DNA from: Escherichia phage A51.2 | Direction: 5' to 3' (one strand) | DNA: 64,000 bases | Sequence record: ON286973 | In this document: piece by piece, positions 1 through 64,000 of the stretch | Layout: every line of letters starts with the position of its first letter | Numbering within the stretch: the first letter of the stretch is position 1 | Notes under the pieces: model-generated | What the model saw: only the letters and a program-made list of their open reading frames with translations | The model's database searches: none | What the model was told of the DNA's origin: nothing | Made by a program: the position numbers and the translations under genes

Positions 1-139
1 TGCCCATAGTAAGTAATAAATTTAAAACATGGTACTTAGGATCTAGTATATTCTACATAAGTTAAGTATATGTACTTAGTACCATAAGTACTAGATCTTT
101 TATTTTTTATTATTTAGTTATTTTAGTTATATTCTTTAT

Positions 140-248
140 GTGTCCGTATCACGGACAGTTAGTGTCCGTATTACGGACAGATGTGTCCGCGTGACGGACA
201 GTAGTGTCCGTATCACGGACAGTTAATAGTATCCGTTCCATGGCGAAC
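140..248. repeat. Four tandem copies of a 19-bp palindromic unit GTGTCCGTATCACGGACAG (140-158, 162-180, 183-201, 204-222; period 21-22 bp) plus a degenerate fifth half-site; putative operator/iteron array
   Basis: Read directly; each unit carries the inverted repeat GTCCGT/ACGGAC; copies are separated by only 2-3 bp. Confidence 0.8.
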
Positions 249-296
249 ATAAAACATACGAATCCTTATAGTACAGATATTTAAGTTTTTACTGGT

Positions 297-647
297 CTAA
301 CCAGTTGTTGACATCCGAATAACTTCTTCTGGTGGCAAAACTTTGGAAAATGTGCATCTTTTACCTCTCCCTTGTGTGGATGTTTCAACCACCCCTGCAC
401 ACTCTAAAGTTTTAACGCACGCTGCTGCTTTTGTTTTCTTTATCCCAACATCTGCTGCAATTTTCCTTGTGCTGGGTGTGAAGCGTGAATTTCCTCCAAG
501 CTTATACCAGTTGTGCAGGTAGCAGTATACGATCTTGTCATACAAGTCAAGAACAACAACCTCTCCAGTTGTGTCATTCAAAACTTTTGACATAGACAGT
601 ATTTCAAGGGGGACTTTAAGATATAGCAGCTTATCCCCATCTTTCAT
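297..647 (-). CDS. Hypothetical protein, possible winged-HTH DNA-binding protein
   Basis: 116-aa ORF; basic C-terminal half resembles an HTH; no recognisable catalytic motif. Confidence 0.4.
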   Translation of the reverse strand: MKDGDKLLYLKVPLEILSMSKVLNDTTGEVVVLDLYDKIVYCYLHNWYKLGGNSRFTPSTRKIAADVGIKKTKAAACVKTLECAGVVETSTQGRGKRCTFSKVLPPEEVIRMSTTG

Positions 648-694
648 ATCTCCTGATTCTCCTTGTGTGGCAATTTTCTTTAAAATAGCAGGGA

Positions 695-1249
695 TTACTC
701 CCCGCTGTCAATAGCAAAACTCATTGCAATACGGTATGCCTCTTCTAATGGTAAGAGTCTCCCCCACACATCCCAACCGACATCAAGCTGCCTGCCAAAC
801 AACTGTTGTGTGGTTCCGTGAGCATGACCGAACAGTTGGACTGATCCGTGAGGCTTTCTGTTCCACTTTGCAAATTGGTAATGGCTCATACAGATCAAAT
901 TCTTGTTGTGGCGAAGCTCGTAATAATCTACAACCTCATGACCGAACTCTTTCATAATTCTGACAGTCGTCCTTGTGTCATGGTTGCCACGAACAAGAAT
1001 AATATGTCCGTTCAACATATTTAGAATATCTGGAAGTAAGTTGTTGATATTCTTATCATTAGTGCACGCAATATCTCCCAAGTGGAACACAGTGTCTGCA
1101 GGTGACACAACAGAGTTCCACTCGGCGATGATTCCCGCATTCATACTGTCAAGATTGTGATCATACTGAGATCTGTGTTTTTGACATGAATCGAACTCCA
1201 TGACCCGCTGGTGGAGAAAGTGTGTGTCGCTTGTTACAAAGTATTTCAT
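695..1249 (-). CDS. Calcineurin-like metallophosphoesterase (Ser/Thr phosphatase / polynucleotide 3'-phosphatase-like)
   Basis: Motifs MKYFVTSDTHF (D-x-H), HLGDI (GDxxD-like), VRGNHD (GNH[DE]); start refined to ATG at 1249, 8 nt after the upstream gene's stop. Confidence 0.8.
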   Translation of the reverse strand: MKYFVTSDTHFLHQRVMEFDSCQKHRSQYDHNLDSMNAGIIAEWNSVVSPADTVFHLGDIACTNDKNINNLLPDILNMLNGHIILVRGNHDTRTTVRIMKEFGHEVVDYYELRHNKNLICMSHYQFAKWNRKPHGSVQLFGHAHGTTQQLFGRQLDVGWDVWGRLLPLEEAYRIAMSFAIDSGE

Positions 1250-1256
1250 ACATTCC

Positions 1257-1664
1257 TCATTTAAGTTTAATGCAGTTTTTAAGTTGGCGTTCCATACGAT
1301 CCACAACCTCGTCTGAAGCATGAATGCTTTTATTACCGTGGCGGTTTTCAACCACGATTACGGTATAACTATACCCATAACTGATTGCCATGTCAATATA
1401 TTTTTGCACATATTTTTCTTTTGTAAACGTATTACTTACCACGATACGGTCGTATCCCATACGCATCATATCTTCTACGTTATCTTTGCACCATTTTGCT
1501 GCAAGTGTGACTTTACTTGCATCCCAGTTGTAATTTCCATCATCGTCGTACCAGAACATGTCGTTCTCAAAATGTGGATACAGACCCTCTAAAGATAGCG
1601 CATTTGCCAGTGTTGATTTGCCAGACCCTGGTAGACCACGCACGATATATAGCATTTTAGACAT
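1257..1664 (-). CDS. P-loop polynucleotide 5'-kinase-like protein (T4 Pnk kinase-domain-like)
   Basis: Walker A GLPGSGKST near the N-terminus, then IVVSNTF resembling the T4 Pnk kinase core; start refined to ATG at 1664 preceded by GGAGGG. Confidence 0.6.
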   Translation of the reverse strand: MSKMLYIVRGLPGSGKSTLANALSLEGLYPHFENDMFWYDDDGNYNWDASKVTLAAKWCKDNVEDMMRMGYDRIVVSNTFTKEKYVQKYIDMAISYGYSYTVIVVENRHGNKSIHASDEVVDRMERQLKNCIKLK

Positions 1665-1724
1665 AGTGACCCTCCGTTTTAATTTCAACGATAGTATACC
1701 TAACTGTTTTGTTAATTTCAAGTG

Positions 1725-1730
1725 TTGACA
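1725..1730 (+). promoter_or_regulatory. TTGACA -35-like hexamer in the divergent intergenic region between the minus kinase gene and the plus ligase gene
   Basis: Read directly; the -10 element is weak, so the promoter call is tentative. Confidence 0.3.
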
Positions 1731-1764
1731 CTAGGTTATTTGTGTGGCAGGATAGACTGACAAA

Positions 1765-2700
1765 ATGACAAATGAGGAACGTATGATGAAGTATTTTAAT
1801 GCAGACGACCTAGTTGACAAAGGTCTTGTAACCAGTAGGTATTACCCAGATCTCGGGTTAAAGATCTATAAATATGCTAGAAAAGTATTTTACAACAATT
1901 TATGGCATTTGTCCCCTCGTTTACTGGAGTGCCGAGGCATTGTTGTAGGTAATGAAGGAAATGTTGTGGCATGGCCCTTCACAAAAGTGTTTAACTTGGG
2001 AGAAAACTCCACCAACCTGCCTGACAATAAGCTTGTGACTGCGGTAGAGAAAAAGAACGGATTCCTTGGTGTGGTATCATCTCATAAAGGTGACCTATTG
2101 TTCTCAACAACCGGGTCTCTTGATTCTCCATATTGTAACCTTGCAAAGGAAACCATCCAAGAGCAATGTGGTAATTTAGATCTTATCAAGAAGGTTATGG
2201 GCAATGAAAACATGACATTCATGTTTGAAATTTGTCACCCTTCAGATCCGCATATTGTTCAAGAAGACCATGGCGCATATTTGATAGGTTGCAGATATAA
2301 TGATTCTGGAATAATGCTACCAGAAGCAGCTTTAGATGGGATTGCCAAATACCTTGGTGCAAAACGTCCTCACACTGTGCGTGAAATCCCGTTCAGCTAT
2401 GCAAAAGAATTAGCCGCAGAAACAAGGGGCGAAGGGTATATGATCCGTAAGCCTTACTACCCTTATGACCTGCAGCTGAAGATCAAGTCTCCATACTACC
2501 TGGCACGGAAGGCCGTAATGAGGGGTAAAGCTTGGAAGATTTGGGATGATGATATCTTTAAACGTGTTGACGAAGAGTTTTACGGCATGGTAAACTTCAT
2601 TCGTAACAATTACACAGAAGATGTGTGGAACTGCCTCCTGGAGCAGGAACGCCGTGAGATACTTGATTACTATTTCCACAACGAGAACTATATGCAATGA
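1765..2700 (+). CDS. Putative RNA ligase / nucleotidyltransferase (K-x-[DN]-G motif I)
   Basis: 311-aa ORF with VEKKNGFLG resembling the covalent nucleotidyltransferase lysine motif; divergent from the kinase/phosphoesterase pair. Confidence 0.45.
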   Translation: MTNEERMMKYFNADDLVDKGLVTSRYYPDLGLKIYKYARKVFYNNLWHLSPRLLECRGIVVGNEGNVVAWPFTKVFNLGENSTNLPDNKLVTAVEKKNGFLGVVSSHKGDLLFSTTGSLDSPYCNLAKETIQEQCGNLDLIKKVMGNENMTFMFEICHPSDPHIVQEDHGAYLIGCRYNDSGIMLPEAALDGIAKYLGAKRPHTVREIPFSYAKELAAETRGEGYMIRKPYYPYDLQLKIKSPYYLARKAVMRGKAWKIWDDDIFKRVDEEFYGMVNFIRNNYTEDVWNCLLEQERREILDYYFHNENYMQ

Positions 2701-3047
2701 AGAAGTTGATTGTGTGGCTGGATGACTTGAGAGATCCGTCAAATTATGGGCTCCCAGACGCTATTTGGCTAAAGAATTCCTCCGAGTTTATAGATTTTAT
2801 TAACGATAGGGGAAAGCTCTACAGACGCGTTTCTGAGTGGCACATGGACAACGACCTTGGAGAGGTGTTCGAAGGGTACGATTGCCTATCTATGTTGGAG
2901 GAAAAATTTGTATTTGGTAAGCCCCCTGTAGTTGACAACGTGAAGATTTTCGTGCATACTTCTAACCCATCAGCGGCTCGTAAATTCATGCTTGCAGCTG
3001 ACTCGTTTAAAAAGTTTGGAATAGAGATTAAACAAAACATCTACTGA
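2697..3047 (+). CDS. Hypothetical protein
   Basis: 116-aa ORF overlapping the upstream stop (ATGA); sits immediately upstream of the Sir2-like gene. Confidence 0.45.
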   Translation: MKKLIVWLDDLRDPSNYGLPDAIWLKNSSEFIDFINDRGKLYRRVSEWHMDNDLGEVFEGYDCLSMLEEKFVFGKPPVVDNVKIFVHTSNPSAARKFMLAADSFKKFGIEIKQNIY

Positions 3048-3055
3048 GGACACTT

Positions 3056-3817
3056 ATGCGACGACTGATTATTATCTCCGGTGCTGGTTTGAGCGCTGAA
3101 TCTGGTATTCCCACTTTCCGATCTGGTAGCACTGCAATGTGGGAGAATTTCAGCATCGATGAGGTGTGCAACATCCACACCTTTGCCAAGAACTACTACA
3201 AGGTGCATGACTTTTACAATGCACGTCGTGTAGCTCTAGGCGGTGTTGAGCCTAACCTTGCACATCTTCGGATCGCTGAGTGGTATTCCCGCTGGTCTGG
3301 TCGTGTGATCAACCTTACCACCAATGTAGATGATTTGCTGGAGCGTGCGGGTGTAAAACATGAAGATATTTTACATGTTCACGGGTATTTGCCAGAAATA
3401 GTCTATGAGGACGATGAAGGAAGTGACGTCATTAAGGACATTGGATACTCTGAGGTAGATGCAGGAAAGTATACCTGGGTTAAACCTAATGTGGTGTTCT
3501 TCGGAGAAGTAGCTCCGAAGTATACAGACATGTATGACCTGTTGACTTCTCTTACAAGCAATGATATGGTTATCCTTGTAGGGTGTTCCAACACAGTTAT
3601 CAATTTTAACTGGGAGCTATTCCCTGCCTGCAATAAGGGAACCAAACTACTGATCGTTAATAAATACGACTCACAGCATCTAGAGGAGAATGGCATTTCA
3701 CGTAGTGATATTTACCAGTATGAGGATCGCGGCATCCCAGTTTGGTTTAACGGTGCGGTTGATGCCTTCTCTGATAAAACATTCATTGAGACCGTAGAAA
3801 ACTTTATGGAACTTTAA
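3056..3817 (+). CDS. Sir2-family (sirtuin-like) NAD-dependent protein
   Basis: N-terminal Rossmann motif GAGLSAESGIPTFR matches the canonical sirtuin GAG(I/V)SxxSGIPxFR; HG dipeptide at LHVHG; no Zn-ribbon cysteines. Confidence 0.8.
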   Translation: MRRLIIISGAGLSAESGIPTFRSGSTAMWENFSIDEVCNIHTFAKNYYKVHDFYNARRVALGGVEPNLAHLRIAEWYSRWSGRVINLTTNVDDLLERAGVKHEDILHVHGYLPEIVYEDDEGSDVIKDIGYSEVDAGKYTWVKPNVVFFGEVAPKYTDMYDLLTSLTSNDMVILVGCSNTVINFNWELFPACNKGTKLLIVNKYDSQHLEENGISRSDIYQYEDRGIPVWFNGAVDAFSDKTFIETVENFMEL

Positions 3818-3830
3818 AAGGAGACCTTTA

Positions 3831-4544
3831 ATGCTGAATACTAAATTAATTGACAACCTGGAAAAACTGTCCCAACCTGAAAACTACCTTTGGTCTGCCA
3901 ACTGGGTGGAAAACTGGAACCGTGTGGCAGCTAAAGTGAAAAAATCATACACACCGTTCGAATTACAGCTTAGCTTCATTGAGGAAGAGTTCAATGAAGT
4001 TTTGGAAGAGCTGGAAAAAGGGGATGGTGGAGATCACCTGCTAAAAGAGGCCTGCGATCTTCACGTTGTCACAAGTTATGCCGCTTATCTTGTTAATGAC
4101 AATCACGAAAAGTGGTCAAACCTGTTTGATAATCCACGAGGTCTTAAGTTCAAGATCGGTGAGTTCTATGATACACTGATCGCTGCGAAAAACACCTCTA
4201 AGCAAAGAGCATCCGCTTACCGCTTAGCAGAGTTGTCAACAGCTTTGCTGTTCCAGCTTCGCGGCGATGTGTGCGGGATGATGCGTAAGGTTATCAAATC
4301 GAATGACAGCAAGTTTGCACGGGTCAACCATCTACGGTATTCACACGGTGCCAGTGCAGATATGCCTGCTGAACAACTCATCGAGTTGGAGATTAAAGAT
4401 CTTGAGCGACGCTTTGATGGTCGATATGAAGGTTTTGTTGCTAAGGAAGAATTCTACAACGGTAATAAAGTTATCATATTCCTTGACAGTAAAGGTAAGA
4501 TCATGAAGCCTTCGAGCTTCAAGGATGTAACAGAGTATATTTAA
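3831..4544 (+). CDS. MazG-like nucleoside triphosphate pyrophosphohydrolase (putative)
   Basis: EEEFNEVLEELEKGD ... EACDL fits the MazG E-x-x-E ... E-x-x-D metal-binding pattern. Confidence 0.5.
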   Translation: MLNTKLIDNLEKLSQPENYLWSANWVENWNRVAAKVKKSYTPFELQLSFIEEEFNEVLEELEKGDGGDHLLKEACDLHVVTSYAAYLVNDNHEKWSNLFDNPRGLKFKIGEFYDTLIAAKNTSKQRASAYRLAELSTALLFQLRGDVCGMMRKVIKSNDSKFARVNHLRYSHGASADMPAEQLIELEIKDLERRFDGRYEGFVAKEEFYNGNKVIIFLDSKGKIMKPSSFKDVTEYI

Positions 4545-4550
4545 CAACAT

Positions 4551-4576
4551 AGCCGGGATTACCCGGCTTTACTTGT
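4551..4576 (+). terminator. Intrinsic terminator-like hairpin AGCCGGG-ATTA-CCCGGCT followed by TTTACTTGTTG
   Basis: Read directly, immediately after the stop at 4544. Confidence 0.5.
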
Positions 4577-4607
4577 TGTGGAAAGTATGCAAGTGAGGCA
4601 GATAGTT

Positions 4608-4916
4608 ATGTACAAGCACTCTAGAGATCTTGAAAACGATGCTGTGTTTGGGGATCAGATGAAAGAGTTGGTTAAACTCATAGGCAGGATAGAGGATAAG
4701 TTTGACACTAAGATCTACATCGACAGCAAAGTATTCAACCACAAAATATGGACAAATCTGTGTGTTGGACTACATGGAGATAAAGATGTGGTAAATTTAG
4801 TTGTAATTAAGTTCATAGTGTGGCAGAATAAAACTATAAATTATTACGATCCACATCTGCTTGTTTACCCGATAAAAGACCTATTAGATAAGGAGGACTG
4901 CAATGCCGTTATTTAA
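4608..4916 (+). CDS. Hypothetical protein
   Basis: ORF; start refined to ATG 4608 with GTGAGG upstream. Confidence 0.4.
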   Translation: MYKHSRDLENDAVFGDQMKELVKLIGRIEDKFDTKIYIDSKVFNHKIWTNLCVGLHGDKDVVNLVVIKFIVWQNKTINYYDPHLLVYPIKDLLDKEDCNAVI

Positions 4917-5172
4917 TCTTGCTAAACCTGTAGAAGCACACCAGTTTGACGGAAGCTCTTCATCAGTATCTGATCTGCAACGGTGGATTGATACAGGTGT
5001 GTTTACATCGTCACCTGTTCGGACCAGAGATCTTCGCCGTATGTGTGAGCTTGTAGAGCCGTTTGGTAACCTAGTCTTGCACCAGGGTGATTGGCTTGTT
5101 GATTTTATGGGGGACTGGTTGGTAATGAGTAAAGAAGAGATGTTTAAAATTTTTAAGGAAGAGGTAGAGTAA
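4903..5172 (+). CDS. Hypothetical protein
   Basis: 89-aa ORF, tightly packed with neighbours. Confidence 0.4.
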   Translation: MPLFNLAKPVEAHQFDGSSSSVSDLQRWIDTGVFTSSPVRTRDLRRMCELVEPFGNLVLHQGDWLVDFMGDWLVMSKEEMFKIFKEEVE

Positions 5173-6455
5173 TGCATCAAATCAAAACAACACTGTACGC
5201 ACTGAACAAAGATGGCAGCTACCAACAGTGGAAAGTATTCACGGATGGTGATAAGGTTATCGTAGAGTTTGGCAAGCTTGATGGTAAACTGCAATACAAA
5301 GAGACGATCTGCACACCTAAGAACGTGGGTCGCGCCAATGAGACTACAGCTGAGCAACAGGCCGAGCTGGAAGCGATCAGTAAGTGGGAAAAACAGGTCC
5401 GACTAGGGTACGTGGAGAGTATGGAAGATTGTGAGCAAGGTGTTGATCTTTTACCAATGTTAGTGCATGACTACCTGAAGCGTGGCAAGGCACTTAAATT
5501 ACCTTGCTGGATCTTGCGTAAGTTAGATGGCCTTCGTCTACTTGTTGTTTTCCAGAATGGTGAGCCTAAATTTATTTCCCGTGGTAATAAATCCTACCCT
5601 ATTCAAGGAAAGCTTCTGGAGCAACTTCGCTCTTTCCACCTAACCACCGGGATTAAACAGCTCGACGGAGAGCTCTATATTCATGGTCTGCCTCTGCAGA
5701 AAATAGTGTCTCTTGCTAAACGGTGGCGCACACAGGAAGAAATTCAGGCCGAGATCGATAAAGACTACGAGGCAGATAAAAAACGCCGTCAGGCTGCGAT
5801 TAAGGCAGGTTTAGCAACATACAAAAACTTCAACAAGATGGATATTCCTGTTGATGTTGATCCTGTTCGTGATGATTTGCGTTACGGAGGGTACTGCAGC
5901 TACGACCTAGAGTATCATATTTTCGATATCCCTAGCGATAAGGTGTGGTGGGATCCTGAAACAGAGTCTGGTCGCTGTAAGGATCTTATGGAGGCAAACG
6001 GTGCTATTACTTCTTTGATGCTTGATCATATTAAGGTTGTTGATGCAGAGCTTGCATATACGGTTGATCGGTGCGAAGAGTCTGTTGGTATATTTATGTC
6101 TGAAGGATATGAAGGTACCATTATGCGTAACTTCTGCGGTAAATATGAGTATGGTCAGCGAACATCTGAAGCATTGAAATGGAAAAAGTTCAACGACGCA
6201 GAGGTGAAAGTTATTGACGTTGAGAAAGATAAGAATGATGAAGGTGTTCTTATCTGTGTTGACAAGGAAGGTGTTGTTGTTAAAATGAAGATGAAAGGCA
6301 CGCACGAGGAGCGTAGCTATGACAGGATGCAGGAAATGATCGGCAAGTTTGTCACCTTCAAATATCAAGCAAGGACAGAAGACAACAACTACCAATTCCC
6401 TGTCGGTATCTGCGTCCGAAATGTTAACCCAGACACTTGGGAGGTTCTGGAATGA
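5172..6455 (+). CDS. ATP-dependent DNA ligase
   Basis: Motif I K-x-D-G-x-R present as RKLDGLR; size (427 aa) fits phage ATP-dependent ligases. Confidence 0.7.
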   Translation: MHQIKTTLYALNKDGSYQQWKVFTDGDKVIVEFGKLDGKLQYKETICTPKNVGRANETTAEQQAELEAISKWEKQVRLGYVESMEDCEQGVDLLPMLVHDYLKRGKALKLPCWILRKLDGLRLLVVFQNGEPKFISRGNKSYPIQGKLLEQLRSFHLTTGIKQLDGELYIHGLPLQKIVSLAKRWRTQEEIQAEIDKDYEADKKRRQAAIKAGLATYKNFNKMDIPVDVDPVRDDLRYGGYCSYDLEYHIFDIPSDKVWWDPETESGRCKDLMEANGAITSLMLDHIKVVDAELAYTVDRCEESVGIFMSEGYEGTIMRNFCGKYEYGQRTSEALKWKKFNDAEVKVIDVEKDKNDEGVLICVDKEGVVVKMKMKGTHEERSYDRMQEMIGKFVTFKYQARTEDNNYQFPVGICVRNVNPDTWEVLE

Positions 6456-6579
6456 TGTAGGATGGTTTAGTAGGTAACGGTAGCCAATTGAATGATGGTT
6501 TTTCAATTGGCACCTACATAACCACACTATGCAGTGTTGTTGATCGGGTTAGTTATGAGCAAACTGGAGAGTATGAAAA

Positions 6580-7050
6580 ATGAAACTTGATAAAAATGTT
6601 CAACGAAAAGCTTTCTTGGATATGATCGCATATTCGGAAGGAACAGATAATGGTAGACAACCTACCAAGGATCGGGGGTACGATGTCATAGTCGGCGGCA
6701 AGCTGTTCAGCGATTACAGCAAGCATCCAGGTGTTTACGTTAAGCTAAATGCTAAACTTACCTCCTCCGCTGCTGGTCGTTACCAGGTTTTGGAGAAGTT
6801 TGCTAAACACTACATGAAACAGTTAGGATTACCAGATTTTGGCCCTGCCAGTCAGGACAAGATTGCGTTGCAACTGATCCGTGAGTGCAAGGCTCTCGCC
6901 GACATTGACGAAGGGCGTATCCACGAAGCTATCCGCAAATGCCGTTCCCGCTGGGCTTCGTTACCCGGCGCTGGATATGGTCAGCATGAACAGAAGATCG
7001 AGAAGTTGATCGAGGTGTTTAAAAAGGCAGGCGGTGTTGCCCTGGATTGA
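6580..7050 (+). CDS. Endolysin, lambda R-like lytic transglycosylase
   Basis: NVQRKAFLDMIAYSEGTDNGRQPTKDRGYDVIVGG and ASLPGAGYGQHEQK closely parallel lambda R. Confidence 0.85.
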   Translation: MKLDKNVQRKAFLDMIAYSEGTDNGRQPTKDRGYDVIVGGKLFSDYSKHPGVYVKLNAKLTSSAAGRYQVLEKFAKHYMKQLGLPDFGPASQDKIALQLIRECKALADIDEGRIHEAIRKCRSRWASLPGAGYGQHEQKIEKLIEVFKKAGGVALD

Positions 7051-7113
7051 TCATTGACATAACCACACGGACGTGGTATTGTCACCTCATAAAATGTTTG
7101 AGAGGGTTTAACC

Positions 7114-7320
7114 ATGAAAGATTTTCTGTTGGCAATTTTGTTCATGGCGGCATGTCTGGCCTGTGGTGTAGTGTTTGCAGGTGAAACAGCGTATCTTGTC
7201 GATGTATATCGGGACAATGGTAAACGTATTTGCCTTTATGAGACAAGCCAAGGTGAGCTCTACGAACTTGTGAAACAAGGAGAGGCAGGTTCCTGCCCTC
7301 GCACCCATTTCTTTGAATGA
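7114..7320 (+). CDS. Small secreted protein with N-terminal signal peptide; possible lysis accessory protein
   Basis: Hydrophobic N-terminus MKDFLLAILFMAACLACGVVFAG; located directly after the endolysin; no canonical lipobox. Confidence 0.4.
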   Translation: MKDFLLAILFMAACLACGVVFAGETAYLVDVYRDNGKRICLYETSQGELYELVKQGEAGSCPRTHFFE

Positions 7321-7329
7321 GGAGGATAC

Positions 7330-7794
7330 GTGGAAGACGGACGTTTAATGAAGTCTGAACGCAGGCTTATTGTGCAACTGATCCCAGAAACAGCTTGGTA
7401 TAATAACCTCCGAAACGCTGTAAAGAAGAGTGAGTGGGATAAGATCCGCAAGAAGTGCTATAGAGAAGCCAACTACACCTGTGAGGTGTGCGGCGGTAAA
7501 GGCAGCAAACATCCAGTGGAGTGTCATGAACTTTACACTTTCGAAGAGGGAGTGATCCGGCTTGTCGGACTGATAGCGTTGTGCCCAGATTGTCACACAT
7601 CGGTGCATCCTGGGTTAGCAAATATTCGTGGAAAGTATGCTCAGGCAGTTAATCAGTTGGCTAAGGTGAATAAGATCACCAAAGGTATGGCAGAGGCGTA
7701 TTACCGAGACTGCTTTGCAGAGTGGCGTGAGCTTAGTAAAGTTCCAGAGTGGAAGACTGACTTTTCGTGGATAGAGGGTTACCTTGATGGCTAA
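7330..7794 (+). CDS. HNH endonuclease-like protein (putative)
   Basis: CEVCGG ... ECHELYTF ... CPDCHTSVH resembles an HNH / zinc-ribbon nuclease core. Confidence 0.45.
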   Translation: MEDGRLMKSERRLIVQLIPETAWYNNLRNAVKKSEWDKIRKKCYREANYTCEVCGGKGSKHPVECHELYTFEEGVIRLVGLIALCPDCHTSVHPGLANIRGKYAQAVNQLAKVNKITKGMAEAYYRDCFAEWRELSKVPEWKTDFSWIEGYLDG

Positions 7795-8077
7795 GAAACC
7801 TGTAAAAGAGAAATTCGATAAGACAGCTTTTGTATTCGATACACCTCTGGACGATATCATCAGAGGTATGCAAGCCTTGTATCGGAAGGCTGAATCTGAG
7901 CAGTTGTCTGAATCAGAACTTTACTGGCTTGGTTGGTGGGAGTTAAACCTGCCTAAAGCTGAAAGTTCTTGTCTGAGAACTGTTAAAACGTGCGCCCAAG
8001 AAAACGCTGCACTTGGAATCTACCACAAAAGGAAAAGATCAACAAAAAGCTCTCCAAGAAAGACTAAAAAGTCTTGA
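7784..8077 (+). CDS. Hypothetical protein with basic C-terminus
   Basis: ORF only. Confidence 0.35.
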   Translation: MMAKKPVKEKFDKTAFVFDTPLDDIIRGMQALYRKAESEQLSESELYWLGWWELNLPKAESSCLRTVKTCAQENAALGIYHKRKRSTKSSPRKTKKS

Positions 8078-8103
8078 CAAAAGTGTTATTAATCTGATAT
8101 TAT
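8075..8103 (+). promoter_or_regulatory. Sigma70-like promoter, TTGACA-17bp-TATTAT
   Basis: Read directly; preceded by the small palindrome AGACT-AAAA-AGTCT. Confidence 0.5.
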
Positions 8104-8136
8104 CGGTAAGATATCTATAAACTAGGAGAACTAGAT

Positions 8137-8445
8137 ATGCTTAAAATTTTTATTGTTGAAGATAAAGATATTGTCCAGTTGTATGCAAACGAGAATCATA
8201 AAGGTATGATTCTGAAGAAGGCAAGCAACCTTCATGAAAACACAATTCAACCTGGCGATGTAATTAAGATCTGTGGTTATATGATACCAGACTCCTTGAT
8301 GAAAATAACCCACCACTGGGGGTCTAATCCGTTCCTTTTTGAAAAGTATTGGGATGTTGAGTCACTTATTGCAGAGAGTGATGATGCCTTCCATTACAGC
8401 ATCCAACCATCTTGCAGAATAACTAACAGGAGGGTCTTTGAGTAG
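8137..8445 (+). CDS. Hypothetical protein
   Basis: ORF with AGGAGA upstream. Confidence 0.4.
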   Translation: MLKIFIVEDKDIVQLYANENHKGMILKKASNLHENTIQPGDVIKICGYMIPDSLMKITHHWGSNPFLFEKYWDVESLIAESDDAFHYSIQPSCRITNRRVFE

Positions 8446-9577
8446 AGAATATCCACTTATTGAGTCCATAGATTGTCTGGCTGATCTTCTTGAACCTGAC
8501 GCTATAGTTTATTATGACTTCGATCAGGTTGCATATCAAGCTGCAGCAAGTTGTGAAAAAAGGACAATTGAGGTAACACACAAAGCCTCCGGACGTAAGA
8601 AGATGTTTAAAACACGAACAGAGTTCTGGGGGCGGCAGAAGAACACCGTTGGTGGTTGGTTAAAAGCTGAGAATACCAACCGTGAAGCTGCATGTAAAAA
8701 GGCTGGCAAGGAGTTTATTCCGTGGACACGAGAAGATTTCGATGTCTTGGATATCCAAACCCCTGATCCTGTAGAGAACTGCTTGCACACAATTAAGTGT
8801 AAAGCTAATGCAGTCCTTAATTATCTCGGTATTCCGGAAGATCGGTGCGTGGGGGTACTTGGAGGCACAGGTAATTTCAGACTAGATCTTCCCATGCCGG
8901 AAAGATATAAAGCCAACCGTAACAATACTCTTCGACCACTGCTGCTTGGAGATGCAAGACAGTATCTCCAAAAGCAGTATAATGCTCAAGTGATCAACGG
9001 TATCGAGGCTGACGACTGGTTAGCTATCCAGCAATTTGAAGGTTGGAACCACTACCAAAAAACAGGTAAGTTCAACAAGTTTATTATCTCTATTGATAAG
9101 GACCAAAGAACACTACCGGGGCTTGTGTTCGATCCCATGCGAAACGATAAGGGAGATTTTGTAAGAGAAACCCCTATGCTGATCGATAACGGTATGGGGA
9201 ACATCTTCATGAAGCCTAATGGAGAGGTTGGTGGTTACGGAATGCTGTTCTTCGGATACCAAATGCTGTGTGGTGACTCTGCTGACAACATCAAGCCGTA
9301 TCAGGGACTTATCGGTAAGGGTAAGTTCGGAGATGCCTCAGCATTCTACCTACTGTCTCAGTGCAGCACTCCAAAGGAGATGTGGATGGCTATTATTGAT
9401 CAGTACAAGAAGTGGTTCCCGAAAGGTGTTGTTAAGTATACTGACTTCAATGATATTGATCGTAGAATTTCCGTAGGTCAATGGATGAGTATAATTTTTG
9501 ACTGTTTGTATATGAAGCGAACATTCAATGATCAAACAAAACTTGTTAACGTTCTTAGAAATGTTGGAGCAATTTGA
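8438..9577 (+). CDS. 5'-3' exonuclease / flap endonuclease (T4 RNase H-like)
   Basis: YKANRNN, INGIEADDWLA and ISIDKDQRTL/LCGDSADNIKP parallel the T4 RNase H motifs YKKNRG, YEADD, SSDGDF, KGDKKDN. Confidence 0.7.
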   Translation: MSREYPLIESIDCLADLLEPDAIVYYDFDQVAYQAAASCEKRTIEVTHKASGRKKMFKTRTEFWGRQKNTVGGWLKAENTNREAACKKAGKEFIPWTREDFDVLDIQTPDPVENCLHTIKCKANAVLNYLGIPEDRCVGVLGGTGNFRLDLPMPERYKANRNNTLRPLLLGDARQYLQKQYNAQVINGIEADDWLAIQQFEGWNHYQKTGKFNKFIISIDKDQRTLPGLVFDPMRNDKGDFVRETPMLIDNGMGNIFMKPNGEVGGYGMLFFGYQMLCGDSADNIKPYQGLIGKGKFGDASAFYLLSQCSTPKEMWMAIIDQYKKWFPKGVVKYTDFNDIDRRISVGQWMSIIFDCLYMKRTFNDQTKLVNVLRNVGAI

Positions 9578-9909
9578 TGACTAAAAATTCTGTAGATAAC
9601 GCAATTATGGAAGCTGTTTTTGAGGATGATCACACAACAGGGACACTTAAAACAAAAAATACATTCGTTGTTGCCACAGGTATGTGGCGGTTGTATGAAG
9701 ATGACACCATTTCATACATCCTGTACACGGATGATTACGCAGATGACCGTGTATGGTCTGCTGTTTTAAAAGAGGATTGTGAGCTGATTGAGGGCGAGCG
9801 GTTATGCATGTTCACCAGTGTGGAAACAGATGTTAAGCTTTGCTCTCTCGTATTGTTCAAAGATAAGGCTTATGCTCCTGATGAAGGAGAGGAGGATGAG
9901 GAAGCATGA
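9574..9909 (+). CDS. Hypothetical acidic protein
   Basis: ORF with acidic C-terminal tail. Confidence 0.4.
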   Translation: MMTKNSVDNAIMEAVFEDDHTTGTLKTKNTFVVATGMWRLYEDDTISYILYTDDYADDRVWSAVLKEDCELIEGERLCMFTSVETDVKLCSLVLFKDKAYAPDEGEEDEEA

Positions 9910-10535
9910 GAGAGCGTCTATTATCCATAGACCAGTCGTTGACACACACAGCTTGCGTTGTATGGGACGATGGAAAGCCTGTTCATAAGGTTGTGTTACG
10001 AACTCAAAGCTCATCTGCAAAAGAGAAGAAACCAGGGACGGTTTCTTTTGCAACAGCTGCTGAGCGTATTGACTGGATCTGCAAACAGGTCAGATATTAT
10101 ATCCACACGCACGGCGTTGACACCGTAGTTATGGAAGGGCTTTCCTTTGGATCACGCGGGGATGCCACACGTGAACTGGCTGGGTTGTTTTACGGTCTTG
10201 AAGTTATGCTTTGGGATGCCTTAGCTGATTGTGAAAATGACGGCCTGTTTAAGGTCCACACAGTGACACCAACAACTGTCAAAAAGTTTGCTCGTAGTCA
10301 TCTTCCTGAGGAACTTGCTTTCGAGGAGAAGAAAAAGCTTGACAAAAAGACAGGTAAAGAGCATACTGTGAAGAAACCTGTTACGATGGATAAAAAGTTG
10401 ATGGTTAAGGCCTGCGAAGTATCTGAACCTGGGTTCCTAGATGGGGTCAATTTGGTACAAGGTAAGGCCGATCTCGCAGATGCTTATTGGATAGGCAGGG
10501 CGCATCTGGAGGGATTATCGCAAAGCGTAAAATAA
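9906..10535 (+). CDS. Hypothetical protein, possibly RuvC-like nuclease fold
   Basis: Weak resemblance only (LSIDQSLTHTACVVWD ... MEGLSF); speculative. Confidence 0.3.
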   Translation: MRERLLSIDQSLTHTACVVWDDGKPVHKVVLRTQSSSAKEKKPGTVSFATAAERIDWICKQVRYYIHTHGVDTVVMEGLSFGSRGDATRELAGLFYGLEVMLWDALADCENDGLFKVHTVTPTTVKKFARSHLPEELAFEEKKKLDKKTGKEHTVKKPVTMDKKLMVKACEVSEPGFLDGVNLVQGKADLADAYWIGRAHLEGLSQSVK

Positions 10536-11092
10536 GAAAGAAAGCTGTCAAAGCCCCCGTTCATAACGGGTGGTTAAAAGATTCTAAGGACATAGCCAAC
10601 TTTCGAAAAGAATTGTCAGAGGAGCAGGATGGTCTTGATCCGATCTTGTGCGAGCCACTTCGTAAGCCTTGTTTGGATCATGACCATCTGACTGGTCGTT
10701 GCAGGGGTGTTTTGTCACAATGCACTAATACCTTTGAGGGGTATGTGCTTAAATACTGGATGAAATACTGTAACGAGTATACAGATTGCAGTTTATCAGA
10801 GGCGTTGCGCCGGATGGCTGACTATCTGGAGAAAGACTACAGCGACTTCCCGCTCCACAAAAACTACAGAGATGATATGACAAAGTTCTTGAGGAGATGC
10901 TCTAAAGCTACGGTTATTGCACGAGCAGAATCAGATCTCAATCTTGTCATTAATCCAGAGTGCACCAAGCATGAGGCTATTGAGTCCTACATGCAGGAGT
11001 TTATAAAGAAAACTGAGGAGAGAGACTTCTATGAGGATGAAAAAGGTATTCAATCCTTGCGACTCAGTCCTGATCAGGATGAAATACCGTAA
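10487..11092 (+). CDS. Endonuclease VII-like junction resolvase (T4 gp49-like)
   Basis: CEPLRKPCLDHDHLTGRCRGVLSQCTN matches the endo VII zinc/catalytic core; non-ATG start and 49-nt overlap with the upstream ORF leave the true start uncertain. Confidence 0.55.
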   Translation: MDRQGASGGIIAKRKIRKKAVKAPVHNGWLKDSKDIANFRKELSEEQDGLDPILCEPLRKPCLDHDHLTGRCRGVLSQCTNTFEGYVLKYWMKYCNEYTDCSLSEALRRMADYLEKDYSDFPLHKNYRDDMTKFLRRCSKATVIARAESDLNLVINPECTKHEAIESYMQEFIKKTEERDFYEDEKGIQSLRLSPDQDEIP

Positions 11093-11252
11093 CTGGAAAG
11101 GTGTTGTTGCAGATCGCTGCGTTACTGAGCCTAATTTATGGTTTGGATCTACAGAGTATCATAAAGAAGAGCAGTGGTTGATGCGTGCCTTCGATGTAGA
11201 CAAGGGCGAATATCGTGACTTCGCTTTAAAAGACATTCTTCAGTTTTACTAA
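11031..11252 (+). CDS. Hypothetical protein
   Basis: 73-aa ORF overlapping the endo VII-like 3' end in another frame; coding status uncertain. Confidence 0.25.
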   Translation: MRMKKVFNPCDSVLIRMKYRNWKGVVADRCVTEPNLWFGSTEYHKEEQWLMRAFDVDKGEYRDFALKDILQFY

Positions 11253-11264
11253 GGAATCTTGACG

Positions 11265-12248
11265 ATGATGACAAAGTTAACTCTTGAGCAAATTTTAACA
11301 CTAAAGCAGCAGGGATACACTAATAGACAAATTGCTCGTGAATTTTTAGGCCGTGAGTCACGTGAGAGCTGGATCCGACTACAGCTTAAACGTGCACAAG
11401 AGAATATGTCAGAGATTGTAGGAGAAGCAACGGAGCGCTTCCTTGAAGAACACAAAGGTGCTAAAGTTTGGGTGTATGATACAGAGACATCACCAACAAA
11501 CGGCTGGTTCTTTGGGCACTATAAGACCAACATTCAAACCTGCGGTATTGAAATTATGCCCTATATGCTAACTTTCGCAGGTAAGTGGTTAGACAGTCCT
11601 AGTGTGGTTGACTGCGCTCTTCCCGATTACAAAATGTGGGATGAGGATATTCACAATGACCTCGAATTGATTCAGGACTTGTGGTATTATCTGGATAAAT
11701 GTGATGTCGCAGTAGCCCACAATTCAGGTTTTGACTGTGGGTGGGCAAACCAACGATTTGCATTTCACGGGTTGCCGCCAACAAGCCCATACAAAGAGGT
11801 TGACACCCTTAAAATGATCAAGAAGGCATTCCGTTTGAATGCAAACACTTTGGAGTATGCATGCAAATACTTCCAACTTGCCCGACAGAAACTGATTGAC
11901 CACACATTTGAAATGTGGATCAAGTGTGTTCATGGTGATCTTGAGGCGTTTAAACAGATGCGGGAGTACAATGTTGGTGATATCCTATCTCTGGAAGGCC
12001 TGTATTTGCTGGCACGCCCGTTTGCTAAGCAGCACCCCAACATGTCATTGTACTACCAGGATGAGGAGCCAAAAGTTCGTTGCCCACGCTGTGGTGGAGA
12101 ACACCTTCACGAGGAAGAAGCTTTGGCGTATACTCAACTGAGTGCATTTAAAACATATCGCTGCGAAGGTTGTGGATCTGTTGTTCGTGACCGTAACAAC
12201 ATCCGTACCAGAGAAGAAATGAAAAACACCCTGATTCAGATAATCTAA
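11265..12248 (+). CDS. DnaQ-like 3'-5' exonuclease with N-terminal HTH and C-terminal zinc ribbon (putative)
   Basis: VWVYDTETSP (Exo I), HNSGFDCGW (Exo II), YNVGD (Exo III), CPRCGG ... CEGCG; start refined to ATG 11265 after AAGGAA. Confidence 0.5.
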   Translation: MMTKLTLEQILTLKQQGYTNRQIAREFLGRESRESWIRLQLKRAQENMSEIVGEATERFLEEHKGAKVWVYDTETSPTNGWFFGHYKTNIQTCGIEIMPYMLTFAGKWLDSPSVVDCALPDYKMWDEDIHNDLELIQDLWYYLDKCDVAVAHNSGFDCGWANQRFAFHGLPPTSPYKEVDTLKMIKKAFRLNANTLEYACKYFQLARQKLIDHTFEMWIKCVHGDLEAFKQMREYNVGDILSLEGLYLLARPFAKQHPNMSLYYQDEEPKVRCPRCGGEHLHEEEALAYTQLSAFKTYRCEGCGSVVRDRNNIRTREEMKNTLIQII

Positions 12249-12257
12249 TCAAGTATA

Positions 12258-12285
12258 GGGAGGCTTGCGCCTCCCTTTTCCTTTT
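12258..12285 (+). terminator. Intrinsic terminator GGGAGGC-TTGC-GCCTCCC followed by TTTTCCTTTT
   Basis: Read directly after the stop at 12248; overlaps the annotated ATG of the next ORF. Confidence 0.6.
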
Positions 12286-13113
12286 GGAGGCACTTTGAGC
12301 AAGAAAGAGTCCAACGACAAATATTACACAAACCCTGAGTATGCAGAATATCTTGTTGGTAAAGTAAAAGATAAGTATGGAAATTGTGCATACGTTGAGC
12401 CTTCTGCTGGAAGGGGTTCTTTTTCAAAACTATTTTCAGAGATACTGTCTTACGATCTGGTACCAGATCCTGAATTTGAAGGACCAACACCGTGCATTCA
12501 GGCAAACTTCTTGGAGGTGCATCCCAAGGCAGATGTCTTCATAGGTAACCCACCATTTGGCAAGAATTCATCTTTAGCTTGCAAATTCTTTAACCATTGT
12601 GCATCATTGCTAGAGCTTGGAGGGGCTATAGCCTTCATCTTGCCACGGACATTTGAAAAAATATTTTTTGCAAACAAACTGGACATGTCTATGCACCTTG
12701 TCTACAGTGAAAGGTGCCCTAAGAACTCGTTTCTACTTAATGGCAAACCTTATGACGTGCCATGTGTTTTCCAAATTTGGGAGAAAAAGGCGTGCAACAG
12801 GGATCCTGTAGAGATTGGAGAGAATAAGTTATTTTCTTTTAGCACACCAGATGACTACGACTTCTGTGTAAGACGTGTTGGGTATAATGCTGGAAAAGTA
12901 TTGGGGGATGATGACCCAAAATCTGAAGAATCAACATATTTCATAAAATCTTTAGTTGACGGTGTTGACAGAGTGTTTGCTGAATGCTATTCTTCTTTTC
13001 AAGAAGAAGCAGGTAAGACTGCTGGAATGAAGAGTATAGGTAAGAAAGAACTACAATACATTTTGGAGACCAGGTATGATCAAAAGCATAGACTTGACCA
13101 AAGAACTTACTGA
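12265..13113 (+). CDS. DNA N6-adenine methyltransferase (putative)
   Basis: IGNPPFG catalytic motif and EPSAGRGSF SAM-binding motif; the ATG at 12265 lies inside the terminator hairpin, so an in-frame TTG at 12295 after GGAGG is an alternative start. Confidence 0.65.
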   Translation: MRLPFPFGGTLSKKESNDKYYTNPEYAEYLVGKVKDKYGNCAYVEPSAGRGSFSKLFSEILSYDLVPDPEFEGPTPCIQANFLEVHPKADVFIGNPPFGKNSSLACKFFNHCASLLELGGAIAFILPRTFEKIFFANKLDMSMHLVYSERCPKNSFLLNGKPYDVPCVFQIWEKKACNRDPVEIGENKLFSFSTPDDYDFCVRRVGYNAGKVLGDDDPKSEESTYFIKSLVDGVDRVFAECYSSFQEEAGKTAGMKSIGKKELQYILETRYDQKHRLDQRTY

Positions 13114-13534
13114 TGCAAAAGCTTTTGGTGAGACAGCGGTACAAAGGGGGCAGGCGATGGGACTGGCACTACCTTTCGTATTAAAAGAGCACTTTACAGA
13201 TTTTCAACTTATCAAGGGTGATAAGGGAATGCTTATCCTGGAGCATAAGTTGAGTAAGAAACGCTATAAAGTTGTTTTTAATTCTAAAGCTCCAACAAAA
13301 CTGGGATTCAGAACTTACAATCTTAACCCATCCTACACTAAGGGTGTTGGAAGGGTAGAACAACAGCATTTCAGTGCCAGAGCTTCTTTAGCCCCTTTGA
13401 TGCTAAATTTCTCAGGGGTGGCTTTAGGATACCTTGATAAGAAAAGAGTTCTTCATGTCCGTTTCACAGACTTTGTAACGCTTCTAGCCAACAACGAGGT
13501 TGATGAAAAGGGACGTGTAAAAACAAACTTCTAA
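13076..13534 (+). CDS. Hypothetical protein
   Basis: 152-aa ORF. Confidence 0.4.
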   Translation: MIKSIDLTKELTDAKAFGETAVQRGQAMGLALPFVLKEHFTDFQLIKGDKGMLILEHKLSKKRYKVVFNSKAPTKLGFRTYNLNPSYTKGVGRVEQQHFSARASLAPLMLNFSGVALGYLDKKRVLHVRFTDFVTLLANNEVDEKGRVKTNF

Positions 13535-13561
13535 TAACGCATAGTATGATTGGAGAACGCA

Positions 13562-13753
13562 ATGACACTAAAGTTAACAATTCCAGACAGCTTTTCAGAA
13601 GACTTTATCCCAGAAATGATGGATAAGATGCGATCATTGCTTGATCAGATCGAGGAAGCTGTTTGGGAAGACGATGCTGTAGTGGCTAACGAGCTGGTAG
13701 ATAAGTGTAAAAGTATTATTGATGCAGTTGAAGAATACCACGGAGGTTTTTGA
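13562..13753 (+). CDS. Hypothetical small acidic protein
   Basis: ORF; start refined to ATG 13562 after GGAGAA. Confidence 0.4.
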   Translation: MTLKLTIPDSFSEDFIPEMMDKMRSLLDQIEEAVWEDDAVVANELVDKCKSIIDAVEEYHGGF

Positions 13754-14367
13754 TGGATATTATTGTTCTTAACGCCCCACCCAGCAGTGGTAAGGATCAC
13801 ATTGCAGATCTCTTGTTGGAAGCTATTCCTAACTCACACCACCGTGAGGTTAAGGAGATGCTCTTCAGTGTGGCAATTAAGGCAGCTGGTGTAACTCCTC
13901 AACTCTGGAATGCACTTTATGACCGCCACTACAAAGAAGAGCCTTGCCCTTTCTTAATGATAGACGGTAAGCATGTTTCTCCGCGAGAATGGATGATCCA
14001 TTGTAGTGAAAATCTGATTAAACCTATCTTTGGTGAAGATGCTTTCGGTAAAGCCGCAGTCGCATCTTTGAAGAAAGATTTCCCTAAAGGTAAAGGGGTT
14101 GTTGTTTACTCCGATGGTGGATTCAAAGAGGAGCTGGCATGCCTTAGCGAGTACGCGTACAGCACAGGTGGAGATCTGTTGTTGTTCCGTATTCACCGTG
14201 TCGGATATGACTGGGGAAATGATTCCAGAACCTATCTAAGTCTGGAAAAGAACGGAATAAAAGGAATTGAGTTCGATGTTGTAAACCCTGAAGGTGCACC
14301 TTGGGAATGTGCATCGGAGATTGTGTGCAAGTATATTGATGCTAAAGAGGCCCAAGAAGAATGTTAA
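13750..14367 (+). CDS. Deoxynucleoside monophosphate kinase-like protein (T4 gp1-like)
   Basis: P-loop variant PPSSGKD near the N-terminus as in T4 dNMP kinase (RSGKD). Confidence 0.5.
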   Translation: MMDIIVLNAPPSSGKDHIADLLLEAIPNSHHREVKEMLFSVAIKAAGVTPQLWNALYDRHYKEEPCPFLMIDGKHVSPREWMIHCSENLIKPIFGEDAFGKAAVASLKKDFPKGKGVVVYSDGGFKEELACLSEYAYSTGGDLLLFRIHRVGYDWGNDSRTYLSLEKNGIKGIEFDVVNPEGAPWECASEIVCKYIDAKEAQEEC

Positions 14368-14954
14368 TCGGTATTGATGTAGATTTGACACTGGTAGATT
14401 CAGGAACAGCATGGTGGGAGTGGTTGGAGCGTTTATATGGTCCAGCCAGTAAGACAGTCACTAAACCCTCTAATGGGTTAATGTATTACGATCTGTCAAA
14501 GTATTGGCCTGATCGCCCCAAAGAAAACATCATAGGGCCTTTTGATTTCTGGAGTGACCCGTTCCTCTACGACTTTCTTAAGCCTGAAGATGGGGCTATT
14601 GAGGTTATGAAAGATTTGGTGGCTCGTGGTCACAAGCTTGCATTTATCTCGGTATGCAAGAAAGGTCACCTTGCATCTAAATCAAGGTTCTTAAAGCGTT
14701 GGACTAGTGATTTTATGGATCTGGACGATCACACCCAGGGTCACGGCTTCTACGCCACGCATTTCAAGGGAAATGTGGCTGTAGATGTTATAATTGACGA
14801 CAGGCATGAATACCTGAACCAATTCGCTTCACGCCCTGAAGTTATTAAAATCCTAAAAGATACGCCTTATGAGCAATTTGAGGAGTTAAAGGTCAGTGTT
14901 GACTATACCGCTAATAGCTGGTATAAAATAGGAAAGTTTTTAGAAGGTATTTGA
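14361..14954 (+). CDS. HAD-superfamily hydrolase, putative 5'(3')-deoxyribonucleotidase
   Basis: N-terminal HAD motif I IGIDVDLTLVD (D-x-D-x-T). Confidence 0.5.
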   Translation: MLIGIDVDLTLVDSGTAWWEWLERLYGPASKTVTKPSNGLMYYDLSKYWPDRPKENIIGPFDFWSDPFLYDFLKPEDGAIEVMKDLVARGHKLAFISVCKKGHLASKSRFLKRWTSDFMDLDDHTQGHGFYATHFKGNVAVDVIIDDRHEYLNQFASRPEVIKILKDTPYEQFEELKVSVDYTANSWYKIGKFLEGI

Positions 14955-14955
14955 A

Positions 14956-15156
14956 ATGGGCAGATGTTCTAAAGGTGGCGATCCTGTAGTCAGATACGGT
15001 GACTGGCTAGAGGTGTATGATCTGGGAGGTAAGCTGGTGTATGCCTCCAGGATCACCCAAGACATGTGCTCCGATATGTTCAACAGATACCTTGCATTTA
15101 AGGCCAACATAAACCCAGACGAAATTTCCAAAATTAAAACAAGGAGAGCTAAATAA
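14956..15156 (+). CDS. Hypothetical protein
   Basis: 66-aa ORF. Confidence 0.35.
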   Translation: MGRCSKGGDPVVRYGDWLEVYDLGGKLVYASRITQDMCSDMFNRYLAFKANINPDEISKIKTRRAK

Positions 15157-16139
15157 TGCTAAAACTGTGCACTGCAAAGATCATTGCTGACAGCATTTCC
15201 GAGAAAGGTAAGCGCATCACCACTTTTGAGCTAGAGTATCCTCGAATTATTCACTCAGAGCTTATGACGCACCGAGTGTTCAGCCGAAACGCCATGTCTT
15301 CCCGTGCAGTGCCTGTCGGAAAGATGCTGCAACAGATTGTGGAGAATCCGGCAATGCCAGTTCGCTTCGGTGTAAATAAGCGAGGAATGGAAGATGGTGG
15401 GGAACACGATCAAAAGATCCGTGTAGAGTACACTGATATGGAGCTAACTCCGGAAGAGTTTTGGAAAGAAGCTGCAAAAAACGCCGCTTGGCATGCAGAG
15501 AAGTTTGCCCTTGCTGGTTACCATAAGCAAGTATGTAACCGCTTAGTGGAGCCTTTTCAGCGCATGAAAACAGTTGTAACAAGCACCGAGTGGAATAATT
15601 TTTTCCACCTCCGTTGCTGGCACGATGCGGATCCTACGATTCAGATGTTAGCTAATTGTATGTGGGAGGCTCTTGTGAATAGCACTCCTGAAATCCTTAA
15701 ACCGGGTCAATGGCACACTCCATATGTAGAGCACGTTTATTTGGACGGGGAGTTTAACTACGCTGTACGTGACACAGAAGGAAAGCTCTGCATTCTCGAT
15801 ACTAAAGAAGCTCTGTCTATCAGTGCTAGTTGCTGTGCACAAGTATCTTATCGAAATATTGACAGCACGTTTGAAAAGGCAGACAGTGTGGCTAAAAAAT
15901 TGATTGGTGGGGATCGTATTCATGCAAGCCCTTACGAGCACCAGGCAACACCTATGGATCACGATAACGCAATGGAACGTTTAAACTACTACCTGTCTTC
16001 ATGTGAAATCACACAAGACATCAGTACTTGGCAGGAAGGTGTAACCCATCAAGACCGTGATGGTAAATTCTGGTCTGCCAACTTTTGTGGGTGGGTTCAG
16101 CACAGACAACTGCTTAATAACCACTTCGTGAAAGGTTAA
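15156..16139 (+). CDS. thyX: Flavin-dependent thymidylate synthase ThyX-like
   Basis: HRVFSRNAMSSRA resembles the ThyX signature RHRxxxxxxxSxR. Confidence 0.6.
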   Translation: MLKLCTAKIIADSISEKGKRITTFELEYPRIIHSELMTHRVFSRNAMSSRAVPVGKMLQQIVENPAMPVRFGVNKRGMEDGGEHDQKIRVEYTDMELTPEEFWKEAAKNAAWHAEKFALAGYHKQVCNRLVEPFQRMKTVVTSTEWNNFFHLRCWHDADPTIQMLANCMWEALVNSTPEILKPGQWHTPYVEHVYLDGEFNYAVRDTEGKLCILDTKEALSISASCCAQVSYRNIDSTFEKADSVAKKLIGGDRIHASPYEHQATPMDHDNAMERLNYYLSSCEITQDISTWQEGVTHQDRDGKFWSANFCGWVQHRQLLNNHFVKG

Positions 16140-16168
16140 TCCTATCACAGCGATAGGTAACTTTTGTG

Positions 16169-16197
16169 TTGACTAATAGTATTAGATAATCTATAAT
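16169..16197 (+). promoter_or_regulatory. Strong sigma70-like promoter, TTGACT-17bp-TATAAT
   Basis: Read directly; followed by hairpin GGCTCAC-TTTGTTG-GTGAGCC at 16202-16222. Confidence 0.6.
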
Positions 16198-16237
16198 AAT
16201 GGCTCACTTTGTTGGTGAGCCAGAAATGGAGACAGAT

Positions 16238-16699
16238 ATGAGTAATGTTATGATTCCTAAAAAGACATTTATTTCAGTTACTTTGGATTTCCTATCTACC
16301 GTTCCCGGGTTTAACGTTCGCACACGAAACGGTCTCCGAGCTGCACTCTTTGCCGTAGGGTTTGATTTAAAAAGTATTGATGTTCTTCGTGGAAAAAACG
16401 TTCGATGCAAAAATAAGCCAACACATTATCGAAAGGCAGATGTATTTGCTGGTGTCATGCGTGCAGACTTTAGATACCCGCAAATGTATAACGGTGTAGA
16501 TATTTTAGATGTGGATAAAGCACCTGGTGAGGCAATGCTTGTTCAAGATCTTCCGTATGATATTCCTGTAGAGGATCGTGTTAATGTAAGAAAGTATACA
16601 AAACAATCTGAAAAGGCTGAAGATATTCATATTGTTGATGAACCTTTCAATTTTGAAGATCTGCATCGCCTGGAAAAATTATTCGGTATTGAAAGCTAA
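16238..16699 (+). CDS. Hypothetical protein
   Basis: ORF; start refined to ATG 16238 after GGAGA, because the ATG at 16199 abuts the -10 box. Confidence 0.45.
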   Translation: MSNVMIPKKTFISVTLDFLSTVPGFNVRTRNGLRAALFAVGFDLKSIDVLRGKNVRCKNKPTHYRKADVFAGVMRADFRYPQMYNGVDILDVDKAPGEAMLVQDLPYDIPVEDRVNVRKYTKQSEKAEDIHIVDEPFNFEDLHRLEKLFGIES

Positions 16700-16709
16700 G
16701 GTGGTGAAG

Positions 16710-16940
16710 ATGAGTCATAACTCCAAGTGGAAGGATCTTGGTTTTGCAAGTCGGTCAGAGTATGTTGGTTGGCTTTGGTTCAACGGCCTGACAAACGATA
16801 TTAAAATGTATGATGATGTTTATTATGACGAGTATACAGGCAAAATTATAAATATCTCTGTAGAAGAGGATACCTTTATCCAGCAAGATACTGATACCTG
16901 CCTTGATAAATACGTTGATGAAGTGGAGGAAGCAAATTGA
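16710..16940 (+). CDS. Hypothetical small acidic protein
   Basis: ORF; start refined to ATG 16710 after AAGGTGGTGA. Confidence 0.4.
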   Translation: MSHNSKWKDLGFASRSEYVGWLWFNGLTNDIKMYDDVYYDEYTGKIINISVEEDTFIQQDTDTCLDKYVDEVEEAN

Positions 16941-19252
16941 TCACCAAGGTAATTAAAAGCAACGGATGTGAAGTGGCATTCGATCCAGAACGTTTAAATA
17001 AGGCAGCTATTTTCGGTGACGACGGTAACGGCAATTGGTCACATATTGCACTGGATGCATACAAACGACTGTATGATGGATGTACAACCAAAGAAGTTAA
17101 CCAAGCTATCATAGACTCCTGTGTTAGCCGTAAAGACGAAGCACATTCCCGTATGGCTGGTCGTGTTCTTATTGGTCAGATTTATAAAGAGGCTTTTGGA
17201 GGGTTTACAAAGATCCCTTCCTTACCATCATTTTACAACGACATGGTTGAGAAAGGGTATTGGGAGGATATGGGATATAGCTTTACCGAGCTAAACACTT
17301 TAGACGCTGTTATTGACCACAGTAAAGATCTCGGTTATGGCTATGCAGTCCTTAAACAGTTTCGCGACAAATACGGGATCAAGGATACTCTTAAAGACAC
17401 CTTGTTTGAATCTCCCCAGATGATGTTTATGGGGATAGCAATGGCTGTCATGAAGAATATGCCGAAAGAACGTCGTATCAACGATGTTGTAAAATTATAC
17501 ACTTATCTGTCCGACTTAAAGATCAATGCCCCGACACCGTACTTAAACGGGCTGCGCACAGGTAAGACAGGGTATGCATCTTGTTGTGTAATAAAAGCTG
17601 ACGATACAGCAAAATCTATTGGTGTGGCACGTGAAGTTGCGTACACAATGACGGTTAACCAAGCAGGTATCGGCTACTATTTATCATCAAGATCTGCAGG
17701 TGATGGTGTTCGCGGTAACACTATTAAACACATGGGTAAGATTCCATATTATCGAGGTATTGATGCTGGTGTTAAGGAGAACAGACAACAATCACGTGGC
17801 GGTTCTGCAACAGTATCATTCCTTGCACTGGACCCGCAGATTGATGAGCTAATCCGTTTGAGAAACCCTATGACTGTTGCTTCAAAAAGAATCAACACCA
17901 TGGACTACTCCATCGGTATTAATAGGTCGTTTATCAACCGTGTGGCTAAGAATTTAGATTGGATGCTTGTTTCTTATAAGCACGCTCCTCAACTGCATGA
18001 GGGTATCTTCACCATGTCTATGGAGGAGTTCGATGCAGAGGTTGAGCGTATTGCTAAAGATGACAGTATTCCTAAGACATGGATCCGGGCTAGAGATCTT
18101 GCTGTTGAGCTGATCACGCAGCGTACTGAGGTGGGAAGGCTGTACGTATACTGGACAGATGAGATGAATAGACATACACCTTTTAAAGATGTGATCTATT
18201 CAAGCAACCTGTGTGCAGAAATAGCCCTCCCGACAAAAGGCTATTCAGATATGCGTAATATCTTCAAGTACGATGTTGATGATGGTGAGGTTGCATTGTG
18301 CTTCCTGTCATCTCTTGTAGCTGGAAGGGTTACCCCAGAGGAGTATGAGGATGTTGCATACTACACGGTACTTATGATTGACAATGTTATGGAAATCATG
18401 ACATATCCGTATGAAAACATGGAGAGTACTGTTAAAAAACGCAGATCCATCGGGGTTGGCCTTACCAATGTTGCACATTTTATTGCCAGCCACAAGGTTA
18501 CTTACGGATCTCCTGAAAGTAAACAGCTTGTTCACGATCTTGCAGAACTTCACAGCTACAGCTTGCATAAGGCAAGTTTACGGTTGGCAAAAGAGCGTGG
18601 TGTCTGCGAGTGGATGTATAAAACAAAATATCCAGAAGGTTGGTTACCAATCGACACTTATAACAAAGAGGTCGATAGTGTGGTGAAAGATCCTTCTCTT
18701 AAACAGGATTGGGAAGGGTTACGTAAAGAAATCATTGAAAATGGTGGGCTACGTAATAGCGTTCTTGAAGCATATATGCCTAATGAAAGCTCTTCGCTGG
18801 CAACAAACACCACTAACGGGGTTTATCCTGTCCGTGAGCACATTATCTTTAAAAAGTCGCCACAAGGGCAGGTGCTGTTTATCGTTCCTGAATACGATGA
18901 GTTGAAAGAGTATTACACTTCGGCTTGGGACGTTGATACTAACGACATGATCGATATGTATGCTGTGATTCAAAAATTCACAGGTCAGGCAATCAGCGCG
19001 GATTTATACATAGACTACACCAAGTTGAAAGATGGTAAAATTTCAATGAAGGAGCAGCTAGGGTACCTTATCCGTGCCACTAAATTCGGGATGAAGACAT
19101 GGTATTATTTAAACTCTAGGGTTGGTGCTGGTGACTCCTTGGCAGAGGAACTTCATGCCAAGAAACAGGCTGAAGATGAAACCAGAAAGAACTATCCTTT
19201 GATTGCAGATAGTTCAGTTGAAGATCCGTATTGCGAAAGCTGTGCACTATAA
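16937..19252 (+). CDS. nrdA: Ribonucleoside-diphosphate reductase large subunit (class Ia, NrdA)
   Basis: 771 aa; active-site motif NLCAEI; TTG start at 16937 after AGGAGG. Confidence 0.9.
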   Translation: MITKVIKSNGCEVAFDPERLNKAAIFGDDGNGNWSHIALDAYKRLYDGCTTKEVNQAIIDSCVSRKDEAHSRMAGRVLIGQIYKEAFGGFTKIPSLPSFYNDMVEKGYWEDMGYSFTELNTLDAVIDHSKDLGYGYAVLKQFRDKYGIKDTLKDTLFESPQMMFMGIAMAVMKNMPKERRINDVVKLYTYLSDLKINAPTPYLNGLRTGKTGYASCCVIKADDTAKSIGVAREVAYTMTVNQAGIGYYLSSRSAGDGVRGNTIKHMGKIPYYRGIDAGVKENRQQSRGGSATVSFLALDPQIDELIRLRNPMTVASKRINTMDYSIGINRSFINRVAKNLDWMLVSYKHAPQLHEGIFTMSMEEFDAEVERIAKDDSIPKTWIRARDLAVELITQRTEVGRLYVYWTDEMNRHTPFKDVIYSSNLCAEIALPTKGYSDMRNIFKYDVDDGEVALCFLSSLVAGRVTPEEYEDVAYYTVLMIDNVMEIMTYPYENMESTVKKRRSIGVGLTNVAHFIASHKVTYGSPESKQLVHDLAELHSYSLHKASLRLAKERGVCEWMYKTKYPEGWLPIDTYNKEVDSVVKDPSLKQDWEGLRKEIIENGGLRNSVLEAYMPNESSSLATNTTNGVYPVREHIIFKKSPQGQVLFIVPEYDELKEYYTSAWDVDTNDMIDMYAVIQKFTGQAISADLYIDYTKLKDGKISMKEQLGYLIRATKFGMKTWYYLNSRVGAGDSLAEELHAKKQAEDETRKNYPLIADSSVEDPYCESCAL

Positions 19253-19259
19253 TTTTAAA

Positions 19260-19279
19260 GGGGCTTCGGCCCCATTTTA
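19260..19279 (+). other. Intergenic stem-loop GGGGC-TTCG-GCCCC between nrdA and nrdB
   Basis: Read directly; followed only by ATTTTA, so more likely a stabiliser or attenuator than a full terminator. Confidence 0.5.
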
Positions 19280-19290
19280 GAGGTAGAATA

Positions 19291-20379
19291 ATGGCTGTAT
19301 TTAATGCTGAGAACACCGCTCATAAAACTGGTGACTATCCGCTGTTTCTGGGACAGCAAATGGGTATGTACGACTCTATCAACAAAAAATATCCACAACT
19401 GTTTGAACTATACAAAAAACAAAAAGAGCAAGATTGGGCAGAGGATGAAGTGGATTTGTCGCAATCTATTTCAGATTTTGTAACATGCTCAAAGTCAACT
19501 TATGACGTGATGGTGCAGACCTTGATGTGGCAATGGGAGGCTGATAGCGTTGCGGCAAGATCGATCATCTGCCTCTTTTCACCATTCATCACTAATAGTG
19601 AGCTTTTCACTCTATTGATGAAACAGTCAGAGATTGAAGTTCTTCACGCACTAACTTACTCAGAGATTGTTAGACAATGCCTCCCCAATGCCCGTGAGAT
19701 TATAGAAGAGATTCAGGAAAACCAAAACGTTCTGAGCAGATCCGGCGTTATTGTCAAATACATGCAAGAGCTTGAGGTTATTGGTGCAAAATACCGCCTG
19801 GATCCTTCTAGTGTTGAAGAAGATATTGTGCGGAAATGCATTCTTAGAGCGCTTTTTGCGCTTTTAGCTCTGGAAAGTATTGAGTTTATTGCAAGTTTTG
19901 CATGCACTTTCGCAGTAGCTGAACAGGGTATCTTTGTTCAGGTGGCGCAGCTTGTTCAAAAAATCATGCTTGACGAAATGCTACATTCGAAAGGTGATTT
20001 TGCCATCATTGATATCTTGCTTAATGATCCCGCATGGGAGAAAAGCTTCCTTGAGATAAAGGGGGAGTTAAAAGAGATTCTTGATGAAGTACGAACCAAA
20101 GAGTACGGTTGGAGTGACTATATTTTCAGCGAAGGAAGAGCGATTATAGGTCTTAACTCACCGTTGCTTAAAGAGTGGGTTGACTATAACTGCTCACCGA
20201 TTTATGATTACTACGACATCGACAAAGACTTTGTGCCGCCAACAAAGGACCCGCTACCGTTTATGCAGGTGTGGATGAAACCTTCATTACAACAGACGGC
20301 GAACCAAGAAATGTCGAACACTGACTACCGCGTCAACACAACTGTTAACGACGCTGAAGAAGAAATTTGGGAGTTTTAA
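19291..20379 (+). CDS. nrdB: Ribonucleoside-diphosphate reductase small subunit (NrdB)
   Basis: Position after nrdA, size about 360 aa, ferritin-like small-subunit character; start refined to ATG 19291. Confidence 0.85.
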   Translation: MAVFNAENTAHKTGDYPLFLGQQMGMYDSINKKYPQLFELYKKQKEQDWAEDEVDLSQSISDFVTCSKSTYDVMVQTLMWQWEADSVAARSIICLFSPFITNSELFTLLMKQSEIEVLHALTYSEIVRQCLPNAREIIEEIQENQNVLSRSGVIVKYMQELEVIGAKYRLDPSSVEEDIVRKCILRALFALLALESIEFIASFACTFAVAEQGIFVQVAQLVQKIMLDEMLHSKGDFAIIDILLNDPAWEKSFLEIKGELKEILDEVRTKEYGWSDYIFSEGRAIIGLNSPLLKEWVDYNCSPIYDYYDIDKDFVPPTKDPLPFMQVWMKPSLQQTANQEMSNTDYRVNTTVNDAEEEIWEF

Positions 20380-20382
20380 TAT

Positions 20383-20661
20383 ATGAGCTGCGAAAAATCT
20401 TTTTTCATCATCATTTACGGTAAGGATAACTGCCCACATTGTGTCAGAGCAAAAGAATTTGCAATCAGCAAAGGTCTGCCTTTTGTATATAAGACACTTG
20501 GCGAGGGCTACACAAAAGAAGAGCTTATTGAGAAGTGCAGTCCAATTGTCCCCAGAACGTTGCCGCAGATCTTCTTAGAAAGCGATCTTGACAGTGTCCA
20601 TATAGGCGGTGCCGACGATTTCATCTCTTTTGTTAAGAATGGTTTTGGAGAGAAAAAGTGA
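20383..20661 (+). CDS. Glutaredoxin/NrdH-like thiol-disulfide redoxin
   Basis: CPHC redox motif in IIIYGKDNCPHCVRAKEF. Confidence 0.8.
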   Translation: MSCEKSFFIIIYGKDNCPHCVRAKEFAISKGLPFVYKTLGEGYTKEELIEKCSPIVPRTLPQIFLESDLDSVHIGGADDFISFVKNGFGEKK

Positions 20662-22796
20662 AAGTTGTAAAACGGGACGGTAGAGAAGAGTTCTATAACG
20701 GAATTAAGGTGATCAAGGCGGCAGAGTCCGCCTTACTTGAGTCTGGACATACTGAAGAAGAAGCTTACCGGATCGCCTGCGCGGTTAATGAAGTTGTTGC
20801 TAACAATCTACCAACCGACCAGTGCACGATCTCTGTAAAAAATATCCATATCCTTGTTGAAGATGCTCTTATGGATATGGGTTTAAAATGTGCAGCCAGA
20901 GAATACATCCAGTATAGACAGACAAGAGATAATAACAGAGAGGCAGGTGGAAAACTGCTTGCAGATATTAGTGGCTTCTTGGATCGAACTTGTGATGAAT
21001 TTACAAAAGAAAACGCAAATAAGCCTACTAATCATGTACACACTCATCGCGACCTGCTTGCAGGTATTCTTAGCAAACACCTTGCATCAACACAGATCCT
21101 GCCAGACCGTGTCTCCGAAGAGCACAATAAAGGATTCATCCATGTGCATGATCTTGACTACTTGATCAGTCCGTTAACAAACTGTTGTTTGGTAAATTAT
21201 CCAGATATGTTGGAAAACGGATTCAACATTGGTAACGCCCATGTCAGTAAGCCGAAGTCAATAGGGGTTGCAACAACAATCCTTAGCCAAATCTCTAGTG
21301 CGGTAGCTAGTGCTCAATATGGTGGTCAGACTATGAGCCATATTGATCATTATCTGGCACAGTATGCTGAAGCAACCTATGAGAAGAACCTTAAATTTTG
21401 CCAGGAACATTGGTTGCCGGATGCTGAAACTGTTGCAATGCAAATGACAGATAAAGACGTATTTGACAGCATGCAGACTTTGCTCTATCAAATCAACACG
21501 TTAACTTCTGTCAACGGGCAAACTCCATTCATCACATTGAGTTTAGGACTGGATACCTCGGTCTTTGGTAGAATGATTACCAAAAACTACCTGAAAGTCC
21601 ACAAAATGGGTCTTGGTGAAGAACGTATCACACCTGTGTTCCCTAAAGTGCTGTTCTTCCTGGAAGAGGGTGTCAACATGAACCCTGGGGATCCTAACTA
21701 TGATTTGAAACGATTAGCTCTGGAATGCTGTGCAGAACGTATCTATCCTGACTTCGTATCTGTACCACTAAATAGAAAAGTGACAGGCTCGACAGATGGC
21801 AAAGTAACTAGCATGGGTTGCAGGAGTTTTCTTAGCAAATACAATGACTTGGAAACAGGCGAGGAGAAATACCTTGGCAGATTTAACTTAGGCGTTGTTA
21901 GCCTTAACCTGCCAATGATTGCGGCAAAAGCTAAGACGGAAGGTGTTGATTTCTTTGCAGTTCTTGACGAATACTTGGATCTTGCATACGAGGCTCACCT
22001 TGTAAGGGTTAACCGTCTAAAAGGAACAAAGGCAGGGCAGAACCCCATCATGTGGTGTGAAGGCGCTCTTGCTCGCCTGGATCCTGAAGAAAGTATTGAT
22101 AAACTCTTCTATGACGGGTACGCTTCCATCAGCATTGGGTACATTGGTGTGTATGAAACCTGTCAGATTTTGGGCAGAGAAGGTGACAAGGCTTTAGCTC
22201 TTGGAATCCTTCAGCACATGAGAGATGCTTGTGAGCGATACAAGAAGGAAAGTAGACTAGCATTTAGCTTGTACGGCACTCCTTCTGAGAGTCTATGCTA
22301 TAAAGCTGCAACCTGTCTGGATCGTGAATATCCAGAAGTGTTAAAGCACGAGCATGAATATCTCACCAACAGTTTCCATCAGCCAGTATGGATCAATAGC
22401 TCTCCTTTTGATAAGTGGGAGTATGAGGAAGGTTTTGCTATGATCTCCTCCGGTGGCAACATCGGATACGTAGAGACACCTAACCTGAAAAACAACCTTG
22501 ATGCTTTAGAGGCTCTTGTTGACTTCGGGTATAAACACATTATGTATTTTGGTATTAACCAACCTGTGGATAAATGTCTCAAGTGTGGTTTCTCTGGTGA
22601 GTTCAGTGCAACAGCTAAAGGGTTCTGCTGCCCTGCGTGCGGATGCCACGATGAACAATATATCTCAGTGATCCGAAGAGTGTCTGGCTATCTCTCCAGC
22701 CCGAACAGTAGGCCGTATAACACAGGTAAACAAGCAGAGGTTATCGAACGTGTTAAACATGTTGGGAATGTAGACTGTTGTCCGTTGAGTAAATAA
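20658..22796 (+). CDS. nrdD: Anaerobic ribonucleoside-triphosphate reductase (class III, NrdD)
   Basis: C-terminal glycyl-radical motif RRVSGYL and Zn ribbon CLKCGF ... CPACGC. Confidence 0.9.
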   Translation: MKVVKRDGREEFYNGIKVIKAAESALLESGHTEEEAYRIACAVNEVVANNLPTDQCTISVKNIHILVEDALMDMGLKCAAREYIQYRQTRDNNREAGGKLLADISGFLDRTCDEFTKENANKPTNHVHTHRDLLAGILSKHLASTQILPDRVSEEHNKGFIHVHDLDYLISPLTNCCLVNYPDMLENGFNIGNAHVSKPKSIGVATTILSQISSAVASAQYGGQTMSHIDHYLAQYAEATYEKNLKFCQEHWLPDAETVAMQMTDKDVFDSMQTLLYQINTLTSVNGQTPFITLSLGLDTSVFGRMITKNYLKVHKMGLGEERITPVFPKVLFFLEEGVNMNPGDPNYDLKRLALECCAERIYPDFVSVPLNRKVTGSTDGKVTSMGCRSFLSKYNDLETGEEKYLGRFNLGVVSLNLPMIAAKAKTEGVDFFAVLDEYLDLAYEAHLVRVNRLKGTKAGQNPIMWCEGALARLDPEESIDKLFYDGYASISIGYIGVYETCQILGREGDKALALGILQHMRDACERYKKESRLAFSLYGTPSESLCYKAATCLDREYPEVLKHEHEYLTNSFHQPVWINSSPFDKWEYEEGFAMISSGGNIGYVETPNLKNNLDALEALVDFGYKHIMYFGINQPVDKCLKCGFSGEFSATAKGFCCPACGCHDEQYISVIRRVSGYLSSPNSRPYNTGKQAEVIERVKHVGNVDCCPLSK

Positions 22797-22806
22797 GGAA
22801 AGAGGT

Positions 22807-22843
22807 GGAGAGCAAGGATGCTCTCATTTTTTTTTTTGTTTTT
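22807..22843 (+). terminator. Rho-independent terminator GGAGAGCA-AGGA-TGCTCTC plus an 11-T tract
   Basis: Read directly after the nrdD stop. Confidence 0.8.
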
Positions 22844-22844
22844 A

Positions 22845-22873
22845 TTGACTTCTATTCCTCTTTTCTATAGTAT
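22845..22873 (+). promoter_or_regulatory. Sigma70-like promoter, TTGACT-17bp-TAGTAT
   Basis: Read directly, immediately downstream of the terminator. Confidence 0.5.
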
Positions 22874-22911
22874 GCAATATAAAGTGAATAGCGGAAGGGT
22901 CTGGTCTGGTA

Positions 22912-23844
22912 ATGAGAAGACTAACAACCGAAGAGTTTATAGAAAAAGCTCAGACTATACATGGTGACAAATATGATTACTTCAAAGTGGAGTATAAAAA
23001 CAACAAGACACCTGTGTGTATAATTTGTCCTGAGCACGGTGAGTTCTGGCAAACCCCTGTGGCACATGCTTTCAAGAATCATGGTTGTCCAAGGTGTGGT
23101 GGGTCAGCGAAAAAGAACACTGAAGAGTTCATAAAAGAGGCTATGGCTGTTCATGGGGACAAGTACGATTACTCATTAGTCAAATATGCGAACATGAGAA
23201 CGCCTGTAAAAATTGTTTGCCCTGAACACGGTGTGTTTGAACAATACCCTGAAAACCACTTATACCAAAGAAACGGCTGCCCAGAGTGCTATGACTTAAG
23301 ACGTGGGCAAAGTCAAGCGTTAACCCATAAGGAGCACGCTGCAATTATCCACAAAGCCAACCCAGACATAGAAATATTAGAGAAAATTGCCAATGATAAC
23401 ACAAAAGTGCAATGTAGGTGCAAAATTTGTGGGTATAAGTGGTCTGCTAAACCTAATAACCTAAAAAGTGGTCGTGGCTGCTGTAAATGCGCACAAAATG
23501 GATTCTTATCTCATGAGTACGGTAAACTCTACATTATGGTTGATGACTTAGAAGTGCCAACACTTATGAAAATCGGTGTATGCGTTAAAATGCACAGGAG
23601 GAAAAATGAGGTGCTTAACAGTGCTCGTAAATCTGGCGCAGGTGTCCACACTCTTCACGTAGTAAAAACATGGAGCGGATCAACTCAAAACATGGTAGAT
23701 TTAGAAAAATCTGTGCATAAGGCCTTGAGCAAGTATAAAATAAACTTTCCTGTAAAATTTGACGGTAGCACTGAGTTTTTCTACTACAGGCCTGAAGTGT
23801 TTGACACGGTAGAAGAGGTATACAAGAAGATTTGTGGTAAATGA
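22912..23844 (+). CDS. Putative free-standing homing-endonuclease-like protein
   Basis: Two N-terminal repeats HGDKYDY ... CPEHG ... GCP.C, and a C-terminal GKLYIMVDD ... KIGV segment resembling GIY-YIG-like (T5orf172-type) modules; inserted between nrdD and nrdG. Confidence 0.4.
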   Translation: MRRLTTEEFIEKAQTIHGDKYDYFKVEYKNNKTPVCIICPEHGEFWQTPVAHAFKNHGCPRCGGSAKKNTEEFIKEAMAVHGDKYDYSLVKYANMRTPVKIVCPEHGVFEQYPENHLYQRNGCPECYDLRRGQSQALTHKEHAAIIHKANPDIEILEKIANDNTKVQCRCKICGYKWSAKPNNLKSGRGCCKCAQNGFLSHEYGKLYIMVDDLEVPTLMKIGVCVKMHRRKNEVLNSARKSGAGVHTLHVVKTWSGSTQNMVDLEKSVHKALSKYKINFPVKFDGSTEFFYYRPEVFDTVEEVYKKICGK

Positions 23845-23896
23845 TTGTAGAAAGATATGCATATCTTAAACATGCTATTAACTAAGGAGGTGCAGT

Positions 23897-24013
23897 ATGT
23901 CATCAGGTATTTATAAAATTTGCAAGTGTGGTTGTCGTTGCAATCTTCGTTGGTGCAAGGCACTGGACGATTTTATTTGGCATTGCCCTGAATGCGATGC
24001 GGAGTACTTATAA
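23897..24013 (+). CDS. Small Cys-rich (zinc-ribbon-like) protein, 38 aa
   Basis: Strong RBS AAGGAGG then ATG; 9 Cys including CKCGC and CPEC; below the ORF-track length cutoff. Confidence 0.4.
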   Translation: MSSGIYKICKCGCRCNLRWCKALDDFIWHCPECDAEYL

Positions 24014-24164
24014 GCATAAGGGGTCGAAATGCGGAAATCTATCAAGAAAATCAAGATAAAATTGTTAGCACTGAAGCGTAAGTATAAAAAGTTATACGGC
24101 TTCATCAAATGGACTTTTATAGGTTTATCTTGAATAGAAGCACATCACAGAAGAGAGGTTCCTT

Positions 24165-24401
24165 ATGATAGGTGTCTGTGTAAAAGCTAACAGATGGTTT
24201 ACATTCGGTAAGGATTACGAAATTATCTTTCATTCGGACAGAGCCACAACAGTAGAAAGCGATGATGGGTGCCACTGGTTCGTTAGTTACCATGGTGATG
24301 GGTATTATAGATCTACTGATTCCAGAGGGGAAGAAGCTGTTTTCTTGGATAGAGCTTATTGTGGGCCTGAATATCCTTACCTAAAAGAGGATAAGGAATG
24401 A
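24165..24401 (+). CDS. Hypothetical protein
   Basis: 78-aa ORF, ATGA overlap with nrdG. Confidence 0.4.
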   Translation: MIGVCVKANRWFTFGKDYEIIFHSDRATTVESDDGCHWFVSYHGDGYYRSTDSRGEEAVFLDRAYCGPEYPYLKEDKE

Positions 24402-24871
24402 ATGTTGTTAATATTATAGAGTGTAGCATGGTTGACGGCCCAGGCATTAGGACAACGGTGTTCTGTTCTGGTTGCCCACATCACTGCGTCGGTTGCCAAA
24501 ACAAAAGTGTTTGGTCACCAGCTAAAGGGGAACCGTTAACAAATGACACTATTGAGAGTATACTTCACTCTATAGAGCCGAAACACATTACTGGCGTTAC
24601 ATTATGCGGTGGCGAACCTTTAGCGCCTTACAATATTGATGGTATGTACTCGATCATTCGCGCTATCCGTGAACACTTCGGCAACACAAAAACTATCTGG
24701 GTGTACACAGGGTATTTGTTTGAAGAAGTCCCCGATTACATTAAAGATAGTGTTGATTACATTATGGACGGTAAGTACGAAAAAGATAACCCCACCAAAA
24801 AACCCTTTAGAGGCAGTGATAACCAAAGAATGTTTAAAAAGGTAGCAGATGGTTGGGTTCAGGTTGACTAA
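24398..24871 (+). CDS. nrdG: Anaerobic ribonucleotide reductase activating protein (radical SAM, NrdG)
   Basis: VDGPGIRTTVFCSGCPHHCVGCQN, the radical-SAM cysteine cluster typical of NrdG. Confidence 0.9.
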   Translation: MNVVNIIECSMVDGPGIRTTVFCSGCPHHCVGCQNKSVWSPAKGEPLTNDTIESILHSIEPKHITGVTLCGGEPLAPYNIDGMYSIIRAIREHFGNTKTIWVYTGYLFEEVPDYIKDSVDYIMDGKYEKDNPTKKPFRGSDNQRMFKKVADGWVQVD

Positions 24872-24874
24872 TCG

Positions 24875-24904
24875 TTGACAAAGCTTTGTTAAGTCGGTTA
24901 TAAT
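24875..24904 (+). promoter_or_regulatory. Sigma70-like promoter, TTGACA-18bp-TATAAT
   Basis: Read directly after the nrdG stop. Confidence 0.5.
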
Positions 24905-24933
24905 TGTCGTAATGAAAGCAGAGGAGGTGCCAA

Positions 24934-25047
24934 ATGGCTAAAAAAGCCTTGAAGAAGGCGTACAAGAAAGAGATTGCGCTTGAGCTTAAGAAAAAACACA
25001 AGCGTGAAAAGAAACATCATGAAGATGAAGAGGGGGTGCAACAGTGA
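24934..25047 (+). CDS. Small lysine-rich basic protein, 37 aa
   Basis: GAGGAGG RBS then ATG; sequence MAKKALKKAYKKEIALELKKKHKREKKHHEDEEGVQQ; stop overlaps the GTG start of the next ORF. Confidence 0.35.
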   Translation: MAKKALKKAYKKEIALELKKKHKREKKHHEDEEGVQQ

Positions 25048-25394
25048 CACAAGAACGTATCGATTTGGCTAATAAGTTTGTAGATCTCATTTTGCCACGG
25101 TTAGTTACTCAACATGCAGATGCTATTTCTACTAATCTTGATGGCTTACGCCTAATGCTGAATCGCACAGATGACCCTCGTATTCGGGCTGATTTAGAAG
25201 CCTCTGCCAACAAACTGGAAAAGTTCTTGCAAGTAGACACGCAAGAAGCCTTGCACAAGATTATGGTGGAAGGTTTCTCTAAAGAATTTACCATTAAAGA
25301 GCTTAAGGAGCTGATCCACCAAGAAGAGATGAATATCCGAGTTCAGGCTGTTGCAAGCAGCATGGAAGCGGTTATTGAAAAACTGTTGCAGTAA
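25044..25394 (+). CDS. Hypothetical protein
   Basis: 116-aa ORF with GTG start after GAGGGGG. Confidence 0.4.
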   Translation: MTQERIDLANKFVDLILPRLVTQHADAISTNLDGLRLMLNRTDDPRIRADLEASANKLEKFLQVDTQEALHKIMVEGFSKEFTIKELKELIHQEEMNIRVQAVASSMEAVIEKLLQ

Positions 25395-25432
25395 AAGTAC
25401 TTGGCACATCTCAATCTGAAAGGAGTCCCAAC

Positions 25433-26221
25433 ATGGGTCGAGCTAAAGAAACAAAACGCATGCGTGATGAAGCTAGAGAGGCTCGCAAATCTGATCGCCT
25501 GCGTAAGGCTGCTGAGAAATTTGCTGACGAAAGAGAGCACACCGCTCCAGCTCTCCGACCAATGAATAAGAAGCAGCAAAAGTATCTTGATTATCTAGGG
25601 TCACGTAAGATTATTATTGTAAACGGTGTGTTTGGATCCGGTAAGACATTTATGGCATCTGCATATGCAGGTGATCTTCTGCGTAAGAACGAGATTGATA
25701 AGATCATTGTTGCACGTCCTTACGTCCAGACAGGAAAGACTTCAGGATTTAAACCCGGAAATGCAATGCAGAAACTGTGGCCCTATCTTCGAAGCATGAT
25801 GGACACGATTTGTCGTCGTGTTGGCAAAGGTGCTTTTACCGCAATGCTGGGAGACGGTCAGAACAGTCGTATCGAGATTTGTGAAGTTGAAAGCATTCGT
25901 GGTCGTAGTTTCGATGAGCGATGCTTTGTCCTGATTGACGAGGCACAGCAAACTAACCCTGAAGAAATGTTGTCAATTATCACAAGGATCTCTGATCAAG
26001 CCACCCTTGTAATTATGGGTGATAATAGCCAACGTGACATCCCTGGTAAATCTGGCCTCGCATGGGTGACGGATTTCTTTACTCGTCATCCAGATCCTGA
26101 GGTTGGAATGATTAGCTTTGATAGTCCAGACGATGTCGTTCGTTCCGGGTTGGGTCGTCAGATTGCACTCAATCTTATTGAAGATCGTGCAAATCATATT
26201 TGGACCCCTGTTTCCGAGTAA
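25433..26221 (+). CDS. phoH: PhoH-like ATPase
   Basis: Walker A GVFGSGKT and PhoH-like core. Confidence 0.8.
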   Translation: MGRAKETKRMRDEAREARKSDRLRKAAEKFADEREHTAPALRPMNKKQQKYLDYLGSRKIIIVNGVFGSGKTFMASAYAGDLLRKNEIDKIIVARPYVQTGKTSGFKPGNAMQKLWPYLRSMMDTICRRVGKGAFTAMLGDGQNSRIEICEVESIRGRSFDERCFVLIDEAQQTNPEEMLSIITRISDQATLVIMGDNSQRDIPGKSGLAWVTDFFTRHPDPEVGMISFDSPDDVVRSGLGRQIALNLIEDRANHIWTPVSE

Positions 26222-26226
26222 TACAG

Positions 26227-26247
26227 AAGGGTGGTTATTCCACCCTT
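26227..26247. other. Stem-loop AAGGGTGG-TTATT-CCACCCTT after phoH
   Basis: Read directly; no clear U-tract. Confidence 0.4.
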
Positions 26248-26266
26248 AAAATATCTAAAACAGTTG

Positions 26267-26295
26267 TTGACAAACAGGTAAGCTTTAGATATTAT
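26267..26295 (+). promoter_or_regulatory. Sigma70-like promoter, TTGACA-17bp-TATTAT
   Basis: Read directly. Confidence 0.55.
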
Positions 26296-26325
26296 CATCG
26301 GACAAAACAAGGAGAAGGAGATAGT

Positions 26326-26637
26326 ATGGCTACAATACAAGAGAGACTGAATAAAATATACTGCCTGTTCGTCTACAACGGTGAGACAATTTTGGCAAAT
26401 AAAGGATCCAAGAATGTGTGGATCAAGGACAGTGGTGGTAATATAATCAACTTAGCGTTGCTACGTGAGCGCCGACACAGATTCTTTATCGAGTCTCGAA
26501 TTATTGAAAGCAGCACCTGCTACAGAACAGGCGATAAAGTAATTGTTGACAATGATACGTGGTATGTGGTAGACTGGCAATCATTGAGTTGTGATGCTTC
26601 TGACAATCGTAAGTATTCCATAGTGATTGCTAAATAA
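26326..26637 (+). CDS. Hypothetical protein
   Basis: ORF; start refined to ATG 26326 after GGAGAAGGAG. Confidence 0.45.
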   Translation: MATIQERLNKIYCLFVYNGETILANKGSKNVWIKDSGGNIINLALLRERRHRFFIESRIIESSTCYRTGDKVIVDNDTWYVVDWQSLSCDASDNRKYSIVIAK

Positions 26638-26697
26638 AGGTAAATGTGAATCAGGTTTAAATAAATAGCTTTCAACTTCCAATATTAAGGATTTCTC

Positions 26698-27744
26698 ATG
26701 AATTTAACACCTCGCAGCACCATGGTACACGGCATGAAAGAAAAACAGAACGGTTTCGAACCTATGAGTAATAAAATGTTTGGTATGCCGGGCGGTATCA
26801 TGGAAACATACAGCTACCCAACACCTGTTGTTGACCACGTTCTTTATATCGACGATTTGGAAGACCTGCAGGATCATATGTCTCGTCTGCAGACGATCCG
26901 TATGGCTCAGCCGGAAGAAAGCATTCGGGTGATCATCAATAGCCCTGGTGGTTGCGTGCACATTGCAATGGCTTATCTACAGGCATTCCGCGAGTCTCAG
27001 GCAAGCGTTGTTGCACATGCTGAAGGGATGTGCTGCTCTGCGGGAACAATCTTATGGCTGGGTTGTAAAGAACGCACTGTGGCTCCGGACACAGAATTTA
27101 TGTTCCACTACTATCAAGGTGGCACTTATGGTAACGGTGTGAACATGAATACTCAGGTCAGCTACTGGAAAAAACGTTTTGAACGCCTGATCGAAAAATA
27201 CTACGGTGGGGTGCTGACAGAAGATGAGATCGCATCCATCACAGCTGGTGGTGAAGTGTGGTTGGACGGAGAGGAGCTGGCAGCTCGAACTGGAGCCATC
27301 ATTCTGGATGAAGGTAACATACAGCGCATCCAGAACGGACAAAAACCTAAAAAGCTTCTGGCAAAAGGTGATGAAGGCGTGTTAGGTGAAGCAGGTCTTC
27401 CTGAGATTCACCAGTGCACCTCTTTAGATGAGCTAGTTCATGCTGTTGAATCTGCGAAAGCGGTTGGTTCGAAAGGTGATGTTCACACTGTGTTCCTAAA
27501 TCTGCAGATGGAAAGTGGTGAGACCATTAAGATTGCCTTAGGTGAGATTACCTCAGAAGATCTGCAGCGATTCTCTGTCGTTGAACTTCAAGACATTCTG
27601 TCCCAATTGAAGACAACCCTGAACGGCGGTGAAGAGGTTAAGGTAAAAGATAAGACTCGCAAGCGTCTGGTGGACAATATTATTAAAACAGCAAAAGAGC
27701 TCAATGAAAAAATCCTGGGTGCAGGAATTGTCGAAGAAGCTTAA
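26698..27744 (+). CDS. ClpP-like serine protease (putative)
   Basis: INSPGG, MCCSAGT (Ser) and HYYQGG (His) parallel the ClpP triad region; long C-terminal extension. Confidence 0.6.
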   Translation: MNLTPRSTMVHGMKEKQNGFEPMSNKMFGMPGGIMETYSYPTPVVDHVLYIDDLEDLQDHMSRLQTIRMAQPEESIRVIINSPGGCVHIAMAYLQAFRESQASVVAHAEGMCCSAGTILWLGCKERTVAPDTEFMFHYYQGGTYGNGVNMNTQVSYWKKRFERLIEKYYGGVLTEDEIASITAGGEVWLDGEELAARTGAIILDEGNIQRIQNGQKPKKLLAKGDEGVLGEAGLPEIHQCTSLDELVHAVESAKAVGSKGDVHTVFLNLQMESGETIKIALGEITSEDLQRFSVVELQDILSQLKTTLNGGEEVKVKDKTRKRLVDNIIKTAKELNEKILGAGIVEEA

Positions 27745-27756
27745 ACATTAATTCTA

Positions 27757-27782
27757 AAGCCCTCTTCGGAGGGCTTTTATGA
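27757..27782 (+). terminator. Intrinsic terminator AAGCCCTC-TTCG-GAGGGCTT followed by TTTATGATC
   Basis: Read directly. Confidence 0.6.
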
Positions 27783-27795
27783 TCTGGAGATTTGC

Positions 27796-28329
27796 ATGAC
27801 TTGTGCTAGAAAACCTGATGAACAACGTAACGCTTACGATGAGTATGTGACACCGGAGTGGTGTGCAGAAGGGCTGTATGACCTTATTCCGTTCCCAGAA
27901 GACTGGACCTATTTAGAGCCTTGCAGGAATAGTGCCTCAGGTGTGTTCTACTCACGTATGCCGTTAGGATCTGCATGGGGAGAAATCCAAGAAGGTGTTG
28001 ACTATCTGAATACAGAATACAACCATGTTGACTGTATTATCACCAACCCACCATACAGTTTGGCTCGTGAGTTTGTAGACAAGGCGTTGAAAGATGCTGA
28101 CGTAGTTATTATGCTTTTGCGTCTTAATTTTCTGGAAAGCAAAGCCAGATTTGAATGGTGGCTTGATAATGCACCTACCACTGTGATCACAATATCTAAG
28201 CGTCCATCTTTTCAATCAAATGGCAGAACTGACGGGCAAGCATATGCATATTTTGTCTGGGATAAGAAAAACCGTTTAGACTTGCCGCCATTTATGTGGT
28301 TGGCACCTCCAGAGGTAGACCTGAAATGA
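27796..28329 (+). CDS. DNA methyltransferase (N6-adenine or N4-cytosine, NPPY type)
   Basis: IITNPPYS catalytic motif; small (177 aa). Confidence 0.6.
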   Translation: MTCARKPDEQRNAYDEYVTPEWCAEGLYDLIPFPEDWTYLEPCRNSASGVFYSRMPLGSAWGEIQEGVDYLNTEYNHVDCIITNPPYSLAREFVDKALKDADVVIMLLRLNFLESKARFEWWLDNAPTTVITISKRPSFQSNGRTDGQAYAYFVWDKKNRLDLPPFMWLAPPEVDLK

Positions 28330-28610
28330 AAATGAGTGCTAAGGACAAATTACACCAGTTAGCGCTAAAACGTCCTGTAACGCTTCCTGACGAGCTTAAC
28401 TCTATTTATGATGCGATTGTAGGGGAGATACAAAATAAAGCGTTAGCAGGCTTTCTGGGGTGCGGATTTTCGATAAATCTACCATCGCATCTCTCAGATT
28501 ACTTCCCGCACATTGTTGGAGATTTAAGGGCAGGAGGTCTGCAGGTAGATGTTGTTGGCATCTCCCCAGAGAAAAATAATACGGTTGCCTACTTGACAGT
28601 AACCTGGTAG
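28326..28610 (+). CDS. Hypothetical protein
   Basis: ORF; ATGA overlap with the methyltransferase stop. Confidence 0.4.
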   Translation: MKMSAKDKLHQLALKRPVTLPDELNSIYDAIVGEIQNKALAGFLGCGFSINLPSHLSDYFPHIVGDLRAGGLQVDVVGISPEKNNTVAYLTVTW

Positions 28611-28646
28611 TTGTGTATTGTTGTTTTCAACAAGAGGGGGTCATTT

Positions 28647-28886
28647 ATGTACAAGTCATTTTCAATCTACTCAAGACAGTCGAAACACTACACAGAGATC
28701 CTGATCACTCAGAAAAAATCTGTGGAAGGTGAGTGGGAATATCACCATAAAATGTTGCGTCCAGACTGGGTTTTTGATAGACTTATTGCTATGATCCCTC
28801 TCGGAGAAGTATACCCTCTGACAGCCCATCGCGATGCTTGGGATTTAATTGATTACATAGATTCATTTAAGGAGCCTAGATTATGA
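28647..28886 (+). CDS. Hypothetical protein
   Basis: ORF; start refined after AGAGGGGG. Confidence 0.4.
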   Translation: MYKSFSIYSRQSKHYTEILITQKKSVEGEWEYHHKMLRPDWVFDRLIAMIPLGEVYPLTAHRDAWDLIDYIDSFKEPRL

Positions 28887-29281
28887 AGATTGAGATTACT
28901 AAAGAAGGTAAGAAAGTGTCCGGCAACTATGCAACAGTAATTCGGGATTTAATGTTTGAAGCCACCAAGATCGGTACATCTAAAGTTGGTCAAACTGTTA
29001 GTGTGCAAAGTAATATCTCCACAGGAGAGAAGGTATTCATTGTGGTCAAAGGGCAGGATCCCGTGGAAGGAACAGTGGGCCGAGGTGGCTACCTGTGCAT
29101 TTCTGAAGAGCCGCGTATGTTAGTGGCTGACGCTACTATGGGTGGGAAACGTGTGTGCGAGGCGGATGAGGTAATGATTATCCAACCTGTTGATCCAGAT
29201 GACCCAGCAACTTGGGTGGTAGGAAATGAAATCTTCTCTTTAGAAGAGTTATCCTTCCCAGCACCGCGCTCTGTTCAGTAA
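28883..29281 (+). CDS. Small acidic protein, paralog family A (MKIEIT N-terminus)
   Basis: Shares N-terminal and acidic C-terminal features with other family A members. Confidence 0.45.
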   Translation: MKIEITKEGKKVSGNYATVIRDLMFEATKIGTSKVGQTVSVQSNISTGEKVFIVVKGQDPVEGTVGRGGYLCISEEPRMLVADATMGGKRVCEADEVMIIQPVDPDDPATWVVGNEIFSLEELSFPAPRSVQ

Positions 29282-29318
29282 TAATTTATCTTACCAGGGA
29301 CGGTAGGTAGGAGGTAGC

Positions 29319-29552
29319 ATGAAAGTTAAATTTCTTACAGATTTAGGGTACCCTTCCTTGGTTGACTGTGTTGGTAAAATTGTGGAAGCAAAACGGCTAT
29401 CTGCAAACGAGAATGTTGTCCTGGTTAAAGGGAAGGATTTACTAGCTGCAGGTGCAGAGTCTGGCAGGATCTCTCCTGATTATATGTATTACCTATCTTT
29501 AAGTAATCTGCCAGAGCGAGGCGGTAAAGGCCTTGAAGTTGTGGAGGAGTGA
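29319..29552 (+). CDS. Small acidic protein, paralog family A (MKVKFL ... LEVVEE)
   Basis: Family A N- and C-terminal signatures. Confidence 0.45.
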   Translation: MKVKFLTDLGYPSLVDCVGKIVEAKRLSANENVVLVKGKDLLAAGAESGRISPDYMYYLSLSNLPERGGKGLEVVEE

Positions 29553-30082
29553 CAGGTATGCTTCTGATTAACTGGGAAGACCTCTATGGGGACAAAGACC
29601 CTGTTGCGTTTGTTGATCGTAGGTGGAGATACACTGAAGAACAACTGGCGGCAAAAAATTTAACTGCAAAACGCAGAAAGATCATCCAGTGCAAGTACAA
29701 ATACGCACAGTTTGCTGCAAAAGTGTCTCCACAAATCGAGAGCTTTGTGCTTAAATTGTATGACGAGTACCTCAAATTCAAATTGGATTTTGTGCAGGTG
29801 TACCGTGCACAGGTACGACCAGATACCAACATATGTAGATGGAAGGTTGTTTGTGAAGGTAAAGATTTGCCGCTCAGCTTGACAATTGAGTGGCGTTATG
29901 GGTATCATGAGTGTGGTCTGTATGATATTTGGGATGTCATTGTAGATCCTGCTAAGCATCTGAACACAGAGGAGCTGGAATATATCAATAAGGTTATTCT
30001 CGATATGTTTTTCAGCTACACACATGAAAACTCTGAGAAAGAACGGGATAATTTTCTTGACACCCTCAGCGACCATTTGTAG
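29549..30082 (+). CDS. Hypothetical protein
   Basis: 177-aa ORF. Confidence 0.4.
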   Translation: MTGMLLINWEDLYGDKDPVAFVDRRWRYTEEQLAAKNLTAKRRKIIQCKYKYAQFAAKVSPQIESFVLKLYDEYLKFKLDFVQVYRAQVRPDTNICRWKVVCEGKDLPLSLTIEWRYGYHECGLYDIWDVIVDPAKHLNTEELEYINKVILDMFFSYTHENSEKERDNFLDTLSDHL

Positions 30083-30112
30083 TATACAATTTAACCTACA
30101 AAGGGAGGACCA

Positions 30113-30340
30113 ATGAGTATAAATGTTGTGCTAATAGGTTACCTGGTAATGTCCGTTATAACAGCGGTATTCTTGACAGGTGTATGCATCGTGTCCAGAC
30201 GAAGGGTGAAGTTTGATGATTTTATCACCATCATCACTGCTGCACCTTTTTGGCCTGTTGTTATCTTCATCGTAATAATGTGCCTAGTTGATTACTACAA
30301 GAATATCAGGAAGGAGAGTAGGGATGGAGACTGCACCTAA
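30113..30340 (+). CDS. Small membrane protein
   Basis: Two hydrophobic segments. Confidence 0.4.
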   Translation: MSINVVLIGYLVMSVITAVFLTGVCIVSRRRVKFDDFITIITAAPFWPVVIFIVIMCLVDYYKNIRKESRDGDCT

Positions 30341-30476
30341 AACTATCTATACTGTTCTTAAAGAGATTGCGTTCTACGCAGATCTTAGCCAGGCACCTTT
30401 ATGGGAAAAGAGCATGTATTTAAAATGGTGCGTTAATTTAGGGAGACCTTCCAGTGTTTCAAGCCATGTTTATTGA
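30324..30476 (+). CDS. Hypothetical small protein
   Basis: ORF; start refined after GGAAGGAGAG. Confidence 0.3.
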   Translation: METAPKTIYTVLKEIAFYADLSQAPLWEKSMYLKWCVNLGRPSSVSSHVY

Positions 30477-30576
30477 GATGCTATCTGGGATATTGTTACT
30501 GGTAGCCATCTTAGGTGGTGCAGTTCTGATGTATAACTATCTTGAAAAAGGAGACAGCAATGGTAAAAAATAAATC
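30469..30576 (+). CDS. Small membrane peptide, 35 aa (MFIEMLSGILLLVAILGGAVLMY...)
   Basis: Micro-ORF with one transmembrane segment; below track cutoff. Confidence 0.3.
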
Positions 30577-30745
30577 TTTAGAGCAGGCTGAAAACCTTCT
30601 CCACGAGCTGGTAAAGGAGTGGAAAGTTGAATACTCAGATTTTAATGCACGAGAGGGTGAAGAATATTGGCCTACGGAGCGCTCAGAGGGCGAATGGTAT
30701 CAAGATTTTATAGAGTGGTTATATCAGACGTGCGATGAGGGGTGA
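30560..30745 (+). CDS. Hypothetical protein
   Basis: ORF; start refined after AAGGAGACA. Confidence 0.4.
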   Translation: MVKNKSLEQAENLLHELVKEWKVEYSDFNAREGEEYWPTERSEGEWYQDFIEWLYQTCDEG

Positions 30746-31212
30746 CGATGTTTGTTAAATATGTAAAAACGTGCCTCAACAGTCTTGGCAGAGAGCATTG
30801 GTACACCTTGCTTGAAAAAGGGGAAATTTTAACAAAATCTGGAAAGATAACTTTGATACCTCTTGATAGTAAAGGTAAAGACCCGTCACGACTTGTTATA
30901 GATGATTACGTTACAGGTGTGACGTTCGAGGTCTCTGTGGAGAGGTTAATACGCAGAGCTGGCGGCCCTTATGACCGAAGAGAGTATGTTTTCGATTCCG
31001 TTACAGAGATGGGGGAGCATCCGTCTTTAATGTTCAGGATGGTAATCAGAGATATGAGGTCATCTATAGATAGGATCGTAAAGGACATTAAGGAACCTTT
31101 TAGAGTAAAAGTTAAGAAGTTTTTCGATTCTAAGATTAACATACTCGCCGTTGCACTAGGTGTAGTTCAACTTCTGTTAATTTTGCACTATTTTGAACTA
31201 CTATTTAAGTAG
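30742..31212 (+). CDS. Hypothetical protein with C-terminal hydrophobic segment
   Basis: ORF. Confidence 0.4.
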   Translation: MTMFVKYVKTCLNSLGREHWYTLLEKGEILTKSGKITLIPLDSKGKDPSRLVIDDYVTGVTFEVSVERLIRRAGGPYDRREYVFDSVTEMGEHPSLMFRMVIRDMRSSIDRIVKDIKEPFRVKVKKFFDSKINILAVALGVVQLLLILHYFELLFK

Positions 31213-31274
31213 TAGTTGAGATATGGCACAAAGGATGTGCCATAGTGAAATAAACTAAGAAAGAGGTAGAGAGA

Positions 31275-31622
31275 ATGCCAAAGATTAAAACGTTATTACT
31301 GTGGGTAGCTGTTTTAGCTTTTATAGGGTACTGGACTTGGGAAACTGAATTAAAAGATATCGGATATACCAGTCTTGAGAGCAAGGCGTGCATTGGCATA
31401 ACCGATGCGTTCAGGCAAAATGCTATGGATCACGAATGTGTTGATGCAGATATAGATGAGAAACTGTCTAAGGACAAAGATTTTTACCATGGGCATGCTT
31501 TACTTGATAGTGGTGACACTGTAGAGTTCTGGTCGTGGTTTCGTGAAGATGGAACAATAAAAACAGCAGTAAAGATCTCTAACAAAGAGTTAATGCTGTT
31601 GCAGCAAAAGGAGGCTCAATGA
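31275..31622 (+). CDS. Hypothetical protein with N-terminal transmembrane anchor
   Basis: ORF; LLLWVAVLAFIGYWTW. Confidence 0.4.
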   Translation: MPKIKTLLLWVAVLAFIGYWTWETELKDIGYTSLESKACIGITDAFRQNAMDHECVDADIDEKLSKDKDFYHGHALLDSGDTVEFWSWFREDGTIKTAVKISNKELMLLQQKEAQ

Positions 31623-31906
31623 TCTGGATATCCTATGCTGATGGCACCATGCTGTATACTGCAGGTACCAGATATGAAGTTCAGGAGAACGATAAAAAAT
31701 TTATCGTAAAAACATTTGACAAGGACGACAACCTTTTGCTAGAATTGACTTACAAAGTTGGAGAGGTATCCAATATCCAGTTGGATTGTGGTCATAAAGA
31801 TAATCCACTCAAAAAACCTGGAGTAGGTAAGGCTTCAGAAGAACGTCTGTCTCGTATTGCAGAAAGCGTTTCTCCCCAAAAATCTAAGAAGAGGACTAGA
31901 AAATGA
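31619..31906 (+). CDS. Hypothetical protein
   Basis: ORF. Confidence 0.4.
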   Translation: MIWISYADGTMLYTAGTRYEVQENDKKFIVKTFDKDDNLLLELTYKVGEVSNIQLDCGHKDNPLKKPGVGKASEERLSRIAESVSPQKSKKRTRK

Positions 31907-32097
31907 AAAACTTACGTTTTAACACTTATTACTACAACACATTGAATGATTTGTATTATATTGTTCGAAGTAAAAGTCCTGAAACAGTCCTATTCTGCCG
32001 CGAACCTTTCAAAGGGGAGGAAGTAGAGTCTGAGATGAATGTTAGCCAGATCACCTCTTTGTTGCTCTCAGGCGCAATGGAAGAAGCAATATTCTAA
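31903..32097 (+). CDS. Hypothetical protein
   Basis: ORF. Confidence 0.35.
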   Translation: MKNLRFNTYYYNTLNDLYYIVRSKSPETVLFCREPFKGEEVESEMNVSQITSLLLSGAMEEAIF

Positions 32098-32115
32098 ACC
32101 AGGCAGGAGGGTTTT

Positions 32116-32301
32116 ATGAAGCACTATTGCCTGTCTGGTAGAATGGGTGCAGATTGTGATTGGGTTTTCTTAAAACTTGTCAGCATTCGAGAGTTCATCC
32201 CAGAGGAAGAGCAAGAAAGCGAGCTGATGTCATGGATCAACCATTACGGTAACACTTTTCGGCATGTTAAGGTAGAAGAGTTGCCAAGCGAGGCTGATTG
32301 A
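32116..32301 (+). CDS. Hypothetical protein
   Basis: ORF. Confidence 0.35.
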   Translation: MKHYCLSGRMGADCDWVFLKLVSIREFIPEEEQESELMSWINHYGNTFRHVKVEELPSEAD

Positions 32302-32303
32302 CT

Positions 32304-32393
32304 ATGATTGCATCAATATTAACGTTTATGGGTGGCGTGGCATTCGGATTCATTGTTTGCCTGTTTATAGTGATTATGTCTATGCGAGGCTGA
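32304..32393 (+). CDS. Small membrane peptide, 29 aa (MIASILTFMGGVAFGFIVCLFIVIMSMRG)
   Basis: Micro-ORF, single transmembrane segment. Confidence 0.3.
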   Translation: MIASILTFMGGVAFGFIVCLFIVIMSMRG

Positions 32394-32396
32394 ATT

Positions 32397-32693
32397 ATGA
32401 AACTTTTTGAGTGGTTTAAAAAGTTTAAATATAAAGCTGTAGCCATCGTGCCGTGGTCCATTCAGTGGGTTGATGAAGGTGGTCTACCGATACCTGGTGA
32501 CAAAGATACTGGGTACTGGATTATGATGGAGAACGGGTTTGGAAAGCGAAAGTATACGTGCACAAACTCTACTCGATCTGCACTTAATAGAGTGCCTGGT
32601 TACAAACTTATGGTTGTGTGGAAAATGTCAGGCGTGCCTCCAGCCAATGCTCAATTTCTTACTGACAATCCGACCACGGTAGAGGGAGATTGA
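32397..32693 (+). CDS. Hypothetical protein
   Basis: ORF. Confidence 0.4.
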   Translation: MKLFEWFKKFKYKAVAIVPWSIQWVDEGGLPIPGDKDTGYWIMMENGFGKRKYTCTNSTRSALNRVPGYKLMVVWKMSGVPPANAQFLTDNPTTVEGD

Positions 32694-32977
32694 TAATGAA
32701 AAAGATTAACAGTAGTGAAGTAGAGTTTAAACTTGTCGGAAAAGGCACTTACTGGGAAGTTCGTCAAAAGGTATATTTGTTCGGTCTTATTCCCTACTGG
32801 TCTAAATTCTACTGGGGAGCTAACGAGTTGGGAAGATACGCCACCAAATCAATGGCACTTATTGGTATAGCAGAGTACATTGCAGCCCGAGACAGGGTTG
32901 GAACCACTTATTACTACACTGCTGACGATATTCGTAACAGTGTTTACGTCCCACAACCACCTGATGGAGACCGTTGA
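32690..32977 (+). CDS. Hypothetical protein
   Basis: ORF. Confidence 0.4.
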   Translation: MIMKKINSSEVEFKLVGKGTYWEVRQKVYLFGLIPYWSKFYWGANELGRYATKSMALIGIAEYIAARDRVGTTYYYTADDIRNSVYVPQPPDGDR

Positions 32978-33201
32978 TGAAAGTTAAAGTTTTAGATTCA
33001 AGCTTCTATATTGGTCAGGAGCCTTTAGTAGGAAAAGTGTTTACTGCTGTCCCTAACGAAGATTACCCTGACCTTTTAAAAATAAAAGGAGCAGATCTTA
33101 TTGCCGCTGGTGCATCTCAGGAATGCTTTGACAGTCAGTGGACCTATAACTTTGCCCTAGGTGAGGATGTAGAGGTAGTGGAGGACGATCATGAAGGTTA
33201 A
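32974..33201 (+). CDS. Small acidic protein, paralog family A (MMKVKVLDSSFYIGQ ... VEVVEDD)
   Basis: Clear paralog of 33191..33445. Confidence 0.5.
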   Translation: MMKVKVLDSSFYIGQEPLVGKVFTAVPNEDYPDLLKIKGADLIAAGASQECFDSQWTYNFALGEDVEVVEDDHEG

Positions 33202-33445
33202 AATTCTTGATTCTAACGTCTACTTGGGACAATCCTTCCTGAATGGAAAGGTCGTTCCTGCGGTATACTTTGAAGGGTTGCCGTGGGATGATCCTGTGCG
33301 GCAACATCACAGTTATGTAGGCCACAACGTGGTGTTTATCTTGGGATCAGACCTGATCACCGCTGGTGCACCTGAATATTATTTCGGGGAAGAGTCCTAC
33401 TATGCCTTTGGGGTAGGGTCAGATGCAGATATTGTAGAGCTGTGA
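33191..33445 (+). CDS. Small acidic protein, paralog family A (MKVKILDSNVYLGQ ... DIVEL)
   Basis: Clear paralog of 32974..33201. Confidence 0.5.
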   Translation: MKVKILDSNVYLGQSFLNGKVVPAVYFEGLPWDDPVRQHHSYVGHNVVFILGSDLITAGAPEYYFGEESYYAFGVGSDADIVEL

Positions 33446-33457
33446 TGGGTAACCGTT

Positions 33458-33856
33458 GTGAAAAATAAACTGTTTAAAGTTACAATGAAAATTCGCGGGG
33501 CTTGGAGCGTAAAGCAAGGGCGTATTCCAGAATTTGAGAAAGACTTCTACGTAGTCTCCACCTCGGAGGAGGCTGCATGCTGGCAGGCTGGCTATGCCTA
33601 TGCAAGAACCTGGTACGAAGGATACCAGACTGGGGGCTATGACGGAGAAATTATCAGCAAGGGTGTAGAAGAAATTAATGTGTTGACAAGTGAAAAAGTT
33701 TTTGTTATAGTGCATCCAGATTCCAGAGTGAAGCATTACTGGAATGCCAGAACAAAAACTTGGACACCGTTTGCAGATTCTGCTACGCCACTTTTAAACC
33801 AGAAAGCTCTTGACTCTGCCCCAAGTTATGGGGTTGTTGAAGAAAAGCTAAACTGA
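33458..33856 (+). CDS. Hypothetical protein, paralog family B (HPDS ... HYWN ... WTP)
   Basis: Paralog of 35668..36063. Confidence 0.45.
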   Translation: MKNKLFKVTMKIRGAWSVKQGRIPEFEKDFYVVSTSEEAACWQAGYAYARTWYEGYQTGGYDGEIISKGVEEINVLTSEKVFVIVHPDSRVKHYWNARTKTWTPFADSATPLLNQKALDSAPSYGVVEEKLN

Positions 33857-33873
33857 AACAGTGAGGTGTCACC

Positions 33874-34164
33874 ATGATGGATTTAATTCTAAATATTGAT
33901 AACGCAGGAGAGTTTAAAGACGATGGTGTAACAAGCATGGACAAACCCTGCTCTGCTAAGGTTGACTCAAAATGGACCTACAAGTTTGACGGAGAGATCT
34001 TCGCAAATGATGAGAAGGTTGTAGATGCTGCAGCCATTTTAAACGCTCTAGGGTACGACCCTGTGAATTCTTTGATCAAGGATCCTGTTGAGTTTGCAGA
34101 GTATGTTCGAAAAATGGCAGATCTTGCTGTGGATATTTTAAAAACTATCGACAACAAGCTGTAA
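33874..34164 (+). CDS. Hypothetical protein
   Basis: ORF. Confidence 0.4.
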   Translation: MMDLILNIDNAGEFKDDGVTSMDKPCSAKVDSKWTYKFDGEIFANDEKVVDAAAILNALGYDPVNSLIKDPVEFAEYVRKMADLAVDILKTIDNKL

Positions 34165-34170
34165 AAACTG

Positions 34171-34199
34171 TTGACACAACGCTTCAGATTTAGTATCAT
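34171..34199 (+). promoter_or_regulatory. Sigma70-like promoter, TTGACA-17bp-TATCAT, upstream of the HPF-like gene
   Basis: Read directly. Confidence 0.55.
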
Positions 34200-34248
34200 T
34201 GTTTTCAAAGAGAGATAGTTATTCCCTCTTCCTTAAAAGGAACACGTT

Positions 34249-34569
34249 ATGCAAATTGAAATCACTGGCAACAATGTAGAAATCACAGAAGGTATGGTAT
34301 CTTTTATTTCCCGCAAAATGTCCAAGCTGGAGCGTTTACATCCCTCTGTTAACTATGCACGTGTGAGTGTAAAAGTTGAAAATGATCACCAGGAAGTTAT
34401 GGCGTTCATTTTTGACAATTCTGGAAAAGAAGTTATTGCCAAGGCTAAAGGCAGTGATGCTTACGAGGCAACTGACCGTATGGTAGATGTTGCAGCACGT
34501 CAGCTGGCTAAATGCGGTGGAAAGAAAGGTAAGGGGAAAGGCAAAGTAAAGATTGACTTTGGAGAATGA
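34249..34569 (+). CDS. hpf: Ribosome hibernation promoting factor / RaiA (YfiA) family protein
   Basis: N-terminus MQIEITGNNVEITEGMVSFISRKMSKLE is near-identical in pattern to E. coli HPF MQLNITGNNVEITEALREFVTAKFAKLE; basic Lys/Gly-rich tail. Confidence 0.85.
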   Translation: MQIEITGNNVEITEGMVSFISRKMSKLERLHPSVNYARVSVKVENDHQEVMAFIFDNSGKEVIAKAKGSDAYEATDRMVDVAARQLAKCGGKKGKGKGKVKIDFGE

Positions 34570-34706
34570 GGTGCTACAATGGGTGTGATTAAGAAATTAG
34601 TCCCAAATGTAGAGATTGCATGCTTTGAAATTATGTTTGCAATCGCAGTTGTAGTTAATGTGTTAGGTTACGGCTATTAATATCAAATAATTGAGGAGAC
34701 CTCTAA

Positions 34707-34976
34707 ATGAAAATTAAATTATTCCAAACTGAGCTGGCAGACAAAAATTGTGGACTGGTTGAAGGCATGATTGTTGAAGCACAACCAGTGGACTATATGA
34801 AGGTGGTTCGTGATGCCCTAGGTGAAGGTTTTGATCTGATGGAGCCAGCTCTGCGAGAAGATGTTATCGAGATGGCTAAAAAGCACACACCTGAAGGTTT
34901 GGTGGTGTTTGTTGCACCGGGTAACGGAGAAGAGTTGATTGTAACTCCTGATGTGTATGAGATTGTAGAGGAATAA
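34707..34976 (+). CDS. Small acidic protein, paralog family A (MKIKLF ... EIVEE)
   Basis: Family A signatures. Confidence 0.45.
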   Translation: MKIKLFQTELADKNCGLVEGMIVEAQPVDYMKVVRDALGEGFDLMEPALREDVIEMAKKHTPEGLVVFVAPGNGEELIVTPDVYEIVEE

Positions 34977-35067
34977 TCCTGCTTGGATTAGCATACTTCC
35001 TCGCTAAGGAAGATTTGTAATTATTTGTGGGAAAGGAGTCCCAATCTCTTACCAGAGGTGATACTAT

Positions 35068-35331
35068 ATGATTGTTTATTTTAAAACTTCAGGTGGATAC
35101 CCTGATTCTCAAAGCTTGATCGGAAAAACGTGCACAGCATACTCACCTCTTGATGAGGAGGTAAGCGATATTTTACGAAATATGTATCGGATTGACCCCC
35201 AAGAAGCCTTTGATCAAAACCTTGTATTTGTCAAGGGCTCAGATATGAAGTCTTTGGGAGCATTCCCTGAAGCAGATGATGATGCCGTTTATTCGTTCAT
35301 GACTCCTTTTGAAGCTATGGTTGTTGGGTGA
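35068..35331 (+). CDS. Small acidic protein, paralog family A-like
   Basis: Similar size and composition; ends AMVVG. Confidence 0.4.
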   Translation: MIVYFKTSGGYPDSQSLIGKTCTAYSPLDEEVSDILRNMYRIDPQEAFDQNLVFVKGSDMKSLGAFPEADDDAVYSFMTPFEAMVVG

Positions 35332-35335
35332 TAAT

Positions 35336-35668
35336 ATGAAAGTACGCTTTATTGGTGAAACAATTCCTGTGCATCTCCGGTCGCCTGAGGATTCTGCAGA
35401 TCTTGCATCTCAAAAGGCGAGAGGTTATGATAAGAAAGTAACCTCAACCGATGTAGTGCTTGAGGCTACTAGTCTACCTGACCCTGCTGCATTCTTTAAT
35501 CATTATGGGTACTATTTCAGCAATCTGATGAATATCGGTGAGCTTGTGTTTATTAGTGGTGGAGAAATTGTTAGCAAGCTTGGCGGCGATCCGGATGTCT
35601 TTCATGAAACCTGTCCTTTTGCATTTGTGGTGGGTTCAGATGTGGAAGTTATTGAGGAGGTGCGGTAA
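35336..35668 (+). CDS. Small acidic protein, paralog family A (MKVRFIG ... VEVIEEVR)
   Basis: Family A signatures; start refined to internal ATG 35336. Confidence 0.4.
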   Translation: MKVRFIGETIPVHLRSPEDSADLASQKARGYDKKVTSTDVVLEATSLPDPAAFFNHYGYYFSNLMNIGELVFISGGEIVSKLGGDPDVFHETCPFAFVVGSDVEVIEEVR

Positions 35669-36063
35669 TGGTAAGCCTATACCGTGTTGAGTATAGCTCA
35701 GATACTGTATACAACGTAAGAAGCAAAGATCGCAGCGACAGAGTGCAAGAAATGTATGTTCTTGCCGACAGTCCGTTATCTGCAGCGTTCAAGGCAGGGG
35801 CTCTTGCATCTCGTTGGAAATTTGAAGGCGGATCTTTCTATGAAGAAACCCTTGAAGATTCTGTTGTTATTTCTTCTGTAGAGGTTTCAGATGACTACGA
35901 AGGGAAAAAGTTCGTAATGCGGCACCCACACAGCAACATTGCGTACTACTGGGATGTTCTGAACAACGAGTGGACCCCAGATCTTCAGAAGGCTACTGTG
36001 CTAACACCGTTTTTGGCAGATAAGTTCCCACCAGAAGGTAATTTATCCGCACTGTTTCAGTAA
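35668..36063 (+). CDS. Hypothetical protein, paralog family B (HPHS ... YYWD ... WTP)
   Basis: Paralog of 33458..33856. Confidence 0.45.
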   Translation: MVSLYRVEYSSDTVYNVRSKDRSDRVQEMYVLADSPLSAAFKAGALASRWKFEGGSFYEETLEDSVVISSVEVSDDYEGKKFVMRHPHSNIAYYWDVLNNEWTPDLQKATVLTPFLADKFPPEGNLSALFQ

Positions 36064-36072
36064 TTTTCTTGC

Positions 36073-36110
36073 ACACAGGTGTTGACAACACCAACCCTGT
36101 GTGAAATAAT
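36073..36110 (+). promoter_or_regulatory. Promoter-like TTGACA-17bp-AATAAT with its -35 box inside an inverted repeat CACACAGG / CCTGTGTG
   Basis: Read directly. Confidence 0.45.
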
Positions 36111-36139
36111 ACCTTCATCTTAACAAGACGGGAGACTGA

Positions 36140-36400
36140 TTGATGAAGATTAAACTGAAAAACCTTGAAATGGCAGAGATTCAGGATGGTGTTGATTTCC
36201 GCTCTAAAGATGGTGACATCTTGGAGGTAAATCTTCCAACCTACGAGCTGATTAAAGGTTTTGGCAACGTTCAGGAAGAGGATATTCCAGAAACTCTTAT
36301 GATGTTGATTCTTGACGGAACTGTGTTTGTAGGTGAAGGTGAGAACGCTATTGCAATCCCCGGCCATTTTTATGAAGTAGTTGACGAAGAGGTGCTGTAA
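36140..36400 (+). CDS. Small acidic protein, paralog family A (MMKIKLKNL ... VVDEEVL)
   Basis: Family A signatures. Confidence 0.45.
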   Translation: MMKIKLKNLEMAEIQDGVDFRSKDGDILEVNLPTYELIKGFGNVQEEDIPETLMMLILDGTVFVGEGENAIAIPGHFYEVVDEEVL

Positions 36401-36751
36401 ATGAAAGTAGAAATTACTGGTTTTGATGTTAGTGTGGTTCCGGAAGATATTTTAGCTAACTTACCGGAAGGTTTTGGTAACGGTGTTGTGGTGGATGCTG
36501 TTCCTCCTACCAAAGACATTCTGCTGCAGTATGGTGTAGCAGAGGAAGATGTCGATAAAGTTCTTACAATGATGGCAATCGATCGTGTTGTCGTTGTTAA
36601 AGGTCTCGATAATTTTGAGAGTGATCCTCTGATTATTCGCGGAGATGACTACAAAATCATCGATAATGAAGGCCAAGAGTTCTATGAGCCTTGTGCAGAA
36701 GATATTCTTAACTTATTACTGGAAGCAGGCACCGAAGAGGAGGACGAATAA
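36401..36751 (+). CDS. Small acidic protein, paralog family A (MKVEITGF ... acidic tail)
   Basis: Family A signatures. Confidence 0.45.
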   Translation: MKVEITGFDVSVVPEDILANLPEGFGNGVVVDAVPPTKDILLQYGVAEEDVDKVLTMMAIDRVVVVKGLDNFESDPLIIRGDDYKIIDNEGQEFYEPCAEDILNLLLEAGTEEEDE

Positions 36752-37080
36752 TGAAGATTGACCCGTTACTGAAGGCTCGTGCAGAAAAAGCGTACACCAT
36801 TAAGCTGACCAACCTGGTTCCTACTTGTCATCCAGATGTAGGTTGGCCCGAAGGTTTGGTGGAGGGAACTGTAACAGCTGCATACCTTCCTAACATCAAA
36901 TACCTTATGGAAATCTTGGAGCTGGATGAGGAAACGGCAGAAGAGTTACAGTTGGACATGAAACAAAGTGGGACTCTGGTTATTCACGGGTGGTATAATA
37001 CTAAAGATGCAGAAGACCCTCTGGTAACTTCTAATCTGGCATATGAAATCTTAGGACCTTTGAACCTGGAGGAAGACTAA
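36751..37080 (+). CDS. Small acidic protein (family A-like)
   Basis: ORF, acidic. Confidence 0.4.
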   Translation: MKIDPLLKARAEKAYTIKLTNLVPTCHPDVGWPEGLVEGTVTAAYLPNIKYLMEILELDEETAEELQLDMKQSGTLVIHGWYNTKDAEDPLVTSNLAYEILGPLNLEED

Positions 37081-37367
37081 TGAAAGATTTGGTTAAGATT
37101 AAGATTAAAGATACCAATGGAGAACTCAGCCATTTTGGAATTAAGGATGGTGACGAGCTGATCGCACACTTGCCTACTAAGGAGGTTGTAAGCAAAGCAG
37201 TTGCCGGAGAAGAAGCTGCAATGCAGGCTGCAGGTGTGGATGAAAACTATGTAGCTATGTGCATGTGCCGAGATCAGGTTGTTCTGTATAAAGCGTATCG
37301 ACCAAACGGAGCCACGGAGTGGCTTGTATTCCGACCCGAAGGATATGAAATCTTAGAGGCACTATGA
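37080..37367 (+). CDS. Small acidic protein (family A-like; MKDLVKIKIKD ... EILEAL)
   Basis: ORF. Confidence 0.4.
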   Translation: MKDLVKIKIKDTNGELSHFGIKDGDELIAHLPTKEVVSKAVAGEEAAMQAAGVDENYVAMCMCRDQVVLYKAYRPNGATEWLVFRPEGYEILEAL

Positions 37368-37456
37368 TAAATCTTGCCAAGGTTGCAACGGCACTGTTAA
37401 TTATTTGCTGGTCTGTAACCTTAACACTGTGTCTTGTATTTCAGTGAGGTGCTTGT

Positions 37457-37720
37457 ATGAACATCCTGATGTGGGTTATAGCAGTGGCGTTTGTTGCATG
37501 TTTTTGCTGCTGGGTTGCGGTGAGGATTTCTGTAGCTACCCTTCGGAAGTTGGGGTTCTCAGAATGGGATATTAATATCCTTTCTTTTCGCAATGAAACA
37601 ATCTCAGCCGCCCTGCTTTGTAAGAAATTCAAGTGGGAACCTTGTGAGGTCATGAGCTATCTAAGAACAGGCGATATCCCTGAAAGATTTAAAAAAGTTC
37701 TTGACGGCAAGGATAAATGA
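37457..37720 (+). CDS. Small membrane protein
   Basis: N-terminal transmembrane segment ILMWVIAVAFVACFCCWVAV. Confidence 0.4.
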   Translation: MNILMWVIAVAFVACFCCWVAVRISVATLRKLGFSEWDINILSFRNETISAALLCKKFKWEPCEVMSYLRTGDIPERFKKVLDGKDK

Positions 37721-37875
37721 CAGTATAGTGACTAACAAGAGGTGAGGAGTGACTGATTTTACTGAAGCTTTAATGATGGCCTTGTCTGTTTTAGCGCTAT
37801 CGGTGTGTTTTGGGGCGTTATTCACATCTCTGGTTAAAGTTTTACATACAGTATTATTACCCAAGGAGCGCAGTA

Positions 37876-38127
37876 ATGACGAAGATTGACTTGAATGCTG
37901 GTGATCATGTTGTTGTCAAATGCATTGGAGATTATCTTGGATTCACAATCGGCAATACTTACGAGGCGGTAGTGGCGAAGGTTTATCATGATAAAGTCCT
38001 CAGTCTTGTATTTGACTGCGATGATGATGGGGATGACCGATACGTCTGTGAGGTGCTGGCACGAGACGATAGTGAAGACCAGAAATTCCTGGTTATTGAA
38101 CTGAACGGTATTTTTGTAGAACGTTAA
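37876..38127 (+). CDS. Hypothetical protein
   Basis: ORF; start refined to ATG 37876 after AAGGAG. Confidence 0.4.
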   Translation: MTKIDLNAGDHVVVKCIGDYLGFTIGNTYEAVVAKVYHDKVLSLVFDCDDDGDDRYVCEVLARDDSEDQKFLVIELNGIFVER

Positions 38128-38155
38128 TTTAAAACAACATAAGGAGACTCTTACT

Positions 38156-38461
38156 ATGGCTAAATCTAAAGTTGAACTGTTCACCTCTCTTCCTTCTGAC
38201 ACTGCAGAACGTGATCGCCTTCGCAAAACAATTGAAGAACTGGTGGAACTCCAGCTTCAGATTAAAGATTTGAAAGATGCCATCAAGGATATCATTCTTG
38301 TTGAGAAGCAGGATCATCTGTATTCTCCTAAATTCATCAAATCTCTGGTGGCTACCGAGTTCGATATTCGATATGAGGCTGAAAAACGTCGAGCTAAAAT
38401 CGAAGAAGAGGTTGAGCACATGTCTGAGGCAGACATTCTGTTCAAACGCTCTGTAGAATAA
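38156..38461 (+). CDS. Hypothetical coiled-coil protein
   Basis: ORF. Confidence 0.4.
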   Translation: MAKSKVELFTSLPSDTAERDRLRKTIEELVELQLQIKDLKDAIKDIILVEKQDHLYSPKFIKSLVATEFDIRYEAEKRRAKIEEEVEHMSEADILFKRSVE

Positions 38462-38467
38462 TGACAA

Positions 38468-38495
38468 AGAGGGGGGCTTAGGCCCCTCTTTTTAC
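38468..38495 (+). terminator. Rho-independent terminator AGAGGGGGGC-TTA-GGCCCCTCT plus TTTTT
   Basis: Read directly. Confidence 0.7.
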
Positions 38496-38516
38496 TATCC
38501 ATGAAGGAGACTTGAG

Positions 38517-38849
38517 ATGGGTATACCGATCACTGTAAAAGAATTGAATGAACGTGATGCAGGTGGTCTATGGCCTGCACGAAAAATACACTGCATCCGT
38601 ATGAAAGAGAACCTTCAGCATCTTGAGCAACAGAAACGGATTGAGGTTGGTGATATTTTCGAAGTATTTTATTCTGATCGCCGTAACTGGGAAACCATTC
38701 AACCTTCCGGTTTTGTTCTTGCTAAGCTTGACACTGGAGAAGTGATTGTTCCTGGGTTGGATATTGTCTTCGAAATTATACAGGAGTGGGATCCGGACAA
38801 GATTAGATACGAAGAGCTATTCGGTGAAGGTATTATCAAACCTGTGTGA
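38517..38849 (+). CDS. Hypothetical protein
   Basis: ORF after AAGGAGA. Confidence 0.4.
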   Translation: MGIPITVKELNERDAGGLWPARKIHCIRMKENLQHLEQQKRIEVGDIFEVFYSDRRNWETIQPSGFVLAKLDTGEVIVPGLDIVFEIIQEWDPDKIRYEELFGEGIIKPV

Positions 38850-39157
38850 GGTGGATTATGTCTACAAAGGCGGCTAAATACTCCTATATGCCATCAACCT
38901 CTGCAGAGGTAGACTTTAGTTTCGATGTGTTTCCACTGTTTGAGGTGGTTCTGGCATACCCAACAATACTATCTACTCCTGAATCACTTGTGCCTGTTAA
39001 GTTGCAGAACGCTATGCATTCCATGCACTACAACAACAAATGTAGGCACAGATGGTGTCAGGACGAGGAAAAAGATTTGGATAGTTTGAGAGATTTTGAC
39101 AGTCACCTTTTGACACCTTTCAGCTACTCCAACCTTGATAAGCCCTCGTGGGTATAG
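38846..39157 (+). CDS. Hypothetical protein
   Basis: ORF. Confidence 0.4.
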   Translation: MRWIMSTKAAKYSYMPSTSAEVDFSFDVFPLFEVVLAYPTILSTPESLVPVKLQNAMHSMHYNNKCRHRWCQDEEKDLDSLRDFDSHLLTPFSYSNLDKPSWV

Positions 39158-39370
39158 CAAAATATCAAATTTAAGACACCTAGAACGCTCTGTGGCGTCC
39201 TTTTCTTTATCTGGTGCACGATTGCATACCTTGGGTAGTTAATTTCATTACAGAGCGTTTAAGAGCTCCCTACAAACAACCCCATATTTCGAGCGTAGCG
39301 AGAACGCACGTCCGTTTTGACCCAAATCACCATACGCTCGGATTTTAACCAAACCCTCGCGGCGTTTCTG

Positions 39371-39399
39371 TTGACACATTACCGATCCAGTGATAGTAT
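39371..39399 (+). promoter_or_regulatory. Sigma70-like promoter, TTGACA-17bp-TAGTAT
   Basis: Read directly. Confidence 0.45.
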
Positions 39400-39419
39400 C
39401 CACACATCGTTTGGAGAAT

Positions 39420-39521
39420 ATGGGATACACAATGAAAACATTGTCAGAGGTTTTGGTGGTGATCCTGATGATCATTACGTCCATAGTGGCTGTTGCCGGA
39501 ATACTCACGGGTGGAACATGA
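39420..39521 (+). CDS. Small membrane peptide, 33 aa (MGYTMKTLSEVLVVILMIITSIVAVAGILTGGT)
   Basis: Promoter and GGAGA RBS upstream; the long track ORFs 39317..39730 (+) and 39248..39589 (-) overlap it in other frames. Confidence 0.3.
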   Translation: MGYTMKTLSEVLVVILMIITSIVAVAGILTGGT

Positions 39522-39851
39522 TAAACACACATGCATCTGAAGAGACATCCAAAGGAGTGACTATATGTCCCTTGACTGAGCCAGTGCAAGAGGAAAACTT
39601 CGATTCTGAAGATTCTTCATCTTCGCTCCAGGTAGATCCTGAGGCTGATGACCTGACGTGGGAAGACATCGTAGATATCTGGTTCTCTATTATGCCTGAG
39701 CACGAAGAGTTCAGGGGTGGTAGACTATGAAGCACCGAGCCCACACAGGTTCCTCATGCTGAAGCATGGCCTGAAGAGGCAAACGTGCATAATTCCTGTG
39801 CATCGGAACGTATAAAACCCTGTTCACACTCTCATTTCCAGAGGAGATTTC

Positions 39852-40067
39852 ATGAAGATAGAAATATTTGGTGGAGCTGACAACACTCGTGGCCTGATTT
39901 ACCTTGAATTCGATGAATCATACCTGCCAGAGGTGTTAAATATAGACTCTGTTGCTGATGCTTTGGGAGTAAGTCCTAAAGATCTCTACTCTGGTGCTGA
40001 GATTGATGGTTGGGAGGAGACCATGAACATTGATTTCAGTGAAGTAGAGGATGAACCGCTGGACTGA
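39852..40067 (+). CDS. Small acidic protein, paralog family A (MKIEIFGG ... VEDEPLD)
   Basis: AGAGGAG RBS; family A N-terminus. Confidence 0.45.
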   Translation: MKIEIFGGADNTRGLIYLEFDESYLPEVLNIDSVADALGVSPKDLYSGAEIDGWEETMNIDFSEVEDEPLD

Positions 40068-40194
40068 CGCACAATTAGCTGCCCGGCCAAAGTGCTGGAA
40101 GCACCTATAACACATCTTTCAACTAAATTTCCCACCACCACAATCACTTACCTTCCACACATGACTGTTTGCTTGTTTAGTGAGCAGTCATGCC

Positions 40195-40222
40195 TTGACA
40201 TTCTTGCCTATCCTGATAAAAT
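40195..40222 (+). promoter_or_regulatory. Sigma70-like promoter, TTGACA-16bp-TAAAAT, inside the ORF-free region
   Basis: Read directly; preceded by inverted repeat CATGACTG ... CAGTCATG. Confidence 0.4.
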
Positions 40223-41588
40223 TAAGTTCTTCTCTTTTCTTTTACCGAGTAATTCGGGTTTTCTGTTCTCTTCGGTTTGAAGGGGTATAGAGATACACCT
40301 GAGTGAACAGGGTGAACAACCGAACCATTAGCTATGGCATTAGCATGGCGAAGCGGACGGGTGACGAAAGAGGGGCCGGAGGACACCAGTCACTGCCATA
40401 TGATATATGGGTGATAACCTGAAGAGTCTGAATAAGTGTTTAAGTACCAGTCAGAGGAAAAGGTGAATGGTAGCCGAAGGGGGGAGGGGGGTTTCTTGTA
40501 TCTTTAATTTGTATATTATGTATACACTTGTAAACCAATCTAATCTGAATCTGTTTACCACACAAAGCGGATAGAGACAAATATTGCCTATTAAACTTGA
40601 ATTATTTATAGAAAATACCACAACACCCCTTAAGTCTTTGATTTTACACACAAATCCTACAGATATTCAACCTCCATATTTAACATACTTGTAACATATT
40701 CCATACTCTACCTGCCTGATCAATTTCCCCAACTACATTCTCATATTTCCCCTGTCTGTACTACCCTGCCCCACCGGGAGTCCCGTCATATCTGGCTTTC
40801 CAGCAAATATCACACCCACAAATATCATGCCTGAAGAGGGTTTCATCCCATAATACCTGCCTTGCCTGAAGAGCGCTTCATACACCACGTAAATTTTTTA
40901 ATTGACCTCCCCTGCCCCGCCGGAGAGGTTGGCTTTTCCCACACAGACCTGGAGAGTCAGCCAGAAATATCTGAATAGGCCCAGTTCTACCACGATTTTG
41001 ACCTGACCTACAGGAGCGCTGCCAGGCGGACGAAATGGGAATACTTCTCATTCTTATAACAATTCTCAAATATCGAGGCAGTGAGGCAAATTAATAGGCC
41101 AGGCCGTTCACACAGTGGCACAACATTTGCAACCTATCTTGTGGGGTGAATGAGAATACCTATCATTGTGAGAACCATTATCATTACGGGCAATTTAACA
41201 TAATACCCATTATGCGCACCACTGGCGATCCATACAGGGATTGATAACACGAGTTACAGTTTACGCATATAACAATCATATTTCTTACTATTTGTGTGGG
41301 ATATAGTTAGCAGCCGATAGATTAGATATTGACCTGTGGACTTCCAACCGTCTAGACGTCTAAGCGCCCACACAACAAGGCTTATACATACATTACTGAA
41401 TGTAAACAGGGCCGCAAAAATGCTACCATACCAGTTTGTAAATTTTTCATGCAGCACTTGACAAAGAGGAGGAAAACTTGTCTGACACAATGTCACACAA
41501 TATGACACAATAACGGCTGTTACCATTCCATATCTCACTGTTTACGCATAGACTGTTTACGCCTGGATAGTTTACACAGATATGATAA

Positions 41589-41885
41589 GCCATGCCATTC
41601 GTTTGCATGAAAACAATTAACAAGATAACAATCGACAAGTTAATAATCTTTCGCTGGCTATGCCAGGTGACTAGGTCACCCCTTCGGGCGTTCCTATGAC
41701 ATAATATAAAAGCAGGGCAACTATTAGCAGATCTATAGTTGCCTTGCTTGTTATGTCATGATTAACTAAATACAAGGCAACTATGATCTGATTAATAGTT
41801 TGCAGACAAACTATCACGGGGGTGATGGTTACTGCTTTTATATTATGTCGCGACTCCGTCGCGCCATGCCATTCGTTTGCATAGT
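41589..41885. repeat. Composite repeat: 20-bp direct repeats GCCATGCCATTCGTTTGCAT (41589 and 41865) flanking nested inverted repeats (CATAATATAAAAGCAG/CTGCTTTTATATTATG; GGCAACTAT/ATAGTTGCC; GGTGAC-TAG-GTCACC; CGCGAC/GTCGCG)
   Basis: Read directly. Confidence 0.7.
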
Positions 41886-42494
41886 TGCCTTATTGTTATG
41901 AATAAAACAATTGCATTGTTAATGATTTCTTATCTTTCTATTAGTCATCTAATGATTTCAGTCAGGATAGTAATGTACAGTAAACATTAGACGACTAAAG
42001 ATTTCTCTGTTTATGATAACCTATCGTGACAATTTCGGACTGTTTACGAAAAATGTTGACACCTGAGCTGATTTATGTTATGCAGTTTACACGAATAATT
42101 ATTTTATACAGGTATTGACTATTCTGTTATTCTATGGTTGGAATAAATACTTAGCAGACTATAGAATGGTGAGCGTACGTAAATTCTGAGATCTGGCGGC
42201 TATAGTTATACTCGATTTTTCACGTAGAACGCGCTTTTGTGGTTATGTAAGTGTATGACTTATAAGAATTTTTATTTGTTGACAAGATATTGAAGATGTG
42301 CATCAGGTTAAAATTTGTGCAATAGCGGCATTACGTGCAATTTTGAGGGAGAAAACGGGTAAAAATGGCCCTGCTACCACACAATGAAAAATTATGCAAT
42401 AGTTATTTTATATGTATGTTTGTACAGTGTGTGGGATTGATGGCTAGTCAATTATTCCACTTGCCAGGCTGGGCCGTTTGTGGTAGGGGGAAGA

Positions 42495-42523
42495 GCAGAC
42501 AAAAAGAAAGGGGCCTAAGCCCC
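42495..42523 (-). terminator. Rho-independent terminator for the minus-strand block: GGGGC-TTAG-GCCCC followed by UUUCUUUUUG (minus-strand sense)
   Basis: Read directly, just downstream of the minus gene ending at 42544. Confidence 0.7.
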
Positions 42524-42543
42524 TTGATAATTCAGTTAAAAAA

Positions 42544-42963
42544 TTATAATGATTCGTATATTTCATAGATTCGATTTGCCAGGTCGTTACGATAACGAAA
42601 TTTTTCATCACGTTTGATCATCAGATCCTTAAATCCATATTCTTTAAGCACTTCATTAACTTTATAGCGGCATACCTTCATATTATCCTGAGCGTCACCG
42701 ATAAACTTGTTGCTATGATGCATGGCTTTGATCTCTTCCTCCAGGACCAGGGCAACTATGCGGACCGGATCAAGCTGATAGGCGGTAACATCCATGCGGC
42801 ATTGCAAACGGCTTTTTACGTCTGCCACCGGATATACTGCAACCTCTTCCCCGTCAACATTGACAATAATTAGTTTACCATCAATTTCAAAACCTTTCGC
42901 CGCCGGACCGTGACAAAAAGCGTTATCAAAGCTATATGCCGGATTATTAGATTTAATGTTCAT
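42544..42963 (-). CDS. Hypothetical protein
   Basis: 139-aa ORF. Confidence 0.45.
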   Translation of the reverse strand: MNIKSNNPAYSFDNAFCHGPAAKGFEIDGKLIIVNVDGEEVAVYPVADVKSRLQCRMDVTAYQLDPVRIVALVLEEEIKAMHHSNKFIGDAQDNMKVCRYKVNEVLKEYGFKDLMIKRDEKFRYRNDLANRIYEIYESL

Positions 42964-43109
42964 GGTGTTTTTACCTCTTAGTTAATTTTCTTACAACTTC
43001 CCTTCAAAAAAGAATATAGCAAAACTGCCGATCCTTGTCAACCAAGGATAGCATAATTTTTTATGTGATCAAGGGGCTTTATTGCCCCCCTGATCGTGCA
43101 ACTTGTTTA

Positions 43110-43373
43110 TTATTTGTTGCTCATCCAGTTTTCCCAGGCTGCCTGATAATCTGCCTCACTGCGGCGGATCTCTTCTTGTTCTTCAAGGCGGATCTCTTCT
43201 TCCAGGTACCCCAGTATATCGGCTTTTTTGGTCTGGCGTAGCATCCAGTCATCTTTTTTGCGGGTAAAGATCTTATAAGCTTTCTCGCAAACCTCTTTTT
43301 TGCTACCTTTCTGGACTTCAAGAACACGATAAGCCATATATTGAACTAGTTTGAGCTGGTCAAGACGTTTCAT
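43110..43373 (-). CDS. Hypothetical protein
   Basis: ORF; start refined to ATG 43373 after AGAGG. Confidence 0.4.
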   Translation of the reverse strand: MKRLDQLKLVQYMAYRVLEVQKGSKKEVCEKAYKIFTRKKDDWMLRQTKKADILGYLEEEIRLEEQEEIRRSEADYQAAWENWMSNK

Positions 43374-43434
43374 GATGTTTACCTCTTTATGCGGTTCTGG
43401 TTTGGTGGGCCTTTTGGCCCGTGTCATTATCTTA

Positions 43435-43707
43435 TTACTTATGGCGGCAGAATTCAAGCGTTTTTAATTGATAATCTTCCTCAGCCTGGAGTACTACCGC
43501 CTCGATCATTTCGTTGGCATTGTTAAAGCCATAACCTTTAGCGAACTCATCCGCGCCACCTTCGTGATCATGTTCTGCGTTCATCGCTTCCACAAAATGG
43601 AATTCCAAATTGTTGAGGTAGGGGCTTGATGTTCCGTCCTCTTTTTCGATGAGATCCCAAATAGCATTAAAACGTGATTCGACTTCTTGATTAATCCAGC
43701 TTGACAT
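43435..43707 (-). CDS. Hypothetical acidic protein
   Basis: ORF. Confidence 0.4.
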   Translation of the reverse strand: MSSWINQEVESRFNAIWDLIEKEDGTSSPYLNNLEFHFVEAMNAEHDHEGGADEFAKGYGFNNANEMIEAVVLQAEEDYQLKTLEFCRHK

Positions 43708-43928
43708 AGTGTTTTCCTCTCTCCTGGTTGTTGTGTGGGCACCTTTGCCCCTTCAAGATAAATGTTACCTCACCCCCATGGCAGATGTCAACGGTTTTTA
43801 TAGTTCTTATATGACAGGCAGGCCCGGTGATTGTCTCCCCCCTGTTCCCAAGTGCCGCCCGTTTAATAAGAATAACAAAAGGGGCCGAACAAGTCAACCC
43901 CAAAATCAGTACCAAAAACACTTTTTAT

Positions 43929-44240
43929 TTATACGGTCCGATCATTGGCCTTTGTCCAGGACCTGGCGATCCGTTTCCCGGTCACCTGGAACGGAGACTG
44001 CATTGTGTGTAATGAGTCCAGCGTAAGGGAGGACCGTTTACGGCGTATCTTCAGGATCGCTAACGTATTGTCCATCTCACGGCCAGGCCCTGGGCGGTAT
44101 GGTGTGCCTCCAGCGTTAAGGTTGATGATCTCATGTATTGAGATCCGGCGTTGTTTTGCTTCCGCATCTTTGAAGATAGCCAGCGGAGGCGCTATGCGTT
44201 GCCGATACCAATCTAAAACGGTTGGCGTAATAGCGATCAT
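43929..44240 (-). CDS. Hypothetical protein
   Basis: ORF; ATGA overlap with the upstream minus gene supports co-translation. Confidence 0.3.
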   Translation of the reverse strand: MIAITPTVLDWYRQRIAPPLAIFKDAEAKQRRISIHEIINLNAGGTPYRPGPGREMDNTLAILKIRRKRSSLTLDSLHTMQSPFQVTGKRIARSWTKANDRTV

Positions 44241-44428
44241 ATTTTACCCCCTATGTAGTCCGGTCGGTTTTTCTCTGTCATGCGCTTTAGCAATTCTTGC
44301 ATGTTACTTATGGCTTGTAGTGTATCCCCTTCCAGGCTTGAATCAACATAATCAGGATCGTCTATGACCTTTCTATGATTATGATAACGCAGTACTGCTA
44401 ATACCTTTCTAACTTGTTCGATATTCAT
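44237..44428 (-). CDS. Hypothetical protein
   Basis: ORF. Confidence 0.35.
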   Translation of the reverse strand: MNIEQVRKVLAVLRYHNHRKVIDDPDYVDSSLEGDTLQAISNMQELLKRMTEKNRPDYIGGKI

Positions 44429-44577
44429 TTTTACCGCTCTTTAAAACAAGGTGCCAACCGTTTCCAATAGATCACTGACCATCAGGACAATACTGATCAG
44501 CACATGCCTAACCATAAGGGGAAAGAGCGCCAGCGATCCCGCCACAATCCCCAAGGTGATGATTATCTTTCTCATGG

Positions 44578-44862
44578 TTAACGGTTTACGTAAGCTTTAC
44601 CGTTTACGGTGATGGGCAGATCTTCCAGGTCTGGATCTTCCTTAAGGTCGCGAGCAAGCTCACCGCACCGGATACCCTCGAATCCGTAGTACTCTGTTGT
44701 GCCGTCATTAAAAGTTTTAGCGGCAAGGCATAAGCGATAAGTAACCCCGATTTGATTGACGGCATGAATATCCGTTAGATTAACCTCTTTTGCCAGCTCT
44801 TTAGCCATTACAGGCGCATTAAGTCCAACAACCAGGGCAACCACTGCGATCATCTTTTTCAT
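44578..44862 (-). CDS. Secreted/periplasmic small protein with signal peptide
   Basis: MKKMIAVVALVVGLNAPVMA signal-peptide-like N-terminus. Confidence 0.45.
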   Translation of the reverse strand: MKKMIAVVALVVGLNAPVMAKELAKEVNLTDIHAVNQIGVTYRLCLAAKTFNDGTTEYYGFEGIRCGELARDLKEDPDLEDLPITVNGKAYVNR

Positions 44863-44953
44863 TGTGTCTATCCTCTTTCTGCTACGTTTAAGGCGGCGGT
44901 AACCGCCTGTTTATGCTTTGTTGGTTAATTTTCGGGTATCGGTATAAATTAAA

Positions 44954-45178
44954 CTATGCTGTACGCTCAACTATAACAACGGTTTGAGGGATCTCACCTT
45001 CCACCACTATCAAGGCCTTTTTCTGCGTGATGGATATCTTTACCCGTTGCAGCGTGGCGGTGAAGTCTTTCATTTCGTCACGTGGTGTTTTAGTGCAATA
45101 CCAGATCTCAGGCTTGCCGACCTGCAAGCCGCGCAAGAATTCCGTTTTACCTGTTTTATTCGTGATCATTTGATTCAC
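44954..45178 (-). CDS. Hypothetical protein
   Basis: ORF. Confidence 0.35.
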   Translation of the reverse strand: MNQMITNKTGKTEFLRGLQVGKPEIWYCTKTPRDEMKDFTATLQRVKISITQKKALIVVEGEIPQTVVIVERTA

Positions 45179-45182
45179 CTTA

Positions 45183-45286
45183 ACCGATACCGTGGGAAGA
45201 TAGGATCATGTTAGCCATAGTTGCAACCCATCCAACCGATAATGCCAGGCCAACTACTACAACCGTGAAAATTTTCTCTAACATGA
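45183..45286 (-). CDS. Small membrane peptide, about 34 aa (MLEKIFTVVVVGLALSVGWVATMANMILSSHGIG)
   Basis: Micro-ORF with one transmembrane segment; coordinates approximate. Confidence 0.25.
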
Positions 45287-45361
45287 TTCTACCCTCATTA
45301 ATGGCGGGAAGTATTCCCGCGCTATGTAGTACACTTTACCAGATTGTTGACTGTTGTCAAA

Positions 45362-45589
45362 CTAATTTTTACAAGGGATCAGTAAACTTCTTGCTACTGC
45401 TTCGCGTAGTCCTTGACTTTTTATCAGATCTATTGTTGCAGGATGGCAAGTAAAAGCCTTTGACCATTTTTGATCCCCTGGTTTACGGGCAAAAATGTAA
45501 ACTTCCCCGTCGATTTCATCCCAACGAGTATTGCTTGTTAGTTTTTTAAGCGCCATGATGATCTCTCTTTTAGTTGTGAGCGGCATCAT
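45362..45589 (-). CDS. Hypothetical protein
   Basis: ORF. Confidence 0.4.
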   Translation of the reverse strand: MMPLTTKREIIMALKKLTSNTRWDEIDGEVYIFARKPGDQKWSKAFTCHPATIDLIKSQGLREAVARSLLIPCKN

Positions 45590-45641
45590 TGCCGCCCTAC
45601 GAAATACATTCTACCCGATTTACAATTGTTGTCAAACTATT

Positions 45642-45821
45642 TTAACGATAATCATCATATGCTTTATTGACCTGGCGAATATAACATTCAAAAGCTAGAT
45701 CAATAGATTTATATTCACGGATATATTCACCATAGGAAACCACATACATTTCTATAGCTTCCTCATATGCGAGGAGAATAGAATCTAAGCCTACGATCTC
45801 AGTCTTTGCAATAATAGCCAT
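45642..45821 (-). CDS. Hypothetical protein, 59 aa
   Basis: ORF below track cutoff; RBS AAAGAGGA. Confidence 0.3.
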   Translation of the reverse strand: MAIIAKTEIVGLDSILLAYEEAIEMYVVSYGEYIREYKSIDLAFECYIRQVNKAYDDYR

Positions 45822-45895
45822 GATTTTTATCCTCTTTGTGGTTGGTGGGGCTTGTTGCCCCTTTGATTTATATTCTACAGTCTTATAAGGTCATG

Positions 45896-46129
45896 TCAAC
45901 TATTTTCAAAAAATTTTTCTGCTGTAATATTTTTCCCGGTAGGGTTCGCTACTTTCAAAATTTTATCATGCACTGGACGCCCAAAAGAATAAGCGCCGTA
46001 CACAGTGCACCAATAATCGCCGTCAGGCTGTACTATTACAGCCGCATAGGGTACGCCTTTTTCGTTTTTGCTGACAAAATAGATCACGTTGCCATTAATA
46101 GCCTCGGCGCGTTTAATTTGTTCCATCAT
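45896..46129 (-). CDS. Hypothetical protein
   Basis: ORF; AAGAGAGG RBS. Confidence 0.4.
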   Translation of the reverse strand: MMEQIKRAEAINGNVIYFVSKNEKGVPYAAVIVQPDGDYWCTVYGAYSFGRPVHDKILKVANPTGKNITAEKFFENS

Positions 46130-46185
46130 GATGATTTGCCTCTCTTTATTTTCATAATTGGGGGGCCTTTTCGGCCCCGCCAGGT

Positions 46186-46470
46186 TTATTTATTGATAGC
46201 GTGCAGCGGGAAAGGTACGCCAGGTTGATAGATAACTTTTACAACCTCATCAGAGCAAAAGAAATTACAGAATTCGCCCTGATAAGCCTCATCCTCTTTT
46301 AATTCTTCATCAACATACTCAAAAAAGTAGTCAACACTTGGATAATCTTGCCCTGGGTTATAGTCAACCATTGTCAGGACCAGTTCAAGATCGTTGCGTA
46401 GGATATGCATACCCGCTTTTAAGTATTTTGCTTCCATTTCTACTACATCGCCAGCGGTAACAATAGCCAT
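46186..46470 (-). CDS. Hypothetical acidic protein
   Basis: ORF; AGGAG RBS. Confidence 0.4.
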   Translation of the reverse strand: MAIVTAGDVVEMEAKYLKAGMHILRNDLELVLTMVDYNPGQDYPSVDYFFEYVDEELKEDEAYQGEFCNFFCSDEVVKVIYQPGVPFPLHAINK

Positions 46471-46526
46471 GGTTTTAACTCCTATCTATCCGGTTAATGA
46501 TTGGGGGCCGCCCCCCGACACGTCCT

Positions 46527-46554
46527 ATTATCCATATTGTAGGGCTTGATGCAA
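46527..46554 (-). promoter_or_regulatory. Sigma70-like promoter on minus strand, TTGCAT-16bp-GATAAT, within the conserved element TATTATCCATATTG
   Basis: Read directly; second copy at 47694-47721. Confidence 0.5.
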
Positions 46555-46672
46555 GTACTTCTTTAAAAAATTTTTTAAGCGCCTTGGGGGTAGCTGTAAC
46601 GCTAAAATAATAAAGGCCATGCAACCGCATAGCCTTTATGTGATTATATCGCTGCAGGCCCTGCTAGGGGCC

Positions 46673-47023
46673 TTATTTTGCATTCTTGCTTGTATTGCCG
46701 CCACGGTACCAACGTTTGCGGTGAAAATGGTAATAATCACCCTCGGCATTGAACATCAGATGATTTTCAATAACCAGCTTACGAAGGTGGGCCGGATCTT
46801 GTTCCATTCTTGCCAGATTCCGGCTGTTGTTACGTAAGCGGATAAATTCCATATTCAGGCCGTTGATTGCAGCATGGATGTCAAAGTAACCACCTTTGAG
46901 ACGTTCACGCATGGCGTTAAGCTCAACACAATATACAGATTTCTCACAAATCAAGGTATTAGCCAGGGCGCGGACCTGGGCAAGGGGGTTAAGCTCATTA
47001 AGGTAATATAGTTTTACTTTCAT
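46673..47023 (-). CDS. Hypothetical protein
   Basis: ORF. Confidence 0.4.
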   Translation of the reverse strand: MKVKLYYLNELNPLAQVRALANTLICEKSVYCVELNAMRERLKGGYFDIHAAINGLNMEFIRLRNNSRNLARMEQDPAHLRKLVIENHLMFNAEGDYYHFHRKRWYRGGNTSKNAK

Positions 47024-47040
47024 AAAATCACCTGCTGAAA

Positions 47041-47349
47041 TTAGTTTGAGAAAACATCGTTCACAATAGCGATCACAATGCCGCCCACCTTGTCACGGTC
47101 AACAATGCACAAATCACCATAGATCATGTGGTAGTCTGGATGATCTTTCACAGAATAGTCAATAAGTGTTTTCTTGTCGTCCAGCTTCGTAACTTCCATT
47201 CTCATAACGATATGAGAATCATCAAAGGCATTATTCCGGAAAGTCATAGCCTGACCACCAGGGCACCCGGTGATCTCCACTTCCACACCATCTACGATCT
47301 GACCATCAAAGAAATAAAGATTATTAGCCTGGATAAACATGTCTATCAC
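47041..47349 (-). CDS. Hypothetical protein
   Basis: ORF. Confidence 0.4.
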   Translation of the reverse strand: MIDMFIQANNLYFFDGQIVDGVEVEITGCPGGQAMTFRNNAFDDSHIVMRMEVTKLDDKKTLIDYSVKDHPDYHMIYGDLCIVDRDKVGGIVIAIVNDVFSN

Positions 47350-47384
47350 TCCTTGTTAACTGCGTGGTATTTTAACAGGGTTTA

Positions 47385-47432
47385 AATTTACTTTATCGAT
47401 GGCCCTGAAGTCAAGGCCATCTAAAAATAAAT
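47385..47432 (-). promoter_or_regulatory. Conserved roughly 44-bp intergenic element TTTACTTTATCGATGGCCCTGAAGTCAAGGCCATCTAAAAATAA (copy 1 of 3); hairpin GATGGCC/GGCCATC; promoter-like on the minus strand
   Basis: Read directly; near-identical copies at 51125-51169 and 51746-51792. Confidence 0.55.
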
Positions 47433-47433
47433 T

Positions 47434-47634
47434 TTACAGGCCTACAATCTCTTTGATTCGTTTAACTGCTGCCTCAGCGCCTTGGGGGTAGAAATTATGA
47501 TAACCAATCACGCGAGTGATACTAATCGCCGTTTGATGATCTTCATAGTCGCCCTTGAAGATTTCTTGACCGTCAATCAGCACGGCAATTTTTTCTTCTT
47601 TTTTGAAGTTAATAACGCGGATATTGTTGCTCAT
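47434..47634 (-). CDS. Hypothetical protein
   Basis: ORF. Confidence 0.4.
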   Translation of the reverse strand: MSNNIRVINFKKEEKIAVLIDGQEIFKGDYEDHQTAISITRVIGYHNFYPQGAEAAVKRIKEIVGL

Positions 47635-47693
47635 CTTCTTTCTCCTCTTCGGGCTTTTGTTTGTGTGGTGGGGATGTTTCCCCGTTGATTGTT

Positions 47694-47721
47694 ATTATCC
47701 ATATTGCGGACCGGATTGCAA
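47694..47721 (-). promoter_or_regulatory. Sigma70-like promoter on minus strand, TTGCAA-16bp-GATAAT (second copy of the TATTATCCATATTG element)
   Basis: Read directly. Confidence 0.5.
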
Positions 47722-47778
47722 CACCCTGAAAGGGAAATTTTTTAAAAAGATAGGCCCCCATGATCGGGGGCCGTTCTT

Positions 47779-47892
47779 AGTTACTTACAGCGATAAAGTA
47801 CATCCCTACGCCTAGCAATATTTCAAGGGCGATGATCTCAAGCCATACCATAACCCGGCGCGCCTTATCGGTACGGGGCTTATCCTTGGTTG
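47779..47892 (-). CDS. Small membrane peptide, about 37 aa
   Basis: Micro-ORF with hydrophobic C-terminal half. Confidence 0.25.
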
Positions 47893-48138
47893 TCATCGTC
47901 TCCCCCTTTCTTCCTGGTAGTAGTGACGTGGTTTACAATGGCCCCCAGGAGTACCATCACCACGCACATCCCAAGAAAAATTATCTCCGCTGTTGTTCGG
48001 TCCATTGTTATAAAATTCCTCAAGATCAGGCTTGAAAATAAAGCGTTCGTTATTGAATCCATCACGCCAGGCGGCTGGATTCAAATCTTCACTAAAGGGA
48101 TTAATTAACGTGGCATTATTTAAACGGTTGGCCCACAT
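47893..48138 (-). CDS. Hypothetical protein
   Basis: ORF; start refined to ATG 48138 after GAGAGGAA; alternative overlapping frame 47880..48065 not excluded. Confidence 0.3.
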   Translation of the reverse strand: MWANRLNNATLINPFSEDLNPAAWRDGFNNERFIFKPDLEEFYNNGPNNSGDNFSWDVRGDGTPGGHCKPRHYYQEERGRR

Positions 48139-48487
48139 ATTTTCTATTCCTCTCAAATAGGCGATCCGCCTCAGTTAAACATATCTCATGGGCTTGATCT
48201 CTGGTTTTAGCCTCATCGAAAACTTGTTGTGCCAGGCTGCAGCGTAGGGAGACTGGAAGATCACTATAATAGGCGTTGACAAACGTTTGAGCGTCGTACA
48301 GGTCTGAAAATACTTTACCCTTTCTATTATTCCCCTTGTCAACAATTGCAAGGATAACCAATACAATAGTTGCAACCACTCCCAGGAAAATAGATATAAC
48401 AAACCATAGAAAAGCGGATCTACCCATCTTGCCAGCGATCCAGGCGTTGAACAAGGCAACTACTACAGCCAAAATAATAAATTCCAT
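48116..48487 (-). CDS. Membrane protein (two transmembrane segments)
   Basis: MEFIILAVVVALFNAWIAG ... FLWFVISIFLGVVATIVLVILAIV; start refined to ATG 48487. Confidence 0.45.
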   Translation of the reverse strand: MEFIILAVVVALFNAWIAGKMGRSAFLWFVISIFLGVVATIVLVILAIVDKGNNRKGKVFSDLYDAQTFVNAYYSDLPVSLRCSLAQQVFDEAKTRDQAHEICLTEADRLFERNRKYVGQPFK

Positions 48488-48551
48488 TCTATGTACCTCT
48501 TTTGCAGTTCTGTTTAACAATAAGGCGGCAAATATGCCGCCTGTTACCTGA

Positions 48552-48932
48552 TTAAAAATTATCGCCGTAAATCTTTCCGCTTTCTGCCCACACCACCACG
48601 CGGGGCATGTTATCCCATACGTCTTGTTTTAGATTTAACGCGTGCAATTCTTCTGTGGTGCTCATACCAGGCACGGGCTGATTGTATACTGCAAAACGAC
48701 CACCTGCATAATCATAAGCTAAAGTCAAATCGCACTGAATCATTTTCTTGATCATGGCGTTGAGCATAGCATTAGCCGCATATTGATCACGTTTTAAAGG
48801 CAACTCTTTGATTAGTTTGCGATAGTTTTCAATGTGATCGCACACTGTTTCACGTGGAAGATCTTTCATATCCTCGCGAAAGGTAACCAGGTTAAACATA
48901 ACGGTGTCAATAGCTTTAGTAGTGTTTTTCAT
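48552..48932 (-). CDS. Hypothetical protein
   Basis: ORF; start refined to ATG 48932. Confidence 0.4.
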   Translation of the reverse strand: MKNTTKAIDTVMFNLVTFREDMKDLPRETVCDHIENYRKLIKELPLKRDQYAANAMLNAMIKKMIQCDLTLAYDYAGGRFAVYNQPVPGMSTTEELHALNLKQDVWDNMPRVVVWAESGKIYGDNF

Positions 48933-49021
48933 GATGTTTTCCTCTTTGTTTTGTGTGGGGCAAGTCATCTCGCCCCTTGAGTTTTAATATAGCAGGTTTT
49001 TAAATTATTGCAACACTTTAT

Positions 49022-49645
49022 TTATGAAAAACTCATCTCACCATATTCATCTACATCAAACCGCCAATCATTGGCTTCAATAAGGCCGATCAGGTTTTCG
49101 GTAGTAAACTGTTCAAGATAGGCCTCCTCAAGGTCTACATAAACCTTGCGGGATAGCTCCCGTACCGTCTCGGTGATCAGCTCTTCCAGATCTTCCACTT
49201 TATTTTCTTGTTTTGCGGTCAGATCTAGCCAGGTAGTATCAATATATCCGCTTACAGTGTTTTCATGGCTGTAATGGCTGTACTTGTCGCGTTCAACACT
49301 GGCTGATAGTTCGCCATCGTGCATTGTGCCGAACAAGTGACGAATTGATCGGAACTTGGTCAGGGCCTTGACTTTACGCAAGAATTTCTCTAAGTCTACA
49401 TTTTCAGCACTAATTGACGCGCCATCGCCTTGACACCAAAAGCCGGACCAATGTACATCGGTATCTTCAAGGCCGTACTCTGGAAAAACCTGTTCTTTAT
49501 AGTATTCAATTACACTTTCTGCAAAAAAGTTATCCCCGCTGTGTTCTTCTCTTTCGCGGACCATTTCAATAGCTTTTTCTTTTTGTTCGTCGGTCAGCAC
49601 GTCGAAAGATAAATTGTAACCTGTGGTAATGTTAACGGTGGTCAT
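49022..49645 (-). CDS. Hypothetical acidic protein
   Basis: 207-aa ORF. Confidence 0.45.
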   Translation of the reverse strand: MTTVNITTGYNLSFDVLTDEQKEKAIEMVREREEHSGDNFFAESVIEYYKEQVFPEYGLEDTDVHWSGFWCQGDGASISAENVDLEKFLRKVKALTKFRSIRHLFGTMHDGELSASVERDKYSHYSHENTVSGYIDTTWLDLTAKQENKVEDLEELITETVRELSRKVYVDLEEAYLEQFTTENLIGLIEANDWRFDVDEYGEMSFS

Positions 49646-49719
49646 GATATTTTCTCCTATTTTCTTTGTTAGTGGCGGGAAAACTTCCCGCCTGTGTGTT
49701 TAAGTATACTTATTGAGAT

Positions 49720-49980
49720 TTACTTGTCAACACTATTTTTTAAATTATTGTGGCGTAAAATGTTCAAGATCTCTTCAACGTCATCAACACGGCGGCAATT
49801 TTTAAACGCTACCAGTTGCCCCAGTATTTTAATCACTGGACGGCCTTGCCAGTGCCCTTGGAGAAAGCGAGCTTTAACTTTATCGGTGGAACTATCACGC
49901 CACCAAATGGCCTTGTTGTTGCAGTAGTAAAAATTATTCAGGACAACATCAACTTTATCAAAATTTTTTAATTTACGCAT
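49720..49980 (-). CDS. Hypothetical protein
   Basis: ORF. Confidence 0.4.
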   Translation of the reverse strand: MRKLKNFDKVDVVLNNFYYCNNKAIWWRDSSTDKVKARFLQGHWQGRPVIKILGQLVAFKNCRRVDDVEEILNILRHNNLKNSVDK

Positions 49981-50179
49981 GGCGTTTACTCCTTTCTCTC
50001 TTTGATGTGGTTAGTATAGCTAACCTGTTTAAGATGTCAAGCTTTAAATAAAATCACTATCAATGATATTTTTAACGCCATAAAACGGCCCTAAGCGATG
50101 TTTTCAGGTTAAAGGGGGCGATTGCATAGGTGGGGCCTTTTTGGCGCTTACAGGGCCAACCGGGGGCGCTATTCGTAGG

Positions 50180-50212
50180 ATAGAAATAAAAAGCCCCGCA
50201 CAATGGCGGGGC
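50180..50212 (-). terminator. Rho-independent terminator (minus-strand sense GCCCCGC-CAUUGU-GCGGGGC followed by UUUUUUAUUUC)
   Basis: Read directly, just downstream of the minus gene ending at 50221. Confidence 0.75.
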
Positions 50213-50220
50213 GTTGGTTG

Positions 50221-50418
50221 TTATTTGCCTTTGTGGCGGTATCGTTCCGCCTGTCGTTCACGTTCCAAAAGCAGGCCCGGTAATTTGCGATCATAATGAT
50301 TCCGCCAGATCTTCCCAAATCTTTTTGGCTTATTCAGTTTATTGTTGCGCTGGCGGCGTTCCGGCAGCTCTTCGGAAGCATGAGATCGCTTTACAATCTT
50401 CTCAAAATTAATCTTCAT
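50221..50418 (-). CDS. Small highly basic protein (Arg/Lys-rich)
   Basis: ORF; start refined to ATG 50418; nucleic-acid-binding character is inferred from composition only. Confidence 0.4.
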   Translation of the reverse strand: MKINFEKIVKRSHASEELPERRQRNNKLNKPKRFGKIWRNHYDRKLPGLLLERERQAERYRHKGK

Positions 50419-50761
50419 ATATTCCCCCCTTGCTAACTTCAATATTGGCCTGAATAGCCCGGATACGGCGCTTTATAACTTCCTGATCTGTGTGATCGTA
50501 TCCCCAAAAGTCTACGATTTTTGCGCCTCCAGCCTTTAGGCGGTATAGTGTTTCTTGCATCTTGTAAGCCGGGATCGGTCGCGGTGTTACCTGGTCGCCC
50601 TTCTCATTCTTGTACTTGATAATATAGTCTTCATTGTCGTTGAATACCCAAAACGGGTATTCTGTAAGGGCGTTGCTATCTTTTTCGTTTTTAGATTGGA
50701 TCTTGTTTACAATTAAAGCCGTAGCAATAGCGCCAATAATAAAACTTGCCCCGCTGATCAT
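50408..50761 (-). CDS. Membrane-anchored protein
   Basis: N-terminal transmembrane segment ISGASFIIGAIATALIV; start refined to ATG 50761 after AGGAG. Confidence 0.4.
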   Translation of the reverse strand: MISGASFIIGAIATALIVNKIQSKNEKDSNALTEYPFWVFNDNEDYIIKYKNEKGDQVTPRPIPAYKMQETLYRLKAGGAKIVDFWGYDHTDQEVIKRRIRAIQANIEVSKGGIYED

Positions 50762-50836
50762 GTACTTTCTCCTTTCATTGTATTGATAAACTATCTTTAT
50801 AGATGGCCCTGCTACCAGGACCACCGAAAAAACAGC

Positions 50837-51082
50837 TTATTTGACGATACCGACAAAACAGATCCCGCCTTCCCCTATATAGGCAATATCGGTAATTTTA
50901 TAATTTGTCAAGATCCGCGTGTTCAGATCATTAATAAAATCGGTCATCGCGTTGGTGTAGTTGTCTTCCGTGTCTAAGGCATAATCCCAGGTGTAAACCT
51001 TTTTACGTCCGAAGCCTTTTACCATGATACGGGCGCTTTTGGTGTTGGTAGGGGCATAATATTTGGTGATTAGTGCTGCCAT
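50837..51082 (-). CDS. Hypothetical protein
   Basis: ORF. Confidence 0.4.
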   Translation of the reverse strand: MAALITKYYAPTNTKSARIMVKGFGRKKVYTWDYALDTEDNYTNAMTDFINDLNTRILTNYKITDIAYIGEGGICFVGIVK

Positions 51083-51124
51083 GGTTTTAACTCCTCTGAA
51101 TTAGTTCAGTGTTAACAGTATAAA

Positions 51125-51169
51125 GTTTACTTTATTGATGGCCCTGGAGTCAAGGCCATCTAAAAATAA
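51125..51169 (-). promoter_or_regulatory. Conserved roughly 44-bp intergenic element (copy 2 of 3)
   Basis: Read directly. Confidence 0.55.
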
Positions 51170-51171
51170 TC

Positions 51172-51513
51172 TTACTCGTTTTCTTCCAGCTCCGCAAGCT
51201 CTTCTTTTGCTTCTTCTAACTCTGTCTGTAGTTCCTGGTATTCTTCATCTTCCTCAATATCCAGGCTGTCGATGTAGTCGCTAAATCCGCAGCGGTAAGC
51301 GATAGGATCTAGCTCCTTGAGGATACGCGACGGAAGAAAAGAAATGTTTCCGATCATAATTTCGCCGTAGATCTCGTCTAACCATTCATCATAGTTTTCG
51401 TCGTACTTGTCCTCGTCGATTTCAAAGTTATCGATCTTGTTCTCAAGGTCTGCGATCTGTTTTTTCAGCGCGGCGATCTGCATAGCTTTTTCTGCGGCGG
51501 TCATAGTAGTCAT
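51172..51513 (-). CDS. Acidic coiled-coil protein
   Basis: ORF. Confidence 0.4.
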   Translation of the reverse strand: MTTMTAAEKAMQIAALKKQIADLENKIDNFEIDEDKYDENYDEWLDEIYGEIMIGNISFLPSRILKELDPIAYRCGFSDYIDSLDIEEDEEYQELQTELEEAKEELAELEENE

Positions 51514-51745
51514 GGTGTTTTCTCCTTTTGTGTGCTCTGGGAAGTTTTCCCGTTTACGTGTTTAAGTATATCGATCTAAGTTAGTTTGTCAATTAAAAAT
51601 TTAAGAAAAATTTTGCAAAACTGTTAGCGCTACTCATTAACATTTGCGCCAGGATGTAACCGACAACGCAAACGATAATAGTTACCTTTGTGTATTGGCG
51701 TGTAGTGCTCATCTTAAAGCCCCCTTTTTTCGCTTAGTTGAGATT

Positions 51746-51792
51746 AGTTTACTTTATTGATGGCCCTGAAGTCAAGGCCATCTAAAAATAAA
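51746..51792 (-). promoter_or_regulatory. Conserved roughly 44-bp intergenic element (copy 3 of 3)
   Basis: Read directly. Confidence 0.55.
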
Positions 51793-51793
51793 C

Positions 51794-52198
51794 TTAGTAA
51801 GTTTTCAGTACTTTACCGTCCAACCTGTCAAGCTGGATCTCGATAGCTGCAGAAAACCTATTGTAAACCACATCGCCCATAGAATCCAACCAGTCTATGA
51901 TATTATACACTTGCTCTTTGTTCTTGCAGGTCCGGATCCGTTTCATGATGTAAGCCGGATCAATATTGGTACTCTCGTTGGTGTTCCCCTGTACCTGGTT
52001 TGCCGTATTAGTTACATCTTTAATGGCCTTTACCACCACCTGGAATGGCTTTAAGGTGCCTTTTGCGTTCATCTCACGCGCTTTTGCGGCGCGGTTGTTA
52101 TATGTTACACAACGGCGGCAAATGTTGATCAAATGCATGTCAATAATTTTTTCATCGTTTGCCAACTCGTTCATGATGCGGCGTACGTTCTTATTCAT
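51794..52198 (-). CDS. Hypothetical protein
   Basis: ORF. Confidence 0.4.
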   Translation of the reverse strand: MNKNVRRIMNELANDEKIIDMHLINICRRCVTYNNRAAKAREMNAKGTLKPFQVVVKAIKDVTNTANQVQGNTNESTNIDPAYIMKRIRTCKNKEQVYNIIDWLDSMGDVVYNRFSAAIEIQLDRLDGKVLKTY

Positions 52199-52286
52199 GA
52201 TCTTTTTCCTTTGTGCTGGCGGGAAACATTCCCGCCTTTTGTGTCTAGTTTACTTGAATTTTGCAGCGTGTCAATAATTTTTTTTT

Positions 52287-52685
52287 TTATTCGTGGGCAC
52301 ATGTTACAATGTGCTTTTTATAGCCTAGGTGGTCAGCAAGTGCTGACAAAAACTCTTCTTCGTAGATCCAGCCGTTGGCAGTGATCCCCATAGCATTTAA
52401 TGCGCTCTCAAGTGCTGCGTTAGCTTTATCATAACCGTGACCGCTCGCCTTGCCGCCAGTATAGCCGTACTTATTGTTCTTGTTGTCGTGTATCCAAAAA
52501 ACGCAGTAGTAAGTGTTCCCGCTGTCGGCGGCATAATACCGGATCTCAGCTACTTCGTGCAAATTATTGTCATCGTCCAGGCCCACCAGATTATAAGCCT
52601 TGTAAAATCCACGATCACGGCGGCAGTTCTTGACATCAGAAAAAGAAAAGTCTGCATTATCAAAATTAAAGGTAGTGGTTTTCAT
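52287..52685 (-). CDS. Hypothetical protein
   Basis: ORF. Confidence 0.4.
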   Translation of the reverse strand: MKTTTFNFDNADFSFSDVKNCRRDRGFYKAYNLVGLDDDNNLHEVAEIRYYAADSGNTYYCVFWIHDNKNNKYGYTGGKASGHGYDKANAALESALNAMGITANGWIYEEEFLSALADHLGYKKHIVTCAHE

Positions 52686-52749
52686 GATTTTATCCTCTTA
52701 GTGTCTTTTGTGCTTTTAGTGTATTTGGTGTCGGACTATATGTCAATAC

Positions 52750-52947
52750 TTATTTTTTATTAAACCAGTGGTTGATCTGACCTTTTGTCAGGGCGCAACG
52801 ATTAAGCTGTTGCAGGGTATAGCTATGACCGCGACGAAATTTATAAAGGCCTTGCCCGTTGTTGATGGTTACATCCACCCGGCAAATCACTTGATTGGTG
52901 ACCACCTGGCGAGTGTTGCGACGTACTTTGATCCCGTATGCGTTCAT
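52750..52947 (-). CDS. Small basic protein
   Basis: ORF; start refined to ATG 52947 after AGAGGA. Confidence 0.35.
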   Translation of the reverse strand: MNAYGIKVRRNTRQVVTNQVICRVDVTINNGQGLYKFRRGHSYTLQQLNRCALTKGQINHWFNKK

Positions 52948-53623
52948 AAATTTATCCTCTTTACTGGTTAGTGCGGTGTTGTTCACCTTGTAGGGTAATA
53001 ATACCATGATTAACCTTGTTGTCAACGACTATTTTAAATTATTTTTATGATAGAATCCACCTGCCGCCGCCCTGCCAGGTTAACCATCATTTTTTCGTAC
53101 TCTTCTTTATGTTCCAACGCTCCCGCCATGGCCTTTTCAACCAGGGCGATAGCCTCAGCGTCATTAATAGCTACATTTTCCAGGCTGGCCCCGCCAGGTT
53201 GCAGCGGTTAGCGCATCAGGTTAGAAAAATTTTTTGAAAAGTGTTGACAGCGGCCCCGCCAGGTGGCACAATATACCTATCGAAAGGACGGCAGGCACCG
53301 GTGACGGGGGAGACAACCACCGGGGATGGGCGCTGCATAAAATGAGAACGGTTATCATTATCATTTAAAAATTTATGCAAAAAATCCTTGCTTTCTTTGT
53401 CCTGTGTGATACTATAATAACAAGCCGGGGCAACAGGGGCCGGGAGACAATCACCGGGCCTGCCCGTTATTCTGCAAACGAGAATGATTATCATTCAAAA
53501 TTCTAAATGAGAACTCCTCGCATTTAATAAATTTAATTAGCACGCTAATTACCCTCCGTAACAATTTCCTATAAAACAGTATCCCATAAAATATTCCCGT
53601 ATAGAAATTTTAAAAATCCATTT

Positions 53624-53793
53624 CTGAAAACGAAAAATCGATTTCGTCCCCAAAAATTTTAGGCCAAGAGCCGGAGCGATTTCCAGAAAATCCGATTCAG
53701 AAAACGAAAAACAGATCGAGTACTGAGAAATTTATCGAGAAAAATTTTCAGAAAATTCAATCTTTGAAACGAAAAACAGATCGAGTACCTGGA
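53624..53793. repeat. Three tandem repeat units of about 70 bp, each containing GAAAACGAAAAA(C/T)(A/C)GAT ... (starts near 53624, 53696, 53764)
   Basis: Read directly; lies in an ORF-free island. Confidence 0.65.
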
Positions 53794-54099
53794 AAGCTGC
53801 ACCGCAACTTCAAGATAGTGGTTGGATTATTGCTATAAAAGGTCAAGGGTAAGTGGAGGAAGTTCTAGTAGCGAGATGTAAGCATGTGCGGGAAATCTAT
53901 AATGGTGGTCTGGAATATGGTGCAAACGGTAGGATGAGTGATTCAGCTTGTCGCGCCTACTCTGAAAAATCCATTTTAGTTTTCGATCCATTTTCTGATT
54001 TTCTAAGGATTTTAAAATATCCTGGCAGGTAAAATATCAAAAGGAGGAAATCCATTTTAGAAATCCTCCTGATCTCTGGCAACCTGATAACTTAAAATA

Positions 54100-54432
54100 T
54101 CAGGCTCCCAGTGTGTTCTTTCCTTTGTACAACCTTAAGGGTATAGTTTTTGTAACAGTCCATCTCCCCAGCCCTTCCCAGTTCCAGTTGTAGGCATGGT
54201 ACCCGGTTACGCATGCACTGCTAGAGTGGTCATAGGCATAAGAGAACGCTATACGCACCAAATGGAACCAGTCTTTCCACGGTTGTGGTCCGTAAGCTTT
54301 TCTCCAACACCGACACAAACTAAATGTCTCAAGAATAGGCAGGATAACAAATCCATACACCGCCACCAGAATAGCCAGCGCAATGATTGTCAGGAATACA
54401 TACCCTGCAGTTGAAACGATGATCTCTGTCAT
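54100..54432 (-). CDS. Membrane protein
   Basis: N-terminal transmembrane segment IVSTAGYVFLTIIALAILVAVYGFVILPIL. Confidence 0.4.
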   Translation of the reverse strand: MTEIIVSTAGYVFLTIIALAILVAVYGFVILPILETFSLCRCWRKAYGPQPWKDWFHLVRIAFSYAYDHSSSACVTGYHAYNWNWEGLGRWTVTKTIPLRLYKGKNTLGA

Positions 54433-54632
54433 TTGTCGTCCCCTTTCTTACGGATATAGATGTGAGAACCTGCCTGTATATAAATTTCTCGACCATCTTC
54501 TGCGAAGATGTGGAATACACGGTCACCTTCGTACTCAATACGAGATATCTTCATAATGGTCTTTCCACCTGGGATACGGATCTCGTCCCCCACAGCGATG
54601 TTCCATGCAGATTTAAGCTTAAACATCTGCAC
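54429..54632 (-). CDS. Hypothetical protein
   Basis: ORF. Confidence 0.4.
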   Translation of the reverse strand: MQMFKLKSAWNIAVGDEIRIPGGKTIMKISRIEYEGDRVFHIFAEDGREIYIQAGSHIYIRKKGDDK

Positions 54633-54864
54633 CCTCCTTTGGGAACTTGAACTCTGGCATAGCCATATACGCTACAACAGGGTTGTGATCAAAGTAGAAC
54701 TGACCGTTAATTATCCCGGTTTTGTCCACATAGTTACCAGATCCTGCAAGAACAACCTCGCAAGCTCCGAAATCTACATTGCCATCCTCATCAGCCATGG
54801 CTACGATATACTTTCCAAGAGGCATGTTTTTAACGCCGTCTACAAATGTCCACCCTTTGCTCAT
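54619..54864 (-). CDS. Hypothetical protein
   Basis: ORF. Confidence 0.4.
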   Translation of the reverse strand: MSKGWTFVDGVKNMPLGKYIVAMADEDGNVDFGACEVVLAGSGNYVDKTGIINGQFYFDHNPVVAYMAMPEFKFPKEGADV

Positions 54865-54884
54865 ACTTTATCTCCTGCGCTTTC

Positions 54885-55217
54885 TTAAGGTAACCAGTAA
54901 ACAATCTCGCCTTTCAGCTTCATGTCGTTTCCAACATAAATTTCCCAGCCATCCATCTTAGCAACTGTAGGCCCAAAGTCATCCGCACCCCTTACCTCTT
55001 TCCAGGCTCCGTAGTCAGGTTGCCAGATATAGAATCCACCTTCTTTGTCCCATGCTCCGTACACTACGTTTAACAGGTTTCCCATTGCAACAATGGTGGG
55101 CCGTGGGAATAATACATCTACAGATGCGCCACAATTTCGAGTATCTTTTAAGTTGCAATCCCAAAAGATGTCTGCCAGTGTGGCGGCGATAGCTTTACGT
55201 CTTTCCAATGTTACCAT
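54885..55217 (-). CDS. Hypothetical protein
   Basis: ORF. Confidence 0.4.
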   Translation of the reverse strand: MVTLERRKAIAATLADIFWDCNLKDTRNCGASVDVLFPRPTIVAMGNLLNVVYGAWDKEGGFYIWQPDYGAWKEVRGADDFGPTVAKMDGWEIYVGNDMKLKGEIVYWLP

Positions 55218-55227
55218 GGCACGATAC

Positions 55228-55419
55228 TCACTTGTTGTTAATAAGTTCTAAAACTTTCTGTCTTACTTTGTCAAGGTCTGTTGATTCAAAAACTGTGCGA
55301 TATCCCCAACTTTGCCCATAAGAGTGACTGCAATCCCCGTAGCACCATTGCTCAATTTGATAGTATTCAAGGAACGGGTGCTGTCTAACTATGATACCAT
55401 CCCGGTTAAAAATTACCAT
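55228..55419 (-). CDS. Hypothetical protein
   Basis: ORF. Confidence 0.35.
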   Translation of the reverse strand: MVIFNRDGIIVRQHPFLEYYQIEQWCYGDCSHSYGQSWGYRTVFESTDLDKVRQKVLELINNK

Positions 55420-55482
55420 AATACATCACTCTCTGTTAGTTTATGCATATATTATACACTGCAGTTTTCAGATGTCAATCTT

Positions 55483-55734
55483 TTACAGGTTACTCCAGTA
55501 TAATCGGCATTTACATTTTGGGCAATGAGGTTCTTTTATGTAATAACCATCAGTCTTTGGAACACTTTTTGGTGCAGTTTTAAGATTGTACCTGGTAAAA
55601 CATCGGAAGCAGGTTACCTCTCCAACCTGTTGATCGTTGATCCACTCACCAGAGTAAAGCTCTTTCTTGTTTCTCATAATTCTCTCCCAAATCCTCTGCA
55701 ATCTTATACCAAAATCTCCAGCCAGAAAGCACAC
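55483..55734 (-). CDS. Small zinc-ribbon protein
   Basis: CFRCF ... CPKCKC cysteine pairs. Confidence 0.4.
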   Translation of the reverse strand: MCFLAGDFGIRLQRIWERIMRNKKELYSGEWINDQQVGEVTCFRCFTRYNLKTAPKSVPKTDGYYIKEPHCPKCKCRLYWSNL

Positions 55735-55928
55735 GGGAACACTTTGAGGATTGAATCTTTACTTGGCTCGGAAGTTCTTTTTCCGTATGGTAGGTAGAAA
55801 TACCCTCCTGCAGATTCGAATATAGCTCCTTCGGTTGTATCTACCACAGCAAGAATTAAGATTTTAGTCTCCACAGTGCTCTCCTCTCTTAGTTGTTGTG
55901 GAGACTATATCACCTCAGAAGATGGTCG

Positions 55929-56468
55929 TCAACACTTTTTGTACTCTACTACAACCACATCAATATCTGTGGTTGCAAGATTAATTACATCTTCTACATG
56001 TTCCCACTTTAGACCGCCAATACCGCATCCAATTTTAGGAATGTAGAACGGCAATGACACACCTTTGAATACCTCGTTGACTCGCTCAAAACCTTTCATG
56101 ATTGAGAAGTATTCAGCATTGGGCCCTGGGTAGAACTGGGTATACAGGTTGATTCCATATACGACCCTGTTCTTGGCAAAATGCTCCCAACAAGAAAACA
56201 TACCCAGCTTGTCTAGATTACCATAAGCAGTTTCTTTGTCGGCTGCCAGTGCTTGAGGGAACTCACGGGCAATATCTTTCGCTATACCTGCACCCATTGT
56301 GTGAAAGCAGTTACAACCGTGGATCATGTGGCCTGACCCTTTCTTGAAAATGGAGATTAGATCTCCACCTACAGTATCAATAATCACGGTATGCCAGCTC
56401 CTCTTCCGCAATTTCAAAAAACTCAGTCCAGCACTGTGGCATATTGGAGTTGCCGAAGTGGCTTTCAT
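55929..56468 (-). CDS. Macro-domain protein (DarG-like ADP-ribosyl hydrolase fold, putative)
   Basis: GDLISIF ... HMIHGCNCFHTMGAGIAKDIAREFP fits the macro-domain GD ... H-x-C-N ... G-x-G-(I/V)-A pattern; start uncertain (ATG 56468 or GTG 56486) and overlaps the upstream ORF by over 90 nt. Confidence 0.55.
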   Translation of the reverse strand: MKATSATPICHSAGLSFLKLRKRSWHTVIIDTVGGDLISIFKKGSGHMIHGCNCFHTMGAGIAKDIAREFPQALAADKETAYGNLDKLGMFSCWEHFAKNRVVYGINLYTQFYPGPNAEYFSIMKGFERVNEVFKGVSLPFYIPKIGCGIGGLKWEHVEDVINLATTDIDVVVVEYKKC

Positions 56469-56802
56469 AGTAAAGGTTCTCACCACTTGGAAGATAGAAA
56501 TCTGTTACCTCATAGAATCCACAATCGTCGCACTCACCTTCTTCAAACTTGGCCTCAACCTTAATACCGAGGAAGGTGAAAAGTTTATGGATATCTTCAG
56601 TTTCGAACTCCCAGTGAATGTTGTTTTCCGCATCGGTGTAGAACTGGATCAGCAGACCCTTGTCCAGTTTACCAAAATACTCTGTGAAGTAACTTCCTTC
56701 CCAGAAATCTTTATGACAAATAATATCCATGCGTTTGCCCATAATAATGGTGTGAGCGTTTTGGGCATCGTCACGAATCAGTTTTGGCATTTCATAGATC
56801 AT
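56377..56802 (-). CDS. Hypothetical acidic protein
   Basis: 141-aa ORF; 3' end overlaps the macro-domain ORF in another frame. Confidence 0.4.
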   Translation of the reverse strand: MIYEMPKLIRDDAQNAHTIIMGKRMDIICHKDFWEGSYFTEYFGKLDKGLLIQFYTDAENNIHWEFETEDIHKLFTFLGIKVEAKFEEGECDDCGFYEVTDFYLPSGENLYYESHFGNSNMPQCWTEFFEIAEEELAYRDY

Positions 56803-56870
56803 CTTAGTTCTCCTGGTTCAACAGGTGGTGGCGCTACAGGAAGATCATAAAACATAGCTATCACAGTCTC

Positions 56871-57068
56871 TTACACAGGAATTGCTTCAAACAGGCCGTT
56901 ATCTATACCGTCCTTCAGATAGAGATTATATTCTATGTCGGTATCTGTGTAAAGGGCAGCATCCAGCATTCTATCTGTGAGTCCATCCATTGGGTGGATA
57001 AACCACCACCCACGCCAGTCAAAGTAACAGCCTGGTGCATCTTCTCTTACACGGATTCGATAAATCAT
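56871..57068 (-). CDS. Hypothetical protein
   Basis: ORF. Confidence 0.35.
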   Translation of the reverse strand: MIYRIRVREDAPGCYFDWRGWWFIHPMDGLTDRMLDAALYTDTDIEYNLYLKDGIDNGLFEAIPV

Positions 57069-57164
57069 GGGCAGTGGCCTCCTGTTAGTTATACATCCCA
57101 GTTTTCTTCGTTCATCACGTCCTCCCGTTCTATGAAGTTATAATTGCACACCTTTCAATCTGTG

Positions 57165-57581
57165 TCAACAGAAAACTTCAACAAATTCTTCCACAGTTTT
57201 AATGTCGTGGGAAAAAGGTTTACGGCTATAACGGGCAATAGCACTATCAACCACCGCCCGGTACTCCAAATCTTCAGAATATTTCATGAAGCATTGTAGC
57301 GTCTCTGGACAGATAGCTAAATAGCTCCACCACCCCTCTTCAGATTGGTAGTCGAATCCCATACTATCCAACCATGAAGCATATACGCCTGCACCCTCAA
57401 GCCAGTGAGTATTTTCATCCAGAAACTTGTTAATAGACATGTGAGCTTCTAAGCATTTATCCAGCTCTTTTCCGTTAACCAGCCACGCACTGACCGTGGC
57501 GCATCCAAGGTCTACAGATTGAGTTGACAGGTTGTATTGGTCATAGTTCTCAGGCTTAACAATGATATCTTCTAATGTCAT
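57165..57581 (-). CDS. Hypothetical protein
   Basis: ORF. Confidence 0.4.
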   Translation of the reverse strand: MTLEDIIVKPENYDQYNLSTQSVDLGCATVSAWLVNGKELDKCLEAHMSINKFLDENTHWLEGAGVYASWLDSMGFDYQSEEGWWSYLAICPETLQCFMKYSEDLEYRAVVDSAIARYSRKPFSHDIKTVEEFVEVFC

Positions 57582-57643
57582 TTTTCAGATCTCCTTATAC
57601 AAAAATGCCCCACCCTTTCGGGCAGGGCTATGTTAACTAGATG

Positions 57644-58870
57644 TTAAAAAGGGATGTCATCATCAAAGGTATACTGTGCTGGATTCTGATCCATTGGGTC
57701 ATCTTCCTCATCATTTACAGGAGGAGCGTCTACAGTGTTTTGCTGTGGAGCTGCTTCCTGTTTGGCAGCCTGGGGTTCTTGATAGTCAGTTGACCCAGCA
57801 CCGTTCTTGATCCAATCGTACAACGGTTCAGCCAGATTAGTCAAGACATCTTTTGCTTCTGCAGTAATTGCCGCTGCAAAATCATCAACTTTCGTTTTCT
57901 TGTCAATACGGCGACAAGCGTTCAACACCGCATTACCGACACTGGCACCTACTTCATCTTCAGTTCGGTTGGTGGCTTGAGCATACTCTTTCTTAAGCTC
58001 AATGGTGACTACGTGCAGTGTTTTAGCCACGCCCAGTGGGTCGTCTACCTTAAACCCGCGATCCAGGATGATCTGCAACGCATTGATGCTATGCCCCGTT
58101 TCCACACCGATAGGGTCGTAAGAGGATTTACGCTTGCCACCGGAGCCTTGAGTGCCGTTCTCTGCCTTAGGGGGATAGGCTTTGAAACCGCTGATAATGT
58201 TTCCGGTGTCTTTGTCAACAATGGCTGCAACACGACCACCTACCACCAGGTCTTTAAGCTGCTCATCAGTTACAACCATAGCACCTTCGCCAATCTTGTG
58301 GTCATTAACAGTAACCACGTTGCCAACAATCTGAGTCACATCGCCATAGATGCGTAAAACGTCCTGATTGGCATTCTGCTGAGGTTTCTGCTTCTGGCCT
58401 TGTGATTGTGCACCTTGTTGCTGTTTTTGCTGCTGAGTCGCTGCTGGAGCCTCTCCTGCACCCAGCTTGACCATCTTAGCCAGTGAGCCTTTGTAATAGG
58501 TCTTACCGTTATGCTCGTTTGCCTTCAAAGGGATATTTACGATCCATCCCGGCGTTACGGTTTCCCACTTGTCATCAATTTTAACAGAGACAGAGTCTTG
58601 ATGACCAGGTTTAAGCAGCTTATCACCCATGCTGATCCAAACTTCTTCACCACCTTGAAGCAGGTTATCAGAGGAATCCAGTTCAGAAATCAGTAAAGAG
58701 ATGGTGTGGCTGGATTCAATTTTCTTACCTTGCCACACAGTGGTTTTAATACCTGTTGTAGGATCAGCACCTTTGATAGGCTTGATGCTGACACGTTTAA
58801 TCATGCCGTGAGCCAGTAAAACAGTTTCACGCGGATTCATCGGGTTAGCGAATTGTTGAATAACGCTCAT
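57644..58870 (-). CDS. SSB-like protein with canonical C-terminal acidic tip DDDIPF (putative ssDNA-binding protein)
   Basis: C-terminus ends ...AQYTFDDDIPF, matching the bacterial SSB tail; Gln-rich low-complexity linker mid-protein; AAGGAGA RBS. Confidence 0.5.
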   Translation of the reverse strand: MSVIQQFANPMNPRETVLLAHGMIKRVSIKPIKGADPTTGIKTTVWQGKKIESSHTISLLISELDSSDNLLQGGEEVWISMGDKLLKPGHQDSVSVKIDDKWETVTPGWIVNIPLKANEHNGKTYYKGSLAKMVKLGAGEAPAATQQQKQQQGAQSQGQKQKPQQNANQDVLRIYGDVTQIVGNVVTVNDHKIGEGAMVVTDEQLKDLVVGGRVAAIVDKDTGNIISGFKAYPPKAENGTQGSGGKRKSSYDPIGVETGHSINALQIILDRGFKVDDPLGVAKTLHVVTIELKKEYAQATNRTEDEVGASVGNAVLNACRRIDKKTKVDDFAAAITAEAKDVLTNLAEPLYDWIKNGAGSTDYQEPQAAKQEAAPQQNTVDAPPVNDEEDDPMDQNPAQYTFDDDIPF

Positions 58871-59235
58871 TATTTGTCTCCTTGTTCTTCGTTAGTGTTT
58901 GCCGTGTGTGCAAACCCTGCTTGAATTAATTTGTCCTGAACTTGAGCCAACAGCCCCATTGCAAAACTTGTGGTCCCAGAGAGGGCCATCAGCATATCTC
59001 GTTGTTGAGCTACCCAACCTAAGGCATAGTCCAAACGACGATATTTTTCTTCTTCACGCAGAGCTTGAAATAATTGTTCAGCCTCTGGTTGTTGTGTGAG
59101 CTCCTGAAGTCTTCCCATGAAAGAAGAAAGCACTAGCAGAAGAGACACTTGATCTTTACTTAACCCTAAGAAAAATTCTTGAGGTTGTTCTTGCTCGTTC
59201 ATCGCAACCGACGCTTGATCGTTCATTTGTTCCAT
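58870..59235 (-). CDS. Hypothetical protein
   Basis: ORF; stop overlaps the downstream start. Confidence 0.4.
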   Translation of the reverse strand: MEQMNDQASVAMNEQEQPQEFFLGLSKDQVSLLLVLSSFMGRLQELTQQPEAEQLFQALREEEKYRRLDYALGWVAQQRDMLMALSGTTSFAMGLLAQVQDKLIQAGFAHTANTNEEQGDK

Positions 59236-59318
59236 TATGGAATCTCCGATTTTATTTGAACAACATAGAAGGAGACACTATTTTAGCATCCCCTTCTGCA
59301 AATTACAATAGGTATTTG

Positions 59319-59564
59319 TTAGCCAATCACTTCGAAAGTTCCCCAATTCCCGTCCAGCAGGCAGGTGATCGGATCCCCATCGTCGTCAAAGATTTCAAAG
59401 TTTTCAGCATCCAGGATGTGGCCCTCAAACACAATACTTTCGTCGCCACCACCAGAAATAACAGCGTATTCCTTACCTTGAGTCAAGTTTTGACACCCTT
59501 TGCCACCAAAACCTACTTCAACACAACGTACTTTCTGTCCTGCGCGAGCAACTACTTCAGTCAT
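59319..59564 (-). CDS. Hypothetical protein
   Basis: ORF. Confidence 0.4.
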   Translation of the reverse strand: MTEVVARAGQKVRCVEVGFGGKGCQNLTQGKEYAVISGGGDESIVFEGHILDAENFEIFDDDGDPITCLLDGNWGTFEVIG

Positions 59565-59581
59565 CTTAAGGTCTCCTGATA

Positions 59582-59902
59582 TTAATCGTCAAGTTCAAAA
59601 TAGATTTTAACAGCTTCATCAAAGATTGGAATCCCGATGTTGTTAATAAGCTGCCAAACTACCATATCTTTACCTGGGTCGGGGAGAATGTCAACCTTTC
59701 TCCATGCGCTGTATATCCAGTTCGGACCACCTTCTGCACTAACTGGCAGATTTTCACCAGCCTCCTGCAGATACTTATACAGCAAAAGATATTCTGGATA
59801 CTCTAGAACACTGTCCTCTGTAGTATATAGCAGTTCACGGTATACTTTTAAGAACCCTGCGGGGGTGATGTTTTCAGTCTTCATTTGCTGCTTCTCCTGC
59901 AT
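59582..59902 (-). CDS. Hypothetical protein
   Basis: ORF; alternative start ATG 59884 has the better RBS (GGAGAAG). Confidence 0.4.
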   Translation of the reverse strand: MQEKQQMKTENITPAGFLKVYRELLYTTEDSVLEYPEYLLLYKYLQEAGENLPVSAEGGPNWIYSAWRKVDILPDPGKDMVVWQLINNIGIPIFDEAVKIYFELDD

Positions 59903-60263
59903 TCATCAGATCTGCCATAGCGTCACCCACGAAGAGAACAACCACATCGTTGACAGCGTCAGCATCATCTTTGTTGACGTTGCTGAATTTAGGACACACA
60001 GCAATGATCATATAGACACCGTTACCAACTTGAACTGTCCGTGTGGTGCACATCATGGCGGTATTTGTGCCTTCTTTGAAGGCGAAGCCTTGAAGACGCT
60101 CCTCTAAAGTGTTACCGGTAGATTTCAGAAGCGCCAGCTCGTCCAAGGCATAGATGATATCTCCGGAAGTTAGTGTTGCCTTGCCATCAGACACCATAAT
60201 CACTCCATCAGCACCATCAAGCTTAGAGGCTTCAAAGATATCGATATCCCAAATATTTTTCAT
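59874..60263 (-). CDS. Hypothetical protein
   Basis: ORF; ATGA overlap with the upstream gene. Confidence 0.4.
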   Translation of the reverse strand: MKNIWDIDIFEASKLDGADGVIMVSDGKATLTSGDIIYALDELALLKSTGNTLEERLQGFAFKEGTNTAMMCTTRTVQVGNGVYMIIAVCPKFSNVNKDDADAVNDVVVLFVGDAMADLMNAGEAANED

Positions 60264-60535
60264 CACGCTTCCTCATCATCTAAGTAATCATCAAGAGAGG
60301 TGAAGATTTCACCGAAGTATTCTAAGATTTCTAGCTCACGTGTGGTGCAGCAAACATAATCGCCTTGGTCGTCCTTAATAGTGGCCTCTTTACCCAGAAT
60401 ATCTACTTCAAGTTCATCGTTCAACAGGACGGCCCCTGTGTAAACTTTGTCAGCTGTGCAGTCCCGAAAAGCAGAGTCCTTCTCCAGATAGTCTGGCTTA
60501 ACCTTGGCTTTAATTCGTTGATATTGTTTGGTCAT
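60263..60535 (-). CDS. Small Cys-containing acidic protein, paralog of 60599..60853
   Basis: KPDYLEKDSAFRDCT ... IKDDQGDYVCCT versus KPECVENDRAFKDCT ... FKDDEGDSVWCT; start refined to ATG 60535. Confidence 0.45.
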   Translation of the reverse strand: MTKQYQRIKAKVKPDYLEKDSAFRDCTADKVYTGAVLLNDELEVDILGKEATIKDDQGDYVCCTTRELEILEYFGEIFTSLDDYLDDEEA

Positions 60536-60598
60536 TGCTGTGGTCCCCTTTCGTTTTGATAGGGCCATTATAGTAGGCCCTATGACTGTTGTCAAGCA

Positions 60599-60853
60599 TT
60601 AATGTTCAGGTTTTACAAAAACTACTTCATTAACAGTGCACCAGACAGAGTCTCCTTCATCATCTTTAAAGGTAAGGCACTGTGCTGAGTTTTCCAACTC
60701 ATCAAGCTCTTCCTGTGATAGAGGAGCTCCTTCTTCCAGAAGGGCTTTTACCAAAGGGTTCTCACAAAACTCTGCTTCATAAATTGCACCGATTGTGCAA
60801 TCTTTAAAAGCTCGGTCATTTTCAACGCATTCTGGCTTCAGAGTAATTTTCAT
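60599..60853 (-). CDS. Small Cys-containing acidic protein, paralog of 60263..60535
   Basis: See paralog; AAGGAGA RBS. Confidence 0.45.
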   Translation of the reverse strand: MKITLKPECVENDRAFKDCTIGAIYEAEFCENPLVKALLEEGAPLSQEELDELENSAQCLTFKDDEGDSVWCTVNEVVFVKPEH

Positions 60854-60929
60854 CTTAGCGGTCTCCTTAAGTGTTAAACAATCAACGCTCTGTTTGTGTG
60901 AAGCATCTTATATCTAATCTTACTTCCTG

Positions 60930-61301
60930 TCAACGACTATTTTCGATCATCCACCAAGGATCAAGATAAGTTTGTTGACTTTTTGCCCACTGACAAACTT
61001 CATTGTACATCTGAACCTCGTTGTCCGTCAATTCACGAATAGGTTCATCTATACCCTCATTTTTATGGTAATCCCATTCTGCGTCTATCTCCCACAGCCA
61101 TGACTTGTTGTCACCACGCTTACGCACACAAAAATCACCAGGGCGGCCTGCCAGTGCATTTAAGAACTCGTTCTCCGCTCGCTCCTGGAGAATACTAAGG
61201 AGCAAAACGTTGGAGCATGACCGTAAAATATGCTTCAGCTCACAATCATCAATCTCAACTTCAATACGTTGTTTGACTGTGTGGGTACCTTTTACTAACA
61301 T
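60930..61301 (-). CDS. Hypothetical protein
   Basis: ORF; start refined to ATG 61301 after GAGGAGG. Confidence 0.4.
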   Translation of the reverse strand: MLVKGTHTVKQRIEVEIDDCELKHILRSCSNVLLLSILQERAENEFLNALAGRPGDFCVRKRGDNKSWLWEIDAEWDYHKNEGIDEPIRELTDNEVQMYNEVCQWAKSQQTYLDPWWMIENSR

Positions 61302-61311
61302 CCTGCCTCCT

Positions 61312-61506
61312 CTAAACGAACTCTGCAAGAGTTGTGTTGTTCACTGCACCGCAGTAAATGGAGTATCCCAGCCCATTAGAGTGCAGAAACCACGGCGTGC
61401 CGAAATTATCTTTCACGTAGACATCACCGTTGTTTGTAAAGGGCCAATATTCTTCACCAAGGGTAAAATACCTATTCATACCTTCAGCAAGATACTTTAC
61501 TTTCAT
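61312..61506 (-). CDS. Hypothetical protein
   Basis: ORF. Confidence 0.4.
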   Translation of the reverse strand: MKVKYLAEGMNRYFTLGEEYWPFTNNGDVYVKDNFGTPWFLHSNGLGYSIYCGAVNNTTLAEFV

Positions 61507-61730
61507 AGGTCCTCTTCAACAACTACAAACTTGGCAAGCAAAGTGGTTCCGTAGATATGATACTCACCGTTTGCCAGGTGAGAGATATACCAGGCAACCC
61601 CTTCCTCGTCTTTAATCATTTTGTTTGCACGAGCTTTATCGTAATAAACCTCGTAGGTCTTTCCTTCTTTAAAGAATGACAGGTCTGTCATCTTTTCTTC
61701 TACAAAGGTAGCTTTAACCAAAGTCGTCAT
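61503..61730 (-). CDS. Hypothetical protein
   Basis: ORF; AAGGAGA RBS. Confidence 0.4.
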   Translation of the reverse strand: MTTLVKATFVEEKMTDLSFFKEGKTYEVYYDKARANKMIKDEEGVAWYISHLANGEYHIYGTTLLAKFVVVEEDL

Positions 61731-62011
61731 TGATCGGTCTCCTTCTTGTTAAGTCTGAATACTGCAATAATAGCATTCCCAAGGTGCAGTGTCAAGTCAT
61801 TTCCAAGATACCACAGCATCCCACGGTCATCTTTAATGAAAGGGTAACAATCTGGTGCCTTCCAGACATTGTACACTTTCCCAACCTGAAAGAAATCAGG
61901 CCCTGTTGGGATTTTGGTGCCAGGCCACACTTGAGATACCTGAACACACTCCACCTGCATAATAACAGGAATGGTCATGGATGTAAATGTTTTTGTTGGC
62001 TCTACTACCAT
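61727..62011 (-). CDS. Hypothetical protein
   Basis: ORF; start refined to ATG 62011 after AAAGAGGAGA. Confidence 0.4.
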   Translation of the reverse strand: MVVEPTKTFTSMTIPVIMQVECVQVSQVWPGTKIPTGPDFFQVGKVYNVWKAPDCYPFIKDDRGMLWYLGNDLTLHLGNAIIAVFRLNKKETDQ

Positions 62012-62060
62012 AAAAGTCTCCTCTTTGCTCAACAGCACCTCCCTGTGCTGATAGTTTACA

Positions 62061-64000
62061 TTAGTGACAATCACCCCAGTTACGACCGCACAAGTATTCA
62101 CCTGTGATCTGGAATGGAACGCCCATCATTTTAGAAGCTTGCCAGAAGCAATGCACCACCATTTCACCCACAGGGCTCCAGATAAGTTCAAGCTTTCCGT
62201 CATCGTTCAGGATAGGATCGTACACCGTGTTTCCGTCTCTGTCAACCACTTCGTTTCCGTTTTCATCCTTGCGTGCCTTTTTGTACTTATGACCGTCGAA
62301 CACATGAAGTTTGGCTTCCTGCTCTGCCTTAAATGCTTCCAATTCTTCAATTGTGTCGAAGGTGTACACAGTCTTATACTTAGGTGTGTCAGGGACCTGA
62401 AGTTGGTACTCATCATGGTAATAAATAATACGACGGACACCTTCATCGTACCACCCACGCTTCACCATTTGGTGGTGCATGAGTATCCCAACTAAGTCAC
62501 ACAGCGATGCACCACCATTTTGTTGGTATGCATTAAGTAAAGAGTGTTTAGATCGGGTCCAGATAGCATGACCATCAAAAGAGTAGATAAACTTCTTACC
62601 TGTTGCTTCCCAGAATTTCTCCAGATCCTCTTTGCGCCCCTTAAGACCGGGGTTGGCATCCCAAAGTGCATCGATCACCCTTTGCCCCAACTCTGGGGAG
62701 ATATCCAGCATATCTGCGACTTTATCTTTTTGTGCCCCGTACATAACCCCATACGTGATAGGTTTACCGTCGTTACGAGACACCTCTCTGCCTGCTACTT
62801 TTGTATATGCCTCAGCATTGTTTTGGTGTGCGTCTCCGTTACTTACAACATCATAGTACAAGCCGTTGTCGAACTCAAAGGCACCCCAAGCCCCGATAAG
62901 CTGCTCTAAGTTGGACCCGTCAATACCGATCTCAAAATATCCAGGAGGAACACCCCACAAGCTACGCATCTCTTTACCCATAACCACTTTAGGAGATGGT
63001 TTAGGCATGTTTGCACAAATACTGTGTTTCTGTCGGGAAGTGTTTGTTAATCCAGAGCTTTTAGCAGGAAGCTTATGGTCAATCTTCAAACGTGGGTGAT
63101 TAAGAAGACCAGTATCAACCTTATCCTCCTTGATTGGATCAAGGACCGATCTGCGGTTTCGCAATGATAACCACAAGACGATATCTTTAGCCATCTCTCC
63201 GTTCAATTTTTCAAGATTCGGACATAGGTGTCCAAACGTATCTTTCAGTTGCGGAGAAGTAATAAGTGCCCTGGCTTTTCTGCGTATTTTCCCGAACACT
63301 TCCTTTTTAATCCTTTCGGAGTTAGGAAAGCTTCGGAACTTGTGCACTGTTGTCTGAAACTTAGCATCAGTTTTGTTCCAGAAGTTGATAATTAGGTCAC
63401 AATACTCTGACTCTAAAAGCTCGTCCATGTATGCATATACTCGTGCATCAACATCTGCATCAGGTAGAGCTTTCTTCTTGCTGTCCTTAGTTACATCCTT
63501 AGTTCTCCACATTGTCGGAAGCCAACCAGCACTGATCAGGTATCGCTTAATGTCGTCCTGATTGCTGATTTTCATAGGTATCTTGCAGTCAGGCATTCGC
63601 TTCTGCTGCAGATCACTTATTGCCTGATCCATCAGCTCTTTAGGTAAAGGTTGTGGTGTGGAGGTGCCCTTAATATAACCTCTCAAGAAATCAGCCATCT
63701 TGTCGGGGTCTTTGCAGCCCATCTCTTCGCACCATTTTATCCCCATCTTGCTGACATCTCCTGTGGAGGTAAATGCTCGCTTAGGCGGGGCTTTGAATTC
63801 TAAGGCGCTCATGTCTACAGGATAGCCAAGCTTATCTTTTAACCATTTCCAACCATTATTGGAGATTGTCCCATCTTGGTTAAACGGCTTTTCAGGGAAC
63901 TTGGGCCGCTGAGACATTGACAACTCTTTTAAAGGAAGTTGAGGTTCAACACGATCAGCGATCTCTTTCATCCACGCATCGCAACGGTCACGTAAAGCAA
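62061..64000 (-). CDS. DNA polymerase, family A (Pol I-like), C-terminal polymerase domain; 5' end lies beyond the window
   Basis: Motif B-like KPITYGVMYG and motif C-like YYHDEYQ; the ORF stays open to the window edge. Confidence 0.75.
   Translation of the reverse strand, partial: ALRDRCDAWMKEIADRVEPQLPLKELSMSQRPKFPEKPFNQDGTISNNGWKWLKDKLGYPVDMSALEFKAPPKRAFTSTGDVSKMGIKWCEEMGCKDPDKMADFLRGYIKGTSTPQPLPKELMDQAISDLQQKRMPDCKIPMKISNQDDIKRYLISAGWLPTMWRTKDVTKDSKKKALPDADVDARVYAYMDELLESEYCDLIINFWNKTDAKFQTTVHKFRSFPNSERIKKEVFGKIRRKARALITSPQLKDTFGHLCPNLEKLNGEMAKDIVLWLSLRNRRSVLDPIKEDKVDTGLLNHPRLKIDHKLPAKSSGLTNTSRQKHSICANMPKPSPKVVMGKEMRSLWGVPPGYFEIGIDGSNLEQLIGAWGAFEFDNGLYYDVVSNGDAHQNNAEAYTKVAGREVSRNDGKPITYGVMYGAQKDKVADMLDISPELGQRVIDALWDANPGLKGRKEDLEKFWEATGKKFIYSFDGHAIWTRSKHSLLNAYQQNGGASLCDLVGILMHHQMVKRGWYDEGVRRIIYYHDEYQLQVPDTPKYKTVYTFDTIEELEAFKAEQEAKLHVFDGHKYKKARKDENGNEVVDRDGNTVYDPILNDDGKLELIWSPVGEMVVHCFWQASKMMGVPFQITGEYLCGRNWGDCH

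What the first reader, a model, noticed from the sequence alone, without database searches (positions are those of the whole stretch)
41589..41885. Composite element with flanking direct repeats and nested inverted repeats
GCCATGCCATTCGTTTGCAT occurs at 41589 and 41865, and the similarity extends into the following AAAACAATT ... GTTAAT(A/G)AT(C/T)T segments. Between the copies lie a 16-bp terminal inverted repeat pair (CATAATATAAAAGCAG ... CTGCTTTTATATTATG), a 9-bp hairpin (GGCAACTAT ... ATAGTTGCC), the perfect palindrome GGTGACTAGGTCACC, and CGCGAC ... GTCGCG. The architecture resembles either a small mobile or duplicated element or an origin-like cruciform region.
Basis: seen in the sequence. 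Interest (0 to 1): 0.55.

Follow-up and report, generated by a model that had tools for sequence, protein, structure and literature searches.

The report
Conserved folded element beside phage genome end
The repeats are real and mark a ~165-base, strongly folding non-coding element, probably a small RNA gene, that sits about 200 bases inside the terminal repeat of rV5-like E. coli phages, has a covariation-supported counterpart in phi92/phAPEC8-like phages, and is not a mobile element.

Summary
The window is an rV5-like phage (Vequintavirus). The finding lies in its ~2.8 kb ORF-free gap, 107 bp right of the 458-bp direct terminal repeat (DTR, ~41025-41482). The repeats are real: the 20-nt direct repeat (DR) is at 41589 and 41863 (not 41865), and the inverted repeat is 18 bp and perfect. 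The inverted repeats form one element: an 18-bp closing helix (41698-41715/41832-41849) around three hairpins, plus a 3' GC hairpin ending at DR2.

It sits at this locus in 117 of 119 relatives at 96-100% identity. No copy occurs elsewhere in phages, E. coli genomes or plasmids, so it is not mobile. Phage FV3 alone has one DR and precisely lacks the segment between the DRs, most simply a DR-mediated deletion.

Variation avoids paired positions (4/98 against 21/68). Stephanstirmvirinae phages (133 records) carry an analogous element at the same place, distance and strand. That element has 13 compensatory pairs, about 41 G.U cells against 1 A.C, and no Rfam match. A covariance model built from it finds only this site in the 64 kb (26.7 bits).

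Best reading: an undescribed structured non-coding RNA. A strand-specific single-stranded-DNA element acting in genome-end processing is the main rival. Function is untested.

The parts
41025..41482 (.). Context: direct terminal repeat (DTR) of the virion DNA, inferred by homology
   Evidence: Bases 1-470 of the Gotham record (its annotated repeat_region is 1-459) align to window 41025-41493 at 94%. The literature gives 459-bp and 458-bp terminal repeats for Vequintavirus (PMC7471380, PMC6563267).
41483..41512 (+). GACAYAAT (TGnCAYAAT) motif copies starting at the right edge of the DTR; the same motif forms both arms of the closing helix
   Evidence: 4 of the 9 copies in 64 kb lie at 41484, 41504, 41698 (+) and 41842 (-).
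41537..41582 (+). Array of TGTT(T/C)AC repeats with a 15-16 bp period; copy number varies between phages
   Evidence: 3 copies here, at least 8 in rV5. This is the hypervariable part of the gap.
41589..41608 (+). DR1, the left copy of the exact 20-nt direct repeat
   Evidence: It is invariant apart from a C/A change at position 7, even though it sits in a hypervariable stretch. It is missing in V18.
41647..41690 (+).
   Evidence: Present in 54 Vequintavirus records only. An identical inverted copy lies 2 kb away in L007. Relatives with compensatory stem changes occur in two unrelated phage-like E. coli plasmids.
41698..41715 (+). 5' arm of the 18-bp closing helix
   Evidence: I1, 100% complementary; invariant in 21 of 21 sequences.
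41716..41743 (+). Hairpin 1 (GGCAACTAT, 10-nt loop, ATAGTTGCC). It can alternatively extend to 41710-41749, competing with the inner 6 bp of the closing helix.
   Evidence: I9. Variation is confined to the loop. The T41744C change turns a G.T into a G-C in the extended form.
41750..41775 (+). Variable linker; site of the 33-bp insertion carried by rV5-type phages
   Evidence: (10 records).
41776..41803 (+). Hairpin 2, a diverged tandem copy of hairpin 1 with a one-base bulge
   Evidence: D3, 60-nt period, 76% identity. The common T41799A variant only moves the bulge.
41809..41830 (+). Hairpin 3 (AACTATCAC-GGGG-GTGATGGTT); resembles the tip of hairpin B in Stephanstirmvirinae
   Evidence: Pair 41812:41827 is U.G in most sequences, C-G in EI-SP-GF and U.U in two.
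41832..41849 (+). 3' arm of the closing helix (U-rich: CUGCUUUUAUAUUAUGUC)
   Evidence: invariant.
41849..41863 (+). 3' GC hairpin CGCGAC-UCC-GUCGCG; its last base is the first base of DR2
   Evidence: It aligns to the covarying 3' hairpin of model R1. Invariant.
41863..41882 (+). DR2, the right copy of the 20-nt direct repeat; its last two bases begin a third ATAGTTGCC copy (41881-41889)
   Evidence: conserved in every relative, including FV3.

Best explanation
The nested inverted repeats are one structured single-stranded element of about 165 nt (41698-41863, + strand). An 18-bp helix joins its two ends around three hairpins, forming a four-way junction, and a short GC hairpin follows.

Most likely it is a small non-coding RNA, or the structured core of a longer non-coding transcript. 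It would be read from the DTR-proximal end of the genome inward by the host RNA polymerase and would act in trans as an accessory RNA that is dispensable for plaque formation.

The two 20-nt direct repeats are separately conserved flanking sites, probably binding, promoter-like or processing sites. They are not target-site duplications. As a side effect they allow precise loss of the element by recombination or replication slippage, which is the state seen in FV3.

Shown here: the anatomy, the conservation, the constraint on paired positions, single-locus synteny, and a covariation-supported strand-specific analogue in a second subfamily.

Inferred: that the folding molecule is RNA, the transcription direction and promoter, the role of the DRs, and any trans function.
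For: Location and conservation:
- The site is 216 bp inside the DTR edge, within the only large ORF-free gap.
- 117 of 119 records carry it at 96-100% identity, while the adjacent 41500-41700 stretch is only 44-65% conserved.

Constraint on the fold in Vequintavirus:
- Only 4 of 98 paired positions vary against 21 of 68 unpaired (Fisher p = 3e-6). Two of those four keep pairing (a bulge shift, and U.G to C-G).
- One-base indels and the 33-bp insertion fall in loops or the linker, which excludes protein coding.
- The + strand folds better in 21 of 21 sequences.

Counterpart in Stephanstirmvirinae:
- Schickermooser has the same layout 200 bp from its 329-bp DTR, on the same strand, between the DTR and the ORF164 homologue.
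- That family spans 133 records.
- An 8-sequence alignment gives 54 pairs, 99.1% paired, with 13 pairs changed on both sides. None of 500 shuffles reach the observed covariation.
- G.U cells number about 41 against 1 A.C, and the minimum free energy is 20-23 kcal/mol better on one strand.

Link between the two:
- Model R1, built from that family, hits window 41700-41875 over its full length at 26.7 bits (E = 2.9e-5 over 64 kb). The next unrelated hit scores 9.6 bits.
- R1 hits every Vequintavirus locus that has the core and does not hit FV3.

No Rfam 15 family matches either element.
Against: - There are no expression data, and I found no conserved sigma-70 promoter or canonical terminator.
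- Within Vequintavirus 46 of 49 pairs never vary, so there is no covariation of its own.
- RNAalifold prefers an alternative rod fold for the Vequintavirus alignment.
- The link to the sister family rests on structure and position only. A sequence-only profile (nhmmer) does not find the core.
- Reverse-strand R1 hits reach 16-27 bits, so the model cannot assign the strand here.
- The stems are invariant in sequence, more than a helix alone would require. That also fits protein-binding half-sites.
- A constant distance from the DTR edge in both subfamilies fits a DNA-end function at least as well as an RNA gene.
Confidence: 0.5

Rival explanations
1. The element works as strand-specific single-stranded DNA in genome-end biology. 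When that strand is exposed in replicating concatemers, a hairpin or multi-hairpin fold would serve as a priming or nicking site for duplicating the DTR, or as a recognition or pause site for terminase. The TGTTTAC and GACAYAAT arrays and the DRs would be protein-binding sites. This resembles the hairpin intermediate and short-repeat arrays at the T7 concatemer junction, or a single-strand initiation signal.
For: - The distance from the DTR edge is constant (216 bp here, 200 bp in Schickermooser) and the orientation is the same in two subfamilies.
- The closing-helix arms carry the motif that is arrayed at the DTR edge.
- An iteron-like array of variable copy number lies adjacent.
- The DNA fold gives z = -8.3.
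- A hairpin in DNA containing the terminal repeat is reported during T7 infection (PMC4281155).
- In many Stephanstirmvirinae records the element lies within 300-800 bp of a record end.
Against: - FV3 lacks the whole element and is a described phage. A cloning or assembly artefact in that record is not excluded.
- Frequent invariant G.U-type pairs are more typical of RNA than of DNA hairpins.
- No matching structure is seen on the other side of the DTR.
Confidence: 0.25
2. The element is a bidirectional intrinsic terminator or insulator between the two convergent transcription blocks. Hairpin 3 plus the U-rich 3' arm would stop + strand transcripts. Hairpin 1 plus the complement of the 5' arm would stop - strand transcripts. 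This would keep transcription out of the DTR and packaging region.
For: - The scan flags 41809-41830 followed by ACTGCTTTTA as terminator-like on the + strand.
- The Murica record annotates hairpin 1 as a - strand terminator.
- The element lies between convergent gene blocks.
Against: - The - strand block already ends in a strong terminator at 42525-42508, about 660 bp away.
- Terminators do not need a 165-nt multi-branched fold with an invariant closing helix, a covarying 3' hairpin that has no U tract, or flanking 20-nt repeats.
- The T tracts lie inside the closing helix.
Confidence: 0.1
3. The element is a small non-autonomous mobile element (MITE-like), or an insertion with a 20-bp target duplication, and FV3 is the empty site.
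For: - An 18-bp perfect inverted repeat encloses 152 bp.
- It is flanked by exact direct repeats.
- FV3 has exactly [left flank]-DR-[right flank].
- Near-identity of the core beside a divergent left flank could suggest recent spread.
Against: - There is a single locus in every genome and no copy anywhere else; only 3 close relatives turned up in metagenomes.
- The DRs lie 90 nt and 13 nt from the inverted repeat, not next to it.
- An analogous element at the syntenic site in another subfamily implies the element is ancestral and FV3 lost it.
- A second FV3-named phage carries it.
- A palindrome flanked by direct repeats is a classic substrate for deletion (established knowledge).
Confidence: 0.03

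Closest known systems
DTR-proximal structured element of Stephanstirmvirinae (Phapecoctavirus, Justusliebigvirus/phi92 and allied Klebsiella and Citrobacter phages); defined here as alignment A3 and model R1, and to my knowledge undescribed
   Same: - AU-rich closing helix joining the 5' and 3' ends, a multi-way junction, and an adjacent 3' GC hairpin with a UCC-containing loop.
- About 200 bp inside the DTR edge, on the same strand, between the DTR and the ORF164 homologue.
- The hairpin tip AACUAUC...GAUGGUU is shared.
- The covariance model hits at E about 1e-5.
   Different: - No sequence similarity detectable by BLAST or nhmmer.
- Three inner hairpins here instead of two.
- 20-nt flanking DRs occur only in Vequintavirus.
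- Covariation is shown only for the sister family.
phi29 packaging RNA (pRNA, Rfam RF00044)
   Same: As I recall it, an RNA of about 170 nt encoded close to a genome end, with a helix formed by its 5' and 3' ends, a three-way junction and a dispensable 3' hairpin.
   Different: - No Rfam match.
- No complementary loop pair for ring formation was seen on inspection of A3.
- These phages use DTR packaging, not protein-primed genomes.
- The resemblance is one of shape only.
T7 concatemer-junction region (short-repeat arrays flanking the terminal repeat, and a hairpin intermediate in concatemer processing)
   Same: Short-repeat arrays lie directly next to the terminal repeat, and a hairpin-forming sequence lies close to the repeat. 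The hairpin is cited in PMC4281155; the arrays are from my own knowledge of the T7 sequence.
   Different: - No sequence relation.
- The T7 role is itself only a model.
- The element here appears dispensable (FV3) and shows an RNA-like pattern of wobble pairs.
Single-strand origins and single-strand initiation signals of plasmids and of G4/M13-type phages
   Same: From my own knowledge: strand- and orientation-specific folded elements of 100-200 nt made of several hairpins.
   Different: Those act in rolling-circle or single-stranded DNA replicons. No such replication mode is known for these myoviruses, and none was tested here.

Membership tests
   18 bp, perfect, invariant; aligned to the R1 closing helix.
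   It has three inner hairpins instead of two.
   216 bp here against 200 bp in Schickermooser.
   26.7 bits, E = 2.9e-5 in 64 kb; the next unrelated hit is 9.6 bits. Caveats: the calibration is rough, and reverse-strand hits reach 16-27 bits.
   blastn finds similarity only under the ORF164 gene. An nhmmer profile of A3 does not find the core.
   13 of 54 pairs in the sister family. None in Vequintavirus, where 46 of 49 pairs never vary; there the support is only the depletion of variation in paired positions.
MITE / small non-autonomous transposon | Target-site duplication directly abutting the terminal inverted repeats | tested here: not met
   The DRs are 90 nt and 13 nt from the inverted-repeat arms, and the immediate flanks (CCTAT / GCGAC) do not match.
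MITE / small non-autonomous transposon | Multiple copies at unrelated sites | tested here: not met
   One locus per genome. No match in E. coli genomes; among plasmids, one full match in a 137.6-kb record (CP057073) and only mini-hairpin-module fragments otherwise.
MITE / small non-autonomous transposon | Filled and empty sites among close relatives | tested here: inconclusive
   One clear empty site (FV3) among 119 records; it is equally well explained by deletion between the DRs.
Iteron-type or cruciform replication origin | Iterons, an AT-rich unwinding region and dyad symmetry | tested here: inconclusive
   A TGTTTAC array, an AT-rich spacer at 41609-41646 and a palindrome are all present. 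No initiator protein is known.
Iteron-type or cruciform replication origin | Indispensability in cis | tested here: not met
   FV3 lacks the segment between the DRs. Caveat: that rests on a single record.
Intrinsic (Rho-independent) terminator | GC-containing stem followed directly by a U tract, at the end of a transcription unit | tested here: inconclusive
   The motif is present on both strands, but it lies 660 bp beyond the nearest unit's own terminator.
phi29-type pRNA | Match to the Rfam model; complementary loops for oligomerisation | tested here: not met
   No Rfam hit. No loop complementarity on inspection.

The most novel reading that the evidence does not exclude
The element would be one member of a previously unrecognised class of structured RNAs (or strand-specific DNA folds) fixed about 200 bp inside the terminal repeat of large enterobacterial myoviruses, taking part in genome-end biology. 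It could prime or guide duplication of the DTR, or recruit terminase. That would be functionally comparable to a packaging RNA or a primer RNA, in phages thought to need only protein terminases.
Probability: 0.12. Interest if true: 0.85.

Novelty: new variant of a known kind. Interest (0 to 1): 0.58.

Why it matters
rV5-like and phAPEC8/phi92-like phages are widely isolated and used in therapeutic and biocontrol cocktails. Yet the 2-3 kb gap that holds their genome ends is labelled only 'non-coding' (PMC3606486).

This work places a conserved, strongly folding element at a fixed distance from the terminal repeat in about 250 genomes of two subfamilies. One branch has solid covariation support, and no Rfam family matches.

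If it is an RNA, it is a new phage non-coding RNA class with a natural knockout (FV3) to work from. If it acts as DNA, it marks the cis machinery for end formation in a phage group whose packaging is unstudied.

Either way, automated 'hypothetical protein' calls over this region in several records are wrong. The palindrome flanked by DRs is also a predictable hotspot for deletion and misassembly.

Tried and rejected
- **Mobile element:** rejected. It is a single locus, has no adjacent target-site duplication, and has no copies elsewhere.
- **Protein coding:** rejected. One-base indels and a 33-bp insertion occur among near-identical relatives. The nearby + strand ORF 42365-42568 is not conserved either.
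- **Known RNA families and tRNA/tmRNA:** none found.
- **Similarity extending beyond the DR:** not significant.
- **Rod-like single long hairpin** (the minimum-free-energy and RNAalifold choice): disfavoured, because the loop-loop pairs it needs are broken in several relatives and the covariation term is +0.91.
- **Sigma-70 promoter from the TTGCAT end of either DR:** the spacing and the -10 element are not conserved, and the scan shows no enrichment (13 found against 9.5 expected).
- **pRNA-like loop complementarity:** not seen.
- **More diverse members:** IMG/VR and metagenome scans returned only close relatives.
- **Literature:** nothing describes the element. The PhageMaP essentiality map concerns a Felixounavirus and is irrelevant.
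- **Sequence-only profile link between the two families:** negative.

Full report
**Where we are.** The window matches Vequintavirus (rV5-like) phage genomes at 93-95% over 39500-43000.
- The finding lies in a stretch of about 2.8 kb without conserved ORFs, between a + strand gene block ending near 39730-40067 and a - strand block whose last gene (rV5 ORF164) ends at 42544.
- The rV5 paper marks this stretch simply as 'non-coding' and could not locate an origin from skew analysis (PMC3606486).
- The Gotham record opens with an annotated 459-bp repeat. Its bases 1-470 align to window 41025-41493 at 94%.
- Vequintaviruses are reported to have 458-459-bp terminal repeats and a fixed packaging start (PMC7471380, PMC6563267).
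- So the physical genome ends lie in this gap, and the finding starts 107 bp to the right of the DTR edge.

**The observation.** Most of it holds.
- The 20-mer GCCATGCCATTCGTTTGCAT occurs exactly twice in 64 kb, at 41589 and 41863. No further match appears at up to 3 mismatches, and none is expected by chance.
- The 'terminal' inverted repeat is 18 nt and perfect (41698-41715 / 41832-41849).
- GGCAACTAT / ATAGTTGCC forms a 9-bp hairpin, extendable to 15 bp. The 9-mer occurs four times in 175 bp against 0.39 expected per 64 kb.
- CGCGAC-TCC-GTCGCG is real.
- GGTGACTAGGTCACC is an interrupted inverted repeat, not a perfect palindrome.
- The claimed extension of similarity beyond the 20-mer is one AT-rich 9-mer at a different offset. 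116 of 2000 shuffles score as well.
- The stretch folds far better than shuffles on either strand, as RNA or as DNA (z -8.3 to -9.1).

**Anatomy.** The inverted repeats are not independent features. They make one unit.
- An 18-bp closing helix encloses hairpin 1 (41716-41743), a variable linker, hairpin 2 (41776-41803), and hairpin 3 (41809-41830).
- Hairpin 2 is a diverged tandem copy of hairpin 1 with a bulge.
- A GC hairpin (41849-41863) follows, and its last base is the first base of DR2.
- DR1 lies 90 nt upstream of the closing helix, so the direct repeats do not abut the inverted repeat.
- Between DR1 and the helix sit an AT-rich spacer and a 44-nt mini-hairpin module.
- Between the DTR edge and DR1 lie GACAYAAT motif copies, the same motif that forms the closing-helix arms.
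- A TGTT(T/C)AC array with a 15-16-bp period also lies there.

**Comparison within the genus.**
- The core (41690-41862) is present once, at the same place, in 117 of the 119 records that match the surrounding 601 nt. Identity is at least 99% in 45 records and 95-99% in 62. Ten records appear as 80-90% because of a 33-bp insertion in the linker.
- Both DR copies are kept, with spacing from 213 to 294 bp.
- The stretch 41500-41700 is by contrast the least conserved part of the whole gap, at 44-65% identity to the window. The repeat array varies in copy number there, and the mini-hairpin module is present in only 54 records.
- V18 lacks the array, DR1 and half of the module, but keeps the core and DR2.
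- FV3 alone among the loci fetched has a single DR, joined as [left flank of DR1]-DR-[right flank of DR2]. The 254 bp between the repeats are cleanly missing and are not elsewhere in that record.
- A second phage named after FV3 has the full arrangement.

**Not a mobile element.**
- No second copy exists in the window, in 50,697 phage records outside this locus, or in 5,426 E. coli genomes.
- The plasmid set contains one full match, in a 137.6-kb record that is evidently a Vequintavirus genome. Otherwise it has only fragments of the mini-hairpin module.
- A metagenome scan returned three close relatives among 111 chance matches.
- There is no duplication adjacent to the inverted repeat.
- A palindrome flanked by direct repeats is a well-known deletion substrate (established knowledge). 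FV3 is therefore most simply a loss, whether natural or introduced during cloning.

**Is the fold selected?** Evidence from 21 Vequintavirus sequences:
- 25 positions vary between 41698 and 41863. Only 4 of the 98 paired positions vary, against 21 of the 68 unpaired (Fisher p = 3e-6).
- Of the four paired sites, T41799A merely moves the bulge of hairpin 2, and T41812C turns a U.G into a C-G. Two sites (41736, 41827) break a pair in one or two sequences each.
- T41744C turns the G.T of the extended hairpin 1 into a G-C.
- One-base indels and the 33-bp insertion all fall in loops or the linker. That also excludes a protein-coding reading.
- There is no compensatory double change: 46 of 49 pairs never vary. 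The genus therefore cannot confirm the fold by covariation.
- RNAalifold even prefers a rod-like alternative. I disfavour it because its loop-loop pairs are broken in several relatives.
- The + strand folds better than the - strand in 21 of 21 sequences, by 0.3-17 kcal/mol.

**An analogue in another subfamily.**
- ORF164 has 92%-identical homologues in Phapecoctavirus (Stephanstirmvirinae).
- In phage Schickermooser the DNA between that gene and its 329-bp DTR has no alignable similarity to the window.
- Yet 200 bp from the DTR edge, on the equivalent strand, it carries the same layout: a closing helix of about 15 bp around two long hairpins, followed by a short GC hairpin.
- Homologues occur in 133 records (Phapecoctavirus, Justusliebigvirus including phi92, Citrobacter Tr1, Klebsiella phages and others), often within a few hundred bases of a record end.
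- Eight diverse members align with 54 pairs, 99.1% of cells paired, and 13 pairs changed on both sides. None of 500 shuffles reach the observed covariation, and shifted registers collapse to 23-52% paired.
- G.U cells outnumber A.C by about 41 to 1.
- The minimum free energy is 20-23 kcal/mol better on one strand in all five diverse members tested.
- A symmetric double-stranded DNA cruciform cannot explain that. One particular strand folds, as RNA or as single-stranded DNA.
- No Rfam 15 family matches.

**Linking the two.**
- A covariance model of the Stephanstirmvirinae alignment (R1) finds one significant site in the whole 64-kb window. It is 41700-41875 on the + strand, full length, at 26.7 bits and E = 2.9e-5. 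The next unrelated hit scores 9.6 bits.
- R1 hits every Vequintavirus locus that has the core (22-29.5 bits) and does not hit FV3.
- The alignment pairs closing helix with closing helix, hairpin 1 with the base of hairpin A (GCAAC...GUUGC), and the two 3' hairpins with their UCC loops.
- Hairpin 3 (AACUAUCAC-GGGG-GUGAUGGUU) resembles the tip of hairpin B (for example AACUAUC-GGU-GAUGGUU in VEcB).
- Caveats are real. The E-values are rough by design. Reverse-strand hits reach 16-27 bits because the elements are palindromic. A sequence-only profile does not find the core.
- I therefore call the two elements positional and structural counterparts, probably homologous. I do not treat homology as proven.

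**Interpretation.**
- The best-supported reading (confidence about 0.5) is a structured non-coding RNA, or the structured core of a longer non-coding transcript, on the + strand. It would run inward from the DTR-proximal genome end, and FV3 shows it to be dispensable for plaque formation.
- Its function is not shown. I infer a trans-acting accessory role, for example as a decoy or regulator of a host or phage factor.
- The two 20-nt repeats are under their own selection, since DR1 stays invariant inside a hypervariable stretch. They are probably two copies of a binding, promoter-like or processing site.
- I could not show a conserved sigma-70 promoter.
- The main rival (about 0.25) is a strand-specific single-stranded-DNA role in end formation or replication. 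It is favoured by the fixed distance from the DTR edge in both subfamilies, the motif shared with the DTR edge and the adjacent iteron-like array. There is a loose precedent in the hairpin intermediate reported for T7 concatemer processing (PMC4281155).
- A bidirectional terminator (about 0.1) explains the U-rich arms but not the rest.
- A mobile element (about 0.03) is contradicted by the evidence above.

**Verdict.** The interpretation as a mobile element or cruciform origin is mostly not supported. The feature is an undescribed, conserved, strand-specific structured element beside the genome terminus. It is worth an RNA-mapping experiment and a clean deletion.

Noticed in passing
window 41647-41690; L007 1164-1207; L017 ~1500-1550; L018 ~1500-1555: A 44-nt module of three mini-hairpins is present or absent among near-identical Vequintavirus genomes (54 records). 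It occurs as an identical inverted copy 2 kb away in one IMG/VR contig. Relatives with compensatory stem changes (CTGGC/GCCAG against CTGCC/GGCAG) occur in two unrelated phage-like E. coli 'plasmids', one of which has three copies. It looks like a small portable structured module; no Rfam match.
   Followed up: partly
L002 (rV5) ~3846-3878, i.e. after window 41750; L012 (YP-6), just after DR1: A module of about 30-33 bp with the core GAGACGARGGCYATGC is inserted in the linker of the element in 10 rV5-type records. A similar module sits after DR1 in YP-6. This is a second small insertion-prone hairpin module.
   Followed up: partly
window 41537-41582 (also 41257, 41401, 42040, 42083): TGTT(T/C)AC repeats with a 15-16-bp period lie directly between the DTR and DR1: 3 copies here and at least 8 in rV5. 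Seven of the 19 copies in 64 kb cluster between 41257 and 42083. They look like iterons; the binding partner is unknown.
   Followed up: partly
window 40150-40500: This stretch of the ORF-free gap is 96-99.8% conserved across 10 relatives, more than the neighbouring genes. It begins with a near-consensus sigma-70 promoter (TTGACA-16-TAAAAT with an upstream TG, 40195-40222). It may be a second non-coding RNA or a cis element.
   Followed up: no
window 41920-41930, 41950-41960, 41996-42006: Three copies of TAA(T/A)GATTTC lie downstream of DR2. The same TAATGATTTC motif recurs downstream of the analogous element in Stephanstirmvirinae (Schickermooser, Tr1).
   Followed up: no
window 40700-40950: A C-rich stretch on the + strand (GC skew -0.39) lies just left of the DTR. 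It contains direct repeats TGCCTGAAGAG(G/C)G and CT(A/C)CCCTGCCCC(A/G)CCGG.
   Followed up: no
public records: About 18-20 GenBank records named 'Campylobacter phage' (MG0656xx), and the E. coli 'plasmid' CP057073 (137.6 kb), carry this Vequintavirus region at about 80-100% identity. They are probably mislabelled or contaminant phage genomes.
   Followed up: no
window 42365-42568 (+): This 67-aa ORF, annotated as a CDS in phage ECP2309, loses its start codon, is frameshifted, or has in-frame stops in several relatives. It is not a conserved gene.
   Followed up: yes
window 42544-42963 (-) against the adjacent gap: The ORF164 protein is about 92% identical between Vequintavirus and Phapecoctavirus, which belong to different subfamilies. 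The non-coding DNA immediately downstream is not alignable. This suggests a recombination boundary at the gene's terminator (42525-42508).
   Followed up: partly

What the first reader, a model, noticed from the sequence alone, without database searches (positions are those of the whole stretch)
43812..43848. About 35-bp element CAGGCCCGGTGATTGTCTCCC...CCTGTT repeated in inverted orientation 9.6 kb away
The element at 43812-43848 (plus orientation) recurs as its reverse complement at about 53435-53470, with a degenerate copy at about 53280-53320. Dispersed inverted copies of a GC-rich element in non-coding DNA could be recombination or nicking sites, or binding sites for a phage regulator. The short ORFs overlapping them (ITGRPGDCLP-type translations) look like artefacts of the repeat.
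Basis: seen in the sequence. Interest (0 to 1): 0.45.

Follow-up and report, generated by a model that had tools for sequence, protein, structure and literature searches.

The report
Promoter-proximal hairpin element beside Fur operators
The repeated 29–35 bp element is real: it is the conserved core of a non-coding, probably transcribed hairpin module that sits just downstream of host-type promoters at two divergent sites in rV5-like phages, next to binding sites for the host iron regulator Fur, and its function is still unknown.

Summary
The window comes from an rV5-like coliphage (Vequintavirus). A sequence profile finds exactly three copies of the core GGGAGACAAYCACCGG-N3-TGCC: 43811-43839 (-), 53442-53470 (+) and a degenerate copy at 53308-53334 (+).

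The element is ancient. Both loci, 8-10.5 kb apart and always pointing away from each other, recur in at least seven genera of Vequintavirinae and Stephanstirmvirinae.

Most copies start 26-29 nt after a sigma70-like -10 hexamer. The G-rich 5' flank varies but stays complementary to the conserved 3' arm, with one clearly covarying base pair. The inverted orientation therefore most likely reflects the direction of transcription, not recombination.

All "B" copies and copy A are followed, at a fixed 35-38 nt, by palindromes that match the Fur box. Their best E. coli match is the ryhB promoter operator. Iteron-like repeats lie further downstream.

Best reading (about 0.5): a 5'-proximal structured RNA element of non-coding or leader transcripts. 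A double-stranded DNA operator remains a serious rival. No support was found for nick or recombination sites. There is no Rfam family and no description in the searchable literature. Function is inferred, not shown.

The parts
43811..43839 (-). Copy C: conserved 29-nt core GGGAGACAATCACCGGGCCTGCCTGTCAT
   Evidence: Profile hit E=1.6e-8; exact 17-mer match; repeat pair I2.
43814..43862 (-). Copy C: predicted hairpin. The 5' arm ACGGGCGGC pairs with the 3' arm GCC-U-GCCUGU, and the core lies in the apical part and 3' arm
   Evidence: MFE -18.3 to -24.1 kcal/mol; z = -3.0 against shuffles for the 76-nt window. Homologues rV5 and L006 fold the same way at -25.7 and -23.9.
43869..43897 (-). Promoter-like TTGACT-17-TATTCT. 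It overlaps the terminator-like hairpin 43881-43901 of the upstream gene, and its -10 ends 6 nt before the hairpin
   Evidence: Promoter and terminator scan. The same arrangement is seen in rV5, A5-4, Certrevirus and Phapecoctavirus C-type loci.
43762..43791 (-). Second, stronger promoter-like site TTGACA-18-TAACAT between copy C and the next gene (ATG at 43707). The copy-C promoter is therefore not needed to express that gene
   Evidence: In the rV5 record the homologous site is annotated as promoter P168.
53442..53470 (+). Copy B: conserved core GGGAGACAATCACCGGGCCTGCCCGTTAT
   Evidence: Profile hit E=7e-9.
53428..53465 (+). Copy B: predicted hairpin (GGGCA/UGCCC outer helix, CCGG/CCGG inner helix, loop GAGACAAUCA)
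   Evidence: MFE structure. The further AUAAC/GUUAU pairing (53417-53421 with 53466-53470) probably lies upstream of the transcription start and is uncertain.
53388..53415 (+). Promoter-like TTGCTT-16-TACTAT with an extended -10 (TGaTACTAT). It is positionally homologous to the promoters upstream of copy B in other genera
   Evidence: Sequence read; cross-genus comparison.
53308..53334 (+). Copy A: degenerate core GGGAGACAACCACCGGGGATGGGCGCT
   Evidence: Profile hit E=5e-5; 1 mismatch in the 17-mer.
53291..53336 (+). Copy A: predicted hairpin. The outer helix GCAGGC/GC(G)CUGC has a different sequence from copies B and C but is still complementary
   Evidence: MFE -21.7 kcal/mol, z = -1.8.
53244..53272 (+). 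Promoter-like TTGACA-17-CACAAT (10 of 12, TG before the -10) upstream of copy A
53344..53362 (+). Fur-box-like site GAGAACGGTTATCATTATC, 35 nt after the start of core A
   Evidence: It is the only match in the 64 kb to GATAATGATNATCATTATC at up to 3 mismatches (0.05 expected). Spacing.
53477..53495 (+). Fur-box-like palindrome AACGAGAATGATTATCATT, 37 nt after the start of core B. A weaker repeat AAATGAGAAC follows at about 53506
   Evidence: Its best E. coli match, in 5415 of 5426 genomes, is the operator just upstream of ryhB.
53605..53795 (+). Three iteron-like repeats (GAAAACGAAAAACAGATCGAGTAC units) downstream of copies A and B
   Evidence: Repeat family D2. The same promoter, element, Fur-box, repeat order is seen in Certre-, Mydo-, Seuna-, Avuna-, Henunavirus and Phapecoctavirus.

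Best explanation
Each copy is the conserved core of a short promoter-proximal module read by the host sigma70 RNA polymerase.

Anatomy. Transcription would start about 7 nt after the -10 hexamer, at roughly 43862 (-), 53422 (+) and 53279 (+). The first 50-55 nt would fold into an imperfect G+C-rich hairpin. Its 5' arm is free to vary. Its apical loop (GGAGACAAUCA) and 3' arm (CACCGG-N3-UGCC) are held constant.

Why the copies are inverted. The copy at 43.8 kb heads a leftward transcript into early genes. The two copies at 53.3-53.4 kb head rightward, gene-less transcripts into a conserved non-coding region holding Fur operators and iteron-like repeats.

Likely role. I infer that the constant loop and 3' arm form a recognition surface for a conserved protein or for the polymerase itself. 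It would act at the 5' end of these leader or non-coding RNAs, in the manner of nut/put-type elements or a 5' stabilising and recognition hairpin. Output at the B and A loci would be coupled to host Fur bound 35-38 nt downstream.

Shown versus inferred. Shown: the repeat, its conservation, its fixed spacing to promoter-like sites and Fur boxes, and its non-coding status. Inferred: that it is transcribed, that the RNA rather than the DNA is the active form, and what it does.
For: 1. There are three significant copies and no others in 64 kb. BLAST finds 2 detectable places per Vequintavirus genome across 162 matching records.

2. Conservation is deep. B-type copies occur in Vequinta-, Certre-, Mydo-, Seuna-, Henuna-, Avunavirus and Phapecoctavirus. 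C-type copies lie 8-10.5 kb away and divergent in Vequintavirus, Certrevirus, Phapecoctavirus, phage A5-4 and two metagenome contigs.

3. In 18 of 26 copies the best sigma70-like match (9 of 12 or better) ends 26-29 nt before the core, so the hairpin starts about 6 nt after the -10. The hexamers are kept while the spacer sequences differ.

4. The copy-C promoter is followed by a second, stronger promoter for the gene, and copies A and B have no co-directional gene downstream. This suggests the RNA or its transcription is the product.

5. The hairpin has moderate support. On the sequence-only MAFFT alignment the outer helix is 86% paired, against 27-56% when the partner is slid. One pair switches G-C (7), A-U (6) and G-U (2). 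On a hand-made structural alignment the two helices are 93% and 89% paired, with 20 G-U cells against 6 A.C cells. Paralogue A keeps a complementary outer helix with a different sequence.

6. The palindromes downstream behave as DNA operators, not RNA. They match the ryhB Fur operator and occur without the hairpin in more than 120 unrelated viral contigs.
Against: No transcript data exist for any of these phages in the searchable literature.

MAFFT plus RNAalifold finds no consensus fold.

Covariation is limited to essentially one pair. The shuffle control is only weakly exceeded: 22 of 500 shuffles reach the covariation score.

My structural alignment was built to fit the fold, so it leans towards it.

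The sense strand is only slightly more stable than the antisense strand: mean -1.3 kcal/mol, more stable in 15 of 23. Fold z-scores are modest: -0.9, -1.8 and -3.0.

Phapecoctavirus and A5-4 C-type copies fold in a different register.

In the Vequintavirus B copy, part of the 5' arm probably lies upstream of the transcription start.

There is no terminator after the hairpin, so the 3' end of any RNA is unknown.
Confidence: 0.5

Rival explanations
1. The core is a double-stranded DNA operator. The non-palindromic 29-bp core at about +20 to +48 would bind a phage or host protein that controls promoter escape or elongation, possibly together with Fur. The complementarity of the flank would be secondary.
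For: The sequence itself is strongly conserved rather than just the pairing. The core keeps fixed spacing to the -10 and to the Fur box. Structural evidence for an RNA is only moderate, and the strand preference is weak.
Against: The 5' arms differ between genera and between paralogues yet remain complementary to the 3' arm. Examples are AUAGCGGG/CCCGCUAU, AUGGCG/CGUCAU, ACGGCAGGC/GCCUGCC and GCAGGC/GCGCUGC. No candidate binding protein is encoded next to the element: the small neighbouring ORFs are not homologous between genera.
Confidence: 0.25
2. The element is part of a replication origin. The hairpins would be signals on unwound or single-stranded DNA, or the 5' ends of primer or activating transcripts, that start DNA synthesis outward from two divergent sites. 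Known parallels are the T7 and T4 origin promoters and the RSF1010 ssiA/ssiB signals.
For: Tandem promoters read into a conserved gene-free region holding AT-rich tracts and three iteron-like repeats with GATC sites. The hairpins are about equally stable on both strands. The origin of rV5 is undefined (PMC3606486). Fur-type palindromes sit beside DnaA boxes in some unrelated viral contigs.
Against: Copy C is not next to iterons in Vequintavirus. No initiator protein or experimental origin mapping is available. The promoter association holds for all copies, which an ssDNA signal does not need.
Confidence: 0.1
3. The functional transcript is on the opposite strand. A Fur-repressed promoter embedded in the palindrome (TTGAAT-N18-CAGAAT, with the Fur box in the spacer as at ryhB) would make an iron-responsive RNA. 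That RNA would carry CCGGUGAUUGUCUCC and could pair with the sense RNAs of all three copies.
For: The antisense promoter-like site, with the Fur box in its spacer, is present in 9 of 15 B-type loci. This geometry is the classical one for Fur repression. The antisense strand folds almost as well as the sense strand.
Against: The match is only 8 of 12, and promoter-like matches are expected around any Fur box because the hexamers resemble a -10. It is absent in phiWec181, BIS47, L119 and L058. Vequintavirus and Phapecoctavirus C copies have no Fur box. The predicted start falls inside the 3' arm, so the hairpin could not form.
Confidence: 0.08
4. The copies are recombination, inversion or nick sites.
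For: Inverted copies flank a 9.6-kb segment.
Against: In every genome checked the two loci are divergent and the intervening genes keep the same strand as the flanks. A third, tandem copy exists. There are no target-site duplications or recombinase-type dyad sites. The surrounding unique sequence is conserved.
Confidence: 0.03

Closest known systems
Lambda nutL/nutR and HK022 putL/putR (promoter-proximal antitermination RNA elements; from established knowledge, not tested here)
   Same: These are short conserved elements, transcribed into hairpins, placed shortly after promoters of two divergent early transcription paths, so the DNA copies are inverted. Here too the loop and one arm are conserved while the rest varies. 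The copy-C transcript would enter an early region full of intrinsic terminators.
   Different: No boxA or boxB sequence is visible. No N or Nus link is known. Copies A and B have no co-directional genes to antiterminate into. The put-type two-hairpin shape was not seen. Activity is untested.
Fur-repressed sRNAs RyhB (E. coli) and the tandem PrrF1/PrrF2 (Pseudomonas)
   Same: The elements are physically linked to high-quality Fur boxes, and the phage box is 21 of 23 identical to the ryhB operator. There are tandem paralogous copies, and the promoters are orphan with no ORF.
   Different: The Fur box lies about 55-75 nt downstream of the putative start instead of over the promoter. There is no Rho-independent terminator. 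There is no Rfam RyhB or PrrF match.
Origin-associated promoters and primer transcripts (T7 phi1.1A/B, T4 oriF/oriG, ColE1 RNA II) and the RSF1010 ssiA/ssiB hairpins
   Same: Tandem promoters are directed into an AT-rich, repeat-bearing non-coding region, and hairpin-forming signals lie in opposite orientations.
   Different: No origin has been mapped in rV5-like phages. Copy C is not beside iterons. There is no sequence similarity.
PhiTE pseudo-ToxI non-coding RNA (a Certrevirus; PMC3475682)
   Same: It is a non-coding RNA locus in an rV5-like phage. A weak resemblance exists between GGUGAUU(U)G in ToxI and the reverse strand of the core.
   Different: [quoted passage not shown] It consists of 36-nt tandem repeats closely matching ToxI. 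The resemblance is on the strand opposite to the promoters found here.

Membership tests
Any Rfam RNA family (release 15) | Covariance-model score at or near the family's gathering threshold | tested here: not met
   There were no hits at gathering threshold in the whole window. At E up to 10 on 53000-54100, and E up to 5 on Certrevirus and Phapecoctavirus homologues, only chance-level hits to unrelated families appeared.
Lambda-type nut site | boxA (CGCTCTTA-like) followed by a boxB hairpin with a GAAAA-type pentaloop | tested here: not met
   Reading searches shows no boxA-like sequence within 100 nt of any copy. The loop is GAGACAAUCA. The consensus sequences are recalled from established knowledge.
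HK022 put-type polymerase-binding RNA | Cis-acting terminator read-through that depends on the RNA fold and the beta-prime zinc-binding domain | not testable with these tools
   This needs in vivo or in vitro transcription assays.
Fur box (for the flanking palindromes, not the element itself) | Match to the 19-bp consensus GATAATGATAATCATTATC or the 7-1-7 core TGATAATnATTATCA | tested here: met
   53344-53362 matches 16 of 19, and it is the only such site in 64 kb (0.05 expected). 53479-53493 has 2 mismatches to TGAGAATNATTCTCA. The best E. coli match is the operator immediately upstream of RyhB. The same GAGAATGATTCTC string appears in an Enterococcus faecalis Fur-regulon paper (the paper was found but not read).
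Fur box (for the flanking palindromes) | Actual binding by Fur-Fe2+ | not testable with these tools
   This needs EMSA, footprinting or ChIP.
Intrinsic terminator | G+C-rich hairpin immediately followed by a run of T | tested here: not met
   None of the three hairpins is reported by the terminator scan on either strand. The tails are UUAUUCUGC, CAUAUAAG and AUAAAAUG.
Site-specific inversion or recombination sites | The segment between inverted sites is found in both orientations among related genomes, with dyad-symmetric core sites | tested here: not met
   The divergent arrangement is the same in Vequintavirus, Certrevirus, Phapecoctavirus and two metagenome contigs. The core is not dyad-symmetric.
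Protein-coding sequence | A conserved ORF spanning the element in relatives | tested here: not met
   ORFs over the copies exist in the window and are annotated in some Vequintavirus records. The homologous regions of six other genera carry no CDS over the element.
Structured RNA (generic) | Base pairs maintained by compensatory change | tested here: inconclusive
   One pair covaries (G-C 7, A-U 6, G-U 2, with 5 cells unpaired). The helix is 86% paired against 27-56% when slid. Shuffles reach the covariation score 22 times in 500. RNAalifold finds no consensus.

The most novel reading that the evidence does not exclude
rV5-like and phAPEC8-like virulent phages may carry a conserved non-coding control hub. 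In it a family of sibling structured RNAs (the element, plus the longer 'RNA-1' of other genera) would be transcribed divergently from host promoters. Host Fur would gate them through operators placed at a fixed distance. Host iron status would thereby be coupled to phage early transcription or to firing of an adjacent iteron-type origin.
Probability: 0.2. Interest if true: 0.8.

Novelty: new variant of a known kind. Interest (0 to 1): 0.55.

Why it matters
rV5-like and phAPEC8-like phages are widely used in therapy and biocontrol cocktails, yet their origin of replication and early regulation are undefined.

A conserved, unannotated promoter-proximal element with three copies per genome is a concrete handle on that regulation. 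So are the operators for the host iron regulator wired next to it.

It would also show that strictly virulent phages read host iron status. Records that annotate 'hypothetical proteins' across these sites are probably mis-annotated.

Tried and rejected
Rfam found nothing at gathering or permissive thresholds. There are no tRNA or tmRNA genes in the window.

MAFFT plus RNAalifold on 20 homologues gave no useful consensus fold. I therefore used a hand alignment and then a restricted test on the unbiased alignment.

Comparing sense and antisense folding energies gave only a weak strand signal.

A trans-target search for the loop complement in the window found nothing beyond the copies themselves: 6 matches against 5.4 expected.

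The pseudo-ToxI idea was rejected after reading PMC3475682.

Small ORFs next to the B locus in other genera were considered as candidate regulators. They are not homologous to one another, and my mapped Gotham CDS coordinates did not translate in the window.

Literature searches for rV5 or Vequintavirus origins, sRNAs and transcriptomes returned nothing relevant.

An IMG/VR scan for the core found only one extra locus.

By eye only, I considered and dropped several resemblances as inconsistent across genera: the RyhB 5' hairpin, the 16S rRNA 3' end, CsrA and Hfq motifs, G-quadruplexes, a sigma70 pause element (GACAAT) and a Pho box.

Full report
**What the window is.** BLAST of both loci against phage records gives 97-99.8% identity to rV5-like coliphages (Vequintavirus). 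Examples are phiWec191, Gotham and ECP2303. Genes run on the + strand to about 40 kb. From about 42 kb to 64 kb they run on the - strand as many short early-type genes, punctuated by promoter-like and terminator-like sites.

- The + strand at 43811-43839 is the reverse complement of 53442-53470 (29 nt, 93%). A weaker copy lies at 53306-53324.
- The 17-mer core occurs three times at up to 3 mismatches, against 0.12 expected.
- A sequence-only profile of 21 homologues scores the three copies at E = 7e-9, 1.6e-8 and 5e-5. Nothing else scores below E of about 4.
- BLAST with a 41-nt query finds two detectable places per Vequintavirus genome.
- I call the copies C (43.8 kb, sense on the - strand), A (53.31 kb, +) and B (53.44 kb, +).

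**Conservation.** The B locus lies in a gene-free region of roughly 800-960 nt, and this region is conserved well beyond the genus. The same order is present in Certrevirus (KaOmega, CR8, DU_PP_IV), Mydovirus (BIS47), Seunavirus (SSE121), Henunavirus (Hena1), Avunavirus (Av-05) and Phapecoctavirus (phiWec181, Mt1B1_P17). It is also present in several metagenome contigs. That order is promoter, element, palindromes, then iteron-like repeats.

The C locus is conserved too. It appears in rV5, phage A5-4, Certrevirus (F5M2A, POP18), Phapecoctavirus (Mt1B1_P17, ZCKP1) and contigs L119 and L142.

In every case the two loci are 8-10.5 kb apart and point away from each other.

**Anatomy around each copy.** In 18 of 26 copies the best sigma70-like match within 110 nt upstream ends 26-29 nt before the core. 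The G-rich flank begins 6 nt after the -10.
- Copy A follows TTGACA-17-CACAAT, and copy C follows TTGACT-17-TATTCT.
- Copy B follows TTGCTT-16-TACTAT with a TGn extension.
- The hexamers persist between genera while the spacers differ.
- At the C locus this promoter overlaps the terminator-like hairpin of the preceding gene. It is itself followed by a second, stronger promoter that serves the next gene.
- Copies A and B face away from all neighbouring genes.

The promoters in front of the element therefore look like orphan promoters, whose product would be the short RNA or the act of transcription.

**Is it a hairpin?** Single-sequence folds of most homologues give the same shape. An outer helix joins the variable 5' flank to the conserved ...UGCC(C/U)G(Y)(Y)AU arm. 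An inner CCGG/CCGG or CGG/CCG helix closes a loop that ends in GAGACAAUCA.

The 5' arms differ yet stay complementary. Examples are AUAGCGGG/CCCGCUAU, AUGGCG/CGUCAU, ACGGCAGGC/GCCUGCC and, in paralogue A, GCAGGC/GC(G)CUGC.
- On the unbiased MAFFT alignment the six outer pairs are 86% paired, against 27-56% when the partner is slid. One pair alternates G-C (7), A-U (6) and G-U (2), with 5 unpaired cells.
- On my hand alignment the two helices are 93% and 89% paired, with 20 G-U cells against 6 A.C cells.

The caveats are real.
- RNAalifold alone finds no consensus.
- The shuffle control is only weakly exceeded (22 of 500).
- The hand alignment is fitted to the fold.
- The sense strand is only 1.3 kcal/mol more stable on average.
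- Phapecoctavirus-type C copies use another register.
- In Vequintavirus copy B, the AUAAC arm probably precedes the transcription start.

I rate the hairpin as moderately supported. The strand assignment rests mainly on the promoters.

**The neighbours are Fur operators.** All 15 B-type copies examined and copy A are followed, 35-38 nt after the core start, by a 7-1-7 palindrome of the type TGAGAATnATT(C/A)TCA. Certrevirus C copies have one at +67.
- In the window, 53344-53362 matches the 19-bp Fur consensus at 16 of 19. It is the only such site in 64 kb.
- A 30-nt query built on the palindrome consensus of relatives (it differs from the window's own 53473-53502 at four positions) hits 5415 of 5426 complete E. 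coli genomes at one intergenic site. That site is GCGAATGAGAATGATTATTATTG between yhhY and yhhX. It lies immediately upstream of the RNA that Rfam identifies as RyhB. That ryhB is directly Fur-repressed is established knowledge.
- The same palindrome occurs in more than 120 unrelated IMG/VR contigs. It often sits just after a promoter, in arrays, or beside DnaA boxes. It therefore acts as a DNA site independent of the hairpin.
- In Vequintavirus the palindrome is a better Fur consensus but a worse RNA hairpin, which argues the same way.

**Mechanism.** The best-supported reading is a promoter-proximal, transcribed structured element. Its constant loop and 3' arm would be a recognition surface. 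Its inverted orientation simply follows two divergent transcription paths, as with nutL/nutR or putL/putR.

I cannot tell which of these it does:
- modifies elongation;
- stabilises or marks the RNA;
- acts in trans as a sibling sRNA;
- feeds an origin.

Its fixed coupling to Fur operators suggests that output at the B and A loci depends on host iron status.

A double-stranded DNA operator is the main rival. Origin-related and antisense-RNA readings follow. An antisense promoter-like site with the Fur box in its spacer exists in 9 of 15 loci, but it is weak. Recombination or nick sites have no support.

**Novelty.** There is no Rfam family. The rV5 genome paper only marks a 'non-coding' box and could not define the origin. 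No transcriptome or sRNA report was found. The element resembles known kinds of promoter-proximal phage elements but belongs to none that I could test.

Noticed in passing
It often sits at about +8 to +28 after a TTGACA-17-TGnTATAAT-type promoter followed by CGGCGCC. It also occurs in tandem arrays or next to DnaA boxes. Fur-type operators therefore seem widespread in phage genomes.
   Followed up: partly
L150 1501-1523 (E. coli K-12, yhhY-yhhX intergenic region): The best E. coli match to the phage palindrome, present in 5415 of 5426 genomes, is the operator directly upstream of ryhB. Rfam finds RyhB at L150 1558-1622.
   Followed up: yes
window 40700-42400, especially 41036-41183: A second large gene-poor region lies at the switch of gene orientation. 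It holds four more Fur-like boxes (for example GTGAGAACCATTATCATT) and repeated GTTTACGC and GACACAAT motifs. It could be another control or origin region.
   Followed up: no
window 53605-53795; L002 1350-1560; L008 1040-1250; L009 1030-1240; L012 1010-1220: Three iteron-like units of about 65-75 nt (AAAAATTTTTT tract, then GAAAAnCGATCGAGnAC with GATC) lie downstream of the Fur boxes. They are conserved in architecture across genera and are a candidate replication origin.
   Followed up: partly
L002 1013-1120, L005 1013-1118, L007 775-880, L008 712-820, L009 735-845, L012 660-765, L010 715-815: In genera other than Vequintavirus the first promoter drives a conserved region of about 100 nt, which I call RNA-1 (…CGCCACCCCACGGCG.AAAGGCGGGGCUAAC…GGAAGGUGGAUCGCCGG…). 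It has a consensus fold and one covarying pair, and no Rfam match. By eye (no alignment was run), its 3' part appears homologous to window copy A.
   Followed up: partly
L002 1129, L005 1118, L008 818, L009 840, L012 765, L142 4282/6833/7321: The direct repeat TGTAAAGAnnTGTAAAG (GTAAA-N5-GTAAA, which from memory is the CpxR-box pattern) sits just upstream of the -35 of the element's promoter in several genera. In L142 it also sits upstream of other early promoters. It is absent from the window.
   Followed up: partly
window 53466-53496 (- strand) and homologues: A promoter-like site TTGAAT-N18-CAGAAT on the antisense strand has the Fur box in its spacer. It is present in 9 of 15 B-type loci. 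It may be a Fur-repressed antisense promoter, or just a by-product of the Fur hexamers.
   Followed up: partly
window 47385-47435, 50789-50839, 51124-51174, 51746-51796; 45298-45320, 49660-49711, 52204-52255: Other repeated intergenic cassettes occur in the early region. They include a 51-nt family containing a GGCC...GGCC hairpin and a GGCGGGAAnnnTTCCCGCC terminator-like family followed by TTTAAGTATAC. They look like recurring terminator and promoter modules.
   Followed up: no
GenBank MG0656xx records: About 20 records named 'Campylobacter phage' (hosts listed as C. jejuni) are 97-99.8% identical to E. coli rV5-like phages over these loci. This suggests mislabelling or contamination in that data set.
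   Followed up: no
L001 1793-2080 (Gotham F10B_0202) and similar CDS in other Vequintavirus records: 'Hypothetical protein' CDSs are annotated across copies A and B on the strand opposite to the promoters. They are not conserved outside the genus and are probably annotation artefacts.
   Followed up: partly

What the first reader, a model, noticed from the sequence alone, without database searches (positions are those of the whole stretch)
47385..51792. Three near-identical copies of a 44-bp hairpin-containing intergenic element, plus a second conserved promoter-like element
TTTACTTTAT(C/T)GATGGCCCTG(A/G)AGTCAAGGCCATCTAAAAATAA occurs at 47385-47432, 51125-51169 and 51746-51792, with a degenerate copy near 50791-50819. 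Each lies between minus-strand genes, and read on the minus strand each contains TTGACT followed about 18 bp later by TAAA(C/T)T, with the hairpin GATGGCC/GGCCATC overlapping the -35. Separately, TATTATCCATATTG-containing elements at 46527-46554 and 47694-47721 give TTGCA(T/A)-16-GATAAT on the minus strand. These look like a phage-specific promoter family, possibly with an operator hairpin, defining a co-regulated set of small genes.
Basis: seen in the sequence. Interest (0 to 1): 0.55.

Follow-up and report, generated by a model that had tools for sequence, protein, structure and literature searches.

The report
Repeated promoter-plus-RNA-hairpin cassette junction
In the small-gene region of this rV5-like E. 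coli phage, a 50-base repeat placed right after four genes encodes a conserved 20-base-pair RNA hairpin, three copies of which also carry host-type promoter boxes, and it marks where single genes are gained, lost and swapped between phages: a new example of a kind of element already known from T4-like phages.

Summary
There are three near-identical copies (47385-47435, 51124-51174, 51746-51796) and one diverged copy (50789-50839). All are intergenic on the minus (coding) strand, and chance expects none.

The window is an rV5-like phage (Vequintavirus). On the minus-strand RNA each copy starts at the upstream stop codon and folds into a two-tier hairpin: a 10-bp A/U lower stem, a 2x3 internal loop, a 10-bp G/C upper stem and a tetraloop.

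Across 68 copies from 19 genomes, 99% of pair cells are paired. There are 106 G·U pairs against 6 A·C, plus compensatory changes, so selection acts on the coding-strand RNA.

The diverged copy keeps the hairpin but has no promoter boxes. In the other three, TTGAC and TAAAYT stay invariant where neighbouring positions or pairing partners vary, so a moderate sigma70 promoter is probably embedded.

There is no U-tract, so it is not a canonical terminator. The architecture matches T7 early RNase III sites.

The repeats are recombination junctions. ECP32, ime and one metagenomic contig lack the 622 bp between two copies. A 474-bp promoter-gene-hairpin cassette ending at the element sits in KKE7M, a phage of another subfamily.

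The closest known kind is the PeSL cassette of T4-like phages. Moderate interest.

The parts
51746..51794 (-). Copy C, two-tier RNA hairpin. Lower stem 51794-51785 with 51755-51746. Upper stem 51782-51773 with 51768-51759. Loop ACUU. The first pair includes the last base of the stop codon of the 134-aa gene (TAA at 51796-51794).
   Evidence: Fold -25.0 kcal/mol, z -6.7. Covariance-model hit of 84.2 bits. Intergenic layout.
51124..51172 (-). Copy B, two-tier RNA hairpin directly after the 113-aa gene (stop codon 51174-51172). Loop ACUC. One A·A mismatch in the lower stem.
   Evidence: Fold -22.8 kcal/mol, z -5.2. 81.5 bits. This is the junction of the 474-bp cassette shared with KKE7M and of the 622-bp indel.
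47385..47433 (-). Copy A, two-tier RNA hairpin after the 66-aa gene (stop codon 47436-47434). The lower stem AAUUUA/UAAAUU differs from copy C on both sides of one pair (G-C to A-U).
   Evidence: Fold -26.3 kcal/mol, z -5.3. 81.5 bits. Pair counts.
50786..50840 (-). Diverged copy after the 81-aa gene (stop codon 50839-50837). Same architecture, with a 13-bp lower stem, 2x3 internal loop, 10-bp upper stem and loop GUAG. Four more G·U pairs than the other copies. No -35 or -10 boxes.
   Evidence: Fold -28.2 kcal/mol, z -7.5 on the minus strand, against -10.5 kcal/mol, z -1.5 on the plus strand. 75.1 bits. Compensatory C-G/U-A and G·U/A-U changes among orthologues.
51770..51775 (-). -35-like TTGACT of copy C. 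TTG lies in the upper stem and ACT in the loop. Equivalent sites: 51148-51153 (copy B) and 47409-47414 (copy A).
   Evidence: Promoter scan. TTGAC is invariant in 32 of 33 distinct sequences while the next two loop bases vary.
51746..51751 (-). -10-like TAAACT of copy C, which is the 3' strand of the lower stem. Equivalent sites: 51124-51129 (TAAACT, copy B) and 47385-47390 (TAAATT, copy A).
   Evidence: Promoter scan, 18-nt spacer, 9 of 12 matches. The 3' strand is kept even when its 5' partner mutates in copy B orthologues.
51565..51592 (-). Consensus sigma70 promoter TTGACA-16-TATACT (P192 in rV5), followed by a 5'UTR hairpin. It is the upstream end of the 474-bp cassette [promoter - 113-aa gene - copy B].
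   Evidence: rV5 annotation. Homology with KKE7M spans window 51120-51593.
47694..47721 (-). Second family, site 2: TTGCAA-16-GATAAT. An A-tract lies upstream and a GC hairpin (GGGGAAACAUCCCC) in the 5'UTR. It would drive the 66-aa gene that precedes copy A.
46527..46555 (-). Second family, site 1: TTGCAT-16-GATAAT, with an A/T tract upstream and a GC hairpin in the 5'UTR. It lies downstream of the terminator hairpins at 46610-46673.
   Evidence: The hexamers and A-tract are invariant in rV5, FFH2 and pangalan while the spacer varies.

Best explanation
The element is a composite intergenic cassette junction of rV5-like phages, of the same kind as the PeSL (promoter-early stem-loop) elements of T4-like phages.

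Shown:
- On the coding strand, each copy begins at the stop codon of the upstream gene and encodes a 20-bp two-tier RNA hairpin. It has a 10-bp A/U lower stem, a 2x3 internal loop, a 10-bp G/C upper stem and a tetraloop. Selection maintains it at the RNA level.
- The roughly 50-bp repeats are sites of homologous exchange, at which single-gene cassettes are deleted, inserted or moved to other phages.

Inferred:
- In three of the four copies the same DNA also carries a moderate sigma70 promoter. TTGAC sits at the top of the hairpin, TAAAYT is the 3' strand of the lower stem, the spacer is 18 bp, and a T-tract lies upstream. This promoter re-starts transcription for the downstream gene. Transcripts from it begin after the hairpin.
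- The hairpin therefore acts only on read-through RNA coming from the promoter of the upstream gene. It most likely defines and protects the 3' end of that gene's message.
- My preferred mechanism is RNase III-type processing, as at the T7 early intercistronic sites, which share this architecture and stop-codon placement. Partial attenuation is the alternative.
- The recurring unit is [sigma70 promoter - 5'UTR GC hairpin - one small ORF - two-tier hairpin].
For: RNA structure:
- Minus-strand folds are -22.8 to -28.2 kcal/mol (z -5.2 to -7.5) and have the same architecture in all four copies. Plus-strand folds are weaker (z -1.5 to -4.0).
- The four window copies are 98.8% paired, with 4 pairs changed on both sides.
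- In 68 copies (42 distinct) from 19 genomes there are 725 Watson-Crick, 106 G·U, 6 A·C and 3 other pair cells. Upper-stem cells were 100% paired in the 35-copy alignment.
- Sliding the 3' partners by 1-3 columns drops pairing to 33-57%.
- The diverged copy has no promoter boxes yet keeps the structure. Orthologue variants swap C-G for U-A and G·U for A-U.

Promoter:
- TTGACT-18-TAAAYT is present in three copies.
- Loop bases 1-2 (AC) are invariant while bases 3-4 take many values. TAAACT is retained despite mismatches created by changes in the 5' strand.
- In KKE7M the element is followed 11 nt later by a GC 5'UTR hairpin, a Shine-Dalgarno sequence and ATG, as consensus promoters are in the window.

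Not a canonical terminator:
- There is no U-tract, and the terminator scan does not call the elements, although it finds canonical terminators nearby at 50212, 48542, 47772 and 46639.
- The promoter-less copy is followed by two genes before the next terminator, so it must allow read-through.

Likeness to T7:
- The T7 early intergenic hairpins fold into a lower stem, an internal loop, a 9-10-bp G/C upper stem and a 4-5-nt loop. They start at the upstream stop codon.

Recombination:
- ECP32, ime and IMG/VR contig L010 have one chimeric element, with the upstream flank of copy C and the downstream flank of copy B. They lack the 622 bp in between.
- KKE7M (Justusliebigvirus, Stephanstirmvirinae) shares window 51120-51593 at 94.7% identity, and the homology ends inside the 3' lower stem.

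Distribution:
- There are four copies within 4.4 kb and none elsewhere in the window or in the other rV5 parts scanned (127-138 kb and 1-9 kb).

Known kind:
- The PeSL description is in PMC2839356, section 14.
Against: - No transcript data exist for any rV5-like phage in the libraries searched. Promoter activity, RNA 3' and 5' ends and RNase III cleavage are all untested.
- The promoter match is only 9 of 12 with a suboptimal 18-bp spacer, a level that is common by chance here (42 found against 25 expected).
- The near-invariance of the three main copies could owe something to gene conversion between copies rather than to selection on the boxes.
- The internal loop (2x3) is smaller than in T7 sites, and there is no sequence similarity to them.
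- The alignments used for pair counts were fitted to the model structure, which biases them towards pairing.
- The genomes compared are closely related (about 88-100% identical over this region), so many 'copies' are not independent.
Confidence: 0.6

Rival explanations
1. RNA element only. The hairpin is an intercistronic processing or stabilising site (RNase III-type, or a 3' exonuclease block), and the TTGACT/TAAAYT boxes are coincidental consequences of the stem and loop sequence.
For: All four copies share the hairpin but only three share the boxes. The match is 9 of 12 with an 18-bp spacer, a level frequent by chance. The lower stem has to be A/U-rich anyway, which makes -10-like hexamers easy to find.
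Against: Loop bases AC are invariant next to freely varying loop bases. The diverged copy shows that the RNA tolerates quite different loops (GUAG, GUGG, GUAA, GCUG, GUUG). TAAACT is retained at the cost of mismatches. The position relative to the 5'UTR hairpin and Shine-Dalgarno sequence in KKE7M is promoter-like.
Confidence: 0.22
2. Terminator/attenuator plus promoter, as proposed for PeSLs. The hairpin stops or damps RNA polymerase coming from upstream, and the embedded promoter re-starts transcription.
For: The stem-loop of PeSL211/210 reduced lacZ expression as much as a strong terminator (PMC2839356). The upper stem is a stable G/C hairpin placed at the end of a gene.
Against: No U-tract follows either stem: AAUAAAGUAAA follows the upper stem, and mixed sequence follows the lower stem. 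The terminator scan does not call it, and canonical U-tract terminators are used nearby. The promoter-less copy is followed by two genes that would then go unexpressed. The conserved second A/U stem and the fixed 10+10 geometry are not needed for termination.
Confidence: 0.2
3. One reading: a phage-specific promoter family whose palindrome GATGGCC/GGCCATC is a DNA operator for a dimeric regulator that co-regulates the downstream small genes.
For: The three copies are nearly identical, and the palindrome overlaps the -35 box.
Against: Pairing is strand-asymmetric: 106 G·U cells would be A·C mismatches in the other strand or in a symmetric operator. The structure extends into a second stem with compensatory changes. 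The diverged copy keeps pairing while changing 2 of 10 bases in one half-site only, and it lacks a promoter. The boxes are ordinary sigma70-type, not phage-specific.
Confidence: 0.08
4. A selfish or neutral dispersed repeat (MITE- or REP-like) spread by recombination, with no regulatory role.
For: It is short, palindromic, intergenic and associated with indels.
Against: Placement is constant: it starts at the stop codon and always lies on the coding strand. The stem geometry is constant across 68 copies. Structure is preserved by compensatory and G·U changes in a copy that has otherwise diverged. It is absent from 5,426 E. coli genomes. There are only four copies, all in one 4.4-kb stretch.
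Confidence: 0.05

Closest known systems
PeSLs (promoter-early stem-loops) of T4-like phages RB49/phi1, T4/PST and KVP40/nt-1 (Arbiol et al. 2010, PMC2839356; Comeau et al. 2014, PMC4122927)
   Same: Both are intergenic elements that run from the stop codon of the upstream gene to the Shine-Dalgarno sequence and start codon of the next. Both have an A+T-rich stretch upstream of sigma70-type -35 and -10 boxes, and a stable stem-loop that may overlap the -35 box and contains G-T pairs. Both are repeated in a hyperplastic region of small ORFans. Recombination between copies deletes or inserts the flanked ORFan, and cassettes are exchanged between phages (one search compared).
   Different: The host lineage is Vequintavirinae, not T4-like. 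The stem-loop is not a simple polyG/polyC hairpin but a 20-bp two-tier hairpin that encloses the whole promoter from the T-tract to the -10 box. It lacks a U-tract. One copy has lost the promoter but kept the RNA structure. There are only four copies of this sequence type. Promoter and terminator activities were measured for PeSLs but not here. No sequence comparison with RB49 PeSLs was made.
T7 early-region RNase III processing sites (R0.3, R0.5, R1, R1.1, R1.3; site names and cleavage role from my own knowledge of Dunn and Studier 1983)
   Same: Both are families of similar hairpins within one phage, placed in intercistronic gaps of host-polymerase early transcripts and starting at the upstream stop codon. 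Both have an A/U-rich lower stem, an internal loop, a 9-10-bp G/C-rich upper stem and a 4-5-nt loop (searches compared). Host-type promoters B and C lie in the same T7 gaps.
   Different: There is no sequence similarity. The internal loop here is 2x3 rather than about 4x5. Cleavage by RNase III is untested here. T7 sites are not reported as recombination junctions.
Rho-independent (intrinsic) terminators
   Same: A G/C-rich hairpin at the 3' end of a gene.
   Different: No U-tract follows the hairpin on either strand. Genes that depend on read-through follow the promoter-less copy.
Morons of lambdoid phages (a promoter-gene-terminator unit inserted between genes)
   Same: Self-contained single-gene expression cassettes. 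The 474-bp unit found in KKE7M is promoter + 5'UTR hairpin + ORF + 3' hairpin.
   Different: Here the cassette lies in the same orientation as its neighbours, and its ends are conserved repeats that can themselves recombine.

Membership tests
PeSL-type composite regulatory cassette | Intergenic, running from the upstream stop codon (in an A+T-rich context) to the Shine-Dalgarno sequence and start codon of the next gene | tested here: met
   All four copies start at the stop codon. The downstream ATG lies 26-43 nt after the hairpin and is preceded by a Shine-Dalgarno sequence.
PeSL-type composite regulatory cassette | Sigma70-like -35 and -10 boxes with an A+T-rich region upstream | tested here: inconclusive
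   TTGACT-18-TAAAYT with TTTATTTTTA upstream in three copies, at only 9 of 12 matches. The conservation pattern favours constraint on the boxes. The fourth copy has no boxes.
PeSL-type composite regulatory cassette | Stable stem-loop within or next to the promoter | tested here: met
   -22.8 to -28.2 kcal/mol, z -5.2 to -7.5. 99% of pair cells are paired in 42 distinct sequences.
PeSL-type composite regulatory cassette | Repeated, and concentrated in a hyperplastic region of small ORFans | tested here: met
   Four copies within 4.4 kb of small hypothetical genes. No other copy in the window or in the other rV5 parts scanned.
PeSL-type composite regulatory cassette | Recombination between copies produces indels of the flanked ORFans | tested here: met
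   A chimeric single element and loss of 622 bp in ECP32, ime and L010. The KKE7M cassette ends at the element.
PeSL-type composite regulatory cassette | Measured promoter and terminator/attenuator activity | not testable with these tools
   Needs reporter fusions or transcript mapping. No transcript-mapping study of a Vequintavirus was found.
Intrinsic terminator | G/C-rich hairpin immediately followed by a U-tract | tested here: not met
   The hairpin is present, but it is followed by AAUAAAGUAAA (after the upper stem) or by mixed sequence (after the lower stem). It is not called by the terminator scan, which finds four canonical sites nearby.
RNase III processing site (T7 early type) | About two helical turns of dsRNA interrupted by an internal loop, in an intercistronic gap of a polycistronic transcript | tested here: met
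   10 + 10 bp with a 2x3 internal loop, between co-oriented genes. T7 sites folded for comparison.
RNase III processing site (T7 early type) | Cleavage by RNase III at a defined bond, and rnc-dependent transcript ends | not testable with these tools
   A biochemical or genetic assay is required.
Any curated RNA family (Rfam 15) | Covariance-model match | tested here: not met
   No match at the elements at E up to 1 over 44000-56000.
E. coli REP/BIME-type chromosomal repeats | Copies present in host chromosomes | tested here: not met
   No blastn match in 5,426 complete E. coli genomes.

The most novel reading that the evidence does not exclude
The two-tier hairpin is a true RNase III-type processing signal that doubles, at the DNA level, as a host-type promoter and as a portable homology block. 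One 50-bp sequence would then give each small accessory gene a defined mRNA 3' end, re-start transcription for the next gene, and provide the crossover site by which promoter-gene-hairpin cassettes move between unrelated myovirus subfamilies (Vequintavirinae to Stephanstirmvirinae).
Probability: 0.3. Interest if true: 0.5.

Novelty: new member of a known kind. Interest (0 to 1): 0.35.

Why it matters
rV5-like phages are widely used as therapy and biocontrol candidates, yet their transcription signals have only been predicted by consensus searches. Neither the rV5 record nor the rV5 paper annotates this element.

Recognising it gives three practical benefits:
- It explains why closely related isolates differ by clean single-gene indels in this region.
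- It identifies natural cassette boundaries, useful for engineering or for tracing gene flow between phage subfamilies.
- It extends the PeSL idea of promoter/stem-loop junctions as vehicles of modular shuffling beyond the T4-like phages.

It also offers a compact test case for separating RNA-level from DNA-level constraint in one sequence, because one copy has lost the promoter but kept the hairpin.

Tried and rejected
- Canonical terminator: rejected, because no U-tract is present and the scan does not call it.
- DNA operator or cruciform: rejected on strand asymmetry of pairing.
- Known RNA family: Rfam gave nothing at E up to 1.
- Host-derived repeat: no match in E. coli genomes. The only PLSDB match is a 137.5-kb 'plasmid' that holds the element in three places and is the size of an rV5-like phage genome.
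- Wider distribution:
  - The covariance model found nothing in 40.6 kb of TH18, a Vequintavirinae phage not assigned to a genus.
  - It found nothing in rV5 at 127-138 kb or 1-9 kb.
  - An IMG/VR pattern scan gave only rV5-like contigs plus chance hits.
  - The single metagenome scan returned 102 stretches, 80 of which were listed and scanned with the model. Only rV5-like contigs (L041, L046, L055, L080, L101) matched.
  - No independent, more diverged lineage was therefore available for covariation analysis.
- Literature: no transcript-mapping study of a Vequintavirus was found. The Certrevirus CB7 paper reports only consensus sigma70 promoters.
- Single-stranded-DNA promoter (Frpo-like): considered and dropped, because the -35 box lies in the loop, not in a stem.
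- Not done: I did not fetch RB49 PeSL sequences for a direct sequence comparison. I scanned only part of one complete relative genome with the model; blastn shows three places per genome.

Full report
**What the window is.** The 6.5-kb region around the finding matches 132 phage records at mostly 90-96% identity. All are rV5-like Escherichia phages (Vequintavirus, Vequintavirinae), including several records mislabelled as Campylobacter phages. From about 40 kb to the end of the window the genes lie on the minus strand (GC skew; ORFs). In rV5 this is the block of small hypothetical ORFs 164-226.

**Check of the observation.** The repeat finder returns a four-member family: 47385-47435, 50789-50839, 51124-51174 and 51746-51796.
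- The 24-nt core occurs three times in the window. It occurred in none of 100 shuffles.
- The second motif is also present. CAATATGGATAATA occurs exactly twice, and the hexamers are TTGCAT or TTGCAA, 16 nt, then GATAAT.

**Anatomy.** I read the intergenic regions on the coding strand. Each copy begins at the stop codon of the upstream gene, and the last A of that codon is the first base pair.
- As RNA, each minus-strand copy folds into the same two-tier hairpin. It has a lower A/U stem of 10-13 bp, an internal loop of 2 nt on the 5' side and 3 nt on the 3' side, a G/C-rich upper stem of 10 bp, and a tetraloop.
- Fold energies are -22.8 to -28.2 kcal/mol, with z-scores of -5.2 to -7.5 against shuffles.
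- The plus strand folds clearly worse (z -1.5 to -4.0), because several pairs are G·U on the minus strand.
- The 'degenerate' copy folds best of all (-28.2 kcal/mol), although its sequence differs at 31% of positions and it has no TTGACT.

**Is the structure selected?**
- The four window copies are 98.8% paired, and four lower-stem pairs are changed on both sides: G-C/A-U, U-A/C-G, A-U/U-A and U-A/G·U.
- A covariance model built from them finds only these four sites in the 64-kb window, at 75-84 bits. The next best hit scores 14.6 bits. It finds the four orthologous sites in rV5.
- I collected 68 copies (42 distinct) from 19 phage genomes or contigs. Pair cells are 725 Watson-Crick, 106 G·U, 6 A·C and 3 other.
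- In the 35-copy alignment the upper stem is 100% paired, and every one-sided change there goes through G·U. Sliding the 3' partners by 1-3 columns drops pairing to 33-57%.
- The diverged copy exists as two alleles whose lower stems differ by C-G to U-A and G·U to A-U. One genome carries a U·G intermediate.
- The 106:6 ratio of G·U to A·C shows that the constraint acts on the minus-strand transcript, not on duplex DNA or the other strand.
- Caveats: the alignments were fitted to the model, and the genomes are closely related.

**Is there also a promoter?** A 9-of-12 match with an 18-bp spacer is weak evidence on its own. The scan finds 42 such sites in 12 kb against 25 expected. Three observations favour a real sigma70 promoter in the three main copies.
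- In 33 distinct main-copy sequences the loop bases 1-2 (AC, completing TTGAC) are invariant but for one sequence. Loop bases 3-4 take T/A/G/C and T/C. The diverged copy shows that the RNA tolerates quite different loops: GUAG, GUGG, GUAA, GCUG and GUUG.
- In orthologues of copy 51124 the 5' strand of the lower stem varies (GAT, ATT, GCT) and creates mismatches, but the 3' strand TAAACT never changes.
- In KKE7M the element is followed 11 nt later by a GC 5'UTR hairpin, a Shine-Dalgarno sequence and ATG. The consensus TTGACA-16-TATACT promoters of the window have this same layout.

I rate promoter activity at about 0.6. Transcripts from it would start downstream of the hairpin. The hairpin can therefore act only on read-through RNA from upstream.

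**What the hairpin does.**
- It is not a canonical intrinsic terminator. No U-tract follows either stem, and the scan does not call it, although it finds four canonical terminators on the same strand nearby: 50212, 48542, 47772 and 46639.
- The promoter-less copy is followed by two genes before the next terminator, so it must let polymerase through.
- Each of the three main copies follows the first gene after a predicted promoter. These are 52274 with the 134-aa gene, 51592 with the 113-aa gene, and 47721 with the 66-aa gene. The recurring unit is promoter - 5'UTR hairpin - ORF - two-tier hairpin.
- The 10+10-bp geometry with an internal loop, the constant stem lengths across 68 copies, the intercistronic position and the start at the stop codon match the T7 early RNase III sites. 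I folded those from the T7 record for comparison. For example, the gene 0.4/0.5 gap has an 8-bp lower stem that includes the UGA stop codon, an internal loop, a 10-bp G/C upper stem and a 5-nt loop.
- That these T7 hairpins are RNase III sites is established knowledge recalled from Dunn and Studier 1983. The record shown here does not annotate them.
- I therefore prefer processing and 3'-end stabilisation (about 0.35-0.4) over attenuation (about 0.2-0.25). Neither can be tested with these tools.

**Recombination.**
- In ECP32, ime and IMG/VR contig L010 a single chimeric element joins the upstream flank of copy 51746 to the downstream flank of copy 51124. The 622 bp between the two direct repeats are absent. 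That stretch holds the 39-aa gene, promoter P192 and the 113-aa gene.
- KKE7M is a Justusliebigvirus of the subfamily Stephanstirmvirinae. It shares window 51120-51593 at 94.7% identity. This is exactly promoter P192, the 5'UTR hairpin, the 113-aa gene and the element.
- The homology ends inside the 3' lower stem, and the flanks are unrelated.
- Among 121 phage records with the element, KKE7M is the only genuine match outside the rV5-like phages; one further record matched over only 20 nt at E = 0.4. KKE7M therefore probably acquired the cassette from an rV5-like phage.
- Four more short segments of the window recur in KKE7M in a different order.

**Comparison with known systems.** The anatomy and behaviour match the published description of PeSLs in RB49 and phi1. 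That description lists an upstream stop codon in an A+T-rich stretch, sigma70 boxes, and a stem-loop with G-T pairs that may overlap the -35 box. It also lists enrichment among ORFans and recombination between copies that excises ORFans (PMC2839356; PMC4122927).
- Differences: a different phage subfamily, a two-tier hairpin that encloses the whole promoter, no U-tract, and one copy that has lost the promoter.
- The rV5 genome paper predicted 33 consensus promoters and 20 terminators. The rV5 record annotates no regulatory feature at any of the four copies.
- No transcript-mapping study of the genus was found.
- Rfam has no match, and E. coli genomes have none.

**Second family.** The sites at 46527-46555 and 47694-47721 share TTGCAW, a 16-nt spacer ending in CAATATG, and GATAAT. 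Each has an upstream A-tract and a downstream GC 5'UTR hairpin, and each sits just after a terminator. In rV5, FFH2 and pangalan the hexamers and the A-tract are invariant while the spacer varies. These are likely ordinary sigma70 promoters.

**Verdict.**
- The element is real and under selection.
- It is a composite of a coding-strand RNA hairpin at the 3' end of a gene and a probable sigma70 promoter, and it serves as a recombination junction for single-gene cassettes.
- It is a new member of a known kind (PeSL-type cassettes, with a T7-like RNA hairpin).
- Interest is moderate at 0.35. A specialist would not be surprised, but the element is unannotated in a much-used phage group, and its dual RNA/DNA constraint can be tested cleanly.

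Noticed in passing
window 53262-53535 (minus strand): Two paralogous units of about 135 nt lie in a stretch without convincing ORFs; the rV5 paper marks a 'non-coding' box in its map, which may correspond. Each carries a Fur-box-like sequence. GATAATGATAACCGTTCTC at 53344-53362 matches the 19-nt consensus (recalled from memory) at 16 of 19. It is the only match in the window with 3 mismatches or fewer, and 4 of 100 shuffles had at least one. The second, TTGAATGATAATCATTCTC near 53480-53498, matches 15 of 19 by eye. Each is followed by a shared GC-rich segment CCGGTG(G/A)TTGTCTCCC. These may be iron-regulated small transcripts. Rfam gave nothing.
   Followed up: partly
window 53600-54060 (minus strand): Iteron-like short repeats lie in the same non-coding stretch: CTCGATCTGTTTTTCGTTT two to three times and AAAATGGATTT about five times. 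The repeat finder reports three 52-nt copies at 53605-53795. They could be an origin or a protein-binding array.
   Followed up: no
window 45303-45320, 49674-49692, 51537-51549, 52218-52236 (minus-strand 5'UTRs): Near-consensus promoters (TTGACA-16-TATACT or TTGACA-16-TAAACT) are followed about 10 nt later by a conserved GC hairpin (GGCGGGAAnnnTTCCCGCC or a variant), then ACAAAG and a Shine-Dalgarno sequence. This is a second PeSL-like repeat family, and its members bound segments shared with KKE7M.
   Followed up: partly
L029 (KKE7M, PQ356295) compared with window 44956-45833, 48566-48899 and 51120-51593: Five short segments of the window recur in this phage of another subfamily at 75-95% identity and in a different order, which suggests cassette-wise exchange between rV5-like and phi92-like phages.
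   Followed up: partly
L026 (rV5_ev146, LR699804) compared with window 51700-52212: This rV5-derived record lacks about 510 bp containing copy 51746 and the 134-aa gene, with a 10-nt overlap at the junction. Sequence beyond window 50271 is replaced by unrelated genes.
   Followed up: no
database records MG0656xx; CP057073.1: Seventeen to twenty-one records named 'Campylobacter phage' (host C. jejuni) are 94-100% identical to this E. coli phage type. MG065655 is 100% identical over 731 nt. A 137.5-kb E. coli 'plasmid' in PLSDB holds the 61-nt element in three places and has the size of an rV5-like phage genome, so it is probably one. These records are probably mislabelled.
   Followed up: no
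window 49022-49645 (minus strand, 207 aa): This small-gene-region protein has homologues at about 60% identity in E. coli jumbo phages (PBECO4-like). More distant ones occur in Klebsiella K64-1, where the gene is annotated 'YeeU-like antitoxin', and in Erwinia, Caulobacter and Bacillus phages.
   Followed up: no
L001 7657-7941 (rV5 record DQ832317, 116195-116479): The rV5 record annotates a 285-bp 'Rho-independent terminator' that coincides almost exactly with the ORF 196 CDS (116192-116476). This is probably a coordinate error in the deposited annotation.
   Followed up: no
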